A DNA stretch of 61,662 bases, the filler included, from Globobulimina sp. (lineage: Eukaryota): assembly GCA_003354225.1 (NCBI GenBank). It is 20 parts of 20 records of this genome, joined end to end, with 100 filler letters (N's around TTAATTAATTAA, not from the genome) between each part and the next. Parts side by side here need not be neighbours in the genome. Positions count along the whole stretch, not along the records: positions 9,271 to 12,259 come from PIVH01004112.1; 19 more parts are not named here. One strand, given 5' to 3'. Positions 1-61,662 of the stretch are shown in pieces. The notes beneath the pieces are model-generated. The model worked only from the letters and a program-made list of their open reading frames with translations, did not search any database and had not been told where the DNA came from. Each line of letters begins with the position of its first letter. The first letter of the stretch is position 1. A program made the translations under genes and the position numbers.

Positions 1-1034
1 AAGCCGTGCACCGAATTCAGCCGGTCGACATGACACAGGTTCCCGAGTACTATACAAACAATGCCAAAGCATTTATTTTCGAGAACACTGCATTGAAGAA
101 ACCATTTTTTTTGTATTATGCGTTCCATCATACTCACCATCCACAGTTCAGCTCATCAATGTTTTTCAATTCGTCGCAGCGCGGAATGTTTGGCGACTCG
201 ATGCGTGAAATGGACCACCATATTGGAGCAGTAATGGATTATATTAAACTGTTGAATATCGCTGATAATACATTTGTGTTTTTTGCCAGTGACAATGGTC
301 CGTGTTTATTGCGCGAAGCACGCGGAGGCTCTGCGGGATATTTTAAGTGCGGCAAAGGCACCACGTACGAGGGCGGAATGAGGATCCCTGGAATTGCGTG
401 GATGCCAAAATATATTCAATCTGGAAGAGTTACGCGAGGAATCGGCTCGACATTGGATATATTGCCGACTGTCGCTGAGTTGGTCGACAAAGCGTTGCCA
501 ACCGACAGATATTATGATGGCATCTCAATGTTTGACTGGATATTCAGACAAAGCAAATCTGATCGCAGCATCTTTTATTATTGGCCCGAACCGCTGAAAA
601 ATACTACAATGTGTCCTCCTGAATGGTGGACGCAGTCTTTGCATGCGGTCCGAGTCAACGAATGGAAATTAAATTGGATGACTCAAGGCTCACATTCGGG
701 AAACACTTATTATGATCACGACTGTCGGAGCAATCACACGCAAACTATGTTGGATACGCCAATCTTAACCAATTTATATCACGATCCGGAGGAAAGATAC
801 CCAGTCAACACAACTGATCCGTATTATGCGTCCATTGTAAAATCTGTCAATTCGACGATTGAGCACATACTAAATTCGAAGGGTTTGTGGGCCGAATCGG
901 AAATGTTGAAAGGAATGGCAAATGTGATGGAGCCATGTTGTAATTGGGGCTGTTCGCCATGGCCGTCGTGCTGTGCTTGCAATGCAGCAGAAGCATTATC
1001 TGAAATGACCACTGCTTTCTGGGATAACAAATAA
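1..1034 (+). CDS. Arylsulfatase (ARSA/GALNS-like), C-terminal part, 5'-truncated
   Basis: Sulfatase motifs KPFFLYYAFHHTHHP, FGDSMREMDHHIG, NTFVFFASDNGP, GKGTTYEGGMRIPGIAW, LDILPT and NLYHDPEERYP. The Cys-rich tail PCCNWGCSPWPSCCAC resembles that of ARSA. Confidence 0.9.
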   Translation, partial: AVHRIQPVDMTQVPEYYTNNAKAFIFENTALKKPFFLYYAFHHTHHPQFSSSMFFNSSQRGMFGDSMREMDHHIGAVMDYIKLLNIADNTFVFFASDNGPCLLREARGGSAGYFKCGKGTTYEGGMRIPGIAWMPKYIQSGRVTRGIGSTLDILPTVAELVDKALPTDRYYDGISMFDWIFRQSKSDRSIFYYWPEPLKNTTMCPPEWWTQSLHAVRVNEWKLNWMTQGSHSGNTYYDHDCRSNHTQTMLDTPILTNLYHDPEERYPVNTTDPYYASIVKSVNSTIEHILNSKGLWAESEMLKGMANVMEPCCNWGCSPWPSCCACNAAEALSEMTTAFWDNK

Positions 1035-1056
1035 AATAAAAGTGTCAAGCCAGTTT

Positions 1057-1671
1057 TTACAATATCTGGCAGCAGCAACCATTGCAATTCTTGTTTTTGT
1101 GTTTGTCAAATCTGTAAGGAGTCAATTTATTCATTGAGTGGGCATACTTAATTAGTTGCCTTTTAAACGAGCTATTCAATAAAATCATTTCTCTCCTCCT
1201 GGCGACATATTCAATTGCTTGCAGAAAATGCATATTTTGTCCTCTGTCGCTCAACAAATATGAAACTGTGATTGCTGCCGATCGGTTGCAGCCCGCCATG
1301 CAATGAACGAGACATTTCCCGTTGGTATGCTTTTTACATTGATTAATAAATTCAACACATTCATTTGCATGTTGTTGTATGATATCATAATTAGCAGAGT
1401 CGCTCGCATTTATTTTGTATGAAATAAATGTCCCATCTTTGTTTCCTCGGCACAAGGCAGCACATGTTAAAATATGTGTTATTCCTATCTTTAGCAATTT
1501 GTGCGTTGCATTTGCGTCCTGTTTGCTTCCCAACCATAAGAAATCTGGGATCACTTCGCTCGGTCTCGACGCATTAGCATCAATACCGAAATCATGCTCC
1601 AATATTGCATCGGCTTCACGCAAATATTCATCAACTATACCATCGGACAAAAAGTCATCCTTTGTTTCCAT
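1057..1671 (-). CDS. Dual-specificity protein phosphatase (atypical DUSP)
   Basis: PSEVIPDFLWLGS, GITHILTCA and catalytic loop VHCMAGCNRSAAIT. First ATG at 1671. C-terminus CCCQIL is CaaX-like. Confidence 0.9.
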   Translation of the reverse strand: METKDDFLSDGIVDEYLREADAILEHDFGIDANASRPSEVIPDFLWLGSKQDANATHKLLKIGITHILTCAALCRGNKDGTFISYKINASDSANYDIIQQHANECVEFINQCKKHTNGKCLVHCMAGCNRSAAITVSYLLSDRGQNMHFLQAIEYVARRREMILLNSSFKRQLIKYAHSMNKLTPYRFDKHKNKNCNGCCCQIL

Positions 1672-1899
1672 TTTCAAAAAGTCATCCTGTGTTCGATAAG
1701 CGGATTCTGAAAACTTCAAAACACTAAAAGTTATCCTAAATCATAAATTCTGTTCCCTTGTGGCTACTGCATTTTGCGAAAAAACAAACAGATAAAATAT
1801 AAAGTTAAATAGCAATTTAAATCATTAAAACATGCGGAAAGAGAATATAATAAAACAAATAATGAAAAATAACAGAAAATTACAGATGAAACAATGGCT

Positions 1900-2980
1900 T
1901 TAAACATGAGCGATCATGGCTCGACTTCTAAACGCCTTTTTTGTTTTGTTATCCAATCTTGAATCATTTTTAATCCATTTTTGGGATAATTTCTTTGTTA
2001 CCTTCTTTTTCCCAACTTTTGTTTCATTGCCACCACAATTGGTCTCAATTGCAGCTATCAATTTTGTACTGGTTTCTTGTGCTGGACCATCATCTTCATC
2101 CTAGAACAAGTAATAAAAGAGTTAAATACAAACATAAATCGAAAACGTTATTTGCGAACTGTATGATGTAAACAATTAATAATATACATACCGGGCGGCA
2201 ACATTGGATGCTTGATACTGCACTTTCGACCGAAGCAATGTCATTCGTGCTCTCTTCATCATCGTTAGCATAATTTTTATTGGTCCACGAAGGTCGATAG
2301 GATTGGAAAGAGGCAAACTTTGATGGAACATCGTTGGAATCATTGCAGCCACTTTTAATAACAATAAGTTTCATAATTTTCAAAGATATAATGAGTATCG
2401 ACACAATCATACTGATTAATGTTAAAATGTGATTATTGAAAAGATTGTATATTGTTAGTAAAAAGACACAACAAATAATGGGTATATTTTGTAAACTAAT
2501 TGCAAATAAATCAAACATAGCAACATCAAATTCGTGCGATTTAATGTCTAATAATATCAAATGCATTTCGCGAATATGATCAGATGATGGCGTTTCATTG
2601 TTAATATTTAGTTTTATTAACTCGTTTTTTTGTCGTTTCCAAGTCACAAATACATTGTATAGTTTTGTTGCTAATTGTAACTTAAGTAAAAACAGTACAA
2701 ATCCAATACACGAAAACAATAAACAAATATATCCAATACGTAAATTGTAATATGCGATTAAATACAATGAAAAGGCAAAGTTGCCCATAATATCGAGTAC
2801 TTGCAAGATCCATGTAATCTTATCAATTTTTGCAGTGTGATGCATTAATTGTTTCCATTCCAATGTACCCGCTGTGTGAGATAGATGAGACATTGTTTTC
2901 CAAATTGTATGTATGATGGCTGGTGTCAATACTGCTAAAGAACAGATTGCAAACAACACTATAATCAGTAATTTGGACAT
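1900..2980 (-). CDS. Multi-pass membrane protein of unknown function, two exons (2980-2192, 2100-1900)
   Basis: About five hydrophobic segments. A GTATGT..TTCTAG intron at 2191-2101 (91 nt) joins in frame to DEDDGPAQETST...AHV*. Confidence 0.65.
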
Positions 2981-2990
2981 GGTGTTTTGA

Positions 2991-3090
2991 NNNNNNNNNN
3001 NNNNNNNNNNNNNNNNNNNNNNNNNNNNNNNNNNTTAATTAATTAANNNNNNNNNNNNNNNNNNNNNNNNNNNNNNNNNNNNNNNNNNNN
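2991..3090. other. Artificial contig-joining spacer N44-TTAATTAATTAA-N44 (first of 19)
   Basis: Identical 100-nt spacers start at 2991, 6081, 9171, 12260, 15349, 18438, 21527, 24616, 27705, 30793, 33881, 36969, 40057, 43144, 46231, 49318, 52405, 55491 and 58577. The core has stops in all six frames and the intervening contig lengths fall monotonically from 2990 to 2986. Confidence 0.99.
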
Positions 3091-3092
3091 AC

Positions 3093-4214
3093 GCAATTTC
3101 GCATCTGTCTCAATGCTACGTATGCTGCACAGAGAAATTGGATGAAGAGCATACAAACATCAATCTGGACAATTATAAGTCGCCTAAATGGTGGGACGAG
3201 TCGGGTCCATTGGGCGGATTACGCCGCCTCAACGGCACACGGATCGCCTTTGCCACGTCGACGGATAACTGGGTGGACAAACACACCACTTTCGACATCC
3301 CATCCGGTTACAAATGGGCCACACAATCCGAATATTTGGAGGAGTATCATTCCAAGAAAGGCCTACTGACAACGTACAAGGAATGGATCCATTTTGGCAT
3401 CGGTTCGTGGGACAATTACCGATGGAAATACGCCCGAAAAGTGGCCTTTATCTTTCGCGATACATTCAAAGCGCTCCGCTTCGTCCATTCTGGCATGGAA
3501 GTCTGCGACATCAACCACGTGAAGTCGCTGTGTGGGTTGATGGCGGAATCGCCTCTGATGGAGTACGATGACAGTCGCGGCAGCATCGTCGAAGGGTTTG
3601 CGGGTTTGGTGCTGTTATCGCAGGAGGTCTACGCAGAAAAAGCGCCCTCTACCACTAGCACGTGGACGTCCGACGAAGACGACGAACAGATCCAATCGCT
3701 CAAGAAGTTGAAAAAAAGCAAAAGCAAGAATTTGAATGCCAACGCAAAGGCACATTTGCCTGCCACTGCTACGCAGGCGGTCCGCGCCAAAAACAGCGCT
3801 CTGCCGCACGTAGCATCGTACCCCAACTTAGGACCACCGATCTTAGCCAATACCTTTGCGGAATACACCAAGAAGCAACGCGCGGCGCTGACCAAGAACA
3901 ACCTGGAAAAGCATACGCAACTCGAACATGCAAAGCATTTGCAGCAACAACCCATTGTCACGCAACAGATCCCGATGCATCCGCATCAATCGCCGCCCAT
4001 CGCACTACATCAGCAACCACATCAACATCAATTCTTACATCAATCGCATCAATATGTACATCACCAATTTAACCCCAACGGACATTTCCATTACGGGCAG
4101 TTGCCCATTGTGCCGGCGCCGCAGTTGACGCCTCGACTGAGTGTGAATTCGTTGCCGGTGCCCTCCACCAACAATAATCTGATTCAGCAAACACAGAAAC
4201 ATGTACATAAATGA
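3093..4214 (+). CDS. Hypothetical protein with Q/H/P-rich C-terminus, 5'-truncated
   Basis: Frame is open from the contig edge and has GC-richer, coding-like composition. An aromatic-rich globular N-part is followed by a low-complexity tail. No family recognised. Confidence 0.7.
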   Translation, partial: AISHLSQCYVCCTEKLDEEHTNINLDNYKSPKWWDESGPLGGLRRLNGTRIAFATSTDNWVDKHTTFDIPSGYKWATQSEYLEEYHSKKGLLTTYKEWIHFGIGSWDNYRWKYARKVAFIFRDTFKALRFVHSGMEVCDINHVKSLCGLMAESPLMEYDDSRGSIVEGFAGLVLLSQEVYAEKAPSTTSTWTSDEDDEQIQSLKKLKKSKSKNLNANAKAHLPATATQAVRAKNSALPHVASYPNLGPPILANTFAEYTKKQRAALTKNNLEKHTQLEHAKHLQQQPIVTQQIPMHPHQSPPIALHQQPHQHQFLHQSHQYVHHQFNPNGHFHYGQLPIVPAPQLTPRLSVNSLPVPSTNNNLIQQTQKHVHK

Positions 4215-4796
4215 CGTGTAATGTTCTAAGTCTATCTCAGTTGTAAGTGTTTAAAGTATATACAAAATAAGTAAACAAAAAAGGGAAAGGGTGTGTGACT
4301 GATAAATATTCCTTGTTCATGCATGTGGGGTAAGCGCCCAATTCAAAGCCCTGACTTTTTTTTTTGTAAAAATTAATTCCAAAAAAAATTACTGACATTG
4401 TTATATATAATATATAATTATATACATAATATACTATATTGTACTGTATTTTATTTTGTTTTTTTGCTGTATGGTTGTTTATTGTTTTAGTTTACTCTGA
4501 TTTTATTTTTGTGTCACTCTGATTTGGTTATTGTTGTTTTTTTTTTAATACAATTTAAAATCAAATCTTTTTAACTCTAATTATCGATTAAATCATAATT
4601 TTTCTGTATTTTGGTTTTCAATTTGAATTCTCTTTTTTTTTTCTCATTTTTGGCCCATTTTTGTTTTATGTTCAAAATTTTGTTATTTTATATCTCTTAT
4701 CGGTTTTACGCCCAAAGCTTTAAAGTGTGAAAATTACAGGGTTTCATCCTACAGACATCGCTAAATCTTGTTGTTGTTGTGTTTTTGCATAAAAAA

Positions 4797-5729
4797 ATGT
4801 CTAAGCAGTCATCCGGTTTTTGTGCCTGGAAAACTGTAGTAAATTGCTATTTGGATGAGCATCGAGAGAAAAATATAATGGCACACCAAACACCAAAACA
4901 ACAAAGAAAAAACCACGCTAAAATATTACTGCCATCGGAAGCCTATAATAATATTGAAATATCACATTTAATTCAAAAATTAAACAGCATAAACAGTTCC
5001 ACCTCAAGCAGTTTTAGCAGCAAATATATCCACCATCAAGTGCCACAATTAAGTCAATCCGAGACCAGCTCGTTTGAAATACCCGGATATAATTATGTAT
5101 CATCCACAACTGCCACTGCTGATATGTCTGATGCTTCCTCATTCACATCGCATTCAACTACAACTACAACTGCGTCATCGTCACCGCGCTGCTATCCCAA
5201 ACATCCAATTCCATCCATTTCCACCACGCAAACGGATTCCAATATACCTTTACCGCTAAATAACAATTATCAGAATATGCATGATATGAAGACTAAGAAT
5301 AACAACACCACAAATAAACAATTAGTTGAATTGATTGATATATCTGGTTCCTTGGACACAATCTATACCAAAACAACGGTCACAACGCCTCGTGGCATTG
5401 ACGATGTTTTGGACGTCTTTCAAGAAATAAGCTGTGATGTGAGTGAGGAGGAAATAAAAATAAAAATGGAGCCACATTGGCAGAACAATAACAATAATAA
5501 TAATAATAATTACAAGCAACAGCAAAATTATAGTTACAAGCAACACCAATTGCAATGTAAACCAGTGGGTGTTGAGGTGTGCGGTGTGGGCGTGGTGGGT
5601 GTGGAGGGTGTGGAGGGTGTGGTGGGTGTGGAGGGTGTGGAGGGTGTGTCTGGCTTTTTATTTAATTGCAAACAACTGCGATATTTTATACCTCACAGAA
5701 TCGGTGATTCGTTGTCAAAAGAAGTTTAA
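4797..5729 (+). CDS. Low-complexity S/T/N-rich hypothetical protein; 3' end uncertain
   Basis: Long ORF from MSKQSSG. The G-rich repeat near the end may be intronic, with a possible last exon ESVIRCQKKFNNLSLIST* after CACAG at 5698. Confidence 0.55.
   Translation: MSKQSSGFCAWKTVVNCYLDEHREKNIMAHQTPKQQRKNHAKILLPSEAYNNIEISHLIQKLNSINSSTSSSFSSKYIHHQVPQLSQSETSSFEIPGYNYVSSTTATADMSDASSFTSHSTTTTTASSSPRCYPKHPIPSISTTQTDSNIPLPLNNNYQNMHDMKTKNNNTTNKQLVELIDISGSLDTIYTKTTVTTPRGIDDVLDVFQEISCDVSEEEIKIKMEPHWQNNNNNNNNNYKQQQNYSYKQHQLQCKPVGVEVCGVGVVGVEGVEGVVGVEGVEGVSGFLFNCKQLRYFIPHRIGDSLSKEV
5565..5650 (+). repeat. G-rich 9-mer tandem repeat (GGGTGTGG[A/T])n
   Basis: Directly visible: gtggtgggtgtggagggtgtggagggtgtggtgggtgtggagggtgtggagggtgtg. 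Confidence 0.9.
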
Positions 5730-6323
5730 TAATTTATCATTAATATCGACATAATGCGACCAAAATTGATACGCAGTCTCTGCATTGGTTTCCAATTCTT
5801 TTCTTGCTTGTTTTATCCCTTGAGATTGAATGTAACTTTCTTATTCTTACTTTTTTTAAATAATAAGCAATAATAGCATCCCTAAAATGATGTGCTTTTG
5901 ATCATGACATTGATTGCGTAATCAGTTAATATTGTTTGTAGATACCAAATGTAAACATTTTTACAGACAAAACCTTCAAATTCACTAACACCTTTTTCGT
6001 ACACTTTGAATTAATGCCGCATGGCTTTTCATTATAAAATGGTTTTTTGGTGCAAATATTACGGATACGTGTTTTGGTTCNNNNNNNNNNNNNNNNNNNN
6101 NNNNNNNNNNNNNNNNNNNNNNNNTTAATTAATTAANNNNNNNNNNNNNNNNNNNNNNNNNNNNNNNNNNNNNNNNNNNNAAGCTTTGGGTTCTGTTGGG
6201 TTTAAATACCACGCCGTTTCAAATAGTAAAGTGAGTCAGTTCAGTTTAATTGCAAAATATTTACAAAACTATATACTTTGTCAAAAACACTCATCGGAAT
6301 TCATCGGAATTTATATAAAAAAA

Positions 6324-6858
6324 CTATTGTTTCGATTCCCAATCATCCGTCGATTGTGCACGTTGTATTTTATTCCAACCAAACATCATCTCATCATTCC
6401 CATTCTCATCATTCCCATTCTCATTATCATCATTACTTTGACTTTGTGAATTGAACGTATTTGAGATTTTATCTGTTTCCGCGTATCTCCAATCATAAAA
6501 TCTGGTGCCACACAAAACACCAAACGCAATTGATCCGGTATAGGTAAATGGTATCAGTGGTTTGCGAAGAATCCATGCTTCCGCCCCTGAGGTAACCACT
6601 CTGTTCCAATTAACTTTCTTTGAATTTCGTAAAGATGACGGCAAGGAATCAACACGATTTTGTATAAAATATTCAACTCTCATATATGCATTATTCAATG
6701 ATGGAAATCGTATTCTTAATGATTTTGATGGAGAATAAAGATACATTAATGTCCATGTCGTTGCAGTTACGGATAATATAAACGCAGTTTGTCCAACCAT
6801 TGCCACTCCTAAACATGATGGATGAACTAATTTAGATAATTCTTCTTGCACTCCCATG
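6324..6858 (-). CDS. Hypothetical membrane-associated protein
   Basis: ORF from MGVQEELSKL with an N-terminal hydrophobic helix, a GAEAWILRKPLIP segment and an acidic DENGN-repeat tail. Confidence 0.6.
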
Positions 6859-7112
6859 GTATAAATATGATGAAATTTCCTGCAACTTCCAACAGAATGG
6901 ATTACGCTATAAAAAAATGTCTGAGACTTTTTTTTTTCATCCAAGCAGCTTTCAACTTTCTTTGGTATACACAAAAATTACATCAATTTGTAGATGTTTT
7001 CATTTTTGTATATCCCATGCGATTATACCGATAAAAAAAACAGTTATTATTAAATTGAGTTAAATTATCTTTTGTACAAAAAACGAAAAACATAAAACAG
7101 TTTAATATTTAT

Positions 7113-8704
7113 TTACTCAGTACGCAGGAAACAACCGCCAACTTTGGATGTGCCCATAATCATTTCCATAATCTGACTGACAATTTCCTGATTCACCAAA
7201 TAGCTCTGATTAATATCATTCAATAAGCACATGACGACGCCATCAAACACCTTCCTCCTTAACATAATCAACCACTTTAACTGCATATTAATATCCATCC
7301 AATATATCTCTCTCCACTCTTTCTCATTTAATACGGTTTTGCCATACCAATATTCTTCTTTTCTTAAGATATAGCTCATAAATTTCCGTCCATTGCCTTC
7401 CTTAAAATTAGGTGCTTCGTCCGGATCCTTTTTATTTTTGTCATCCTCTGAATCGCTGTTTGAGTTTGAATTGGAATCTGAATCAGAGTCCGAATCATCG
7501 CTATCACTGTCGGACTCCTTCGCATTCTCCTTATTTTCTGCTTTATTCTCGTCATTGATATTAATGTCATTATCGATCAACATCAATGCCTGTCGCGGCG
7601 AGATATTCCCATTCGAGATATTGGCGATGGGGGAATGTATATTTTCGTCGTAATGGTTGGGATACGACGAATAAAAATGAATGCCTTTGCTCTTCCTTTT
7701 ATATTTCTTATTCAATGGATTCTGCAAATTAGATTTAAGAATATGTTTATCCACTTCGTATTTCTCTTTCTTGTTCAATGAGTTATACTTCTTTCGGCGC
7801 GTAATATCCATCATAAATTTCAAGATTCCATACTCAAAACACGCGCAGCAAACCACGTATTCGCCCCAACAGCCATACTCTGCGCCGCAGACATAATAAA
7901 GCTCATTCTTTCGGATCCACTTCTCGCCAATGCAGCACTTTGTTTTTTTGGATGCTGTCTCTTGTTTTAATATATGATTACAAACACCGCATCGCGCTGA
8001 AAATTCCTATATTAAACATATTAAATTAAATATAGATTATATACACAATGTAAATAGAAATATGTTACCTTTTCGATAGCAAAATGCGTGATAAGTGTAT
8101 ATAAAATGTTTAAGAGTCCCTTGTCTTGGATGAGTGCTAAGGTCGGCAATAAGCGATGATACGTATTGATACCGCAACGGATCAAAGTGTAAAGCACTTC
8201 TTCTTGGTTATGATCGCAGGCATAATTAAACACAGTCTGTCCCTCATAATCTGTAATGTCGCCATTGGCGCCTCCATCAAATAATAACTGCACTAATTTG
8301 GCTGTGTTTTTAGAGGTTTGGTTATGAATAATGGTCACCATAACCGGTGTATGGCCGCGCGCGTTTTGAAAATCTATATCGATGTTTGGATGTTTAATGA
8401 ATTTTTGAATGTGTAATATATGGCCCAATTCGCAATATAACAAGAACTGATTTAATAATTCATAATTTAAGCGACGATTGATTCGCCGTGTTTGAGTGTT
8501 GGTGTTTCGCGAATGCGTATTTATTGTGTTATAATTGTGTCGCTGTATTTGATTTTCATCATACACGAGAGGCGTTGTTGGCAACTTTCTGTCCGCGATT
8601 GGCTTTATATGGACTATGGTGGGCGTGATTTCGTGATCTAAAGGGATCTCTTTGGCCAACGGATCGTCCAAACGTTTCAAGAATTGTTCATCATTGTATG
8701 ACAT
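7113..8704 (-). CDS. Ankyrin-repeat protein with Cys-rich zinc-finger-like region and acidic tract (exons 8704-8069, 8006-7113)
   Basis: Ankyrin repeats (FQNARGHTPVMVT, DYEGQTVFNYAC). A GTAACA..ATAG intron at 8068-8007 (62 nt) joins in frame to RCGVC...YYVCGAEYGCWGEYVVCCAC. Confidence 0.8.
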
Positions 8705-8755
8705 GATCAGCGAGCAAAAAACACCGCGAAAATTGTAATATTGTAAACAAATTTT

Positions 8756-9170
8756 ATGTCCAACAGAATTATGTCAAACTTAATTCAACGTATCGGAAGG
8801 AAACACAGTTACAAATTATTGCAATCATTTCTATCCACTCGTTTATTGACAGATAGATCGTTCCGATTAGCCAATGCATTGGATATCAGAGCCGGGCAAA
8901 CGTTTAAAACACAAATCTCTTCCGAAGAATATCATCCTTTTATGCATACTTTACAACCAAAGCGACAAACAGATTTAACCAAACAAGTCTTGATTGATAC
9001 GAGAGATTCCGAGTTAGATTATAAAAATGGACATATCAAAGATGCCGTCTTTTTGCCCCGAAATAGATTTGATTTTTATGAATATGTAGATACCAAAGGC
9101 GGTATTACATTCGATGAGGTTTATAACACAATGCGAGAGATTGGAGTTTCTAACGAGACCGTCGAGCTTG
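8756..9170 (+). CDS. Rhodanese/sulfurtransferase-family protein, N-terminal part, 3'-truncated
   Basis: Rhodanese N-domain pattern VLIDTR...DYKNGHIKDAVFL...MREIGVSNET. The basic N-terminus looks like a mitochondrial presequence. Confidence 0.75.
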
Positions 9171-9270
9171 NNNNNNNNNNNNNNNNNNNNNNNNNNNNNN
9201 NNNNNNNNNNNNNNTTAATTAATTAANNNNNNNNNNNNNNNNNNNNNNNNNNNNNNNNNNNNNNNNNNNN

Positions 9271-11899
9271 TGGCTGATTATAAAAACGTTTATGTCATCG
9301 GGGCGAAAGAAATGGAGGTATATGATATTGATGCGAAGCAATGGGATGTGAGAGATATTGATTTGGATATCCAGGAATTTATGGCAATGTTTTTTAAGTA
9401 TGTGTTAGCAACCTGTGCTATTACAAATGATTCCAAATTTATATATTTATTTTATAACGTAATGTTTGAGTACGATGATATTACAGGTAATGCTAAATTG
9501 ATTGAAGAGAATTTTCAGAGAAGTCAGATTTGGTATAATTATGTTGTAAAATATGATGTAAATACAGGAAGCAGCACAACATTAAGTTATCAAACCCCAC
9601 CATCTTTATGGTGGACACAATCTGCGCATGCTGTGACAGCCGGTAATGGTAAAATATATTTACACGGATGTTATATTTCATGGCAAACAGCCATATTTGA
9701 TCCAGAAACTGACCAATTCGAAACAGAAACAATTGATGTAAACAATGCAGATGTGGTGCAATTGTATGATGAGTCCCGATTAGCTAAATACGATGATAAT
9801 GTTTTATTGCTATTGTCAATCATTGATATTTCTCAACTCAATTATTACTCTGTACAAAATATTTCATTATATGCAACAATTACAGATTTAGTCTCCATTA
9901 ATATTACCGAAACAGCATTGATTTCATCGGTATGGCCATCTGACGGGTTTTCAATTAAATACTATTTAAATGATTTTAGTGACACAGCAAATGGAAGTTA
10001 TGATGTTAGATTTTATGTTGAGCCGCATGTTAACAATTCAAATGCGAATAATACCATTGACATCGATGCAGTAATTACACTAAATATATTCAATGATGAT
10101 TGTTTTTGTGAGACTAATGTTAATATTTATAGCTCAGTGAAATGCTCCCAATGCAAACAGCATTTTGATTTAAATAAATATTCAAAAGCTTTTGATAACG
10201 ATGCGAATAAATTGGACATTAATATTATTGCTGCAGAATGGCATGGTGTTACGCCGTTAATTATTCCCAAATATCTTAGCATTGCGTTGGAAAGATGTAT
10301 AATTTCGTTTGAAAATGGTGGCTCGATCAGCAACACTGATACACCAATCACAGGCTTCCATTATTCACTTAAAACAACAAATTGTTATTCAAGAGATGGA
10401 ATTGAGTTTTCTATTTCTGTCCTTTCGGCAAAAGTAAATATGGAAAAAGAATTAATAATTTCTGTCAATAATCGGCAAAGCAGCGGCAAAGTTTGCGATG
10501 TAGAGAATGTTTGTAATTCATTCGACGGCAATTATTTTGAAATAAAACATGCGACGCTTGCTGATGATGATAGATTTGCGATTAATTTTATATCCAATTC
10601 AATCGATTTAATAATTGATGACAGTTCGAAATCAATTCCTGTTCCATTCAATGTGGTGAGCTCATTATCTTCATTGGATATTGGATTAATAGTTTCTGGA
10701 TCGGTTGTTGCATTTATTTGTGTTCTGAGTATATTTGGATGGCAATACAAAAAGATTTGGGATGAAAAACAAAGGCGTAAGAAATATGAGCATAAAATTT
10801 ATAATCCGATGGTTGTTTCGCTGGGCATTGCATTTTACGACGAAGAAGTAGAGAATCCAGGAATTAATGTTCATTGTCCAAATCTTGACGGAGTGGACAG
10901 AGATTATGCAAGTATTCAAAAACTGTGTAAATTATTAAACTATGATTTATATCCAAAATATGAAAAATATGCGTGGACAGAAAAGGAAATGATTGAATTT
11001 CTTGAGGAGAGGGCAGCGGATATCGGCGGTGATAATAAAAAGCAATATGACGGTATTTTATTGGTTTTGAGTGGCCACGGATTCCAAAATAATATCATAA
11101 CCTCAGATTATCAGATGCTGAGTAAAACTGCCGTCCATAGACTTTTTTCCACAAATTATGCGTCTGTCCGGTTATTGCCACGAATGTTTATCTATGACTG
11201 TTGCGATGGTGCTCAGGAGAGATCTCATTATGCGGCTGATTATAACACGGATGAAAGTGACGAAAGTGGCAGTGAAGGGGTTGGAGATGATGCCGGCAAA
11301 GGAATCACTAAAAAAGATGAAGGGACAGAAGGGACAGAGCAAGGCAAGAATTTTGTTGCTGACGATATTAAAATAAATCAATATGATGAAGAACTTTGGA
11401 AAAAAGGTTTGATAAATTAAATTAAGTTAATTTGACATAAAATTCAATATTAAACAGATCAAAAGAATCCAGATTATAAATTATCACTTATTCATGCAGC
11501 CAATGAAGGCTTTAAAGCTAAGATGAATGCAGAAAATGGTTCATATTTAATTTATCAGTTTGCACTTCGAGTCATTGCAAATATTGAGAATGATAAGAAA
11601 AAGGAACAATTGTATGTTGGTGAAATAATTGACGGAATTCAACAATATTTGCATGATTCTGGTAAGCAACAAATAACCGCAATATTTAACAATCAAACAA
11701 GATATTTAAAATTTGAACAAAATAAAAACGAAGAACAGGAAATAAATTGTATGCTATTGAGGATAATGAAGTGATTGAAGTGGAAGATGTTGTCAGTGGA
11801 GGAGGCGAGGGGAAAAAAGAAACGCATATGATTGAGTTGCAAAAAATTGGAAAGACAAATAATGAAAATGTTACTGAAAATGGTATTGATGTACAGTAG
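9271..11899 (+). CDS. Single-pass membrane protein: kelch-like ectodomain, TM helix, cytoplasmic caspase-fold (clan CD/C14) protease; 5'-truncated
   Basis: Kelch-like pieces NVYVIGAKEMEVYDIDAKQW and GKIYLHG..IFDPETDQF. TM IGLIVSGSVVAFICVLSIFGW. p20 motifs NLDGVDRD, LLVLSGHG and LPRMFIYDCCDG. An intron at 11407-11457 (51 nt) joins the p10-like IHAANEGFKA..NGSYLI. Stop is at 11774 as read, or 11899 if one A is missing near 11745. Confidence 0.8.
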
Positions 11900-12432
11900 T
11901 ATATCAGGAATAATTTATACATTTCGTTTTAAAATATGTACAGTTTAATTTTATTTTCCTTTTTAAGTCTGTGAATCATTCATCACCGTATTTAAGGACT
12001 TAGGCCCGGTAATTGTTCTTGTGTTTCTATAGAATAATTGCAATTGTTTGCAGACTTTTACGTTTTAACTGAGGATAGATATCTGACGTTTTAACTGATA
12101 TCTTTTACGTTTCTCAGACAATAAAGATCTGACGCTGAAAACAGGCTGATTTGAACGATATATTCAGATAGACGTGTTAACTCATTTTTGGGTACACCAA
12201 ATTTTGCCTGTCAAAAAAGCAATCCTCAGCTCTACTGTGTTTAGATACAACAGAAGTGGNNNNNNNNNNNNNNNNNNNNNNNNNNNNNNNNNNNNNNNNN
12301 NNNTTAATTAATTAANNNNNNNNNNNNNNNNNNNNNNNNNNNNNNNNNNNNNNNNNNNNATACCACTGGTTTGTATCCAACATATTGCAAAGGTGCAAAT
12401 TCATAATGTGTGTTTGTGTTTGTGTGTGTATA

Positions 12433-12663
12433 GGATTAGGAGATGAAGAGATTTTATGTAATAAAATTCTTGATGTTGTTGTTGCAATTGTTGGATGGTG
12501 GATAATTATGTTAATATTTATATGGAAGTATATTCCTTGGATATCGAGTAAAAATGCTTACGATGAGTGGAGTAAAGATAATATACAAAATGGTGGATAT
12601 GAACAATCGGCAGCAAGTGACCTTGGCGATTCATCAGACACTGAAGAAATTCAGGCTGTTTGA
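12433..12663 (+). CDS. Last exon of a membrane protein (5' part off-contig)
   Basis: Acceptor gtgtatag| followed by GDEEILCNKILDVVVAIVGWWIIMLIFIWKYIPW and an acidic tail. Confidence 0.5.
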   Translation, partial: GLGDEEILCNKILDVVVAIVGWWIIMLIFIWKYIPWISSKNAYDEWSKDNIQNGGYEQSAASDLGDSSDTEEIQAV

Positions 12664-12833
12664 TATGTAATATATGTCATACTTATATTGAATGCTAAAT
12701 TATAACTCTTTAATTTGTACCAATCATCAAAAAAATATAAATATACATGACACATATTTCGTAACAGATTTTTACGATACTGCAAAAATGCCTATTATAT
12801 ACATTTAAACAAAAAAAAACTCTTGTTGAACAA

Positions 12834-15208
12834 ATGATGGTTGCAGTTTTGCGTGTATGGTTGTTTGTTGTTATTTTTTCGACTCAGTTATCTCATATCA
12901 AAGCAGACGTAACACCAACAATTTCAAATTCAACTGGACAATATTTTTTTACAAGCGGCCACTTCCAGTATGATTCTGAAACATTTACATGTAATCATTC
13001 CTCATTATGTTATTTTGAATGCAATCATCTTGAAAGCTGTACTAATTTAGTATTAAATACATCATCTTCCAATGTCAATCTTAATTGTAATTATGATGAT
13101 TCATGTGTTGGTGATTTTAATTTATCATTAAGTCAAAATCTGTTTATAAATTGTAATGGTTATTCAAGTTGTGACGGCATAAATGTATATGTACATGCGG
13201 CCAATGGCACAATCAAAGGAAGTACGGCGTATATTAATTTAACAAATCATGATGATCATCGCACGTCTTACGACTATAAAAATTTCCATCTTCAAAAGAT
13301 AGATGTTGTTAATATGCAATGTGATGGTCGGGGGACATGTGATGATACAACGTTATATTGTCCATCTCATGAAGAGAATGCATGCAATGTGGCAGATTAT
13401 GATGAACAGTATGAGCCAGTGTTGAAAGTGAACGAACATTACACATTAAATTGGTTAAACTATTCACCAGAACCAAACCCACAATATCCTGTATTAGTGA
13501 CATGTATCGATGATTTGGGCAAAGAAACTGGATCAATATCAAGTAATATAATGACGTATAATGGTATTGATGTTTGTCAATATTATAGTAATTGTTGTCC
13601 ATACTCATCAGTAAAAATTAGCAATGATGATTATAAGAATGGATGGTATATTAATGACTGCATTGAAGGATATGATTGTTTTATTGATTGTTCATCGCGG
13701 TATATGACAACTGGAGTATTATCAGAATGTGGTTACAGAATAATTGATGGATCGTTAAGTAACTCTGTAACTGTTGTTTGTCCTGAAGCAAATTCATGTG
13801 ATTATACTCGCGTTATTTGTCCAATAAATGGTGGAGAGTGTAATGTCAATGTCACAATCAAAGATGGATCAAATGGATTGCGTATGAACGCGACATCATT
13901 TATTGGTAATGATTTAAACATAAATTTGAATTGTTTAGCTGATTCTAGTTGTAATGAGCCGTATATTTTTGCGCAAGATGCAATTGGAAGCAATATAAAT
14001 ATGGACATAAATTGTGTTTCGTCGGGTACTAATAACGCAGCCGCATGTTACAACTTGTTGGTAGATGGTTCATCGTCAGATTTAAATAACATTAGTATCA
14101 AATATCATGGTATTTATAATTATGATGTTGTTTATAATATGAATCCGTACGACCATGATGTTTATACTTATGATAAATTGTATTTGTTTGGTGCTTCAAA
14201 TGTTAATATTCATTGTGACGGAATGCGTGCATGTTCTGGTCGTTTAACTTAGAAAATTCAAGTAATATAGATATTATATGTGATGGTATCACAATTGATG
14301 CCTTTGATAGTCATTTTGTCCGTGGTGCAATTGGTGGTGGTTCATGCCAAGAGAGTGAATTTTATGTCGGAGGAGCCACCAATGTTAATATAGAATGTGT
14401 ATCCAACATTAATTGCTTAGGAACTCAGATTTTTGCACAAGAAAGTAATGAATTAGATGTAGTTTGTGATGGTGATGCAGCATGTTCAGATATGTTAATT
14501 AGTTATCCAGCAATGGGTCATCCACAAGCTTTTACATTAGAATGTTATGATGGTATATTTGATTATTCCTGCAATGGAATACGTATCTATTTACAGGATG
14601 ATTTCATTACAAATTTTATAGATTTAATGTGTGAGTCAAGTAAAGCATGTAATCTTATTTATTTTCGTTGTGATACAAAAGGGATTTCCATATTAAATCC
14701 GGATGAAAATTATCATTCATGTCTGAGTAATAATTGTTGTCCGATCGAAGCCAATCAGACCACAGCAAGTCCGACCACAACAAATCCAACAACTGCTTAT
14801 CCAACGACAGCAAATCCAACGACAGCAACAGAGCAACCAACGAATACATCCACCACTTCTACATTACCACAATTGACAACTACGTATAATCCAGGTATAT
14901 GTACATATTTATATGCAGTAAAATACAAATACTGTTTTGACCGGCCTCCTGTAGGCAATTCAGGTGCCAGATCAGATACATCAGGAACATCAACATCGAA
15001 GAGTTTTGGTTTTGGCATTGGATGGATTGTATTCATTATTGTTGCTGTTCTCTTTTTTTTTATTTGTGCTGCATATATTGCGTACAAAATGGGTATAAAA
15101 AACGGTATAAAAAATAAAATCAAACAAAAACACGCAATGATACCTGCATTGGAATTAGTTCAAACTCAAAATATCAACACTGCTCAAGATATTGATACTC
15201 CTCAATAA
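12834..15208 (+). CDS. Cys-rich type I surface glycoprotein with PT-repeat stalk (apparent frameshift near 14245; probable intron 14895-14954)
   Basis: Signal peptide, more than 10 copies of a (I/L/V)xC-x4/5-(S/A/T)C motif, SPTTTNPTTAYPTTANPTT stalk and TM WIVFIIVAVLFFFICAAYIAY. ORFs 12834-14252 and 14231-15208 share the same repeat and join by adding one T. Confidence 0.8.
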
Positions 15209-15449
15209 TAACTGCAACAATGATCATTTTACTAGTAATCAAGTATTGTTATCGAACATATCACATTTAATTTAAACACTTTTTTTTGAGATTAATTATG
15301 TTTAACTATATGGTATCATTCGATGACAATGTAATTATTTATGTGTGTNNNNNNNNNNNNNNNNNNNNNNNNNNNNNNNNNNNNNNNNNNNNTTAATTAA
15401 TTAANNNNNNNNNNNNNNNNNNNNNNNNNNNNNNNNNNNNNNNNNNNNC

Positions 15450-17360
15450 AGTGACATCACAACAATCTGCGTCTCAAATAATAGATTAACATCACCATCA
15501 TATTGCCACCAAGACGATTCTTGTATTATTTCATCATCAAAAGATGAAACTTTATGCATTTGGAGGAAAACAAATAAATTAAAATTAGTATTAAAGCACA
15601 TAATCGATATTCCAAGTTTACTCAATCTGGGATATACTAATAATAATATATATGCCTCAGCCGTTGTGTACGGAGCAGGGAACGGCATTATATGCATTGG
15701 TGACAACCTCGGATTTATTAGGATTTTAAATATAAAACATAACGATTGCATAAAACAGCAAAGTATTTGCAGTGTATCAGCATCCAAAATAAAATCATTA
15801 TGTTTTGATAAAACACAAAATATTTTGTTAGTTCATCGAGCAAATAATGAAGTGACAATATTCAACACACAGAAAAAAACCAGTCAATTAATCCCAGTTT
15901 TATGCATTCAGAAAATGAGTGAAACGTCGACATCGTCAAACTGTTTACTACAAAAATCGTATTTGTTGCAACATCATTCAACATGGCAAGATTCGAAAGA
16001 TTTGCAATGTTGGATTGGAACTACAAACAATAGGAAACGTATAATGCTACGAACATTTTATTTAGATCCGTTTTCAATAAATTTATGTCTAAGAAATCAT
16101 CCGTTGCAGTTTGAAAATAAAGTTAATTTTGATATTCCTGAAGGGACAATCTCCGATTTTATAATCCATCCTTGCGAGGAATATATGTGTATTGCATCGA
16201 GTATTGGCAATATTTATTTATATCATTTATTAACAGGTAAACTATGTACAATTATCGAATGTTACCATCACTGTTTGTCATTAGCCTTCGATCCATCCGG
16301 ATTGTATTTAGCCTGTGTTCTAATCACAGATATTAACAGTCAGAGTAAGAAAGGAGGCGATGAAATAAATATTTATCAAATAGGAACGCAAGACTTTGTT
16401 GCAAAAATTAATTGTATCGGAAACATCCGGCACTGTGCTTTTGGTCAAGATGGAGATTTATTGTATGTTTCTGGTGATTGTGGTATAATGAAATCGTTGT
16501 CTGTTCCGAATGGAATACAGGAAAATATCCAACAAACATTAAAAAGAATGGCCATTAATCCATATTTTTGGTCAAAATATCCGTTTGTTATGAAAGAAAA
16601 TGATAAAATGGAAACTTATACAAATACAGCTATTCAGTTGTCTGATGAACAAAATTGTAGAATTAACAGAAGATATGATGCAGATTTACAAGAAATGATA
16701 CAATTGCAACAACAATACGGTATATTAACCACTCCAACATCGCAAAAACACAAAAATATGCAAACACAAACATCACACATTAACATGCAAGATGTTGCTA
16801 TTCCGTGTTCTGTCAAAAGTACACCAAAAGCAATAGCTAGCACTAGAAATATAGGAATTGGAAATGAGCCAGAAACAGAGGATGGACATATTGTGCGTAA
16901 TGATGATAAATATGAGCATATAGAATCACAATACATTGAGAATGCAGGTTCTGTGATTAATGAAAATCCGAAACAACAACAACAATTAAATGCTATTGAT
17001 AGAGATATGACATTTGATGGTTTATATGCTATTAATACATTGATTGAGGAATCACAAAATACAGAGTTAGCATTATTGGATGACCAATTAACTGAAAATT
17101 ATACAAAAACAATGCTATCGGAATTTAATGCAAATCTGAAACAATTTGATGATTTTGATTGGAGCGATTGCGATGAAAATGAAAATTCAAAAATAGATAA
17201 ATACGCTCCATTAAATATTAAACATGCCACAAAAAATAAAGAAGAAGATCTAGACATATCTAAAATGTCGAAGGATATTATAATTGACATTATAAAACAA
17301 ATTGACGTGAAGCAAGATATTACAGATGATCAAAATGCAAAATCAACCAAAATGAAATGA
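15450..17360 (+). CDS. WD40-repeat protein (WDR62/MAPKBP1-like), 5'-truncated
   Basis: Open from the contig edge. WD motifs IISSSKDETLCIWRK, SLAFDPSGLYLA and LLYVSGDCGIM, followed by a disordered acidic tail. Confidence 0.7.
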   Translation, partial: SDITTICVSNNRLTSPSYCHQDDSCIISSSKDETLCIWRKTNKLKLVLKHIIDIPSLLNLGYTNNNIYASAVVYGAGNGIICIGDNLGFIRILNIKHNDCIKQQSICSVSASKIKSLCFDKTQNILLVHRANNEVTIFNTQKKTSQLIPVLCIQKMSETSTSSNCLLQKSYLLQHHSTWQDSKDLQCWIGTTNNRKRIMLRTFYLDPFSINLCLRNHPLQFENKVNFDIPEGTISDFIIHPCEEYMCIASSIGNIYLYHLLTGKLCTIIECYHHCLSLAFDPSGLYLACVLITDINSQSKKGGDEINIYQIGTQDFVAKINCIGNIRHCAFGQDGDLLYVSGDCGIMKSLSVPNGIQENIQQTLKRMAINPYFWSKYPFVMKENDKMETYTNTAIQLSDEQNCRINRRYDADLQEMIQLQQQYGILTTPTSQKHKNMQTQTSHINMQDVAIPCSVKSTPKAIASTRNIGIGNEPETEDGHIVRNDDKYEHIESQYIENAGSVINENPKQQQQLNAIDRDMTFDGLYAINTLIEESQNTELALLDDQLTENYTKTMLSEFNANLKQFDDFDWSDCDENENSKIDKYAPLNIKHATKNKEEDLDISKMSKDIIIDIIKQIDVKQDITDDQNAKSTKMK

Positions 17361-17489
17361 AAATCTCGTTCATGAATAATTATAATTCTAAATTCGATTA
17401 AAATGCGTTGCCTTAATTCCGAGTATCACCCTTGTGAAACAGTTGATGATTATGTGAGCAAACAAAATCTGGATGTTTTCTTAAATTAA

Positions 17490-18143
17490 ATGTCTACGCT
17501 TGAATTGTTGCTGGTTGTTGGCTATATTCGAATTCACCTCAAACAAATTGAATTTCAAGCTGCGACAGGCATAATTCCCAAAGAGATTAAAGTTTTATGT
17601 AGCAAATATTTTGATTATTTGCCTGTGTTCCATCAACAAGGAGAAGATATGCGAGTAACAACTAACTTCTATAAAAGTACAGTAAGAATGATGAATTCTA
17701 ATGCAAATTGGAATTCATCCTATGGTATAATTAGAATTAATTCCATGGATAATTGTATTTATGAGTGGAGATTACAAATTAATAATTTGGCAGCAGGATT
17801 ATTATTATTAGGTATTGTCGATTTTGAAGGAGATCATAGGTTTAATATGATAACAGAACATTATCTGCATTATGTGTTGCATTGTTGTGGCATATTACTT
17901 CAACACAAACAAAAATCTGTGCGATTATATGGAGGAGAATGTACGCAAGGAACAAAAATAAAATATCAATTAAATTTAAAGAGTCGACAGATTAAATTAT
18001 TTCTAAATGGCAAAGATATGGGAATTGTATTTAAGGATATTGAAATTGGTGAATCTATTTCTTATAAATTTGGTGTTTCTTTCTATGAAGCTGGTGATAG
18101 GATATCATTCTTAGGCTTAGATAAAATAATCCCAAACAATTAA
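17490..18143 (+). CDS. SPRY/B30.2-like protein with N-terminal 'LxxGYIR..IPxEIxxLC' module
   Basis: LLVVGYIR...IIPKEIKVLCSKYF, then IYEWRLQI, LLLGIV, YGGECTQGTKIKYQLNLK, IKLFLNGKDMGIVF and YKFGVS. Confidence 0.75.
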   Translation: MSTLELLLVVGYIRIHLKQIEFQAATGIIPKEIKVLCSKYFDYLPVFHQQGEDMRVTTNFYKSTVRMMNSNANWNSSYGIIRINSMDNCIYEWRLQINNLAAGLLLLGIVDFEGDHRFNMITEHYLHYVLHCCGILLQHKQKSVRLYGGECTQGTKIKYQLNLKSRQIKLFLNGKDMGIVFKDIEIGESISYKFGVSFYEAGDRISFLGLDKIIPNN

Positions 18144-18178
18144 ATTTAATTATAAATAATGTATATTGTCAAAATATA

Positions 18179-18437
18179 TTAATCAACATATGATGTTTCA
18201 ATTTCATCTGCCGGCCTATTATTTATCTCTTTTACCAACCAGTCATCGTTTGTTTCAATATATCCATCAACTTGTTCTTCCATATTCGAGTCCGACTGAG
18301 ATATTCTACATTTAGTCCCATTTTCCGACTCAACACTTGAGAGATATGAAACAGTGCCACTTTCTTCCAATAAATCGTCACAAAGATATTCTGTTTCATT
18401 TGTTGACAAATGCTGCATATTTCATAATTTAGTAACA
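18179..18437 (-). CDS. Acidic C-terminal fragment of a gene truncated by the contig edge
   Basis: Open acidic frame ending at TAA 18179-18181. Confidence 0.35.
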
Positions 18438-18834
18438 NNNNNNNNNNNNNNNNNNNNNNNNNNNNNNNNNNNNNNNNNNNNTTAATTAATTAANNNNNNN
18501 NNNNNNNNNNNNNNNNNNNNNNNNNNNNNNNNNNNNNAAATCATGAAAAAACATTCAAAAAATGACTCACTCCCGTTCGAAACATACATACACTGAATAC
18601 CAAACGACACATGGCATGACACACTCACTCAATGAAATGACAGACGACTGAGTATACTTTTTTTTAGAAACATAAATTTTAGATTTTCTTTCTTTTAAAA
18701 AACATTGATTCAGAGTACTTTTAAAAATCTGGAAAACTAAAACGTAAACCTTTCAAACCAATCTACAGGGAAAGTAATTTGTTAAATTATTATGTTATTC
18801 AGTGCTTAACAGATTCAATCCCAGGGGTTCTTAG

Positions 18835-19332
18835 CTGCATGCCGCTCTTTATTACAATGGATGTTATGCTAAAGCATGTACTTGCCGCGTTAGCAGCCAA
18901 TCTGAATGTGAAACCGCAGGTAATTTGAAATATGATAATGACGGAAATATTAAAACGCAATGTTCGTGGGAGGTGTCACACAATAAATGCCGTAATACTC
19001 TCTGGTTAGAATGTAAACAGGACCCAGAATGCATTTGGATTCATAAAGTCAGTGATGATGTACAAGATAAACCAACTGTACATGCTGAAGACCCGTGCAG
19101 TATATCTGAACAATATGAGGATATTCTATTTGTATATTCATCGGATGGAGATAGAAAGCAAAACGATGAAATGATAATATCATCAATGGAAACACATTCG
19201 GACAATATACGCATATTTTCTTTATGCATAGTGTTAATATTTGCAATTATCAGCTGGTTGCTAAAAGGAAAGATGATGAAATTCTTCCTGCATTTAATCA
19301 ATATCAAGGTTACTCAACATTTTAATCTGTAA
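18835..19332 (+). CDS. Small Cys-rich single-pass membrane protein (start unresolved; probable frameshift near 19265)
   Basis: GCYAKACTCRVSSQSECE...QCSW...KCRN...ECKQDPECIW, then TM IRIFSLCIVLIFAIISWLL. Adding one A gives the tail KRKDDEILPAFNQYQGYSTF* (stop 19325). Confidence 0.55.
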   Translation: MHAALYYNGCYAKACTCRVSSQSECETAGNLKYDNDGNIKTQCSWEVSHNKCRNTLWLECKQDPECIWIHKVSDDVQDKPTVHAEDPCSISEQYEDILFVYSSDGDRKQNDEMIISSMETHSDNIRIFSLCIVLIFAIISWLLKGKMMKFFLHLINIKVTQHFNL

Positions 19333-19428
19333 TATATTAATTGTACAATGAGTTGTAGTCTGTTTTAAATATGCAATCAAAAATTAAAATGGAATTTGAC
19401 TCATTGTTATTGTGTGGTATCACAACAG

Positions 19429-21327
19429 ATAACCTGCGATTTGCAGAAACGAATGTTTTCCAATTTGATGGCGCAAGATATGGTATTTTTCGATAACCAC
19501 ACCACTACGGAAATACGTGAGAGAATGAACTGGGGATTATCCGAAATGCTATCTCCATTCCAATCGACAATACGCACTGTTTTATCTTCGTGTGTTTCGT
19601 TATTTGGTTCGGTGTATATGTGCTTAATGATATCGTGGAGATTGACATTTTTAGGCATGTCGACATTGGGACCAATGTCGTATTTTATGAATTTATTTGC
19701 TAGATGGAATTGGCAGAGAAATTTAGTTCAACAAGAATTGCAACGGGAAATGTATGCCATTTCATATCAAGGATTTGAACATATTCGGTCAGTCCGGGCT
19801 TTTGCAAAAGAACACGAATTTGTTAGATATTATAGTATGCTCAGGTACTGTTATAAAACTGTCCATTTGTTAATATTAAACTGTAAATATCTTATAATTT
19901 AAGACAAGAATCGCATGATACGGATAATAGGAAAAGAATGAGTCAATCTGTAAACAGTATTATTAATTCATGGTTTAAATTGGGTACAAAATTATTATTG
20001 ACATGGATTGCTGGCATGATAATATTAAACAATTCAAAGGATCAGGACTCAAATAATATGAATGACTTTTTTCAAACAAATTTAACTGTTGGTTTGTTTA
20101 TTACATTTGAGACATACTGGCAACAGTTATACGGCACCATACAATCGATTCGTGGCACATATTCGACCTACGATCATGCATTTTTTATGGCGAAAAAAAT
20201 ATTTCGAACCTTGGAGAAAAAACCAGAAATTGAACATTTAGCAACGCATATTAAGGAAAAGGAATTACTAAATGAAGTTGATGGTAATATTAAATTCGAA
20301 AATGTAGAATTTTATTATGAATCCGCACCAAATAAATTGGTGTTAAAATCCATAAATTTTGAGATTGAAAAGGGGAAAACTGTTGCTTTGGTGGGAAGAT
20401 CAGGTGGCGGCAAGTCAACAATTATGCATTTATTGTTAAGATTTTATGATCCAACGAAAGGGCGGATCACAATCAATAATATTAATTTAAACAAATATAA
20501 TCCATATTGTTTGCGAAGACAAATTGCGTTGGTATCACAAGACACGGAATTATTTACAAAATCTGTTGAGTATAATATTGGATTCGGTGCCAATAATAAA
20601 AGTAACAATGCATATGAATCAGCATATAATTTAAAACAAGTGCAATATTCAGCTAAATTAGCAAATGCACATAAATTTATCTCTGAAATGGAAGACAAAT
20701 ATGATACACAAATGGGTACACGTGCAAAAAGGTATTTTTTTGTATATATTTTGTTTGTTTGTTAATTCAGCAACAAAATCAATTATATAAAGGTGTTCTG
20801 GCGGACAAAAACAAAGAATATCAATTGCTCGAATGTTAATGAGCAAAGCAAAAGTGATGTTGTTGGATGAGGCCACGAGTTCTTTGGATGCCGAGTCAGA
20901 GGCACTGGTTCAGGCTGCAATGGAAAGAGAATCAGAAGAAAAGAACTGTACTCTCGTTATTGTTGCGCACAGATTGTCCACAGTGGTTAATGCGGATAAA
21001 ATCTGTGTTGTCGATGATGGAACCATTGTTGAACAAGGCACACACGAACAACTCATCGATTTGCAAGGCATATATGCTTCGTTAGTAGAAAGACAAATTA
21101 ATTTAAGAACCAAAATGAAACAAAAATTAGAAAATATGAAAAAAGAAAAAGATGGAGATTGTAAAATGGATGATGAGAATAAGGAGAAGGAGGATGAGCA
21201 TGATGATTATGATAATATTGATTCATTAATCGACCGGATAAAAGCGGATAAAGCAGAAAAAGCGAAAATGGAAATTGAGAGAAAAAATGAAAAAGATGTT
21301 ATAAACACAGAAGAATTAAAAACATAA
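19429..21327 (+). CDS. ABCB-family half-transporter (TMD+NBD); exons 19429-19844, 19904-20731, 20793-21327; N-terminus missing
   Basis: [28 protein letters not shown], Walker [11 protein letters not shown]-loop LVSQD, signature [13 protein letters not shown], Walker [11 protein letters not shown] and IVAHRLSTV. Two GT-AG introns (59 and 61 nt) restore the frame. Confidence 0.92.
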
Positions 21328-21626
21328 AAACTGTAATTTTGTATTCCACTATTTTTGTTGCAATTGAGTCTATTTAGTATAGCTCTGATTGCGTTTTTTA
21401 TTTTGCGTTATTGATTTTGCCTCGTTACCCTTTTCTGATTAGACCCTATTTTGAAAGGTTTTCGTAGATCATATTTTGAAAACAGTTGACTTTTTAGGCT
21501 TAAGGGTTTAGCCCCGGTCTTGTTTGNNNNNNNNNNNNNNNNNNNNNNNNNNNNNNNNNNNNNNNNNNNNTTAATTAATTAANNNNNNNNNNNNNNNNNN
21601 NNNNNNNNNNNNNNNNNNNNNNNNNN

Positions 21627-22232
21627 ACAGGAGCTCAAGGAAATAGACGACCGAACATGTCAATGGCTGCGCCTGGAGATAGAAGAACTAGAACAATTCC
21701 CGGTATGGATTTATCGTACAAAGCCCCTAGTCGACCTGGAGACCCGCCTGGATTAAAGAGATATTATGGTAGCACAGGTGCTGAATTAGACGGTGCATGC
21801 TTAAAATGCGAGCAACATGGCCATTATAGCAGGGAATGTACAAATCCAACTGTATTGGGCAGCCCATTGGATAAAATTCAAAAGAATCAACCGATTTATA
21901 ACCAATTTGTGGCTAACAACCCACCTAGAGGCAACTCGTATACGGGCCGAGGTAACGGACAAGCATATATGGCAAGACCGATGGCATATCCAGTAATGGC
22001 ACAGGAATTGAATGGAAATAGTTTGCTGCCTCCACAAAATTTCTTTTTTGAAAGACCGAAAAGCCCTGTGATGATGGCGGCATCAACTAGAATGAATGTG
22101 CAAATAAAACCAGTAAAACGGATAACTCATTTTTGGTATTGGTATATTTTTATTATAATTTTAGCTTTATTAACTTTTACTTTCTATTGTGATAATAGCC
22201 AAATGTACATATATAGCTGTGTAAAACGCTAG
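21627..22232 (+). CDS. Gag-like ORF with CCHC zinc knuckle
   Basis: CLKCEQHGHYSREC matches C-X2-C-X4-H-X4-C and sits in a P/G/R-rich context. Confidence 0.55.
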   Translation, partial: TGAQGNRRPNMSMAAPGDRRTRTIPGMDLSYKAPSRPGDPPGLKRYYGSTGAELDGACLKCEQHGHYSRECTNPTVLGSPLDKIQKNQPIYNQFVANNPPRGNSYTGRGNGQAYMARPMAYPVMAQELNGNSLLPPQNFFFERPKSPVMMAASTRMNVQIKPVKRITHFWYWYIFIIILALLTFTFYCDNSQMYIYSCVKR

Positions 22233-24615
22233 AAATTGTAAATATCTTGTTTAGTAGTATTTATTGTATTATATGTGTACGTATTGTGTGCAGGCATAGA
22301 GAATTCGAAAAGTCCCTTGTTAGTTTATAATGGGCTCTAGTAGTATGAGAGACCGCCAAAATTTTAAAAAATTATTTTAACTAAATATGGTAACAAATAA
22401 ACAAAATGTGCTGAGTAATAGATCATCAGAATCGGAGGAATGCGCCTAATACAGTAGCAATAGTTATAATTTATATAATTGTGTAATAAACATGTTATTT
22501 TTAATTTTAGAGTCATTAAATTTTACGAATAGATGCCGACAAGGTCGTTAGACTCGATAGAGACGTTACTTTTGGCGCGGTTTGACAAGACCTTGAACAC
22601 TAATACGACAAAGGCGGACAGTTAAAAGGGAGATGACTAATGCCCGACTGACACATAACTGATGTAGAACATTGTGACGCAATAGGAACATCATATTTTG
22701 TCGAGTTTGAGTTAAAGTTGACATAGGAAATTAACATAACTTTTCTTTTAGCACTTGATTGAGACAGATGCAAATACAGTACACTAATGCACTTAACATT
22801 TTAGATAATATTGGAACTTTTGTTTGGTTTATGGATAACAATGGTGATTAGCTAACGTTATTAGCTTTGTCAAGTCGACGAGAAGGTTGAGTTTTGTACG
22901 CACTGCGGTTACAACAAACATACAGCGTTTTTCTTCCATATGCGCGGTTACACAATAAGGCCCTTAATTACATGTATATAACTGTGTTTGTACTATATTT
23001 TTAGCTTTTTGGAGTTCAAGCGCATCAAGTATGCTCAGACGACGAATTAGTATTAGTGGCCATAATATATGTTCGCTGTGTGATGCAGAAGTTGGTGAAT
23101 TCATGAGATCCGAAATGCTTTGGGTACAAGTACATTTTATATTTTATTTTTATATATATGAAATTTTAATATTATATTTTATATGTCCGGCATATTTTAT
23201 TTTATATATATGTCCGGCATAGTTGTACCAATCATCTTTTTGCCCCAGTGTTCAAATCTGAAATAGGGATTTGTTTATTATTACCATATTATAGTTATAC
23301 TGTAGTAGGCTAGTGTTAGAGACTATGGAGAAACAGAATGGATAATGGCTGAAAATCGCCTAAGTGTTTCTTATTTTTGAAAATTTGGGCGTGAGGCCTC
23401 TTCTAACTTACCAAACTCCTTATTCACTTTTTCCCGGTGCTTTTATTCCGGTTCAGTGTTATTCTATCTCACTCCATGGTTAAACTGCAAAACATAAGAA
23501 TCAGTATTTTGGAAATGCAACTTAGACGCGAAGATCCTAGAGCAAGCTGTTAAGACTGGATAAGAACATAATATCTAGTAAGGAGAAAATATGGCTACAA
23601 TGTGGGCAAAGACTATCGCCTGAGAATGTCAAAAGCGTTCAAAATTTTCTAAGTGTTACAAAACTGGAAGAAAATGGGCATGACCCGTGTACAAGCTTAC
23701 CTAGCACGTTGATAACCAGTAAATACTCCTTTCACATACATACGCCCCTTTTTCTGAGGCCCTGGAGTTCTGGTTTGTTGTTCGTTGGAACCAGCCATTT
23801 CCCCTATTTACAATTCTGCCTGAAAGACAACAGAATCAAATATTTAAATATCAAGCTTACGTGGAAGAAGAAAAGCCTAAAATAACAGTGTTTCTATGCT
23901 ATGGTTATGAGAGAGCTTGGGAGCAATACAGAAGGACAAATATGGCCAAAGAAGGACAACATAATTCTGAAGGTCGTCAGTGATTGGTTGAGACGGCCCG
24001 AGAGAGAGTGGATGATTTGGCCGCTTTAGTACAGAACCTCACATTTGACTTGGCGCGATGAAGGACTAATACAATCGATGGAGGCGCCATCTGCTGGGAC
24101 AAAATAATGTAAGGCCTTACAATTAGATCAAATATCCCTATAGAGCACTACATTGATTCAAGAGTCAAGAGAAAGATTCAAGAGTTAAGAGAAAGAGATA
24201 AGAGATAAAGGATAAAGAGAAATAGATCCAATATGAGTTGAGCTGAGATTTAGTAACTATTGTAATTAGACTATTAACATAACCTAAGATTAGTATTAAG
24301 AATCTAATGTATTTGGTGTATAACTAATTTTGACTACTAATAGTTTATGTCCATTTAATGTGTAAATTCTATGTCGTTGATGTGTCGGCAGCGCATTTCT
24401 TTATGTTATTGTAATTATACGACCTATTGTATCTCTTAGTCGTCAATACTGTCGTAAAAGTATTTTATTGTATATTATTGGTGATGATTTTGTTTCCAGA
24501 GAGAATTATAATATTCAGTTTAGTACATTTTGTATAGTAAGAAGTAATAAATAACCATGATGTAATGTGATTTATCTATTTTAGATATTGGTGACGATTG
24601 AGTCCATTGTTTTCC
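21627..24615 (+). mobile_element. Probable decayed retrotransposon
   Basis: A zinc-knuckle ORF is followed by 2.4 kb with no intact gene, unusual for this gene-dense genome. There is a purine tract at about 24160-24225 and a PBS-like TGGTGACGA at about 24589. No RT or integrase motif recognised. Confidence 0.35.
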
Positions 24616-24715
24616 NNNNNNNNNNNNNNNNNNNNNNNNNNNNNNNNNNNNNNNNNNNNTTAATTAATTAANNNNNNNNNNNNNNNNNNNNNNNNNNNNN
24701 NNNNNNNNNNNNNNN

Positions 24716-25820
24716 GTCCGCACTGCCCAATGCATGCTCGGGCACTGATTCGCCGCCGCTGTCGTCCGCCAACGAGACAAGCAACTGCCCGCCGGTCAAT
24801 TTGGCAATGCGTTTTAATTTTTTCTTGTCCACTCGGCGTACGCCGATACAGCCCGCGCTCACAAAGTATTTGATGGCCGCATCGTCGATGCCTTTGCTGG
24901 TTAATATCACATTGGCGCCGGCGGCCACCAATAAATCGATCCTCTCCTTAATGATGTCGTATTCGCGAGCCCGCATAGCCTCCACTTCCGTCGGGTTCTC
25001 CATCAACATTTGCACGCCGAACCGGAGCGCCATGCGCCGAAAATCGATATCGCACAGCGCGATTTTCGCGTTTTTTATGCTGCGCGGCATTTGTTGACTG
25101 CATCGGTATTCGTGTAAACAATATCCATTTATCAGCTCCGCGTCGCGCATACCGCCGCCGGGCACTCTTAAGATTTCCACCGCTTTCACGGGATATCTTT
25201 TTTTTTTCTTAGAGGTTATAGTTTCGACGGCCAACATGGCATCGACCGCGATGTTGCTGTATAAGTCGCTGTCAATGTTAATGATTTTGCTGCTCATTGA
25301 CGTCTTGGCCGTGGATATTAAGGCTTCGCGGCCTAATTTGGAGGTTTTAAGGGTCATGTTGTCGGCTATGAATCTGTGGTTTTGTGTGGATGGCGAATGA
25401 GTGCAAGGATGCGATGTCTGGATTTGTTGTACGTAACTTTATAGCTTCGTTTTTTGCTTTAAGGAATCCGGAGATTATGGAGGTTGGATGTATGTGTTGT
25501 TCGACTAATTCGTTTGCGCGACGTATTAATTCTGTGGCAATGATGACGACGGAGGTGGTGCCATCGCCGACTTCCTTGTCCTGTAAATTTGCTAATTCGA
25601 CTAAAACTTTTGCGCAGGGATGTTCTAAGTCTAATCGCTTTAAGATGGTAGCGCCATCATTGGTGATTACGACATCGCCAATGTCATCGACTAACATCTT
25701 ATCCAAACCTAAGGGACCTAACGATGATTTTACGATGTTGGAGACGGCCATGCATGCGGTCATGTTTTGCATGCGAACATCTTGTCCGGTTACACGTGTT
25801 CCGTGGATAGGTAGGGACAT
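24716..25820 (-). CDS. TCP1: T-complex protein 1 subunit alpha (CCT1), exons 25820-25438 and 25373-24716, 3'-truncated
   Basis: NIVKSSLGPLGLDKMLVDDIGDVVITNDGATIL, QDKEVGDGTTSVV, IHPTSIISG, AKTSMSSKII and GANVILTSKGIDD. A 64-nt GT-AG intron restores the frame. Confidence 0.96.
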
Positions 25821-25930
25821 TGGAAACGACTGGATTAGGTTTAGTGTGAAGTGAGCTTAAGTTTGAGGGAATTTTTTTAATCTATATTTTAACAGTTTAG
25901 GCGATTTAAAGACCTTATTTGCTTATTAAA

Positions 25931-26587
25931 TCAACAAAGAATAAGTTCAACATCAAGAATAGGTTCATATATAGAAAACGCCATAACATATGAATCATTA
26001 ACATCAATATCATCAAATGCAATGCCATAATCAATCCCATCAACATAATAATATAACAATCCATTTTGATTATTTTCTTGTGACAAATCCAAAGTCATAG
26101 TCATTGTTCCATTGCGTGATAAACTCTTTCCATACGGCAATCCGTTACTTTTTTTGTATTTACATCCATCATTTGAATATATGCCTAGTCCGCCATTTTC
26201 ACAAAATGGGAAAGAACCAGACATAGTTTTTGATGCTTTCAAAGATGAAACAATTCCAAATAAAAACGAAACATTTTTTTTTGTTTGAATTTTCCAGATT
26301 TGTTTCATTGGTTTTTGTATAATACAGCTACCAAAAGCGTTGATATATTTATACTGACATTTATCCACTGATAAACTGGATAAACGGGCTCCATCAATTA
26401 TAAAATCTTTGTGACATGTTTCTGGATTCCATTCATCCAATGCTAAATAATAAAACATGAAACATACCAACGTGATATCATTTGGAATGTTTATGTTTTG
26501 ACAATTGTCTCTGATATAACCAAATACAATCAGTTTGTCCAATAATTCTTTATTGTTTGCAGGTACAGGTGTAGTTCTCATAGACAT
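25931..26587 (-). CDS. SPRY/B30.2-like protein with 'LIVFGYIR..IPNDI' module
   Basis: Same architecture as 17490-18143: LIVFGYIR...NIPNDITLVCFMFY, QIWKIQ, FLFGIV, TMTMTLDLS, YYVDGIDYGIAF and YVMAFSI. Confidence 0.75.
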   Translation of the reverse strand: MSMRTTPVPANNKELLDKLIVFGYIRDNCQNINIPNDITLVCFMFYYLALDEWNPETCHKDFIIDGARLSSLSVDKCQYKYINAFGSCIIQKPMKQIWKIQTKKNVSFLFGIVSSLKASKTMSGSFPFCENGGLGIYSNDGCKYKKSNGLPYGKSLSRNGTMTMTLDLSQENNQNGLLYYYVDGIDYGIAFDDIDVNDSYVMAFSIYEPILDVELILC

Positions 26588-26637
26588 TGTGCATTTATCG
26601 CAGCAACTAACCTTTAGTCCTTACTACTGCCCTTCCA

Positions 26638-27651
26638 ATGGCCTTTAGACTTGATATTGTACCCATAGCATTGAATGCATTCAGTTTCTTATTTACATTT
26701 CTTCTTATTCTCAAATTATATCTTCATTATGAGGACTCATTATTGACAGAAAACAAAACAATTATTGTTCTGGGCATATGGACAATGATATTATTTGCAG
26801 TCACAACATCAATCACTGCAATAGGGTATATGTCAAATTTATATGTTGGCAAAAACACACAAGTATTTCTTGTCTATGCTGCAATATTCTGGAGATGTGC
26901 TCAAATGCTATCATACTCATTATTTATTACTAGATTTAAACATTCATTTCAATCTACAAAATATAACGCATCTCCATGCGTATATCGTTCACTTTATTTT
27001 GGCACTATTTTATTCATTTTGATTTATGTTTTGTATGAAATATTTTCTCATGTTTTAAATATTCAACAATTCACACAATTATATGGCTGGATTATCAATG
27101 CCATATTATCGAGCATTATCCATTTGATTTTATCCATTTCCATTTTAGTTGTCTTTACCAAACGACTATGGCTATTAACCTATGATTTGGCGATCACACC
27201 GGAAAAACCACTTATAATTACGTATTCGAATTCAATTTCTGCAGCGAAACAGCTGAATTATGACGTTTTAACTAACACAGATGAAATGAGTGTAAGTAAA
27301 ATACGGTTACAGAGTGAATTAAATAACGATCAGTTAAGCATTGTTGATATCCTGTCTAAGATTATTGTATTGTCATTGATTTCAATTGTTTCATTTCAAA
27401 TGTCGATGGTTATTGAGATGGTTTGTGCAATAATATTCGGGGATAATCAGGATCCATGGTTTGGATTTGATATATTTTGGTGTTACATAGCATGTGATTG
27501 CACAATTAATTCATTCGTCATATATTTAAGTTTTGATTCATTTTTTGAGACATATTATTTGTTTTGCTCTCCAATTGATCGTTGTTGTGCGTTTTGTTGC
27601 GAACAATGGACGAAAAAGAAAATAAAGTCATCGAAAACACTCAATGTGTAA
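26638..27651 (+). CDS. Seven-transmembrane GPCR-like protein
   Basis: Seven hydrophobic segments, YSLFITRF at the end of TM3, DCTINSFVIYLSF in TM7 and a Cys-rich cytoplasmic tail. Confidence 0.65.
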   Translation: MAFRLDIVPIALNAFSFLFTFLLILKLYLHYEDSLLTENKTIIVLGIWTMILFAVTTSITAIGYMSNLYVGKNTQVFLVYAAIFWRCAQMLSYSLFITRFKHSFQSTKYNASPCVYRSLYFGTILFILIYVLYEIFSHVLNIQQFTQLYGWIINAILSSIIHLILSISILVVFTKRLWLLTYDLAITPEKPLIITYSNSISAAKQLNYDVLTNTDEMSVSKIRLQSELNNDQLSIVDILSKIIVLSLISIVSFQMSMVIEMVCAIIFGDNQDPWFGFDIFWCYIACDCTINSFVIYLSFDSFFETYYLFCSPIDRCCAFCCEQWTKKKIKSSKTLNV

Positions 27652-27804
27652 GCATGGAAATAACATTATTGTTACATATGCAATGTATATATGCACATCA
27701 ACCANNNNNNNNNNNNNNNNNNNNNNNNNNNNNNNNNNNNNNNNNNNNTTAATTAATTAANNNNNNNNNNNNNNNNNNNNNNNNNNNNNNNNNNNNNNNN
27801 NNNN

Positions 27805-30634
27805 CTGGTCTGTGCATCTCAATATTAGGTATATCAGGTTTCGGCATAGGTATAGGTAAAGCTGTATTATCAGTTTGCATTTTGGCATTTTCCATTTCAA
27901 TGGATTTTTTTGTTTGCACTTTAGTATTTGCAGTTTTGATAGTTTTTATGGATGACACTGTAGCTGGTATGATATTATTCGTCTGTACCACAGCATCTAT
28001 CGTTTTTGCATGTTCAACAGACTGTGAGCATGACAATATATGTGCATTAACTATATTACTTAAGTCCTTCAATATAGCATTATTATGAAGTATTATTTCT
28101 CTGTATTTAGTAATTTCAGATTTTAAAGTTTCATTCTCTGCCTTGCAATCATATGACATAGCCTTGACCAAAGGCATGTTTATTTCTGTTTCATTATTAG
28201 GTTCATTATGAGCACGTGCGCACGTCTGTAGATCACGTGCATCCATTATGTGTTGGGCTGGTTTTAATTGTTCTGTCTTATCTGGAGCACGTGCAAGGCA
28301 TTTGGCAAAGGATAGGTTGTTGACATTATATTGATTTATATAGGTTTTATGCGTATATTCATTATGCACTAGCGGTCTACTGCATAACATTGGGCATTCA
28401 AACACATATAATATATAATTTTCCGGTTTTTCTGCTAAATCTCTCTCTGTTTTTACTGCAGTATTAGTATTATTAATACATACAGGACCGGCATTTATCG
28501 GAGTACATACAGTACATACAGGACCGGCAGCATCATTAGTACATACAAGTCCGACAGCTATCGGTGACGTACATACTGCATTTATGGCATGATTATAAGT
28601 GTCAGTATTATTATCATTAGTACATACAGGACCGGCAGCATCGTTAGTACATACATTTCCGACAGTTATCGGTGATGTACATACAGTTGTCACAGCATTT
28701 AGACACATTTTCTTTGTCAATTTTCGAGTTATATTGATTTTATTATCGGTATACAGTACTTTAGGTTTGCTAATAGATCTTATGGTTTTATTAGATTTAC
28801 ATCCTTGAATTGGGGTTTTCATTTTTATAGCATTTTCTTTAGCTTGCTCATTATATTGCAATAATGCTAACTGGATTATATTAGCATTATATTGATCATA
28901 ATCGGTATCGGTATTGTCGTCAAAGTTAGTTTGGGTTTCTTTATGGGCATTTTTAATAATTTGGCAAATTACCGTTTGTGTTTCTGTATGTATTCCGGTA
29001 ATATTCGTGGTATTCAATGACTCTCTAGTTTTATCAATATTACTTACTGACATGTATGTATCTTCGGTTTTCTCGGGATCCACGGTATTTAGTTCTGACT
29101 CAGTATTAATTTTTGGCTTTGTACATACTATAATCGGTGTTTCACAGTTGTGAATTCCACCTGTTATGTATGTACTTTCTGTATTTTCGAAATTCTCGGT
29201 ATTAAATAATGGCTCAGTACATATTGTGATCGGTGTTACACTATTATATCGAGTATTAATATTGGTTTGATTAAGATATTCATCGATCATGTATGTACTT
29301 TCGGTATTTTCGGTATTCCTTTCCTTGGTATTCTCAGTTTTCACGGTATTTAGTTCTGTAATCTCGGTATTGGGTTCTGACTTAGTACATACTGTAATCG
29401 GTGTTTCACTATTGTGAGTTCCAACTGTCATGTATGTACTTTCGGTATTATCAGTATTCTCGGTATATAGATCTGCCTCAGTACATAATGTGATCGGTTT
29501 TACACTATTGTGAGTTCCACCTGTCAAGTATGTACTTTCTGTAATCTCAGTCTTGATTTCTGATTCGGTTTTCTCAATGTTTAGTTCTGGCTCAGTACAT
29601 ACTGTGATCGGTGTTACACTATTGTGATTATCACCTGTCAAGTATGTATTTTCTGTAAACTCGGTATTAATAACTGACTCGGTATTCTCGGTATTTAATT
29701 CTGAATCAATACAAAATATAATCGGAGGTACTCCTGTTATGTATGTACTTACGGAATTCTCGGTATTTTCGGTGTTTAGTTCTGACTCAGTACATACTGT
29801 GGTCGGTATTTCACTATTGTGAGTTCCAACTGTCAAATATGTACTTTCAGTATTCTCGGTATAAGTATTAGTATTGGTTTGATTAGGATATATGCTGAAA
29901 GAACGGTTCAAATTCCATTTTTCTTTAAGTATAATGGTTTTTTTCATTAAATTTTCGGCTTGGTTTATTATATCCGTTTCTTCTGTATGCAGTGAAGAGG
30001 TTTCGATTGGTGATGGTGTACATACTGATTCTGCATTAGTCATGGTAATAGAAGGATCACAGTAATTCATACTTAGTCTTTTTGGTGTATATAAATCGTC
30101 ATTTTCAGTTTTAAAGTTTACCTTATTAGCTCGTATTTTGACTTCATTTATTCTATTTTCTTCAAAATGTTGTTTTCTTTTGATGCTGCTAAGTTCCTTC
30201 ACAGTATGGTCCAACGGTTTAGATTTTTTATGGTATTTAGAATCAGATTCATACATATCTGGGTTTTGTTTTAATTTGCCTTCTTTTATTGTCTTCGTTT
30301 TAACTTTTCTATCAGGTTGGATTCGGGATGGCATGATTTTCTTGATCTTACATATTTCGCATTTTTTACATTTTTGGCATTTTCGTGCTTCAAAACAGAA
30401 ACATTTATGGTTGTCCGTATCGTGGTATATTATTCCATCTTCTGGTATGATATCGGTTTTAATAGTAGTGTCGGTATTGATAGTATTTATGGTTTTGTTG
30501 GTATTATTGTCAGTTTCTTCGGTTTTGATCAATTTCTTATTGGAATTTTTGGAATTTTTGTTCTGACCAGAGCTTCTTATATTATCAATAATAACAGGTG
30601 GTATTGAAGGTGGAATAGTGGGTAAAACATTCAT
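27805..30634 (-). CDS. Large intronless Thr/Asn/Glu-rich tandem-repeat protein, 3'-truncated (possibly a retroelement ORF1/Gag-like protein)
   Basis: Over 900 codons open. N-terminal Cys cluster HKCFCFEARKCQKCKKCEICK, two repeat arrays and a coiled coil near the end. Confidence 0.6.
28478..28700 (-). repeat. Second coding repeat array (VCTSPI / VCTNDAAGPVCT)
   Basis: Repeated agtacatacaggaccggcagcatc and atcggtga(c/t)gtacatac. Confidence 0.8.
29060..29880 (-). repeat. Degenerate coding minisatellite, unit about ESTY(L/M/I)TxGTHNSxTPITVCTEPELNTE(NTE)n
   Basis: About seven imperfect copies visible in both protein and DNA (gtatgtactttc...gtacatactgtgatcggtgtt). Confidence 0.85.
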
Positions 30635-30894
30635 AATAAAACCAAACAAAGTGCAGTACAATAGTGGAAAGAAAAATATATAAAACGGAGGAGAAACAGG
30701 CGGTATTGTTTACAACGCTATAACATGGGCCACACGTTAAACCTGGCAGCGAGAGCGAGGGCAATTAAAACAACCTCTCCTGAGCTCTGCGANNNNNNNN
30801 NNNNNNNNNNNNNNNNNNNNNNNNNNNNNNNNNNNNTTAATTAATTAANNNNNNNNNNNNNNNNNNNNNNNNNNNNNNNNNNNNNNNNNNNNAT

Positions 30895-32049
30895 GAAAAT
30901 ATTTGCATGAAGGCAGCAAATAAATTTTCAAATAATTTAAATAATGCAATTGATTATATCGCAAAATATGAAAAAACAAATGATAATGATACAGATATTG
31001 ATAATAATAATACAAAAGCATCAATAATTAATTTGAAATATGATGAAAAAACAAGTGATTTGACACAGCAATCTCTGCAAAAAGACGAAGTGAATGTTGC
31101 TGCTGATACACTTTCAGCACTCTCGCTGAATAATGAGGTGATAAAAGTTGATGATTCCGATGATTTGACGAGTTCATTATTGGCAATTGAAATGTCAGCA
31201 TCATTTGGAAAGTATTTGTTTTCTGAATTTGAATCTTTTTGTCATTCGATTGATGGTTGGAAATATTCAGCATATGACCCATTTTGGAGTAATATTATGC
31301 AGCCAGCAAATGAATTTGCATTAAAAAAATCAGTAGAAATATTTACTAGATTTCAAATGAAAACATTTTATTATTCATCGCATTCGCAGACCAATATTGT
31401 ACGCATAAATTCCGTGCAAAAAGATAAATATCACATAGACAATAAGCTTAATATATTTTGTGCAATGAAAAGAATTGAATATTATATTTTGGATCTTTTG
31501 TGTTTGTGTGAATTAGAATATCAATTTCAATTATTAATAACATTGGCTTTGCAGCAATTTGCATTTGTCAAACAGGTTAAAGTCGAATATGGCCCAATTA
31601 CAAGAACCAATATCACGCAGTATGGAAGAATTGATATTTATTATGAAGACTTCAATGATTATTCATACATTATTGAATTAAAATTAATTAAACTGAATGA
31701 TGTGTGTTATTATTGCAATAATTATGGTATGTTATCACCAAAAGGACGGAAGAAATTTGGATATAAATTCATGAAAGTTGATGAGATATTGGCAGCTGCT
31801 TTTTGGCAAAGCAAATCATATCAAAAATATAATAGAAATGGATTTGGTGCAATTGTATTGATCGGAAATGAAATGAAAAGTATCGGTGTTGTTGATAAAA
31901 TATTATATATTAACAATCACCGATTGGATCCAAAGGATATTGCAATTAATACAATAAAAAAGTGGTTGAAAGATGCATTTGGTTATCAATGGCATTTGAA
32001 TTATGTTAAATTTTTTATTGCAACTTGGTATTACTGGATAGAGTTATAA
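30895..32049 (+). CDS. UBA-like N-terminus plus PD-(D/E)XK restriction-endonuclease-fold domain, 5'-truncated
   Basis: ENICMKAANKFSNNLNNAIDYI resembles UBA helices 2-3. ELEYQFQ...VKVEY...GRIDIYY...YIIELK...AAFWQSKSY matches the E / D / ExK / QxxxY pattern. Confidence 0.65.
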   Translation, partial: ENICMKAANKFSNNLNNAIDYIAKYEKTNDNDTDIDNNNTKASIINLKYDEKTSDLTQQSLQKDEVNVAADTLSALSLNNEVIKVDDSDDLTSSLLAIEMSASFGKYLFSEFESFCHSIDGWKYSAYDPFWSNIMQPANEFALKKSVEIFTRFQMKTFYYSSHSQTNIVRINSVQKDKYHIDNKLNIFCAMKRIEYYILDLLCLCELEYQFQLLITLALQQFAFVKQVKVEYGPITRTNITQYGRIDIYYEDFNDYSYIIELKLIKLNDVCYYCNNYGMLSPKGRKKFGYKFMKVDEILAAAFWQSKSYQKYNRNGFGAIVLIGNEMKSIGVVDKILYINNHRLDPKDIAINTIKKWLKDAFGYQWHLNYVKFFIATWYYWIEL

Positions 32050-32177
32050 TCATCATATCTGATAATCAATCATGAAATCTTGATGGTAAACGATCAAATA
32101 CTTCTGATAAAACTAAAATGAATGAAAACAGGATGCTCTTAAAAAAAACAGTTTTTAGTACACTAATCTCACTCAAA

Positions 32178-33275
32178 ATGTTCATCCTACCATTAATTCT
32201 CATTATAAACTGTGTTTTATGCATCAATAATCTAAGTCTTGATGTGCTTGACATGACATCAGAATTTTTGACATTTGAAGAACAAAGACAAGTACGATTA
32301 TTAACAAGATCACGCAATACACATTTCATAAATAAGCATGCAGTGATTAGTTCATTGAGTCAAATATCTTTGTTCATTGCAAGCATGCATCATTTTGATA
32401 ACTCATCAATATCTAAAATGAAAGAGATCACCAAACAGTTAATATTACATCCAAAGTTTATATCAAAACTATCGTTTTGGATTGGAATGAGTTGGAAGCG
32501 ATTATCAGACAATGACGACAATAATTTGTTTGGTGTTGAAGATTTTGAACATGTTATGGATATTTTAAATACGCACAGCATTGCCTTTTGTGAAATACAT
32601 TACGAATCAATGAATGGATTAGCTGATGCACTTAAATTATTAGTATTAGTATCACGTGGTTTTGTGCAGTATTTGGCGCCCACATTTTCCGCACACTTAG
32701 AAATAAAAAATGAGCCCATTTTAGAGGAAGTTATATGGATGGCTCATGAAACGGATATGTCATGGATTCCTTTCTTTTGTTATGTTTATCAAGATTTGAT
32801 TGAAAATCAATTAAAGCTGTCATTAAATCCAAATAATTCAATTTATTATTTTGCTGATGGCGATCCACGAAAACAACAAATATTGGATTTGACAGAGAAG
32901 CATGGATTCATTATGTGGGATAAAGCAACAATTGATCAGTTTATCAGTACATATTACAAACAAAATTATGGAAAAAATATGTTGGAATTCATTGCAGAGT
33001 TTAGAGAATACGATGAGCTGTTTTTTGATTATTATTTTGCAGGTTTGGATGGGTCCATTAATAGAAATGATTTGGCATCAAATTTTATATTTGAAATGCA
33101 AATTGATTATGAAAATGGCGGTGACTTTAATCAGTTGAATGATACCGTAGCTATTGAGGATTGCTTAGAGTATTTGGAAGCACTTTGTGATCACAATGAA
33201 GAGCAACGAAATTATATGAAGTTAGCAGTTTTCAATGAAATGTACACTTCGCTGGTTCAGACCTTACGGGCTTAA
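32178..33275 (+). CDS. Secreted-type protein with signal peptide followed by an F-box-like motif
   Basis: MFILPLILIINCVLC followed by INNLSLDVLDMTSEFLTFEEQRQVRLLTRS. The rest is predicted helical and unrecognised. Confidence 0.6.
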   Translation: MFILPLILIINCVLCINNLSLDVLDMTSEFLTFEEQRQVRLLTRSRNTHFINKHAVISSLSQISLFIASMHHFDNSSISKMKEITKQLILHPKFISKLSFWIGMSWKRLSDNDDNNLFGVEDFEHVMDILNTHSIAFCEIHYESMNGLADALKLLVLVSRGFVQYLAPTFSAHLEIKNEPILEEVIWMAHETDMSWIPFFCYVYQDLIENQLKLSLNPNNSIYYFADGDPRKQQILDLTEKHGFIMWDKATIDQFISTYYKQNYGKNMLEFIAEFREYDELFFDYYFAGLDGSINRNDLASNFIFEMQIDYENGGDFNQLNDTVAIEDCLEYLEALCDHNEEQRNYMKLAVFNEMYTSLVQTLRA

Positions 33276-33356
33276 TCGCAACACCAATCTTTTCGTTGAT
33301 TTTATTAAAATAAAAAACATAAAATTTATTTTTTAATGCATGCAAATCGTTTTTTT

Positions 33357-33445
33357 CTGGTTACGTACGTCATATTACCTGGTTACGTAGCTATGATTTG
33401 AATTGCCGAGGTCGTATTACCTGGCTAGATGACCTGGTCATATTA
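33357..33445. repeat. Imperfect short direct repeats (gtcatattacctggttacgta)
   Basis: Visible three to four times in intergenic sequence. Confidence 0.6.
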
Positions 33446-34169
33446 TGGTGATGATGATGTTTGTTGTTATCTAATTGTGTTAATGTGTTTGTGTATGGTT
33501 CTGAAATTAAATGTTTTTTTATTTAAGTGAAGAGTTTTTAGAATCAAGTTAAGTTTAATTTAGTCAAGTCACTGCCACCAACGTTACGTTTCAATTCCAT
33601 CCCTATCCCCATCAACCACTGTTTCCGGTAATCAACATCAATGCTCTGGTTATGAACACTGTATACAAATTGTTACACAATCTACATATTTGAAATGTAT
33701 ACAAAAATTGTATACTTAAATAATTAATTTTGAATTGTAAACAAAAAGAAAAACTAATTTATCCCCATAGAGAGTAGTATACGTAGTATATGTATCTCTA
33801 TAATCGGAATAAAAACAGACCGGAATAATTCATTTGATTATTCATACATTAATTTGATTTTTTCCTGTTTTTATTATTCANNNNNNNNNNNNNNNNNNNN
33901 NNNNNNNNNNNNNNNNNNNNNNNNTTAATTAATTAANNNNNNNNNNNNNNNNNNNNNNNNNNNNNNNNNNNNNNNNNNNNGTTATCAATATAATTGCACG
34001 CGCTGTTTTTGCATTAAATTGCGGAATGAATGTGCGTGCGTTTTTGAATGCGAATTTCCGAGCAATAATTTTGCTGTAGCTGCTATTTGAAAATAAATAT
34101 AAATCATATAATTGTCAGAGAACATGGTTGAATGCTAGCACTGATATATTGTAACTGAGTGCATTAAGA

Positions 34170-35237
34170 CTATTGTGAGTATTGTCCGGTTTCTAGCCAA
34201 TGTATTTGTTGTTCATTTAAATATCTTTCCGCCAACTCTCTGTAATTTGTTATATCATTTTGAGATAAAACATTTCCCCATCTTTTATTAATTCCTTTAT
34301 AGAAAAACTCCTCTGGCTTTTTCCACCAAAATGTACCAATTTCACCAAATACCCGCGATTGTTCAGACTTCATTTTATCGAATGAACAATTTTCAACTAC
34401 ATTGTTAAAATTATCTTCATCAATTTGAATATGTAAAAATCGAGCAAGTTCTCTCAAAACTTTCGGCAAATCCTCTTTCATTTCATTATAATGTATAATT
34501 TTTATATTACTATATTTATCAGAAACATTCAGCCAACTTCCAATGACCCATAGCTGTGACCAAAATGGATAACCATCCGGATTCCCAAAATCATCACCAA
34601 TCTGAATACTCATTTTCCAAAATTCATATTCATTGAAACTATTATTTTTATTTAATTCATCAAAATATGGAAACTTATTTATTAATTTAAAATTGTCTCT
34701 TTCTGAATTTATTTGTCGATAAATTGAGGGTGCATAATTTTCAAAGTGTCTATAAAATGACCATACAATATCGCGGAAATCACGCGCTACAAAAATATAT
34801 TTACATTTATCATTGAATGGCATACTTTCAACAGGTTCGTGTAATTTAAATACTCGATGTTTGATGTTCTCATCATTCAGTAATTGATTATTAATACGAT
34901 TAAGTTCAATTGATTTTGCTTCTTTGGTTGGGCCACCAATTCGAAAGGCGCTCATTGTGGGCAGTCCTGCAGACAATTCCATCAATGATTTATGTCCGTG
35001 GTATTTATTTTGGTACAATAATTGTGCAATTAATTGATACATCCATGTTGATCCAGATTTTGCTGGTGATGCTAAAAAAATGTCAGATTCAACGATATCA
35101 ATTTCACTCCAAATTGATGTATCCAAATGGTTATTTTGTAACAATAATGATGGTTTTTTACTCGCGCCTAAGTAATTATATTTTTCATACGATTTAATTT
35201 TAATTGAACTAAAATGCCGTTTCATGGCCTGATACAT
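34170..35237 (-). CDS. PAPS-dependent sulfotransferase (Sulfotransfer_1)
   Basis: 5'-PSB motif DIFLASPAKSGSTW, 3'-PB motif KYIFVARDFRDIVWSFY, IHYNEMKEDL, CSFDKMK and FFYKGINKRW. Confidence 0.9.
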   Translation of the reverse strand: MYQAMKRHFSSIKIKSYEKYNYLGASKKPSLLLQNNHLDTSIWSEIDIVESDIFLASPAKSGSTWMYQLIAQLLYQNKYHGHKSLMELSAGLPTMSAFRIGGPTKEAKSIELNRINNQLLNDENIKHRVFKLHEPVESMPFNDKCKYIFVARDFRDIVWSFYRHFENYAPSIYRQINSERDNFKLINKFPYFDELNKNNSFNEYEFWKMSIQIGDDFGNPDGYPFWSQLWVIGSWLNVSDKYSNIKIIHYNEMKEDLPKVLRELARFLHIQIDEDNFNNVVENCSFDKMKSEQSRVFGEIGTFWWKKPEEFFYKGINKRWGNVLSQNDITNYRELAERYLNEQQIHWLETGQYSQ

Positions 35238-35278
35238 AACGTGTTTCTATTTGCTCACTCAAAAACATTCTGCAAAAT

Positions 35279-35914
35279 ATGATGTTTAAATTAAGGATGG
35301 GTCAAAAGATGAGGGTTTGTAACGTGGCCTCACTTTGTCAAACATGTTGCAGACGCTATACACCACACAAAACGTCGCAAATAATGGACACCAATGATCA
35401 GAATGAGGGATATGAAAATAGGGAAAGCAATGAATATGAACAAAGGGTGCAATTATGCGATTCAATTGAATCATTGCATAAAAGTAAAACATACAAATTA
35501 TATCCATTTTTATCACCATTAGTGTTAGGTCCAATTGGCTATTATTTATTGGACATTGTTGCAGCTCCTTTAGAGTTACAAATGACTGTTTTAGTTTTGC
35601 CAATTACGATGGATGTAATACATTGGGTTATAATGAATAGATCATTGCGCAATGTACAGAGTAATAATTTGCAAATATTTGGAAATAGACTGAAATATTT
35701 ATCACAAATGTCATGGACAACTGCTTTAGTTGCACAATCCATTGCATTTGGATTAGTAATGACAAATCCATTGAATGCTGTAATGATTGATAGTCTATCA
35801 ATGTATGGACAGATTTTAGTTACACTCTCCCCAATGACACCAATGCTATTCACCATCATTAATCATGAGACTATATTTCAGTTTATTAGAATTGAGATAG
35901 CTAAAACTGCATAA
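35279..35914 (+). CDS. Hypothetical membrane protein (about 4 TM) with presequence-like N-terminus
   Basis: R/C-rich N-terminus ending CRRY, followed by hydrophobic helices. Confidence 0.55.
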   Translation: MMFKLRMGQKMRVCNVASLCQTCCRRYTPHKTSQIMDTNDQNEGYENRESNEYEQRVQLCDSIESLHKSKTYKLYPFLSPLVLGPIGYYLLDIVAAPLELQMTVLVLPITMDVIHWVIMNRSLRNVQSNNLQIFGNRLKYLSQMSWTTALVAQSIAFGLVMTNPLNAVMIDSLSMYGQILVTLSPMTPMLFTIINHETIFQFIRIEIAKTA

Positions 35915-36122
35915 ATGAACAACTTGGGACACGAATCCATAAAATTCCGAACAAAAAAACATTAAATATAAGGACTGACTGATTGCGTTGCTTGAAAACT
36001 GCATTAATTTGTACTCTCAAAATTAAATATTTTCATTATTGTCCATTTCAAAGAATAAAACTGTCAGACATTTAAAGTGCGAACAAGAAAATGGTAAATA
36101 ATTCCGATTGAAACAATAAAAG

Positions 36123-36844
36123 TCATTGCAAGATAGTATTATTTTGTTGCTGTTGATAAACAAATTTAGGAAAATCAAGCAATGATAGCTGTGGTTCTTG
36201 TGCTGTTTGATTTGTTTGAAGAGAGCCGGATGTGTACATATTATCATTCGCATTATCAATATTATTACAGCCCAAATAATTTAAAATCTCCATTTTTGTG
36301 CAATCCCATTCTTCCTCCATGGACTCCTCATATTTTTTCCTAAATTTTATGGAAGTTAAATTCTGGCAATTTTTAACTGTGGACTGCACCACAAATTCAT
36401 TATGGTCTTTTAAAAAATTATGTAAATACATTGTATTGGAAAGCAGTGATTTTTTTTGCTGTTGTCTTTCTTCGTTTTGTTGTTTCATTTTTTTATGTTT
36501 GGTTGGTAGTGATTCTATTGATGTTATATATTGTTTTTGATGTTGAATGTTTACGCCTGCTTTGGCTGCAAATGCTTTTCTGTTTTGGTTTATTTTATTT
36601 TAATGATAGAATACGAACAGAGATATATTAAACATAACAGTTGATTTGCAGAGACTTGTTTTGTTGGTTTTGACGACAATCTTTGTGCTTCGATTTCAAT
36701 GCCTTTTAAGCTTCTACGTATTTGTGGTGTTGGGTCATGGCTTAAGTTTAAATTTGTGGATGATTCTTGCAAATGTTTCCAATCTTCTTCCATTACAAGG
36801 TCCTTGTCGTTGTCGTCTGTGTTGAATAATGATGAAGAGGCCAT
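36123..36844 (-). CDS. NUP93: Nup93/Nic96 N-terminal region only (exons 36844-36639, 36579-36123)
   Basis: WKHLQESSTNL..PQIRRSLKGIEIEAQRL..LKAFAAKAGVN..LHNFLKDHNEFVVQSTV..ESMEEEWDCTKMEILNYLG parallels the Nup93 N-terminus. A 59-nt GT-AG intron at 36638-36580 restores the frame. Confidence 0.7.
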
Positions 36845-37068
36845 TATTGTTGTGGCACTGTGGGTTTTTAAAAACTTTAAAGCTTATTTCCTTTTTGATG
36901 ACTGCCTTTCGTATACATTCGCATTTATTTTATCGATCATGGATCCAATCCAACAGCACCCAACCATTNNNNNNNNNNNNNNNNNNNNNNNNNNNNNNNN
37001 NNNNNNNNNNNNTTAATTAATTAANNNNNNNNNNNNNNNNNNNNNNNNNNNNNNNNNNNNNNNNNNNN

Positions 37069-37345
37069 ATTCAGCTACTTTTTGCAATAATTCTTCAGAT
37101 GTGATTTGACGGACTACATTCTTCACAAATAATCCAGCCTTATCATGTTTGGTATTAAAATATCTGCGATCACCATGTGATCCATCACATCCATACTTTT
37201 CATCGCGATGTCCTTTTAACTCAACACCAACCCATTCTCCTTCTGCAAAATCTACAAACCCTATAAATCGAACAACTGCCAATCTATGTTCAGACACTAA
37301 AACTACATCTCCCACTGTTAAATTTCTTTGTGGTTGTTGCGCCAT
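37069..37345 (-). CDS. CAP-Gly domain protein, N-terminal part, 3'-truncated
   Basis: VRFIGFVDFAEGEWVGVEL..GCDGSHGDRRYF..GLFVK. Confidence 0.88.
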
Positions 37346-37411
37346 TATCAAATAATTCGTTGCTACAAAATCTGTTTTTGCAAAACTGTCAATTTTTAAA
37401 TACTATAATCA

Positions 37412-38248
37412 ATGGCTATAGCTTTGGTGCGATGGTCAGTTGATGACGTAAAAAAATGGATTAACACATGGACTATACACCGCTCAATACACCAAACCAC
37501 CATATCAAACCTAACAAAAGCAGCAGATATATATCATATCGATGGACAAAGATTAATCTATTTTACTGTTGAAGATCTAAAGCAATTTGGTTTGAATAAA
37601 AAAGATATTAACATTACAATCAAACGTATTGATGCATTAATCATTGCGACCTATTTAGATTATATGATTGAACAAAGATATCGTTACAATCCCAATACAA
37701 AATCACATCAAAAAACTAGTAAAAATCAATCAAATCATGTTCGAAAAGAGGAGAAAGGCCAACACGATGCGGATGAATGGGAAACTTTGCAGGACGCTAG
37801 AAATTATCCAATGGATAAAAGAGCGCAAAGAAAGCCTATCGAACTACGAATATCTCCTGGAAAATATATACAAAAAAGAAAGGAAAAAAAAGCTGCAAAG
37901 AAACGCTATAAAATAGCAAAAAATAAATACATTGAAAATAGTGCGGAGAATCAAGATGCATTACAATCGATTGCAAGCAATAAAGCAGTACATAGTGCCA
38001 CGAGATCTGCAATGAATGATAGGAATATACAAAGTGCTGCATTGGAGGCGTACGGAGGCGGAGGAAATAATGTACAAAGTAATCGGAAATTAATTGGAGC
38101 ATTGGCACAAAATAAGAAAGTGCAAGGAGCCGTGGTAAGTGTTGCAAAGGATAAGAAAGTGCAAAAAGCAGCGTATAATACAGGAAAGAAACATGCCACG
38201 ATGAAGAATGTTAAAAAAGTAAAACGGAGTATATTGAGTTTTAAGTGA
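37412..38248 (+). CDS. SAM-domain protein with basic C-terminal region
   Basis: WSVDDVKKWI...HIDGQRLIYFTVEDLKQFGL. Confidence 0.72.
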   Translation: MAIALVRWSVDDVKKWINTWTIHRSIHQTTISNLTKAADIYHIDGQRLIYFTVEDLKQFGLNKKDINITIKRIDALIIATYLDYMIEQRYRYNPNTKSHQKTSKNQSNHVRKEEKGQHDADEWETLQDARNYPMDKRAQRKPIELRISPGKYIQKRKEKKAAKKRYKIAKNKYIENSAENQDALQSIASNKAVHSATRSAMNDRNIQSAALEAYGGGGNNVQSNRKLIGALAQNKKVQGAVVSVAKDKKVQKAAYNTGKKHATMKNVKKVKRSILSFK

Positions 38249-38493
38249 GTTCTTATATCCTTGTACTTCGTTCTTTTATTTCTAGTGTAGGCTTGACCAC
38301 ACTAACTCTTTCGTCATTTTGCTTGACTTTTTGTGTGTTGCAATAGGCATAAATATAACCCATTAGAGCTGTCGTAAAAGCAGACACTTCAATTCCTTCT
38401 AGTTACAAAAATAGTCGTTGTCAGAAAAAACGATTTCACTATTAATCAATATGAAAAGTGGAAGAAAAGAAAGTAATTATAATAATTACAGAA

Positions 38494-40056
38494 TCAACAA
38501 CAATGATATCGATATGGGATCATAATGAAAATCTGATGAATTGCCGCTTGTATCAAAGAAAAACAGAATCCAGTTTGTCCAAAATTATTCATCAGAAATA
38601 TCCATCGATGCCAGCAATCGTATCGTGATTGAACTAAACAATAAACAATGATTGGAAATAATGAATCTGCTCCAATCACTCTTGTTTTCTTAGTTCCATT
38701 TTTCGATATTTTCTCATATTTTATTGCACATTTTTGTATTTGATGAATAGTATCAATTACCCAAACAATTGAATCTTGCGGTGTCACCCTCGAAATATCT
38801 GATAATTGCTTGAATCTTTTTATTGCCGCATAATATGCAATTTTCCCCTCATTTGAATATTGGAATTCTTGATCAATTCCAATCTGTTTTTGTGATAGTT
38901 TGGCCATCCAAATCAATTGGTTTCCATATTCATCATCTAAGTTAACTGAATTGGTATCGTTCTCAGCAATATACATAACAACATTTTTAAGTTTAGGAAA
39001 TATTGCTCTCCAAACCATCAAATGAATACAATCCCAAAATAACTGTTCAGTCAAATCACAAGACTTTAAAAAAGAATTCGTTAAAATATAAATAAATGTT
39101 GATATGGATACCAGTGATAATTGTTGCTGGTCAATATTGTCAATAAATTGATTAATTATTTTATTTTCTTCAAATCGTGGGTCAAATAATATTTGTTCAA
39201 ATGGTAATTGATATCCATTATCAATTGGATGAAAATATGGCAATCCATCAGATACATTCATTGTCATTGTTGTTTTATTTGATTTATCCAATATTTTGTG
39301 CAGCATTCCGGTAACATTACAGGTGCGTTCTTTGGAGGACATTGACCGTGTGATATCATGATATTTCTGTTGAGAATATTTGCGTTTCCATTCATCAACA
39401 ACTGACATATATATATATTATGCAATTTATTCAATAATAAGATGTGCAGAGAATACCTAATGATAAAGATTCTTCATAACGTTGCTGTTTATGAATATCT
39501 AGTGGCAATTTAATATTTGCCGCATTCATAACTGCATCATGGCAACATTTATATTCTGTGATATGACTAACGATGTTATCTCTGGTTTTACGCAATTCCG
39601 CGCATTTATGGTCATACGATATGCAGTATTTTGCGCATATCTCAATCCTTATCTTTATCCATAGCTTTAAGTTTTCATAGTAAGAGCTACATAAATGTTT
39701 TAATTGCATATTGTTTATTTTTGTCCATTCCGAAATCTCTTTATTTCTCCTCTCACGAATTAAAGCTGATTCATTCAGTAAAAAATGTATTTTAGTTTGA
39801 AATCCTTTACATTTTTCCTCTATATCATCAATACACAAATTCAATTCATTGAGACATGAACAGTGATCTTCTTCATTTTGAACATTATTATTATCACAGC
39901 ACACATTATTGGCATAATCGTCCAAAATATGCAATGTATTATTAAATGCATCTTGTTTAGCTTCGATTCCATCCAATGTTTTATCAACATTTATCTTATT
40001 ACTTGGATGTTCTTCGCTTTGTTTTGTATGAGGAGATTGTTGTGTTTCTGCCCGAG
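38494..40056 (-). CDS. VPS9-domain (Rab5 GEF-like) protein with N-terminal coiled coil, 5'-truncated; intron 39456-39402
   Basis: YYAAIKRFKQL..TPQDSI..IGADSLFPIIVYCLVQS..GFCFSLIQAAI. A 55-nt GT-AG intron joins ORFs 39431-39976 and 38494-39408. Confidence 0.8.
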
Positions 40057-40156
40057 NNNNNNNNNNNNNNNNNNNNNNNNNNNNNNNNNNNNNNNNNNNN
40101 TTAATTAATTAANNNNNNNNNNNNNNNNNNNNNNNNNNNNNNNNNNNNNNNNNNNN

Positions 40157-40908
40157 TTCCGTTGGTTTCTACATTGGTGTTCATGCAATTTATAAATAAA
40201 TTGTCCCGTTCCATCAATTTCCACTTTTTTCAATACTTTTTGGTCTGAATTTGTTAATTGTTGTTCAATGCATTTCTTTTCTTTTTCGAGTTCATTTTTG
40301 TTTTGAATTTTTTTCATTTGATCCACATTTAATTGTTCTCCATTTGATACTTTCCTTTCTAATGCGCGAATACGTTTAATTTTTTTTTTAAGTCTTTGTA
40401 ATCGAATAATTAATTCTTTTTTACTCATTCTCTTATTCTCAATCAATGGAATGTGTTCATTAATTACTTGCAATTTATTTATTTTATCATTATTATTGTT
40501 ATTCCAATTTGTTTGATTCGTTTTTGGTTTGCTTAAAATTGAAATAAATTCTTTTTTTCCTAATTTTTCAACAAAAATTACAAAATATTGGAATGGTATT
40601 TTCAGTTTTAAATTATTTACATCACAGATATAATTAAACAGTATATCAACAATATGATGTTTATTTGAGTCTAAAATGGAGACTTGTTTATAATCATTAA
40701 TACTGAATGTTGAATATATATATTTATCAAAGAAAACGTGAAATTGACTGATATCCATTGAACGTTTATCATTCAAATCAATTTCTGTTTCATCCCAAGA
40801 ACATAAAGAATCGTGAACATCTGTGATTATTTCATCATTTAAATCAAATATATTAGCAGTCTCTATGCTAGTTGGTTCTGTTGTACTTACTTTATAATCA
40901 ATATCCAT
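40157..40908 (-). CDS. Hypothetical protein with PYM/eIF2A-type 'KKIKRIxxLE..LNxDQxxKI' coiled coil, 3'-truncated
   Basis: RLQRLKKKIKRIRALERKVSNGEQLNVDQMKKIQNKNELEKE. Confidence 0.6.
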
Positions 40909-40957
40909 TATGTTATGGACTCGAGTCCTTTTCACACATTAATTCGAGCCATTTATA

Positions 40958-42933
40958 ATGGCTTGGACAGCAAGAAATGACGAGGAAACCACAGAATACT
41001 TTGATGACGAAGAGACACTCGATTGGAAGGTGACTGCATTGGCTCAACTAATTAGATCTAGCAAACATTTCACTGTATTCACAGGTACACTTTATATCAC
41101 TTCTATATTTATATTTATTATATGATCACAATACGTATCTGTACATGCGCAAAGGTGCTGGTATCAGCACATCTGCTGGAATACCAGGTATACTTTTCTC
41201 TTCCACAACCATTCAAACAACAGTACAAATTATAAAATATAGATTTTAGATCAGGTTTAAATACAGTGCTTGATACAGGTGCAGGGAAATGGGCATTAGA
41301 CGCAGCAGCCAAAGATGGCAAAGATGTAACACCAAAGAAACCATTGGTACGTAAAAAAACATTGTGTGCCATTCCAACCCCAACCCATATGGCATTGGTT
41401 CAATTAAATAACCGCAATATATTAAAATATCTCATATCACAAAATTGCGATGGCTTACATCGAAGAAGTGGTTATAATCCAGCAAATCTAAGCGAATTAC
41501 ATGGAAATACCAACTTAGAATTTTGTAGAAACTGTGATAAACAATATTTACGTGATTACAGTGTGCGGAACAGATACAACCATCCACATATACATCAAAC
41601 ATTGCGTCGTTGCACAAATAAAATAGATAACAAAGCCTGTAATAATTTATTAGAAGATACGATTATAAATTTTGGTGAAAATTTAAATGATTATGCTTGG
41701 GATCCAGCAGAGGCAAATGCGGAGAAATCCGATTGTTGTTTAGTTTTAGGATCATCTCTCACTGTATCACCGGCTTGCGATTTGCCTGAAATCGCCGGTA
41801 ATAATATCGACGCTAGTTTTGCAATTGTTAATTTACAGAAAACGCCTATGGATAAATTATGTGACATTCGAATTTACGCAAAATGTGATGATGTTATGAC
41901 TTTATTATTGAATAAGTTGGGATATAAAATACCGGAATGGAGATTGAAAAGATATATTAATATAGAAGTTGATTTTGATGATACTGCACCATATGTGTCA
42001 GTGTTTGGTGTTGATTTTGATGGTACACCATATGATATATTAGCAATGATCAAATTAAAAGTAAATAAGAAAGTATATACTAAATCTGGTGCGTGTTTAC
42101 ATGGAAAAGTGTTTGAATGCGCAAATCTGGAGAGTGTCGATGACGAACATGATGTGATGAGGATTGAATTAGGATTTATGCGGAGATATAATGAACCGGA
42201 TTTGTGTATTGATTTAATGAAATATTTGGTTAGAACTGCTGGGAAAGTAAGAAAGAAACAAAAATTTCGATTAAATTTAATATATAATCCGTATAATGGG
42301 ATATGGCAAGTATCAAAAGATGAGAAATTTGATGATGATATGGATGATAATTCAATGTTGGTGTTCGGTTATTTGAGGAGAGAAAATATGCAGATATCGA
42401 TGACCAGCAATATAAAACATTTATGTTATAAATATTGGCAGCCAATGGATATATGGGACAATAAATATATTATATCATCGAGATTATCAGTTGAGAGATA
42501 TTGTGATTTAATAATCAAATCAGATGGAATGACAAGTGTTTTTGGCAGAAACATTGCATTTAAAAATTTAAGGTATGTATGGAAATTGAGGGTGAAACTA
42601 TTTGTCAATAATGGTACAAAGAAACGTAGGGCAATAATGGTTGTCGGTGTAGTGCCAAATGTAAGTTCAAAAATAAAATTATTAAAATTTTCAGTTGATT
42701 GGAAACAAGAACAAGATGAGAATTTTGTACCTTATTGGTGCGATTTGGTAAAAAATGGTGTTAAGAATGGTGATTTGATTGGTATTTATTTAGATTTGAT
42801 GAATGATAGAATAATGATTGTAATTAATGGAATCTCGAGTGTGGACAGAATGTTTAAAGATATTAATAAAAGAAATTATAGATTGGCAATTGCCTTTAAA
42901 AATTGTAAAGGAACCCATGTTGAAATGTTTTGA
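40958..42933 (+). CDS. Class IV (SIRT6/7-like) NAD-dependent deacylase fused to a C-terminal SPRY-like module; exons 40958-41084, 41155-41187, 41243-42933
   Basis: Splicing gives FTGAGISTSAGIPDFR. Also PTPTHMAL, ISQNCDGLHRRSG, ELHGN, a Zn ribbon, LEDTIINFGE, LGSSLTV and IVNLQKTP. Introns are 70 and 55 nt. Confidence 0.92.
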
Positions 42934-43243
42934 TTTTTGTTTTTTTTGCTCGTTCGCTCGTTTTTGAATCTATCATGATATACAACAAGAAAAACAATGA
43001 AAGAAACACACAAAAATAACATTGTTTTATCGAAAACAACGCCTATAAACAAGTTTTATTTGTATACTGTAAAACTAACTTTATTGTATAACAATGAAAT
43101 AAAATAAAAACGTTTTCTATTTTATTGCATAAATACCAAATAANNNNNNNNNNNNNNNNNNNNNNNNNNNNNNNNNNNNNNNNNNNNTTAATTAATTAAN
43201 NNNNNNNNNNNNNNNNNNNNNNNNNNNNNNNNNNNNNNNNNNN

Positions 43244-44110
43244 TTTAGAAGATCTTGCTTTTGATGAAATGAATTTAGTGGAGCTGCCATTTTGCCTTTT
43301 AACAAAATCTAGCCATGGTATCTCTAGTATTCCACTGTCGCCAGGTGGTAAAGAGTATCTCCAGGCAACCAATACTCCCAAGTTTCAACTCTCGAAAGAA
43401 CACCGGGACGTTTCCAGATTCTTTTGGTATAATTGGATGCCGCTAATTCCTCCTTTTCATCAATGCGACCTAATTTTGAGCGATCATAGGCATCGCGTTT
43501 CACACCGTATTTTAATGCAATTTTCTCGCCATCGGGCCGTCGTACTTTGAATGGTTTGCAAGACTCCGATGTCGATGGCATATGTTTCCGAAAACGAATA
43601 GGAGTGTTATTATGGGCTGAATAATTTCTTTCCTTAATGTCAGAAATAATAACGTTTCTGTTATCGGAATTTATCGGATTTTTGACTGAGAAGTTTTTTG
43701 ACTTACTTAGGTCTAATAAAAATCCTCTGATTCGTCATCGTCCTCTGTATCGGTATTAATTTTCTTTGTATCCTTAATTGACTATGGCTAACTAAGTAAA
43801 CCTTGAAACCTCAACTTTTAATGTTAACTTTACACTGCGATGTCTTTTAGATCGGCAATTCTAAATATAATTCCACCATAGGAATTTCATCTAGCTGTTT
43901 CGACGACGAAATAGAAATCATATTTAGAACGATCTAAATTAGAGCCTTCCCGATTTACTTTAATGAAGCTCCTTCGTCGAGGAAACCATGAACCATTAAA
44001 TCTTCATTATATATACGCAAATCGCAAGTATTCCTTTTAATGGCTTCAATCGGCTGCGACAAAATGGTTTCACTGATTGTATACTCTGGTCCTGAATCAT
44101 GGGTTAATAC
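43244..44110 (-). pseudogene. Degenerate LTR-retrotransposon pol-like remnant
   Basis: Stop-interrupted fragments including DLRIYNEDLMVHGFLDEGAS (about 44025-43965), which resembles the retropepsin hhD(S/T)GA(S/T) motif. Confidence 0.3.
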
Positions 44111-44436
44111 GAAATTGGGCAACTAGTGGCAAGCAATCCTCTTAAAGATAAGTTAATATTAAAAAGTGACGTTTCAAAAATCCGATAGTTATACGTTTCA
44201 AAAAGTGACGTTTCAAAGTCTAATATCTAAACTTTTGATATCGATTTCATGTATTCGATGATAACGATTATTGCTATCTCGATCATTTCTGTCTCCTTTT
44301 CCATCGATATCGTTTCGCTGCGGACGTGGTTGATACACTGCAGAAGAAAGAAGTGATGTCGATCTCAAACTATTCGAGTAAACACAAAATTGAAACGTTG
44401 TAACATAAAATTGAAACGAATTAACAAACCATTTAA

Positions 44437-45372
44437 TTACAATATTACCAAAACTCTACTTTCTAACGATTTCCTTTTTGCCTGATTTCCATAAAAATAG
44501 CAATAATTTGGTGTGAATGAGCCATGTGCAACCGATCTGAACTCATTTGAGTTAAAATGCGTCAAAACGAGCATTTCGCCAGTTGTCATATTTGGATAAT
44601 AATACCATTTGTCTGAATCACTTTTAATTGGAATGTGAAGTGGAGTGTCCAATGTAACAACTGTTCCATTTCTTAATTTGGCAAAATGATCTCTCTGTAA
44701 CGTAAACATATTTTCTTTGGAAGTGCTTTTTGGATCTAACAATGCTAAAGAATCGCTGCAGACTCTCTTTTTCATTTGAAATGGTTTCCAAAATCCTAAC
44801 ACCAACCAATGTTCAGTTGATAAATTATATCGATTAAAAATCGGGTCATTCAAGAAAGCGCTTTCCCCAGTAATATCGACATGAACTGATCTGATGTGTT
44901 GATCTCCATCTTCTGTACCACGATATCTACTGCGTAGCATCTCCATTTGTTGTGCTTTCGGATACAAATCTTTAACAATACCAAATATATGAGATTTATA
45001 CTGCTCATGCGTCATACTATCCACCATTTGTTGATCATTAATTCATTCAAATCCATTTTCTTTGAATGTTAAATCAAAATTGTTTCTTGCATCATTCATT
45101 GTTGTTTTCTGATAATTGAGAAACCATAAAGCAGTAATAAATGTGATTGTAGTCGACACATAATCAGATATTGTTGCATCGATATTATAGAGATAGTAAT
45201 CCCATGGATACCCTTTAAATACAATGTTTCGAGCAATGTCAGAGTTTTTTGCAATTGGATGAGCAATTCCTGGCAGCCATACTTTATCTGATTCTGAATC
45301 TTTGTACCATAAATGAACACTTATTGCGATCAATAAAATGAAGATTGTTGTTTTAACGAGGAATACTTTCAT
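44437..45372 (-). CDS. AsaB/CmcJ/GA4-desaturase-like Fe(II)/2OG oxygenase with N-terminal signal anchor and one in-frame TGA (45045-45043)
   Basis: DARNNFDLTFKENGFE*IN, SVHVDIT, FWKPF..DSLALLD, WYYYPNMTTGEMLVL, VAHGSF and RKSLESRVLV. The two ORFs are in the same frame. Confidence 0.75.
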
Positions 45373-45719
45373 TGCTGCAGTTGATTGATTGATTGAATGT
45401 TGATTATTAGTTCTTGCTCTGAAGAATTGGTCTGTGTTTTTCTGAGAATGCGGAGTCTATTCTTAATATTAATTACCCAATTATGATGATTTGAATGAAA
45501 ATAAACTCAGCTGCAAAGACAGATGACTTTACGAAATAGTCTTTTTCATTTTACAAAAAACCTGACATAGGAATAAAATCCATACCGGACATTGTTAACC
45601 AGAAAATATTTAAAAACCAAAAATATCAGTCCCAATTCCAAAAAACGAAAATATCCTATTATTATTATTGTTTCTTTGTTGTTTACTGTCAACAATATAA
45701 CATCAATCCGAAATAAATT

Positions 45720-46230
45720 TTAAATTAAATTACAATTCATTTCTCCCGTTTGCTCGTACAAAACAAAAAAGTTATTCACACTCATTAATATAATAAATAT
45801 TTTAGCCATTTTATGAGGCCATAATTGTTGGTTTGTAATGCCATCATTACATTTGATAAATGAGAATTCAATCTGTGAATACCATGGAAAGTTAAATGAA
45901 TAGAAATAATGCAATGAAAATAATTTGAAAGTGATTTGACAAACTTCGAATAATAAATCATTGAGTAAATAATAAAGCATATTGTCATCAAAAAGATTTG
46001 CAATGGACGAGGTTAATAATAAAATACACAGTAAAATTGATATTATTATAATGCATGCAATCCAGTATTTATTCCTTTGAATTAGTTTCTTTTTATTATG
46101 CGTTTTGATGGTTTTAATGATGTACACATTGGGAAATATAAGAGACATTTATCCAACCAAAGGGGAACCTCTTTTTCTCATGAAATTGTGTCTCTTCTTT
46201 TTCATTTTGTTCATTTTTCTGTTCCTCATC
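45720..46230 (-). pseudogene. Frameshifted fragment of a membrane protein
   Basis: Acidic frame at the contig edge, then hydrophobic segments (WIACIIIISILLCILLL) in another frame, ending without a clear C-terminus. Confidence 0.3.
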
Positions 46231-46428
46231 NNNNNNNNNNNNNNNNNNNNNNNNNNNNNNNNNNNNNNNNNNNNTTAATTAATTAANNNNNNNNNNNNNN
46301 NNNNNNNNNNNNNNNNNNNNNNNNNNNNNNCCAAACAAACTCGTCGAGTTCTTGAGAATTCGTATTGTAATCACCGGCAACAGGCGCGCCCCACGAATTT
46401 GAATGCACACGTGCACCGTCATTGTAAG

Positions 46429-47840
46429 GAGGCAAAGCGGTGTATGGTCCGGTCCGTCCTCCATCGGCGTTGCTGGCATAGCCGCCGGCTTTTTAGTGGG
46501 CGCTTCGAAAGTGGATTATATCATGATTTTGCCAGACGAAAACGCAGTGACTCAGTTTACTGGGAAGGGGCAGTTGCGGCTTGGCGGCGAGCTGCAGTTA
46601 GCTGTGGGACCAGTTACGTACAGCAAAATGAGTACATTTATAGTCTGAACATGTTCAGAAACGTGTTTTCGACACAAACGTGTGCGTATATATGCATTGT
46701 TTGCTTTTTTTGTGGTGAAAGTTGGGTCGCGATGCAAGCGGCAGTGTTGGTACAGGCGATAAAGGATTCAGTGTAATATTCTCGTACAGCCATGCTGCGG
46801 TATGTACTGTCGTAGTCTGTGGTGCTTAGCTTAGGCAAAACGCGTTTTATTTTCTGACATGTAAGGGATTGTACGGTGGGTTGGGATTGGATGGGAAGAT
46901 AATTAGTGTCCGACCGAAGTGCAATGAGGAATTCTACGGTGAGAAAGTCTCAGTTCATGACATATTATTAGGCAAATTGGATCCGGCTAATATACAGAAT
47001 GCTGATTATGAATTAATTACACATTTATTGGATGCGTATTGCATTGATTATGATGACGAGAAACAGGATGATATCATCGATTGTAATATGAAACAAACGG
47101 CGGTGTTTGGACGGGATCTGAATGAGTTGGAATGCACGAAATTGAAGGAATATAAATGTGGAATAGCGAATATATTGATAACTCTCAAAGATGCGTTGTA
47201 CAAATATGAGTATCATTTGGTTGAAGGTATATTCCGCATTGATGCGGAAAGGGCAAAATTGAAAACAGTGCGGGATGTGATCGACGATGGGAGGTTATAT
47301 GAGGTTGCATTTGAAGGGATTGATGGTCTGATTGTGGCCGGATTGATTAAAATGTGGTACAGGGAAATGCCAAAGAAGATATTGCAGAAATTGGCCTATG
47401 ATAAGATTGAAAATGTGGAGACAGTGACTGATGCGCAGAATATTATGGATACGATGGGAGAGCCTGAACTGAGGTATAATTTCATTATATGTCAGGCATA
47501 AATTGCATTATATATTTGAGGCCTATACTACCTTAATTGTATAAGTTACTTTTATTGGTTGTTGGATTTATGTATTGAGATTGGTAAATATTCGGACTTG
47601 AATTCAATGAGTGCCAATAGTATGGCTGTTGTGGTATCGCCAAACTTGTACAATATGAGTAACATGAAAAGTGCAGCAATGAGTGCTTGTGTCGTACAGT
47701 TTGTTAGCTTATGCATTGAGGTAAGAATGGAGATGAAATATTTAAATGAGGCGAATAAAATTATAGATGACTTGTATGGAGATGGAAATAAAAGTGATGG
47801 TGAGATTTATACGCCACGTAAACCTGATACACCTTTATAG
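46429..47840 (+). CDS. SYLF (Ysc84/SH3YL1-type) plus RhoGAP fusion protein, 5'-truncated; introns 46613-46721, 46800-46865, 47474-47545
   Basis: SYLF: WSGPSSIG..GFLVGA..AVGP|LGRDA..FSYSHAA|GLYGGLGLDG..NEEFYG. RhoGAP: VFGRDL..EGIFRI..VAGLIKMWYREMP..NSMSANSMAVVVSPNL. Confidence 0.85.
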
Positions 47841-47953
47841 ATTTATAATTAATTATTTTTGTTGTTTTTTATGAAGGTTAGGTTATATTTGTTGTCTTTA
47901 ATTGTAGTTTGTTCGGGAATTAAATTTATATTATTTATATTACAAAATTTATA

Positions 47954-49317
47954 TTATGCAGATGAATATAATTCTGCTGGTCTTTTAAGGCCAGTTATTG
48001 CTGGTACCGATCTTTGACGGCCAGGTATTAATGTGCTCAATTTTGGTATCATCCATTTGAATGTTCCATCATCCTGAAATTCCTCAAATGTTTTACTGCA
48101 ACTACTAGCTCTTCGCACTGCTGCTGCTATTCGCAGAGTTGAGTGCCTTCTCCTTTCTGCTGTGACAACTGAGAAACTTCCTGTTTGCTCAATTGAGGTG
48201 AATAAAACATCTAATGTTTCTTGCACCACTGTTGTAACTGTGTATTGAGTCTGCGATTTAATTGATGCTCCAAATATTTCTTTAAAACGCATCCATTTCA
48301 TTTGAGCATCGTCATCAAATCCCAACGCATTCCATAATCTTAATACTGTTGGTGCCTGAACAAATATTGCATGCTCAGCTACCAATTCCATAAATCCACC
48401 CAAATGTAACGTATTGTTTTCATTTTTACCAAATTTTAACCAAATGTCGTGCAATTCTCTCATCCGTGGATCTTTTAATTCTGTTTCAATTTTTTTATTC
48501 TGTCGGACTTGCGATAACATATACATCAAAGCTTTAAATGACACAAATTGAACATAATTAAGAAGAACATTGATTACCGGCACCGTCAGCACAAATAATA
48601 TATAAAAGGGATATTTCTTTGGATGTTGAAACAACTCATTTTGAACAAATGGTGTGCTGACCATATCGATATAGGCCCATAAGGATAAACCTGCGACAGT
48701 CAGTCTTGTTGCGGCATACATTACCGCTGAAATATAATGCCATATTACATATTTGTTTGGATTGAACCTGTACAGTATGAGTTGAACGAAAACATTTGGT
48801 TCCCAAAGAACATAGAGAAATAAGGCTAGCTCCATTCTTAGTGAATCAAGATCAAGTCGTTCAGTGCTGCTAAGTAACCACAAAGCCGCCATCAATAATG
48901 TCGCTATGTGATGCAGTTGCATGGACCATCTCAGTCTGTCGCCTAACAATGTCATTTCCATGACGTACATAAACACAACCAAAGAAAAACCAATAACTGG
49001 TGCACCAATATGCGTTTTCAATTGCGATGGAGTTAAGCCTTCAAACGAGTGTAGATCCCAAGCCAATGCAATTGATCCTTTGTAACACATTAATATATTG
49101 ACGGTTATAGTGACTATAGTATGCAGTATGTAAATTTTGCATTTCTCTTTCCGTGCTGCGTCCAAATGATCGAATAAACCCGTTTTTTTTATGATAAATC
49201 GAGACGCAAAATATTCAAATAAGAAATACATTGAAAGTCCAAGTGTTAGACACCAAAACAGCACGCGAAGAGAAACTGTCTCATATGCAGCCACAAAGAT
49301 TGTTCCATCGTGATTCT
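47954..49317 (-). CDS. TLC (TRAM/LAG1/CLN8)-like multi-pass membrane protein with degenerate EF-hand-like pair, 5'-truncated
   Basis: MYVMEM..WSMQLHHIATLL..EPNVFV..ATRL in the TM region. The C-terminal LHDIWLKFGKNENNTLHLGGF and LWNALGFDDDAQMKWMRF resemble EF-hand loops. Confidence 0.6.
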
Positions 49318-49656
49318 NNNNNNNNNNNNNNNNNNNNNNNNNNNNNNNNNNNNNNNNNNNNTTAATTAATTAANNNNNNNNNNNNNNNNNNNNNNNNNNN
49401 NNNNNNNNNNNNNNNNNACTTAAATTATTCATATCATGCAAATTCACAATTAGTGTCGCCAATAACTGCACGTTAACAAACAATTCTAGTCAAACGAAAG
49501 GAAAAACTACGTTCAAACCAAACGTTGGCATAGATTTCCGTCCATTCGTATTCCTAGTTTCGCATAGGCGATGATTGCGATCTGTCGATGTTTGTTAACG
49601 AACAGTTAGTGTCAGCGAATTAATTGTGGAGTTTGCCATATGTAAAACAATTATTT

Positions 49657-50868
49657 TCAGAGAAAAGGCGGACGTGCGTCAATTTGATAAGGATGATATT
49701 TCTTTTGATGAGAGTTATAACCACTTTTTGAAGCATATTGTTTGTGACATACATCACATTTGTACGGACCTTCACCCGCAATACGTATTACACACACAAT
49801 TAACATGTACATATATATAAAAAAAAGACAGTGAACCTAACTATGTATTCTCCGATGAACAATCAGATTACATCTCGCAGCAAATCCCTTTGAACAAAAC
49901 TCGCATTTATGCGGTTTCTCGCCGGTATGTATACGAACATGATCCGCCAAACTATGCTGTTGCTTAAACGATTTGGGACAATGTTTACATTTAAATGGCC
50001 TCTCGTTTGTATGCACTCTCGTATGCTGTCTTAAATTTGAATGTCTGGCAAATTTTTTACCGCAAAAACCGCATACAAACGCCGATGGTGAATGGATTTT
50101 TAAATGTATTGTTAAATTGGATTTATGCTGGAATGTACGTGCACAATGTGGACATTTGTGATTATTTATTAATTTGTTATCATTCCTATTAAAATTATTG
50201 TCATTATACATACCATCCATAACACCGCAATCCGACATATTGTCTAAGCCGCCAAAAAAGGACTGATTTGGATCAAAGGGCATAGGCATATTGACACTGT
50301 GATTTGTGTTGTCATCATTATTATGATAACCAGCAAAATTATCAATATGATTATTATTTAATGGTATCATAAATTCGCTGTTTTTATCGCTTTCCAATGG
50401 TTCAAAACGTTCGTTTTTATGCATATAATCCGCGAAATTATTTGTATTCGTTTTCGGTTCAATAATTGGCGAAGGTGGATACAATGATGGTGGTAATGGC
50501 TGAAATGGTTGATATTGTGGACGGCATTGAGTTAAACCATGGCCGCGGGCTGGACGGGCTACATTATGTGATATTGATTGTGGTATAGGTTGGAGGCTAT
50601 ATGTGCTTGGTGGTGGTGCTGCTGTTGGTGGTAAGGTTGGAATGTGTGATATCATATTGTTATTATTACAATTTGGGTGTTGGGTATAATGTGGAGAGAA
50701 ATTGTGATTGTTATGATTTGTTTGTATTGGTTGATATGGTGGCAATTGCTGTGGTGGTAAATAGCCAATATATGGTACCGGTGGATATGGTCGTTGCTGT
50801 GATGCCATTTTAATTATGATTTTATCGACCAACTGGTTTATATTAATGTTGGTGGTAATGGTTTCCAT
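49657..50868 (-). CDS. C2H2 zinc-finger transcription factor (five fingers; P/Q/N-rich N-terminus); last intron starts at 49841
   Basis: Four fingers with HTNERPF and HTGEKPH linkers in the main exon. A fifth finger PYKCDVCHKQYASKSGYNSHQKKYH lies in the terminal exon ending at TGA 49659-49657. Start is 50868 or 50808. Confidence 0.9.
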
Positions 50869-51386
50869 AGTTATTGACGATGTGTATGTGTTTATTTTGG
50901 TAGGATCCGGAGTTGAAATAAGAAACCTTTTGAAGTAAAGAACCACTTGAAAGATGTTTCTCAGATAAAAAACCTTTGAGTAAACAACCACTTGGAACGG
51001 AAAAAAAAACTAAGTTTTGTTTGTATTAATATTTCGGATACTATTTATTATCTGATTGTGATTTTGATACAAATTATTATTGTTATAAAATTTGGGTTAT
51101 AAATCAGAGCGTTACAAACATTTATCGATGATAAATCAGAGACTGCCTGCGATCTTTTTGATGAGTAACTATAAATATATTGATCATTTGCTATAAATTT
51201 GCATATTAATTTTTAATCTTAGACTTTTGATGGATTTTTTGTTTATCATAATTGATATTATTCGCGATCATCTACTTTGTTTGTACTGTTTCTGATTAAT
51301 TATAACCCAAATTTCGTCGATCAATAATAATTGGCCTCCAAAGAAATAATGAAGAACATACGTAAAATTATTTTAACACTGTCTGG

Positions 51387-51434
51387 ACTGATAGCTGAAC
51401 CCAAAACTGATAGCTGAACCCAAAACTGATAGCT
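51387..51434. repeat. 19-bp tandem repeat (actgatagctgaacccaaa), about 2.5 copies
   Basis: Directly visible. Confidence 0.85.
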
Positions 51435-51579
51435 AGCTTAATGTTTATAGTATACATTTTGCAGCAAATTGTTTTTCCAGTCCTTGCACTCAAGTTTGCA
51501 ACACGACATTGTACATATACACTAACTTATTATTTAATATACTATATTATAGTATAATATACACGCTAAACAATTCAAA

Positions 51580-52302
51580 TCAAAGTAAAATATCATCATG
51601 TACCTTATGCTGAGAGAACCTATCTGTCATATCTGTCTGCGGAATGGATTTATAGTCAACAGATAGATCCACATATCCTTCGTCTTCTGATAAAACCTCA
51701 CCAATAATCCATAAATTAACAGATACCATCAATATATAATCAGCATATCGCGCCAATAAATCATCATTGTCCACCTTATATGATGTATATCCAATTAATC
51801 CCCACAACAAAGTACTGACAAAAGAAACCACCCAAATCACAGCGACGGCACCAATACATAATGGATGAGAACAATTGGATTTCAAGATTTTTGTCGACGG
51901 CGTCGGCGCATTAAATCCGTAAATAAATGCAATTATCCATGTAAAAACATCAAAGCATAAAATGGATATCCAATATGCTTTCCATTCAAAATCAATGTCC
52001 GTAAAATACCATTTCACCATAATACCAACAGGAACAAACATCAATGCACTCACAAACATTAAGTACATAATGCGTTTTGACCGCATAAAAATTAAATTTG
52101 AAAATGTATAATTACTGCGATATAATATCAACAATATCACGTATCCGATGCAGAATGGGATAAATAAGCAATACATAAACACGACATACACCACGCATTC
52201 GTCCATGGCAGCATTGGAGAGTGAGAAATAAGCAGTGCACCATGTGTCTGAATCCAATGCACCGGCGATAATGCATGTAAATATTTGTGTTCTCCCATTA
52301 TG
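51580..52302 (-). CDS. Multi-pass membrane protein, last exon (5' part off-contig)
   Basis: Acceptor gtcgtag| followed by HNGRTQIFTCIIAGALDSDTW, about five TM helices and a YVDL/YKSI tail. Confidence 0.6.
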   Translation of the reverse strand, partial: HNGRTQIFTCIIAGALDSDTWCTAYFSLSNAAMDECVVYVVFMYCLFIPFCIGYVILLILYRSNYTFSNLIFMRSKRIMYLMFVSALMFVPVGIMVKWYFTDIDFEWKAYWISILCFDVFTWIIAFIYGFNAPTPSTKILKSNCSHPLCIGAVAVIWVVSFVSTLLWGLIGYTSYKVDNDDLLARYADYILMVSVNLWIIGEVLSEDEGYVDLSVDYKSIPQTDMTDRFSQHKVHDDILL

Positions 52303-52305
52303 CTA

Positions 52306-52392
52306 CGACCCCACCAACTCGACTGACCCGACCCGAACTAACTCCGATCTAACCCGACCGGAACCGACCTGACCCGACCCGATCTGACCCGC
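52306..52392. repeat. Imperfect pentamer repeat (CCCGA/CTGAC)n, G-rich on the minus strand
   Basis: gactgacccgacccgaactaactccgatctaacccgaccggaaccgacctgacccgacccgatctgacccg. Confidence 0.85.
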
Positions 52393-52504
52393 CACTTAAA
52401 AACANNNNNNNNNNNNNNNNNNNNNNNNNNNNNNNNNNNNNNNNNNNNTTAATTAATTAANNNNNNNNNNNNNNNNNNNNNNNNNNNNNNNNNNNNNNNN
52501 NNNN

Positions 52505-53196
52505 GCTGTTCTCTGTGGTGATGGTGGTGGTGGCGATGCTGGCGGTGATTGCAAAAATGTTGGATCATTTTTTGTGGTTTTTTTTTTTTTAGTTTTGGTG
52601 AAAGTCATAGTTAAATGACCAGAGTGGTTTTTAATATTATTATTCTCAGAGTGTGCGCGTGGAAAAGGAATAAGATGGTCCGGAGGAACAATGGATGCGG
52701 AGGAATCATCATCGTCATCTTCGTTATTATTATTATCCTTATTTTCATTATTGACATCGATATCGATTTTTTTAATTGAACCAATGGGTCTAACTAATAT
52801 TTTTAATGGTATTTTTAATGAGATATAATAAATCATACTCAATAAACTATGAATAATAAATAATAAATGATATATTAAATTCTGTGATGTCATATTATTT
52901 GTTGACAAACCTGCGAATGCATATTTTAATGGTAATTTACGATTCCAGTTTCGGGCTTTATTTGGATACGATATTATTACGTGGTCTGTTTCTTTCTCGC
53001 TGATCTCAACAACTTCGAAACCTTTACCAGTTGGATTGGTCCGGTTGTAATCTACACCACACTTGGGATGAAGCAGTGTGTCACCAATATTTAAACCCGC
53101 CAACCATTCATGTGCTTTATCATTTCCGTCTGTGTTTTTACCTGTATTCGGCCAACAGTCTTGATGAGTTGCCATTAGCTCGGTGATGGAAAACAT
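52505..53196 (-). CDS. Hypothetical protein, 3'-truncated; probable stopless intron 52910-52794
   Basis: Small beta-rich N-domain (GFEVVEISEKETDHVIISYP..WNRKLP), a GTTTGT..TTAG AT-rich 117-nt segment, then an acidic/Pro-rich region. Confidence 0.5.
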
Positions 53197-53283
53197 GAAA
53201 AAAGTTACTTTGTGTAAAGAAAGGTTTTTGTTATTTCAGTTCTTGTTGAAAACATCTTTTTATCATAGTCGCCGCAGTTTGGC

Positions 53284-55225
53284 ATGGATTTGTTACATAA
53301 TTTTCTAACACAAAAATGTAAGTTTGATGGGCAAGACTTTTCATTCAAAACGTTTAAAATGGAATGGAAAAAGCATCGAATGAATTACATTTTTTTAATA
53401 AAAGCCAAAGGAGAGCCATTGAGTCATTTTATGGATGAATGTAACGAATACTTAACCAATTGTATTTATTATAATGTGGTGAATGATAAATTATCAGATC
53501 TTGATTTCCAACTATCAACGTATTGTATGTATATTTTATATGTATTAATCACCAATCAACCATGTTTTGAGGATAATTCAGCCGCATCTTATGTATATTT
53601 GCCTGAATACACTTGGAATGCATTAAACACTTTGATACATTTTGCCGAAACTAAACAAGTGAGAGATTTAATCAATATTTTAAAACATATGATGAAAAAC
53701 GATTATTTTATTTATTGCATTGAGCGACCCATTGCATATTCAACATCAAAAACTGATCCATACTCAAAAAACGGCAAATCATATTGCCATGGCACAAGAT
53801 CCCGAATATTATTAACTCCAACGGATCTGGTCTCTGTGATGGATGTTCTTATGTTGACATCGCATAGAAATAGATACCAACAAGCACTGGAAAACTGTGG
53901 CTCAGAGTTTACTGATAATAGCAACAACACAAATCCATTCATATCACGCTTACGACACATTCGTAGTGATTATCAACAGAACCTAGCTAAATTACAGAAA
54001 TACAGAAGCCATTCACATGTATGTTTTATAACGTTTTATTATCCTTACACCAATTTGTGATTTATGAATGTAACAGAAACAATTGGATGAAATGAAATTT
54101 CCATTGGACTTTGACATACCATCTGCTACGACACCAAAAACATTGGAGCAATATTATAAATGTTGTGGTGAATATGAAGCTGTAATTGATGTTTTTACAT
54201 TAGATAAAGCAAAAAAAATAGCAAATGATATTGGTGACGGTGATAATGGGAATGAGGATGTTAGCGGTACCATTGTTAAGCAACAGAATGAGAGCGAGCC
54301 AGCTGTAGTACCTATGGTAGTACCACCATTTCCATCGGCATCGTTTGGTATGAATGGAGAGATCCAATTTACAGCAAGACCATTGCCACCAAATATTGAT
54401 CTTAATACAACCATTGCACAGCCTCCATTAACTTTGTTTACTTCAAATGACAAATCCAATGATAAATCAATTGCCATTGAAAAAGATAAGCAATTTGCAG
54501 AAATATTTGGACATAACAATAGCGATGATGATGAAGCTGAAGTATGGGATGATTCATCCACTGAACATGACGAAGGTGGAGAGGAAGAGGAAGAGGAAGA
54601 GGAGGAATATAATAATGATAAAAATAAAAATAAAAAGCAGAAGAAAAAGAAAAAGAAAAAGAAAAAAAAGAAAGAGAAGAGAAAAGGATTGCAATTGGAA
54701 GAAGAGAAGGAAGAAAAGAATGAAATGTTTGAGATATCGGCTCAAAATAATCGAGAGACATTGGATATATTGCGATCATTGGATCAGATGGAAGAACATG
54801 TCACAAACAAGAAATTAGAAACATCGACTATTCAAAAATTGGATATTAATTGGAAAAATCACCGAAAACAAAACAAAAACAAACAAGACGAAAAAAGAAG
54901 AAAGAAAAAGAACAAGAAAAATACAAGAAAGGCACCAAAGAAAAAAATAAAGCGCAAGAAATCAGGAGATATTGATCATGACTCAGAGAATATGAATAAT
55001 AATGATCATGATCATGATGTGGATGTTAATATTGTTGAGATGTTGAATACAAACAATAGGAATAATAATGATGATGATGGCAATAATATTTTCGAGATGT
55101 TGGATACAAATAATAATGATAATGAGATTGATATTGATATGAATGCGCAGAATAAAGAAAGTAATGATAATGGCACCCAAGCATTGTTGGATCAGCTGGA
55201 AGCATTTTCGAGTCTGTTTGAATGA
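53284..55225 (+). CDS. SNAPC1: snRNA-activating protein complex subunit 1 (SNAP43)-like; intron 54019-54076
   Basis: FKTFKMEWKKHRMNYIF..YCMYILYVLITNQP..VYL..WNAL..DLINILKHMMKNDYFIYC parallels the SNAP43 N-domain. Long K/E/N-rich tail. Confidence 0.7.
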
Positions 55226-55590
55226 TTTGAATTGTGTTTACAAAGCGGCTGATGTTATTTTATCACATTTTTCAATTTTGTAAATGTATTTAGTGGCGAG
55301 GGTTTTTTTCAAAACCTGTCCCATTAGATAACCTTTTGGGTTATTCTACTTGACTTTTTGCTTCCTGTGAAATGGCAACGTCCATAAACCAAATACACTA
55401 ATCGTGATTTTTTGTTGTATACCGAGTATGAAGAAGGAGCTGCAAAATATGGATTCCTACTAGAAGCAATCAACATACCTGCAAACAATGNNNNNNNNNN
55501 NNNNNNNNNNNNNNNNNNNNNNNNNNNNNNNNNNTTAATTAATTAANNNNNNNNNNNNNNNNNNNNNNNNNNNNNNNNNNNNNNNNNNNN

Positions 55591-56398
55591 GTTTTTTTTT
55601 GCGTTTTTTTTTGCTTTTTTTGCGTTTCTTTTTTTTTTGCTTATCTCCGTCGATTTTATTTTCAATTTTTACTTTGTTTTTGCTATTGTTGCTTAGTTGT
55701 TTGTGTTCTTCTTGATGCGCAGTGTTATTATTATCGGAACTAATAATTTTTCTGTTTGTTTGTTGGTAGTTATTATTATTATTCATATGGTTTAATGAAT
55801 TTATTGGTGCGTACATATCGTGTTGTCGTTGAGGTTGCGGTGGCATTCCTGTTATTAATTTTGGATGGTTTTTGAGATTCTCATTTAGATAATGTTGTGT
55901 CGACGTTGTGTTTGTTGAAATATCACTTTGTGTGTTCTCATATAAGGCGGCAATGTCCTCCTTCTTGTTTATATGTGGGAACACAGACTGTAAGTATTCG
56001 AACTCACTCTGTGATGGTGAATTTGGGGAAAAATGCTCTATGATTGGACTTTGGAATTGTTTTGGACTATGTAGCGCTGTGATGATATTTTCACCGCCAA
56101 TAAACTGGAAAACAACAAACAAAAATTGAGTGAGAATTGTTTTGAAATTCACAGACATACATTTGGTTGTAATACAGTATTTGATGCTAATCCACTGACA
56201 ACGGAACCAATTACTGAGCCTAAAACACTGCCCTCTTCATCACTATTGATGCTACTTCTTGTTCTTTTGCGTGAGCCATACATGGTTGAATCATCATCCA
56301 TAAACTATATATTTATTACATTAAAGTGAATAATCAAGTGCACGAGACATAATTATAACTGCTGGACTCCAGTTCCCTGCACCTTCATAGTTTCCCAT
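55591..56398 (-). CDS. Possibly N-myristoylated protein with CUE-like motif, exons 56398-56360, 56304-56161, 56104-55591; 3'-truncated
   Basis: MGNYEG start. Two GT-AG introns (55 and 56 nt) give a continuous frame. FEYLQSVFPHINKKEDI resembles the CUE 'FP' motif. Confidence 0.55.
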
Positions 56399-56458
56399 GG
56401 TTTTGGCATTGAATAAAGTTATAAAAACGTACTTACTTTTATTATAAATTTTATAACA

Positions 56459-58576
56459 ATGGCGCAAGAATTAGCTCCATCAGACTGGACCCATCAAACC
56501 TTTGAAGATAATTCATCAGTTTTGCGTGGAATTATCCGTGGCATCGATGAACAGTTAGGCATTGGCATCATAGCATCTTCCAATTATTCAGGCGGTGCGT
56601 ATTTAATATTTTTCTTATGTGACATCAACAATCGAATAAATGGGTGGCAACATGGACTTGGTGAAGGTGATAATGTCGAGTTTGAGACATCAAGCATGCG
56701 ACAAGAGGATGAGTTGTACCTACAAGACTCGTATTTATTTTCTAAATACAATTATAAATTATGTAAAGATCAAATAGCAATCAATTTAATTCATTTAGAA
56801 AACGGCACAGTGATTTTGGAAGAATTATTATTTGACCACCCGCGCTATGAAGGCGTAGTAGTGACCGAACCACAGCCATCCATTCAACATCATGCCTTTG
56901 GCAGTTATTATGGCGATGATGAACCACATGAAGGGCTTATTCGATTAGTTGCTCCCTATCAACAAACACAAATACCGCCCATCAATCAACGATACAATGT
57001 CCCACAAACTACGCAAGACAGTGATGTGGATGGAAACGAATCGGATGAAGGGAATGACACCGATCAAGACAAGAAACCTATTCTATTACAACCAGGAACT
57101 ATGCTAAATTTCAGTGGGAAAGATTTGTTAACGACCCGTATTGTGCTACGTAAAGGAGACAAAGTCGAATTTGATGTGTACAGAGATAAAAGTAACAGCG
57201 ATGTACCGTTTGGTGCTACAAATATTGTCTTCTTAGATCCTGATAACACGCAAAGACAACACGGCTTTATCTATAGGTTCCTCTCCAGACAACAGTCACA
57301 ATATGGCTCTTCTGAACAAAAATTCGGATTAATCAAAGTTAGGGCAATCAAAAAAAAAGAAATTTCTCGAATTTTCACCACTATGTTGCATTGCTAATTG
57401 TTCAGAGTACCTATCATGAGGAATTATTCTGGCACCAATCGGAGATCTTAGATCGAGACGAGATTGTCCAGATTGGCGACGAAGTAGAATTCCTGCGAGA
57501 AGTGGATGAGATGCATGGCCGTCTAAAGGCCTCTCGCATCACTTTCTTGCCCAAGAACACCATCCAATTAACTGAGTTATCGCGAGATATATTAGTGGGA
57601 AAAGTAGAGTCCTCCACTTCGTATAATAAATCTGCGCTCATTGAATATGTAAATAACATCACAACCAGCAAACAGTTAATCGAAGTACAAACGTTTGCCA
57701 ATAACAACAAGACTATGAACATGAGCATGAATATGAATTACATTTTAGTCAAAGGAGACTCTGTGCAGTTTCGCACCGAATCCAAGCACGAAAACCCAAC
57801 CAATAAGCGAGCGGTCCATGTAGTTGTGACCAAAGAAGTGGATCGAAGCCACGTCGGCAAAGTCTCTTCGTTCGATCATAAGCAACAACCCCAACAGCAG
57901 CAGTTTGGTGAGATTGAATATGATGATCGCGGCGGGAAGAAACATTCCATTTATTTTTATTTAACCGAATGGTTTGATTCCAATATTGATATCTATGTCG
58001 GTTTGACCGTTCAATTTAATATCTTAGAGAGTGGGAATAAGAAACGAGCCGTAAGGATAAGACCGACTCAGTTACCCTTAACTAAACAGGAACGATTACT
58101 CAAAAAAAAACAAAAAATGCAGAAACGAGAGCAACAAATCCGACAAAATATGATATCGCAACACCTCGTCTCGTCCAATAACAACAAACAGAATCAAAAT
58201 AATAAGATCATAGGTTCGGGCCAAGGCGGAAGGAAAAAACCGCCGGTTTTAAGCAACAAACAGTTGCACCAAATGCAACAAATGATGATGCAACAGAGTC
58301 AGAGTAATAACAATCAGAATAAGCATAATAAGAATAATAAAAATAATCAGAAACACGAAGATGACATTAATAACGATGATATTCGCAATATTAACAGCAA
58401 CAAACCATTATCGAAGCAACGATCGCGTAGAATGAGGAAACAACTGTTACGGAAAAATAAACATAAAGGAAACCCAAACCCAACAAACGCAAACAAAGCA
58501 AAACATGTACAAAAACAGGCAATGCATTCGGGGAAAGATGAGGAGAAGAAAGATGACAAGAAAGAGATGGTTGGCA
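56459..58576 (+). CDS. Multi-cold-shock-domain RNA-binding protein (CSDE1/UNR-like); intron 57338-57405; 3'-truncated
   Basis: Repeated CSD motifs: EGDNVEF, LRKGDKVEFDV..ATNI, FGLIK|STYHEELFWHQSEI..IGDEVEF, KGDSVQF..RAVHV and FGEIEY..IYFY..VQFNI..RAVRI. Confidence 0.8.
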
Positions 58577-58676
58577 NNNNNNNNNNNNNNNNNNNNNNNN
58601 NNNNNNNNNNNNNNNNNNNNTTAATTAATTAANNNNNNNNNNNNNNNNNNNNNNNNNNNNNNNNNNNNNNNNNNNN

Positions 58677-59690
58677 ACCCATTAAAACAACAATCTTTCT
58701 TTCGCCTTGATATGGATATCTAGCATGAGCCCAACGAAGATTATTTAACATGAGAATATCTCCTTCTTTCCATTCAAAACAAATTGAATTCTTTTCATAT
58801 AATTTCTCCATAATTTCGATTTCTTCATCTTCAAATTCATCACCATTTCCCCATAAACTGTGAAAAGGACGATCTATATATTCCACATTTTCATAATATT
58901 CATTGTATCCATTAAAATATCTTCCATTCATTCCCAACAACGAATTTGCAAATGATTCAATGTTATTTTCTGTCGAAATGAATGCCGACTCATTATACAT
59001 GATTTGTAAAATCGGTGTTTTGTTTGTTTCGCACAAATTCCATTTATAATTATATCCATAAACATTGTCACATAAATATTCCACTTTCCTTCGGTCATTC
59101 GTATCGAATATTTCTTGCCAAAATTTCTGTCCTTTCAAGTCCAATGAATTGTTTTTAATCTTTAATTCCATTTCTTTATCACGCAAATTGCGAACATAAC
59201 GAATACCATCACATTCAATGAATTTATTCTTCAAATTTATTGGCAAATCATTATAAATATCGACTGTATTTGCAATTGGTGTATATCCTTCAAATCGAGA
59301 AGGTTTGATGCAAATAAATGCAATTCGTTTTGGATATTTTTTGGTATAACATAGCTCATTGTGATAAGGCACAAAATGAGTGGATGAGATTTCTGACACA
59401 CTCAATAATGATGTATTTTGATGTGGTTTTCTCGAATCTGTGCCATGTTCGTAATACATTGCTTTTCCTTTATAATTTGGTCCATATAGACATTTTTCAA
59501 TATGTTCTATTGTTGACGCCGATGTTTCTTCATTTAATAAGTCTTTATGTAAATTGGTATTTCGATAAAAACAGTATCCATAATCTTTCAAACATTGCTG
59601 AGTGAGATCTTCATTTAACGTTAAATTACTTAAATATTTTATCTCTTTTATACGAGACACTTTGTGGTGCAGATTTTTAATTTTCTGCAT
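58677..59690 (-). CDS. TauD/TfdA-family (SyrP/clavaminate-synthase-like) Fe(II)/2OG dioxygenase; last few codons off-contig
   Basis: VPYHNELCY..PKRIAF (HxE), GYTPIA and WKEGDILMLNNLRWAHARYPYQGERKIVV. Confidence 0.88.
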
Positions 59691-59933
59691 GGCTGATAGA
59701 TCGTTGCAGGATGCGAAAACCTTTCGAAGTGAGCAAACACGTTTTCATAGCAGCTGTTTGATCATAATTCATAATTCGGCTTACGATAATAATAGAATAT
59801 ATAAATAGATATCAAAAAATCCTGAACAGAACACACACAGTCAGAACAAATTTATAATTGCATATTTTATTTATATCGTTTAGTATATTAAATCGAGCTT
59901 TTTAGTTTAGACTATTTTCACCTTAGTTGGTGC

Positions 59934-60958
59934 ATGGCGTCGAAAACAGAATTAACAGAACGCAATAAGAGAAAGAGATATTTACATTTAGCCCGCGAAT
60001 TGTTTCCACGACATAGGACCAAATCAGTGAAGCCTATCGTGAATGGAACAATCAGTGTGGGTTTATTTGCACTTTCATGTTGGTTTATCGATCAAAAATA
60101 CTTCACACACTTCGACATGCTAAAACTACCAAAATCGGGTTGGTTTCTATTAGCGTATTTAATGGGCATTTTTCTAATAAGAGTGAAAGAAACGAATACA
60201 ACCTCAATTTGTTACGAATTATCATGGGGCTGTAATTTGGCACTAAGCATCAGCGGCATTGGCTGTATTATGGGGAGGCCACTATTAATTGGAATGAGTA
60301 TTGGTTTGGTTGGATTGGATCAAATGATGCATGTTTTTTTTCTGTTTTTATGTTTAAAATCGTAACAAAATGCAAATATAATAAAATAAACAGATGGTAC
60401 ATGGATATCATATCTTTTCTATTGAGGCGTAAATATTTGCTGGGAGCAGCAGGTTATTTGTCACATCCAGAACAAACATACATTCGTTCTGTAACATCGT
60501 TGCATCATTTATGGTTTTTGCCATTTTCAATGTACACTCTCTTTCTTGGCAAAGCCCATTTAAATAAATATGCATTCCCGCTTGCAATGTTTATGGGAGC
60601 ACTGTCCATGATTTATGCGCGTTTATTCACGCCGAAATTCATTTGGATTCCGTTAACAAAGGCGGTCCGCGAAAGAGTGAAACGAATGAAAGAAAAAAAG
60701 AAAACACATCACTCGGCATTCCATTGCCTGGTGGATCCGGATAGAGATTTTTATTTGGAGTATATGAATATAAATTGCAGTCATGAGTTTTATCCGACAG
60801 TTCCTATTCCATTCATGCATTATTGCAATGCGTCGCCGGCCTATATCTATCTACCGATAACTTGCACATTATTGACCTTTGCCAGTTACATCCCATTTTT
60901 TTTAATGACAAAAGTATCACAAAAATACCTGTTCGACACAACTTCATTTCAACTGTGA
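59934..60958 (+). CDS. Multi-pass membrane protein, two exons (probable GC-AG intron 60329-60393)
   Basis: YELSWGCN..LDQMI|WYMD..GAAGYL..TSLHHLWFLP..YMNINCSHE. The His-rich TM motifs suggest a conserved membrane enzyme family. Confidence 0.7.
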
Positions 60959-61373
60959 TAATATATTGAATTTCAACGACACAAATTGACTGTAAAATTA
61001 ATGCTCACACCAGGATTGGTAGGCTTTTCCAGTCTCATCCCATTTGTCGGGAAATCCGTCAATCACCACCATCAGTGGTGAATGTAAACTGTCATCTATA
61101 TATCCTTGCACTGCTATGCAAATCTCCATACTATTTTAAAAATTTTAAACACGTACGCGGTGTTTCCAAAAGTTATGTTGTGCAAGGACGTCAAGTCGAA
61201 GTTTTGGGGCACAGCTCCAAATATATGCATCAACCATGCTGTTGTTAACGTTTTCATTGCTATTCATTTCAAGCAAATCACAATTAACCGATCCTTTAAC
61301 GTTATGGACCAAATACACGAGTCCACCTTTGCCAGAGGCAGCAGCCACGCAATTTGCAGGTTTTCGTTTCTAA

Positions 61374-61662
61374 TTTTTCAATATAATAACATCATATAAT
61401 CCAACCACACGTACACCGACAGGATACCAGGCATCAGACGACAGAATCTTTCTAATTGGCGGAGGCAACGACAGAATCTTCTCATATAAAATCGGAACAA
61501 GCCCAATGGACTATCATGGTTATTTGAGTACAGCAATCGTTCAGGCCAATGCTCAATGTTCAGCGCAATGGGGAGAGTCCATAGTTTACATTGATAATGG
61601 AATGTTAAGACGGTTTTTATTCAGTTCGAAACAATTAACCTCCTCTTCGCAGCCCACCAACA
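61374..61662 (+). CDS. Kelch-like secreted protein fragment; start unresolved, 3'-truncated
   Basis: Frame open to the window end: DDRIFLIGGGNDRIFSYKI...AQCSAQWGESIVYID. Not listed in the ORF track because it has no stop. Confidence 0.35.

Follow-up and report, generated by a model that had tools for sequence, protein, structure and literature searches.

In the window, by which we mean the whole 61,662-nucleotide stretch of Globobulimina sp. DNA analysed here, one gene fuses a sensor-like outside part, a membrane-spanning helix and a caspase-fold protease. The fusion is real, since one reading frame carries all three parts and a spliced contig of 5,740 nt from the public run X5 spans them. 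The initial annotation had proposed such a receptor-protease fusion, as opposed to an arrangement on separate transcripts, and the finding of all parts on one spliced contig bears this out. Receptor and caspase-like protease thus form one polypeptide, which belongs to a large conserved family and is no single oddity. On balance, we slightly favour reading the window copy as a 5′-truncated gene for a foraminiferan type I single-pass membrane protein with a caspase-type protease, which would be activated by clustering and would cleave after basic P1 residues. The observation as a whole was confirmed, with corrections concerning the fragmentary state of the gene, the glycosylation, the extent of the kelch-like region and the tail. 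The interpretation first attached to it is partly supported: the fusion, the cytoplasmic side, the C14 fold, the catalytic dyad, the paralogs and the mixed motifs hold.

The window is composed of 20 separate contigs, each of 2986–2990 nt, with N44-TTAATTAATTAA-N44 spacers between them. The contig bearing the gene extends from 9271 to 12259 (2,989 bases, no strand assigned) and is bounded by spacers at 9171–9270 and 12260–12359; the neighbouring contigs are unrelated to it. It was the sole match in tblastn searches with six family members as queries, which gave no family match on the other contigs of the window. At 9271 the contig edge cuts off the 5′ end of the gene, and the X5 contig extends 3,249 nt further upstream than this position. 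The outside part of 460 residues is therefore a fragment only: the ectodomain length annotated at first is present, but as a 5′-cut piece of a longer one.

All features of the gene lie on the plus strand. A single open frame runs from 9273 to 11406 and is followed by a phase-1 spliceosomal intron of 51 nt at 11407–11457, with GT..AG ends and three in-frame stops. The spliced frame has 2,451 nt, is otherwise devoid of stops and encodes 816 residues. The 51 nt are skipped in contigs of the runs X5, X2 and X6 and retained in X1, and alignment A2 has gaps at the 17 codons of the intron in 89–90 of its 90 other rows. At the same position P0001, a transcript-derived Bolivina protein, is continuous. 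In all three runs the spliced contigs are about 99% identical to the window; the X5 contig covers 9271–11404 and 11456–11808 with the intron absent, and carries the outside part, the helix and the protease. X6 is guessed to be RNA and no kind is recorded for X5 and X2; we take the joined form to be RNA because the skipped stretch has GT..AG ends and stops in frame, and in view of relatives derived from transcripts. The splicing of 11407–11457, which had been predicted together with a call for a check of the junction, is borne out by these contigs of three public runs and by the gaps in A2.

Within the 816 residues, one segment stands out as membrane-spanning. It is located at 10653–10748 (residues 461–492) and shows a Kyte-Doolittle 19-mer maximum of 2.58, the peak 19-mer being at 10680–10736, while no other segment exceeds 1.6 and the next best reaches 1.29. 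The single transmembrane segment annotated there was thus recovered, as was the basic juxtamembrane stretch WQYKK..KQRRKK behind it (10749–10790), which forms a short helix in the model. Lysine and arginine together number 7 in the 15 residues after the helix as against 1 in the 15 residues before it, and a positive-inside bias after the helix is also seen in 105 of 109 relatives. Hydrophobic, signal-like N-termini are found in 48 of the 89 relatives that start with Met and have more than 200 residues before the helix; the window copy's own signal peptide is unseen because its 5′ end is missing. Of 31 long relatives, 6 carry Lectin_C on the N-terminal side and 3 carry a SAM domain behind the protease, on the C-terminal side; in P0003, which has a precomputed PF00059 match, the helix is at 1109–1127 of 1156 residues. 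Based on the positive-inside pattern, the signal-like N-termini, the C-type lectin on the N-terminal side and the SAM domain on the C-terminal side, the protease lies in the cytoplasm, in agreement with the topology proposed at first and not with a protease facing outwards. The membrane may possibly be that of the phagosome, the ER or the Golgi rather than the cell surface.

The outside part falls into two regions. Residues 1–205 of the fragment (9273–9887), the 5′ end of which is cut by the contig edge, form a partial, kelch-like beta-propeller in an AF2 model with a pLDDT of 82.1. VIA-align gave Z 11.7 over 157 residues with the kelch domain of Keap1 and Z 10–11 with WD40 and NHL propellers, so that kelch, WD40 and NHL assignments of this region are tied within about 1 Z. 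Pfam Kelch had no match in the window fragment at E up to 1; Kelch families were detected by the Pfam scan in 9 of the 31 long relatives. Residues 206–460 (9888–10652) correspond to beta-sandwich stalk modules with conserved cysteines and a WPSDGF.IKYY motif, and their model is all-beta. The multi-domain Foldseek matches of this region, none of which exceeded TM 0.25, were integrin alpha, complement C4 and transglutaminase. In the stalk, W221, S223 and Y230 are invariant and six cysteines nearly so (26 rows). The kelch-like character ascribed to the ectodomain is consequently retained for residues 1–205, as a partial beta-propeller, and dropped for the beta-sandwich of residues 206–460. The description of the window copy as rich in N-glycosylation sites did not hold, since its 6 sequons compare with 6.2 expected from composition, which is the level of chance. 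In the pre-helix parts of the family, 1358 sequons were counted as against 982 expected, with an excess of 1.38x versus 1.08x, and cysteine is doubled, in support of the topology given above.

The cytoplasmic domain comprises a p20-like half of the caspase fold at 10791–11222, which includes the His, the Cys and the invariant Asp of the active site, an acidic disordered linker at 11223–11406 (model pLDDT 51–72) and a p10-like half, NPDYK..AANEGF..GSYLIY..TRYLKF, at 11458–11717. The p10-like half packs with the p20-like half in the model at pLDDT 93–98, and both the acidic linker and the p10-like segment arising on splicing are thus found where they had been annotated. Within the linker K (72/91), D (63/91) and W (85/91) are conserved. 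Peptidase_C14 (PF00656) matched residues 536–665 at profile positions 16–131 of 233, with 33.1 bits compared with a cut-off of 21.4. The same family was matched by 28 of the 31 long relatives, and in P0013 the match spans profile positions 5–224; neither the p10-like exon alone nor the alternative tail hit a Pfam family. With P0001 the window protein shares 59% identity over 311 residues, both halves included. Neither the window protein nor any of the 31 long relatives scanned had a Pfam match to a CARD or DED prodomain.

The AF2 model of the cytoplasmic part (pLDDT 87.6, pTM 0.84) returned 337 Foldseek matches at E 0.001 or better, with caspases on top; among the matches listed (ranks 1–49), 42 of 42 were animal caspases, with E from 9e-11 to 1.3e-9 and TM by target of 0.67–0.77. 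In VIA-align the best match was 4jj7_A (Z 26.6, 227 residues, rmsd 2.8), and caspase-9 (1jxq_A) and 4pry_A reached Z 25.2 and 24.6. Among the non-caspases, MALT1 scored Z 19.8 and Arabidopsis metacaspase 4 (AtMC4) 18.1, and the further metacaspases AtMC9, Yca1 and TbMCA2 scored 17.2, 13.9 and 11.8, respectively. The nearest clusters in the ESM Atlas were animal caspase clusters (score 0.94). At the level of sequence, the p18 chains of caspase-2 alone passed E 0.001 among the solved structures, with 1.2e-4 for the window protein and 3.3e-7 for the family profile. The modelled fold is that of C14, nearest to the animal caspases and above MALT1 and the metacaspases, and the Pfam, Foldseek and VIA-align results agree on the C14 match that had been anticipated. 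Membership of the metacaspases or paracaspases was considered and not adopted, because their fold scores are 5–8 Z units below those of caspases.

A total of 517 cluster representatives matched the family at E 0.001 or better, 376 of them at 1e-10 or better. The origin of 24 relatives was looked up, and 22 came from two foraminiferan transcriptomes. Of the 109 hits with room for a membrane helix upstream of the protease match, 107 have one within 90 residues, compared with 3 of 410 control windows, and the median gap from the end of the helix to the start of the protease match is 12 residues. While the protease is constant, the outside parts of the relatives vary and include C-type lectin, kelch and further modules. 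The gene is therefore one of a very large conserved family that occurs in three foraminiferan data sets or more and combines one and the same cytoplasmic domain with varied outside parts; the paralogs with variable ectodomains that the initial annotation had suggested looking for exist in large numbers.

Caspases are known as soluble enzymes that are brought to receptors by adaptor proteins, and single caspase chains are inactive, dimerisation or cleavage being required; MALT1 too is activated by dimerisation. In the foraminiferan protein the outside part and the helix would stand in for the prodomain of an initiator caspase, with some 25 juxtamembrane residues between the helix and a complete caspase-type protease. 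A multivalent ligand, such as prey, a microbe or a cell-surface glycan, could gather two or more cytoplasmic domains, which would be switched on by dimerisation, like initiator caspases and MALT1. The active domains would cut cytoplasmic substrates, perhaps including their own linker. Activation by ligand clustering is what we infer here, on the model of induced proximity. Receptor tyrosine kinases such as the Eph receptors, and the receptor guanylyl cyclases, share the layout of an outside part, one helix and a cytoplasmic enzyme; their output is phosphorylation or a second messenger, whereas here, with a cysteine protease, it would be irreversible cleavage. Eph receptors have the order ectodomain, transmembrane helix, enzyme and SAM domain, and the Eph-like C-terminal SAM domain of three family members, placing them in a similar layout, gives a hint of oligomerisation. 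Taken together, the architecture suggests a direct signalling route from receptor to protease.

On another reading, which we regard as unlikely, the protein serves housekeeping or remodelling as a protease anchored in the membrane, with adhesion or matrix contacts outside. It would be active constitutively or locally near the membrane, without a ligand-gated switch, and in the reticulopodial network it could for example trim proteins of the cytoskeleton or of trafficking. The short distance of about 25 residues between protease and membrane would suit such a function, as would the very large size of the family, which is common for adhesion families, and the combination of propeller and beta-sandwich stalk, which recalls the integrin alpha layout, at TM 0.25 or less only. 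However, the fold is nearest to enzymes whose single chains are inactive, ligand-binding modules such as lectin and kelch differ between members in front of a constant protease, which is the pattern of a sensor family, and the SAM domain in 3 of the 31 members points to regulated oligomerisation. We therefore prefer activation by clustering. With less confidence, the hundreds of foraminiferan paralogs might be regarded as 'receptor caspases', with varied lectin, kelch or beta-sandwich outside parts coupled to a caspase-type protease without an adaptor or death-fold step, and as a one-component system for the recognition of prey, microbes or non-self cells, acting through irreversible proteolysis, probably after basic residues. 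The receptor caspases may have a signalling or immune role, and one possible task would be to determine whether reticulopodia that meet fuse or get cut off.

The alignment with caspase-2 p18 places LSGHG on LLSHG and YDCCDG on IQACRG, with His on His and Cys on Cys. The catalytic His is accordingly at 11076–11078 and the catalytic Cys, the second one of YDCCDG, at 11202–11204, both at the positions annotated at first; the invariant Asp two residues before the Cys is at 11196–11198. Among the aligned relatives, conservation amounts to 88/91 for the His, 88/91 for the Cys, 90/91 for the Asp and 91/91 for the Gly after the His; in the p10-like half, G261 is kept in 84/91 and S262 in 86/91. The domain could also be a scaffold in the manner of c-FLIP or of MALT1 in its scaffold role, recruiting partners instead of cutting them, a reading that we regard as improbable. 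The protease-like domain of c-FLIP is indeed structurally close (VIA-align Z 19.7), and both His and Cys are gone in 3 of the 91 relatives aligned. Retention of both residues in the other 88 and the strict conservation of the Gly are hard to explain without catalysis, and the window copy has both His and Cys.

In the window protein the pentapeptide Q-A-C-x-G of the caspases is absent. The sequence reads D-C-C-D-G instead, with Asp replacing the S1 Gln at the second position ahead of the Cys, and in the family as a whole F/Y-D-C-C-D-G is found, the Gln of the caspases being exchanged for an invariant Asp. The two other S1 positions (Arg179 and Arg341, caspase-1 numbering) presumably correspond, by motif alignment, to Leu in 88/91 and Met/Leu in 66/91 of the relatives, and to Leu and Met in the window protein. 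Specificity for Asp appears unlikely and cleavage after Arg or Lys most likely, since an invariant Asp replaces the Gln and no Arg is seen at the other two positions in this assumed alignment; the basic P1 is deduced from one aligned residue, the Asp for Gln. MALT1 and the metacaspases (C14B) share with the window protein the Asp at position −2 from the catalytic Cys, and also Leu-x-Gly instead of the Arg-x-Gly of caspases. The mixture of a metacaspase-like D-C-C with a caspase-like layout, remarked upon at first, is reflected in the caspase-2 alignment, the conservation and the Z-scores. With its Asp-for-Gln exchange in a caspase-like fold, the family offers a natural test case for P1 specificity within C14.

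Compared with the animal initiator caspases (caspase-8, caspase-9, caspase-2, CED-3 and Dronc; MEROPS C14A), which aligned at Z 26.6–19.6 over 200–229 residues, the window protein has the same succession of a p20-like half, a long linker and a short p10-like half, with the dyad in register. Where these caspases have a CARD or DED prodomain, it has the membrane helix and the large outside part. MALT1 and the metacaspases share the C14 fold with it and yet score 5–8 Z units below the caspases; MALT1 has death and Ig domains, which the window protein lacks, and the p10-like half of the latter is short and caspase-like.

According to the main text of Klim et al. 2018 (PMC5982838), caspase-like proteins of Reticulomyxa group with animal caspases at 92–95% bootstrap, and one such protein, ETO10778.1, serves as caspase outgroup in PMC10959488. 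The fold and sequence results obtained here agree with that placement of foraminiferan C14 proteins near the animal caspases, and the window protein very probably belongs to the published Reticulomyxa set or is a paralog of it. The main text of PMC5982838 describes neither the receptor layout nor the size of the family nor the Asp-for-Gln exchange; the words 'receptor' and 'membrane-bound' are missing from it, and 'transmembrane' refers to membrane potential only. In the literature covered, no membrane-spanning or receptor-type caspase was described for any foraminiferan or other protist; such proteins may be listed in the Reticulomyxa genome paper (doi 10.1016/j.cub.2013.11.027) or in the supplements of PMC5982838. 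The six passages with 'transmembrane' in the coral caspase paper PMC4715348 belong to its abbreviation list or concern Bcl-2 proteins, and they report no membrane-anchored caspase. The finding was thus partly anticipated by the caspase-like Reticulomyxa proteins, described in 2018 in the main text of PMC5982838; for the receptor layout no description was found in the texts covered. Membrane-linked metacaspases have been predicted in prokaryotes, e.g. the cyanobacterial metacaspase-TM-CHASE2 proteins (Asplund-Samuelsson et al. 2012, PMC3501461). These likewise are membrane proteins that unite an extracellular sensor with a caspase homolog in the cytoplasm; they are predictions only and differ in being bacterial and multi-pass, with an N-terminal protease of the bacterial metacaspase type and other sensor domains.

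If clustering switches the protease on, the foraminiferan protein would represent a new type of enzyme-linked receptor beside receptor kinases and cyclases, with a bearing on the use of caspase-type proteases outside animals and on how a giant cell with a fusing pseudopodial network distinguishes food, foe and self. Receptor caspases, should this reading be true, would constitute an enzyme-linked receptor class new to eukaryotes, and a lineage of protists would have put caspase-type proteases to direct use as receptor effectors, separately from animal apoptosis with its wiring through adaptors.

At the 3′ end of the gene two tails have to be distinguished. By the letters of the window the protein ends with a tail at 11718–11774, the stop being at 11772–11774, and the X1 contig, which shows 0 differences from the window over 11286–11784, agrees. 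The contigs of X5 and X2 have an extra base behind 11737 and that of X6 has one behind 11739, which is absent from X1 and the window. With this one extra base near 11737–11739, an alternative tail in the next frame runs over 11726–11899 and ends in ..HMIELQKIGK..DVQ and a stop. The frame in the window thus terminates 125 nt before that in the contigs of the three other runs, and may therefore contain a 1-base error or represent a variant allele. A one-base difference is a better account of the frame change than splicing, which was rejected because the sole GT..AG pair there spans 13 nt and is below intron size. The gene extent to 11899 assigned at first consequently applies with the extra base of X5, X2 and X6, and does not apply to the window letters. 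A motif [IVLM]E[LMF]Q gave a weak signal, being found in the tails of 4 of 37 relatives and 0 of 37 controls. The cut at the contig edge and the one-base difference from the contigs of three runs could also indicate that this copy of the gene is dead or the product of mis-assembly, truncated, frameshifted in its tail and little informative on the working protein, but this is highly improbable given that the spliced frame of 2,451 nt is open with no other stop, that the frameshift comes only downstream of the complete protease domain, that spliced contigs about 99% identical occur in three runs and that all family-conserved residues checked are intact. Outside the gene, near the 3′ end of the contig, a repeated element (12173–12247, no strand assigned) was recognised by its summed contig depth of 883 in X1, compared with about 8 over the gene, and by loose ends on both sides.

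The receptor-caspase gene on the piece at 9271-12259 (PIVH01004112.1) very probably encodes an outside part, a membrane helix and a cytoplasmic caspase-like protease in one protein. The window is composed of 20 unrelated pieces of 2,986-2,990 nt in falling length order, with spacers N44-TTAATTAATTAA-N44 at 2991-3090, 6081-6180, 9171-9270, 12260-12359 and so on. These are separate contigs, and the flanks of the piece in the window are therefore not its genomic neighborhood. The 5' end of the gene is lost at the contig edge. An open frame of 711 codons (9273-11406) is followed by a 51-nt intron at 11407-11457 (GT..AG, three in-frame stops), the excision of which joins a split codon, keeps the frame and gives a spliced open frame of 2,451 nt with its stop at 11772-11774. 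Exactly these 51 nt were absent from contigs of the public sequencing runs X5, X2 and X6, whereas the X1 contig retained them and matched the window without difference over 11286-11784. In alignment A2 (the window protein and 90 others, mostly from transcriptome-derived protein sets), all 17 intron codons were gapped in 89-90 of the 90 other rows. The reading of the contigs lacking the intron as spliced RNA relies partly on these gaps, because the kind of run is not on record for X5 and X2 and X6 is RNA by guess only. The intron of the initial annotation is borne out by both contigs and alignment. The annotated fusion of receptor and protease on one transcript agrees with X5 record 13 (run kind unrecorded), a single contig of 5,740 nt that covers 9271-11404 and 11456-11808 and starts 3,249 nt before the window piece. 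A single spliced molecule therefore carries the outside part, the helix and the protease, and some 1,000 aa of the real outside part are missing from the window.

The predicted fold of the cytoplasmic domain is C14, nearest to caspases proper, as solved-chain matches, Foldseek, VIA-align and the ESM Atlas agree. Pfam Peptidase_C14 matched aa 536-665 with 33.1 bits (cut-off 21.4), in line with the protease first proposed. In a search of all solved chains, only caspase-2 p18 was found at E <0.001, the protein itself giving 1.2e-4 and a profile built from 91 relatives 3.3e-7. This alignment placed LSGHG on LLSHG and YDCCDG on IQACRG; the catalytic pair is therefore the His at 11076-11078 and the second Cys, at 11202-11204, the residues originally singled out. 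The cytoplasmic part was modeled with the intron left in, its three stops written as X, and with an alignment of 90 relatives (mean pLDDT 87.6, pTM 0.84). Packing of the two protease halves had pLDDT 93-98, compared with 51-72 for the linker and the intron-encoded stretch. With this model, all 42 rows listed by Foldseek (ranks 1-49) were animal caspases (E 9e-11 to 1.3e-9). VIA-align against 48,161 representative chains gave Z-scores of 26.6 for 4jj7_A, 25.2 for caspase-9 (1jxq_A), 24.6 for 4pry_A, 20.7 for CED-3, 19.8 for MALT1, 19.7 for c-FLIP, 19.6 for Dronc, 18.1 and 17.2 for Arabidopsis metacaspases 4 and 9, 16.3 for legumain, 13.9 for Yca1 and 11.8 for TbMCA2. Nearest in the ESM Atlas were animal caspase clusters, with a score of 0.94. 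Trees in Klim et al. (2018; PMC5982838) likewise place caspase-like proteins of Reticulomyxa closest to caspases proper.

A single segment exceeded the hydrophobicity threshold (aa 461-492, nt 10653-10748, peak 19-mer starting at 10680), with seven Lys/Arg in the 15 residues after it versus one in the 15 before, as expected from the one helix and basic stretch initially described. Of 109 relatives that have a helix of this kind, 105 showed the same bias towards the post-helix side. A hydrophobic N-terminus was found in 48 of the 89 relatives that have a Met start and >200 aa preceding the helix. When 31 long relatives were scanned with Pfam, C-type lectin domains were found in 6, Kelch families in 9 and SAM in 3, Kelch being N-terminal of the helix in P0038, where positions were listed; no death-fold prodomain was found by Pfam in these or in the window protein. 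Over 110,462 family residues, sequons occurred at 1.38 times the composition expectation with 3.64% Cys in the pre-helix parts, and at 1.08 times with 1.73% Cys in the post-helix parts. The Lys/Arg bias, the N-termini, the module positions and the sequon and Cys distribution together place the protease on the cytoplasmic side.

The 460-aa outside fragment gave an all-beta model (pLDDT 82.1). It had been called rich in N-glycosylation sites, but its 6 sequons against 6.2 expected are at chance level. Residues 1-205 aligned with parts of beta-propellers, kelch domains ranking highest (Keap1, Z 11.7 over 157 aa) and WD40 and NHL propellers following within about one Z unit. The remaining 255 aa were modeled as beta-sandwich modules, and no Pfam Kelch repeat was found in the fragment. 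The label "kelch-like" is thus fair but unproven for residues 1-205 of the model and does not extend to the rest. Sandwich modules and propeller together retrieved integrin alpha chains, complement C4 and transglutaminase in Foldseek at TM 0.25 or less.

The gene belongs to a family that is very large and has gone unremarked. A search with the p20-like half of the caspase fold returned 517 cluster representatives at E <=0.001 among 1.84 billion, 376 of them at E <=1e-10 and 34 at E <=1e-30. Among the best 150 of the 517 matches, 109 had a matching region preceded by at least 70 aa, and a helix-like segment lay within 90 aa upstream of the protease match in 107 of these; in control windows the count was 3 of 410. 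Exceptions were P0042 and P0094, the match of the latter beginning late in the query. The median gap from helix to match was 12 aa, a short membrane tether. Of 24 proteins whose source was looked up, 22 were EukProt entries of Bolivina argentea and Nonionella stella; NCBI, Logan and ENA contributed one protein each. Judged by these matches, the source of the window is a foraminiferan. The closest relatives of the spliced cytoplasmic part were P0001 (59% identity over 311 aa) and P0013 (58% identity over 306 aa). The window-type outside part was found in only 26 of 161 proteins compared (E <=1e-5). The outside parts joined to this protease are therefore diverse, and paralogs with variable ectodomains, for which a search was initially suggested, do exist. 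A variable outside with a constant inside is the pattern of a sensor family. In P0002, P0004, P0005 and P0006, the window-type outside part and helix are followed by a second, distant caspase-like domain (22-26% identity to that of the window, E 1e-4 to 0.09; motifs such as VIVHVISHG and HACRG/HTCMG), and thus two protease types are paired with one outside module.

Caspase-like proteins of Reticulomyxa have already been published (PMC5982838, PMC10565124), and one serves as outgroup in PMC10959488. In the main text of PMC5982838, "receptor" is absent and "transmembrane" appears solely in connection with membrane potential. In a full-text literature search, no caspase of membrane-spanning or receptor type was found described from foraminifera or other protists, although supplements or the Reticulomyxa genome paper may list such proteins. 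The nearest precedent for a receptor-protease comes from PMC3501461, where membrane-linked metacaspases are predicted in bacteria, among them a cyanobacterial metacaspase-CHASE2 receptor. The gene combines a known protease family with an apparently undescribed receptor layout and an altered specificity pocket.

Outside part and helix would fill the role of the prodomain and adaptors of initiator caspases. Binding of a multivalent ligand outside would bring the protease domains together, which would dimerize, become active and cut substrates, perhaps including their own linker. We give such activation by ligand-driven gathering and dimerization slightly less than an even chance. Regulated oligomerization would fit the SAM domains of P0095, P0038 and P0097, located at the C-terminus behind the caspase-like domain (E down to 4e-24) in a layout resembling the ecto-TM-enzyme-SAM order of Eph receptors. 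A membrane protease acting locally, without a ligand switch, is an unlikely alternative. Still less probable is a non-catalytic scaffold, since the catalytic His and Cys are each kept in 88 of 91 aligned sequences (both lost in three rows) and the Gly following the His in 91 of 91. A dead or mis-assembled copy is highly improbable, as the tail of the gene differs by one base only, behind a complete protease domain. This additional base near 11737-11739, within a short run of G or of A, is present in the X5, X2 and X6 contigs, where it leads to the frame ending at 11899 that was initially annotated; it is absent in the window and X1, where the stop at 11772-11774 holds, and the difference may be a homopolymer error or a real variant.

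The specificity would differ from that of caspases. The residue two before the catalytic Cys is Asp in 90 of 91 sequences, versus Gln in caspases (Q-A-C-x-G), and para- and metacaspases have Asp at this position. From this Asp we infer that Arg or Lys, not Asp, would be preferred at P1. By motif alignment, Leu (88/91) and Met/Leu (66/91) would stand in place of the two S1 arginines of caspases. In relatives, the two halves are separated by a linker with a median length of 55 residues, in which Asp, Glu and Lys are abundant. Should the enzyme be basic-specific, a conserved linker Lys (72/91) and an Arg or Lys six residues after the Cys (62/91) would be candidates for self-cleavage. Linker length differed among near-identical copies by in-frame 9-nt changes relative to the window: X5 has GATGAAAGT inserted behind 11249, and X6 lacks 9 nt at 11319 of the acidic linker.

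In each of the four runs compared, a 35-nt stretch at 11683-11717, encoding the conserved p10-like end (..FNNQTRYLKF), turned up inside contigs that differ elsewhere, presumably from paralogs with a common DNA segment. Near the 3' end of the piece, 12173-12247 had a summed contig depth of 883 in X1 (the gene itself had about 8) and loose ends on either side, and is probably a dispersed repeat. The next contig contains a 495-aa open frame (12765-14252) with many Cys residues and N-x-S/T sites and an early hydrophobic stretch, which looks like another secreted or surface protein; tblastn with six family members found no relation to it. Finally, the previous contig contains two open frames, at 8021-8773 (-) and 8747-9170 (+), the former of which looks by eye like ankyrin repeats.
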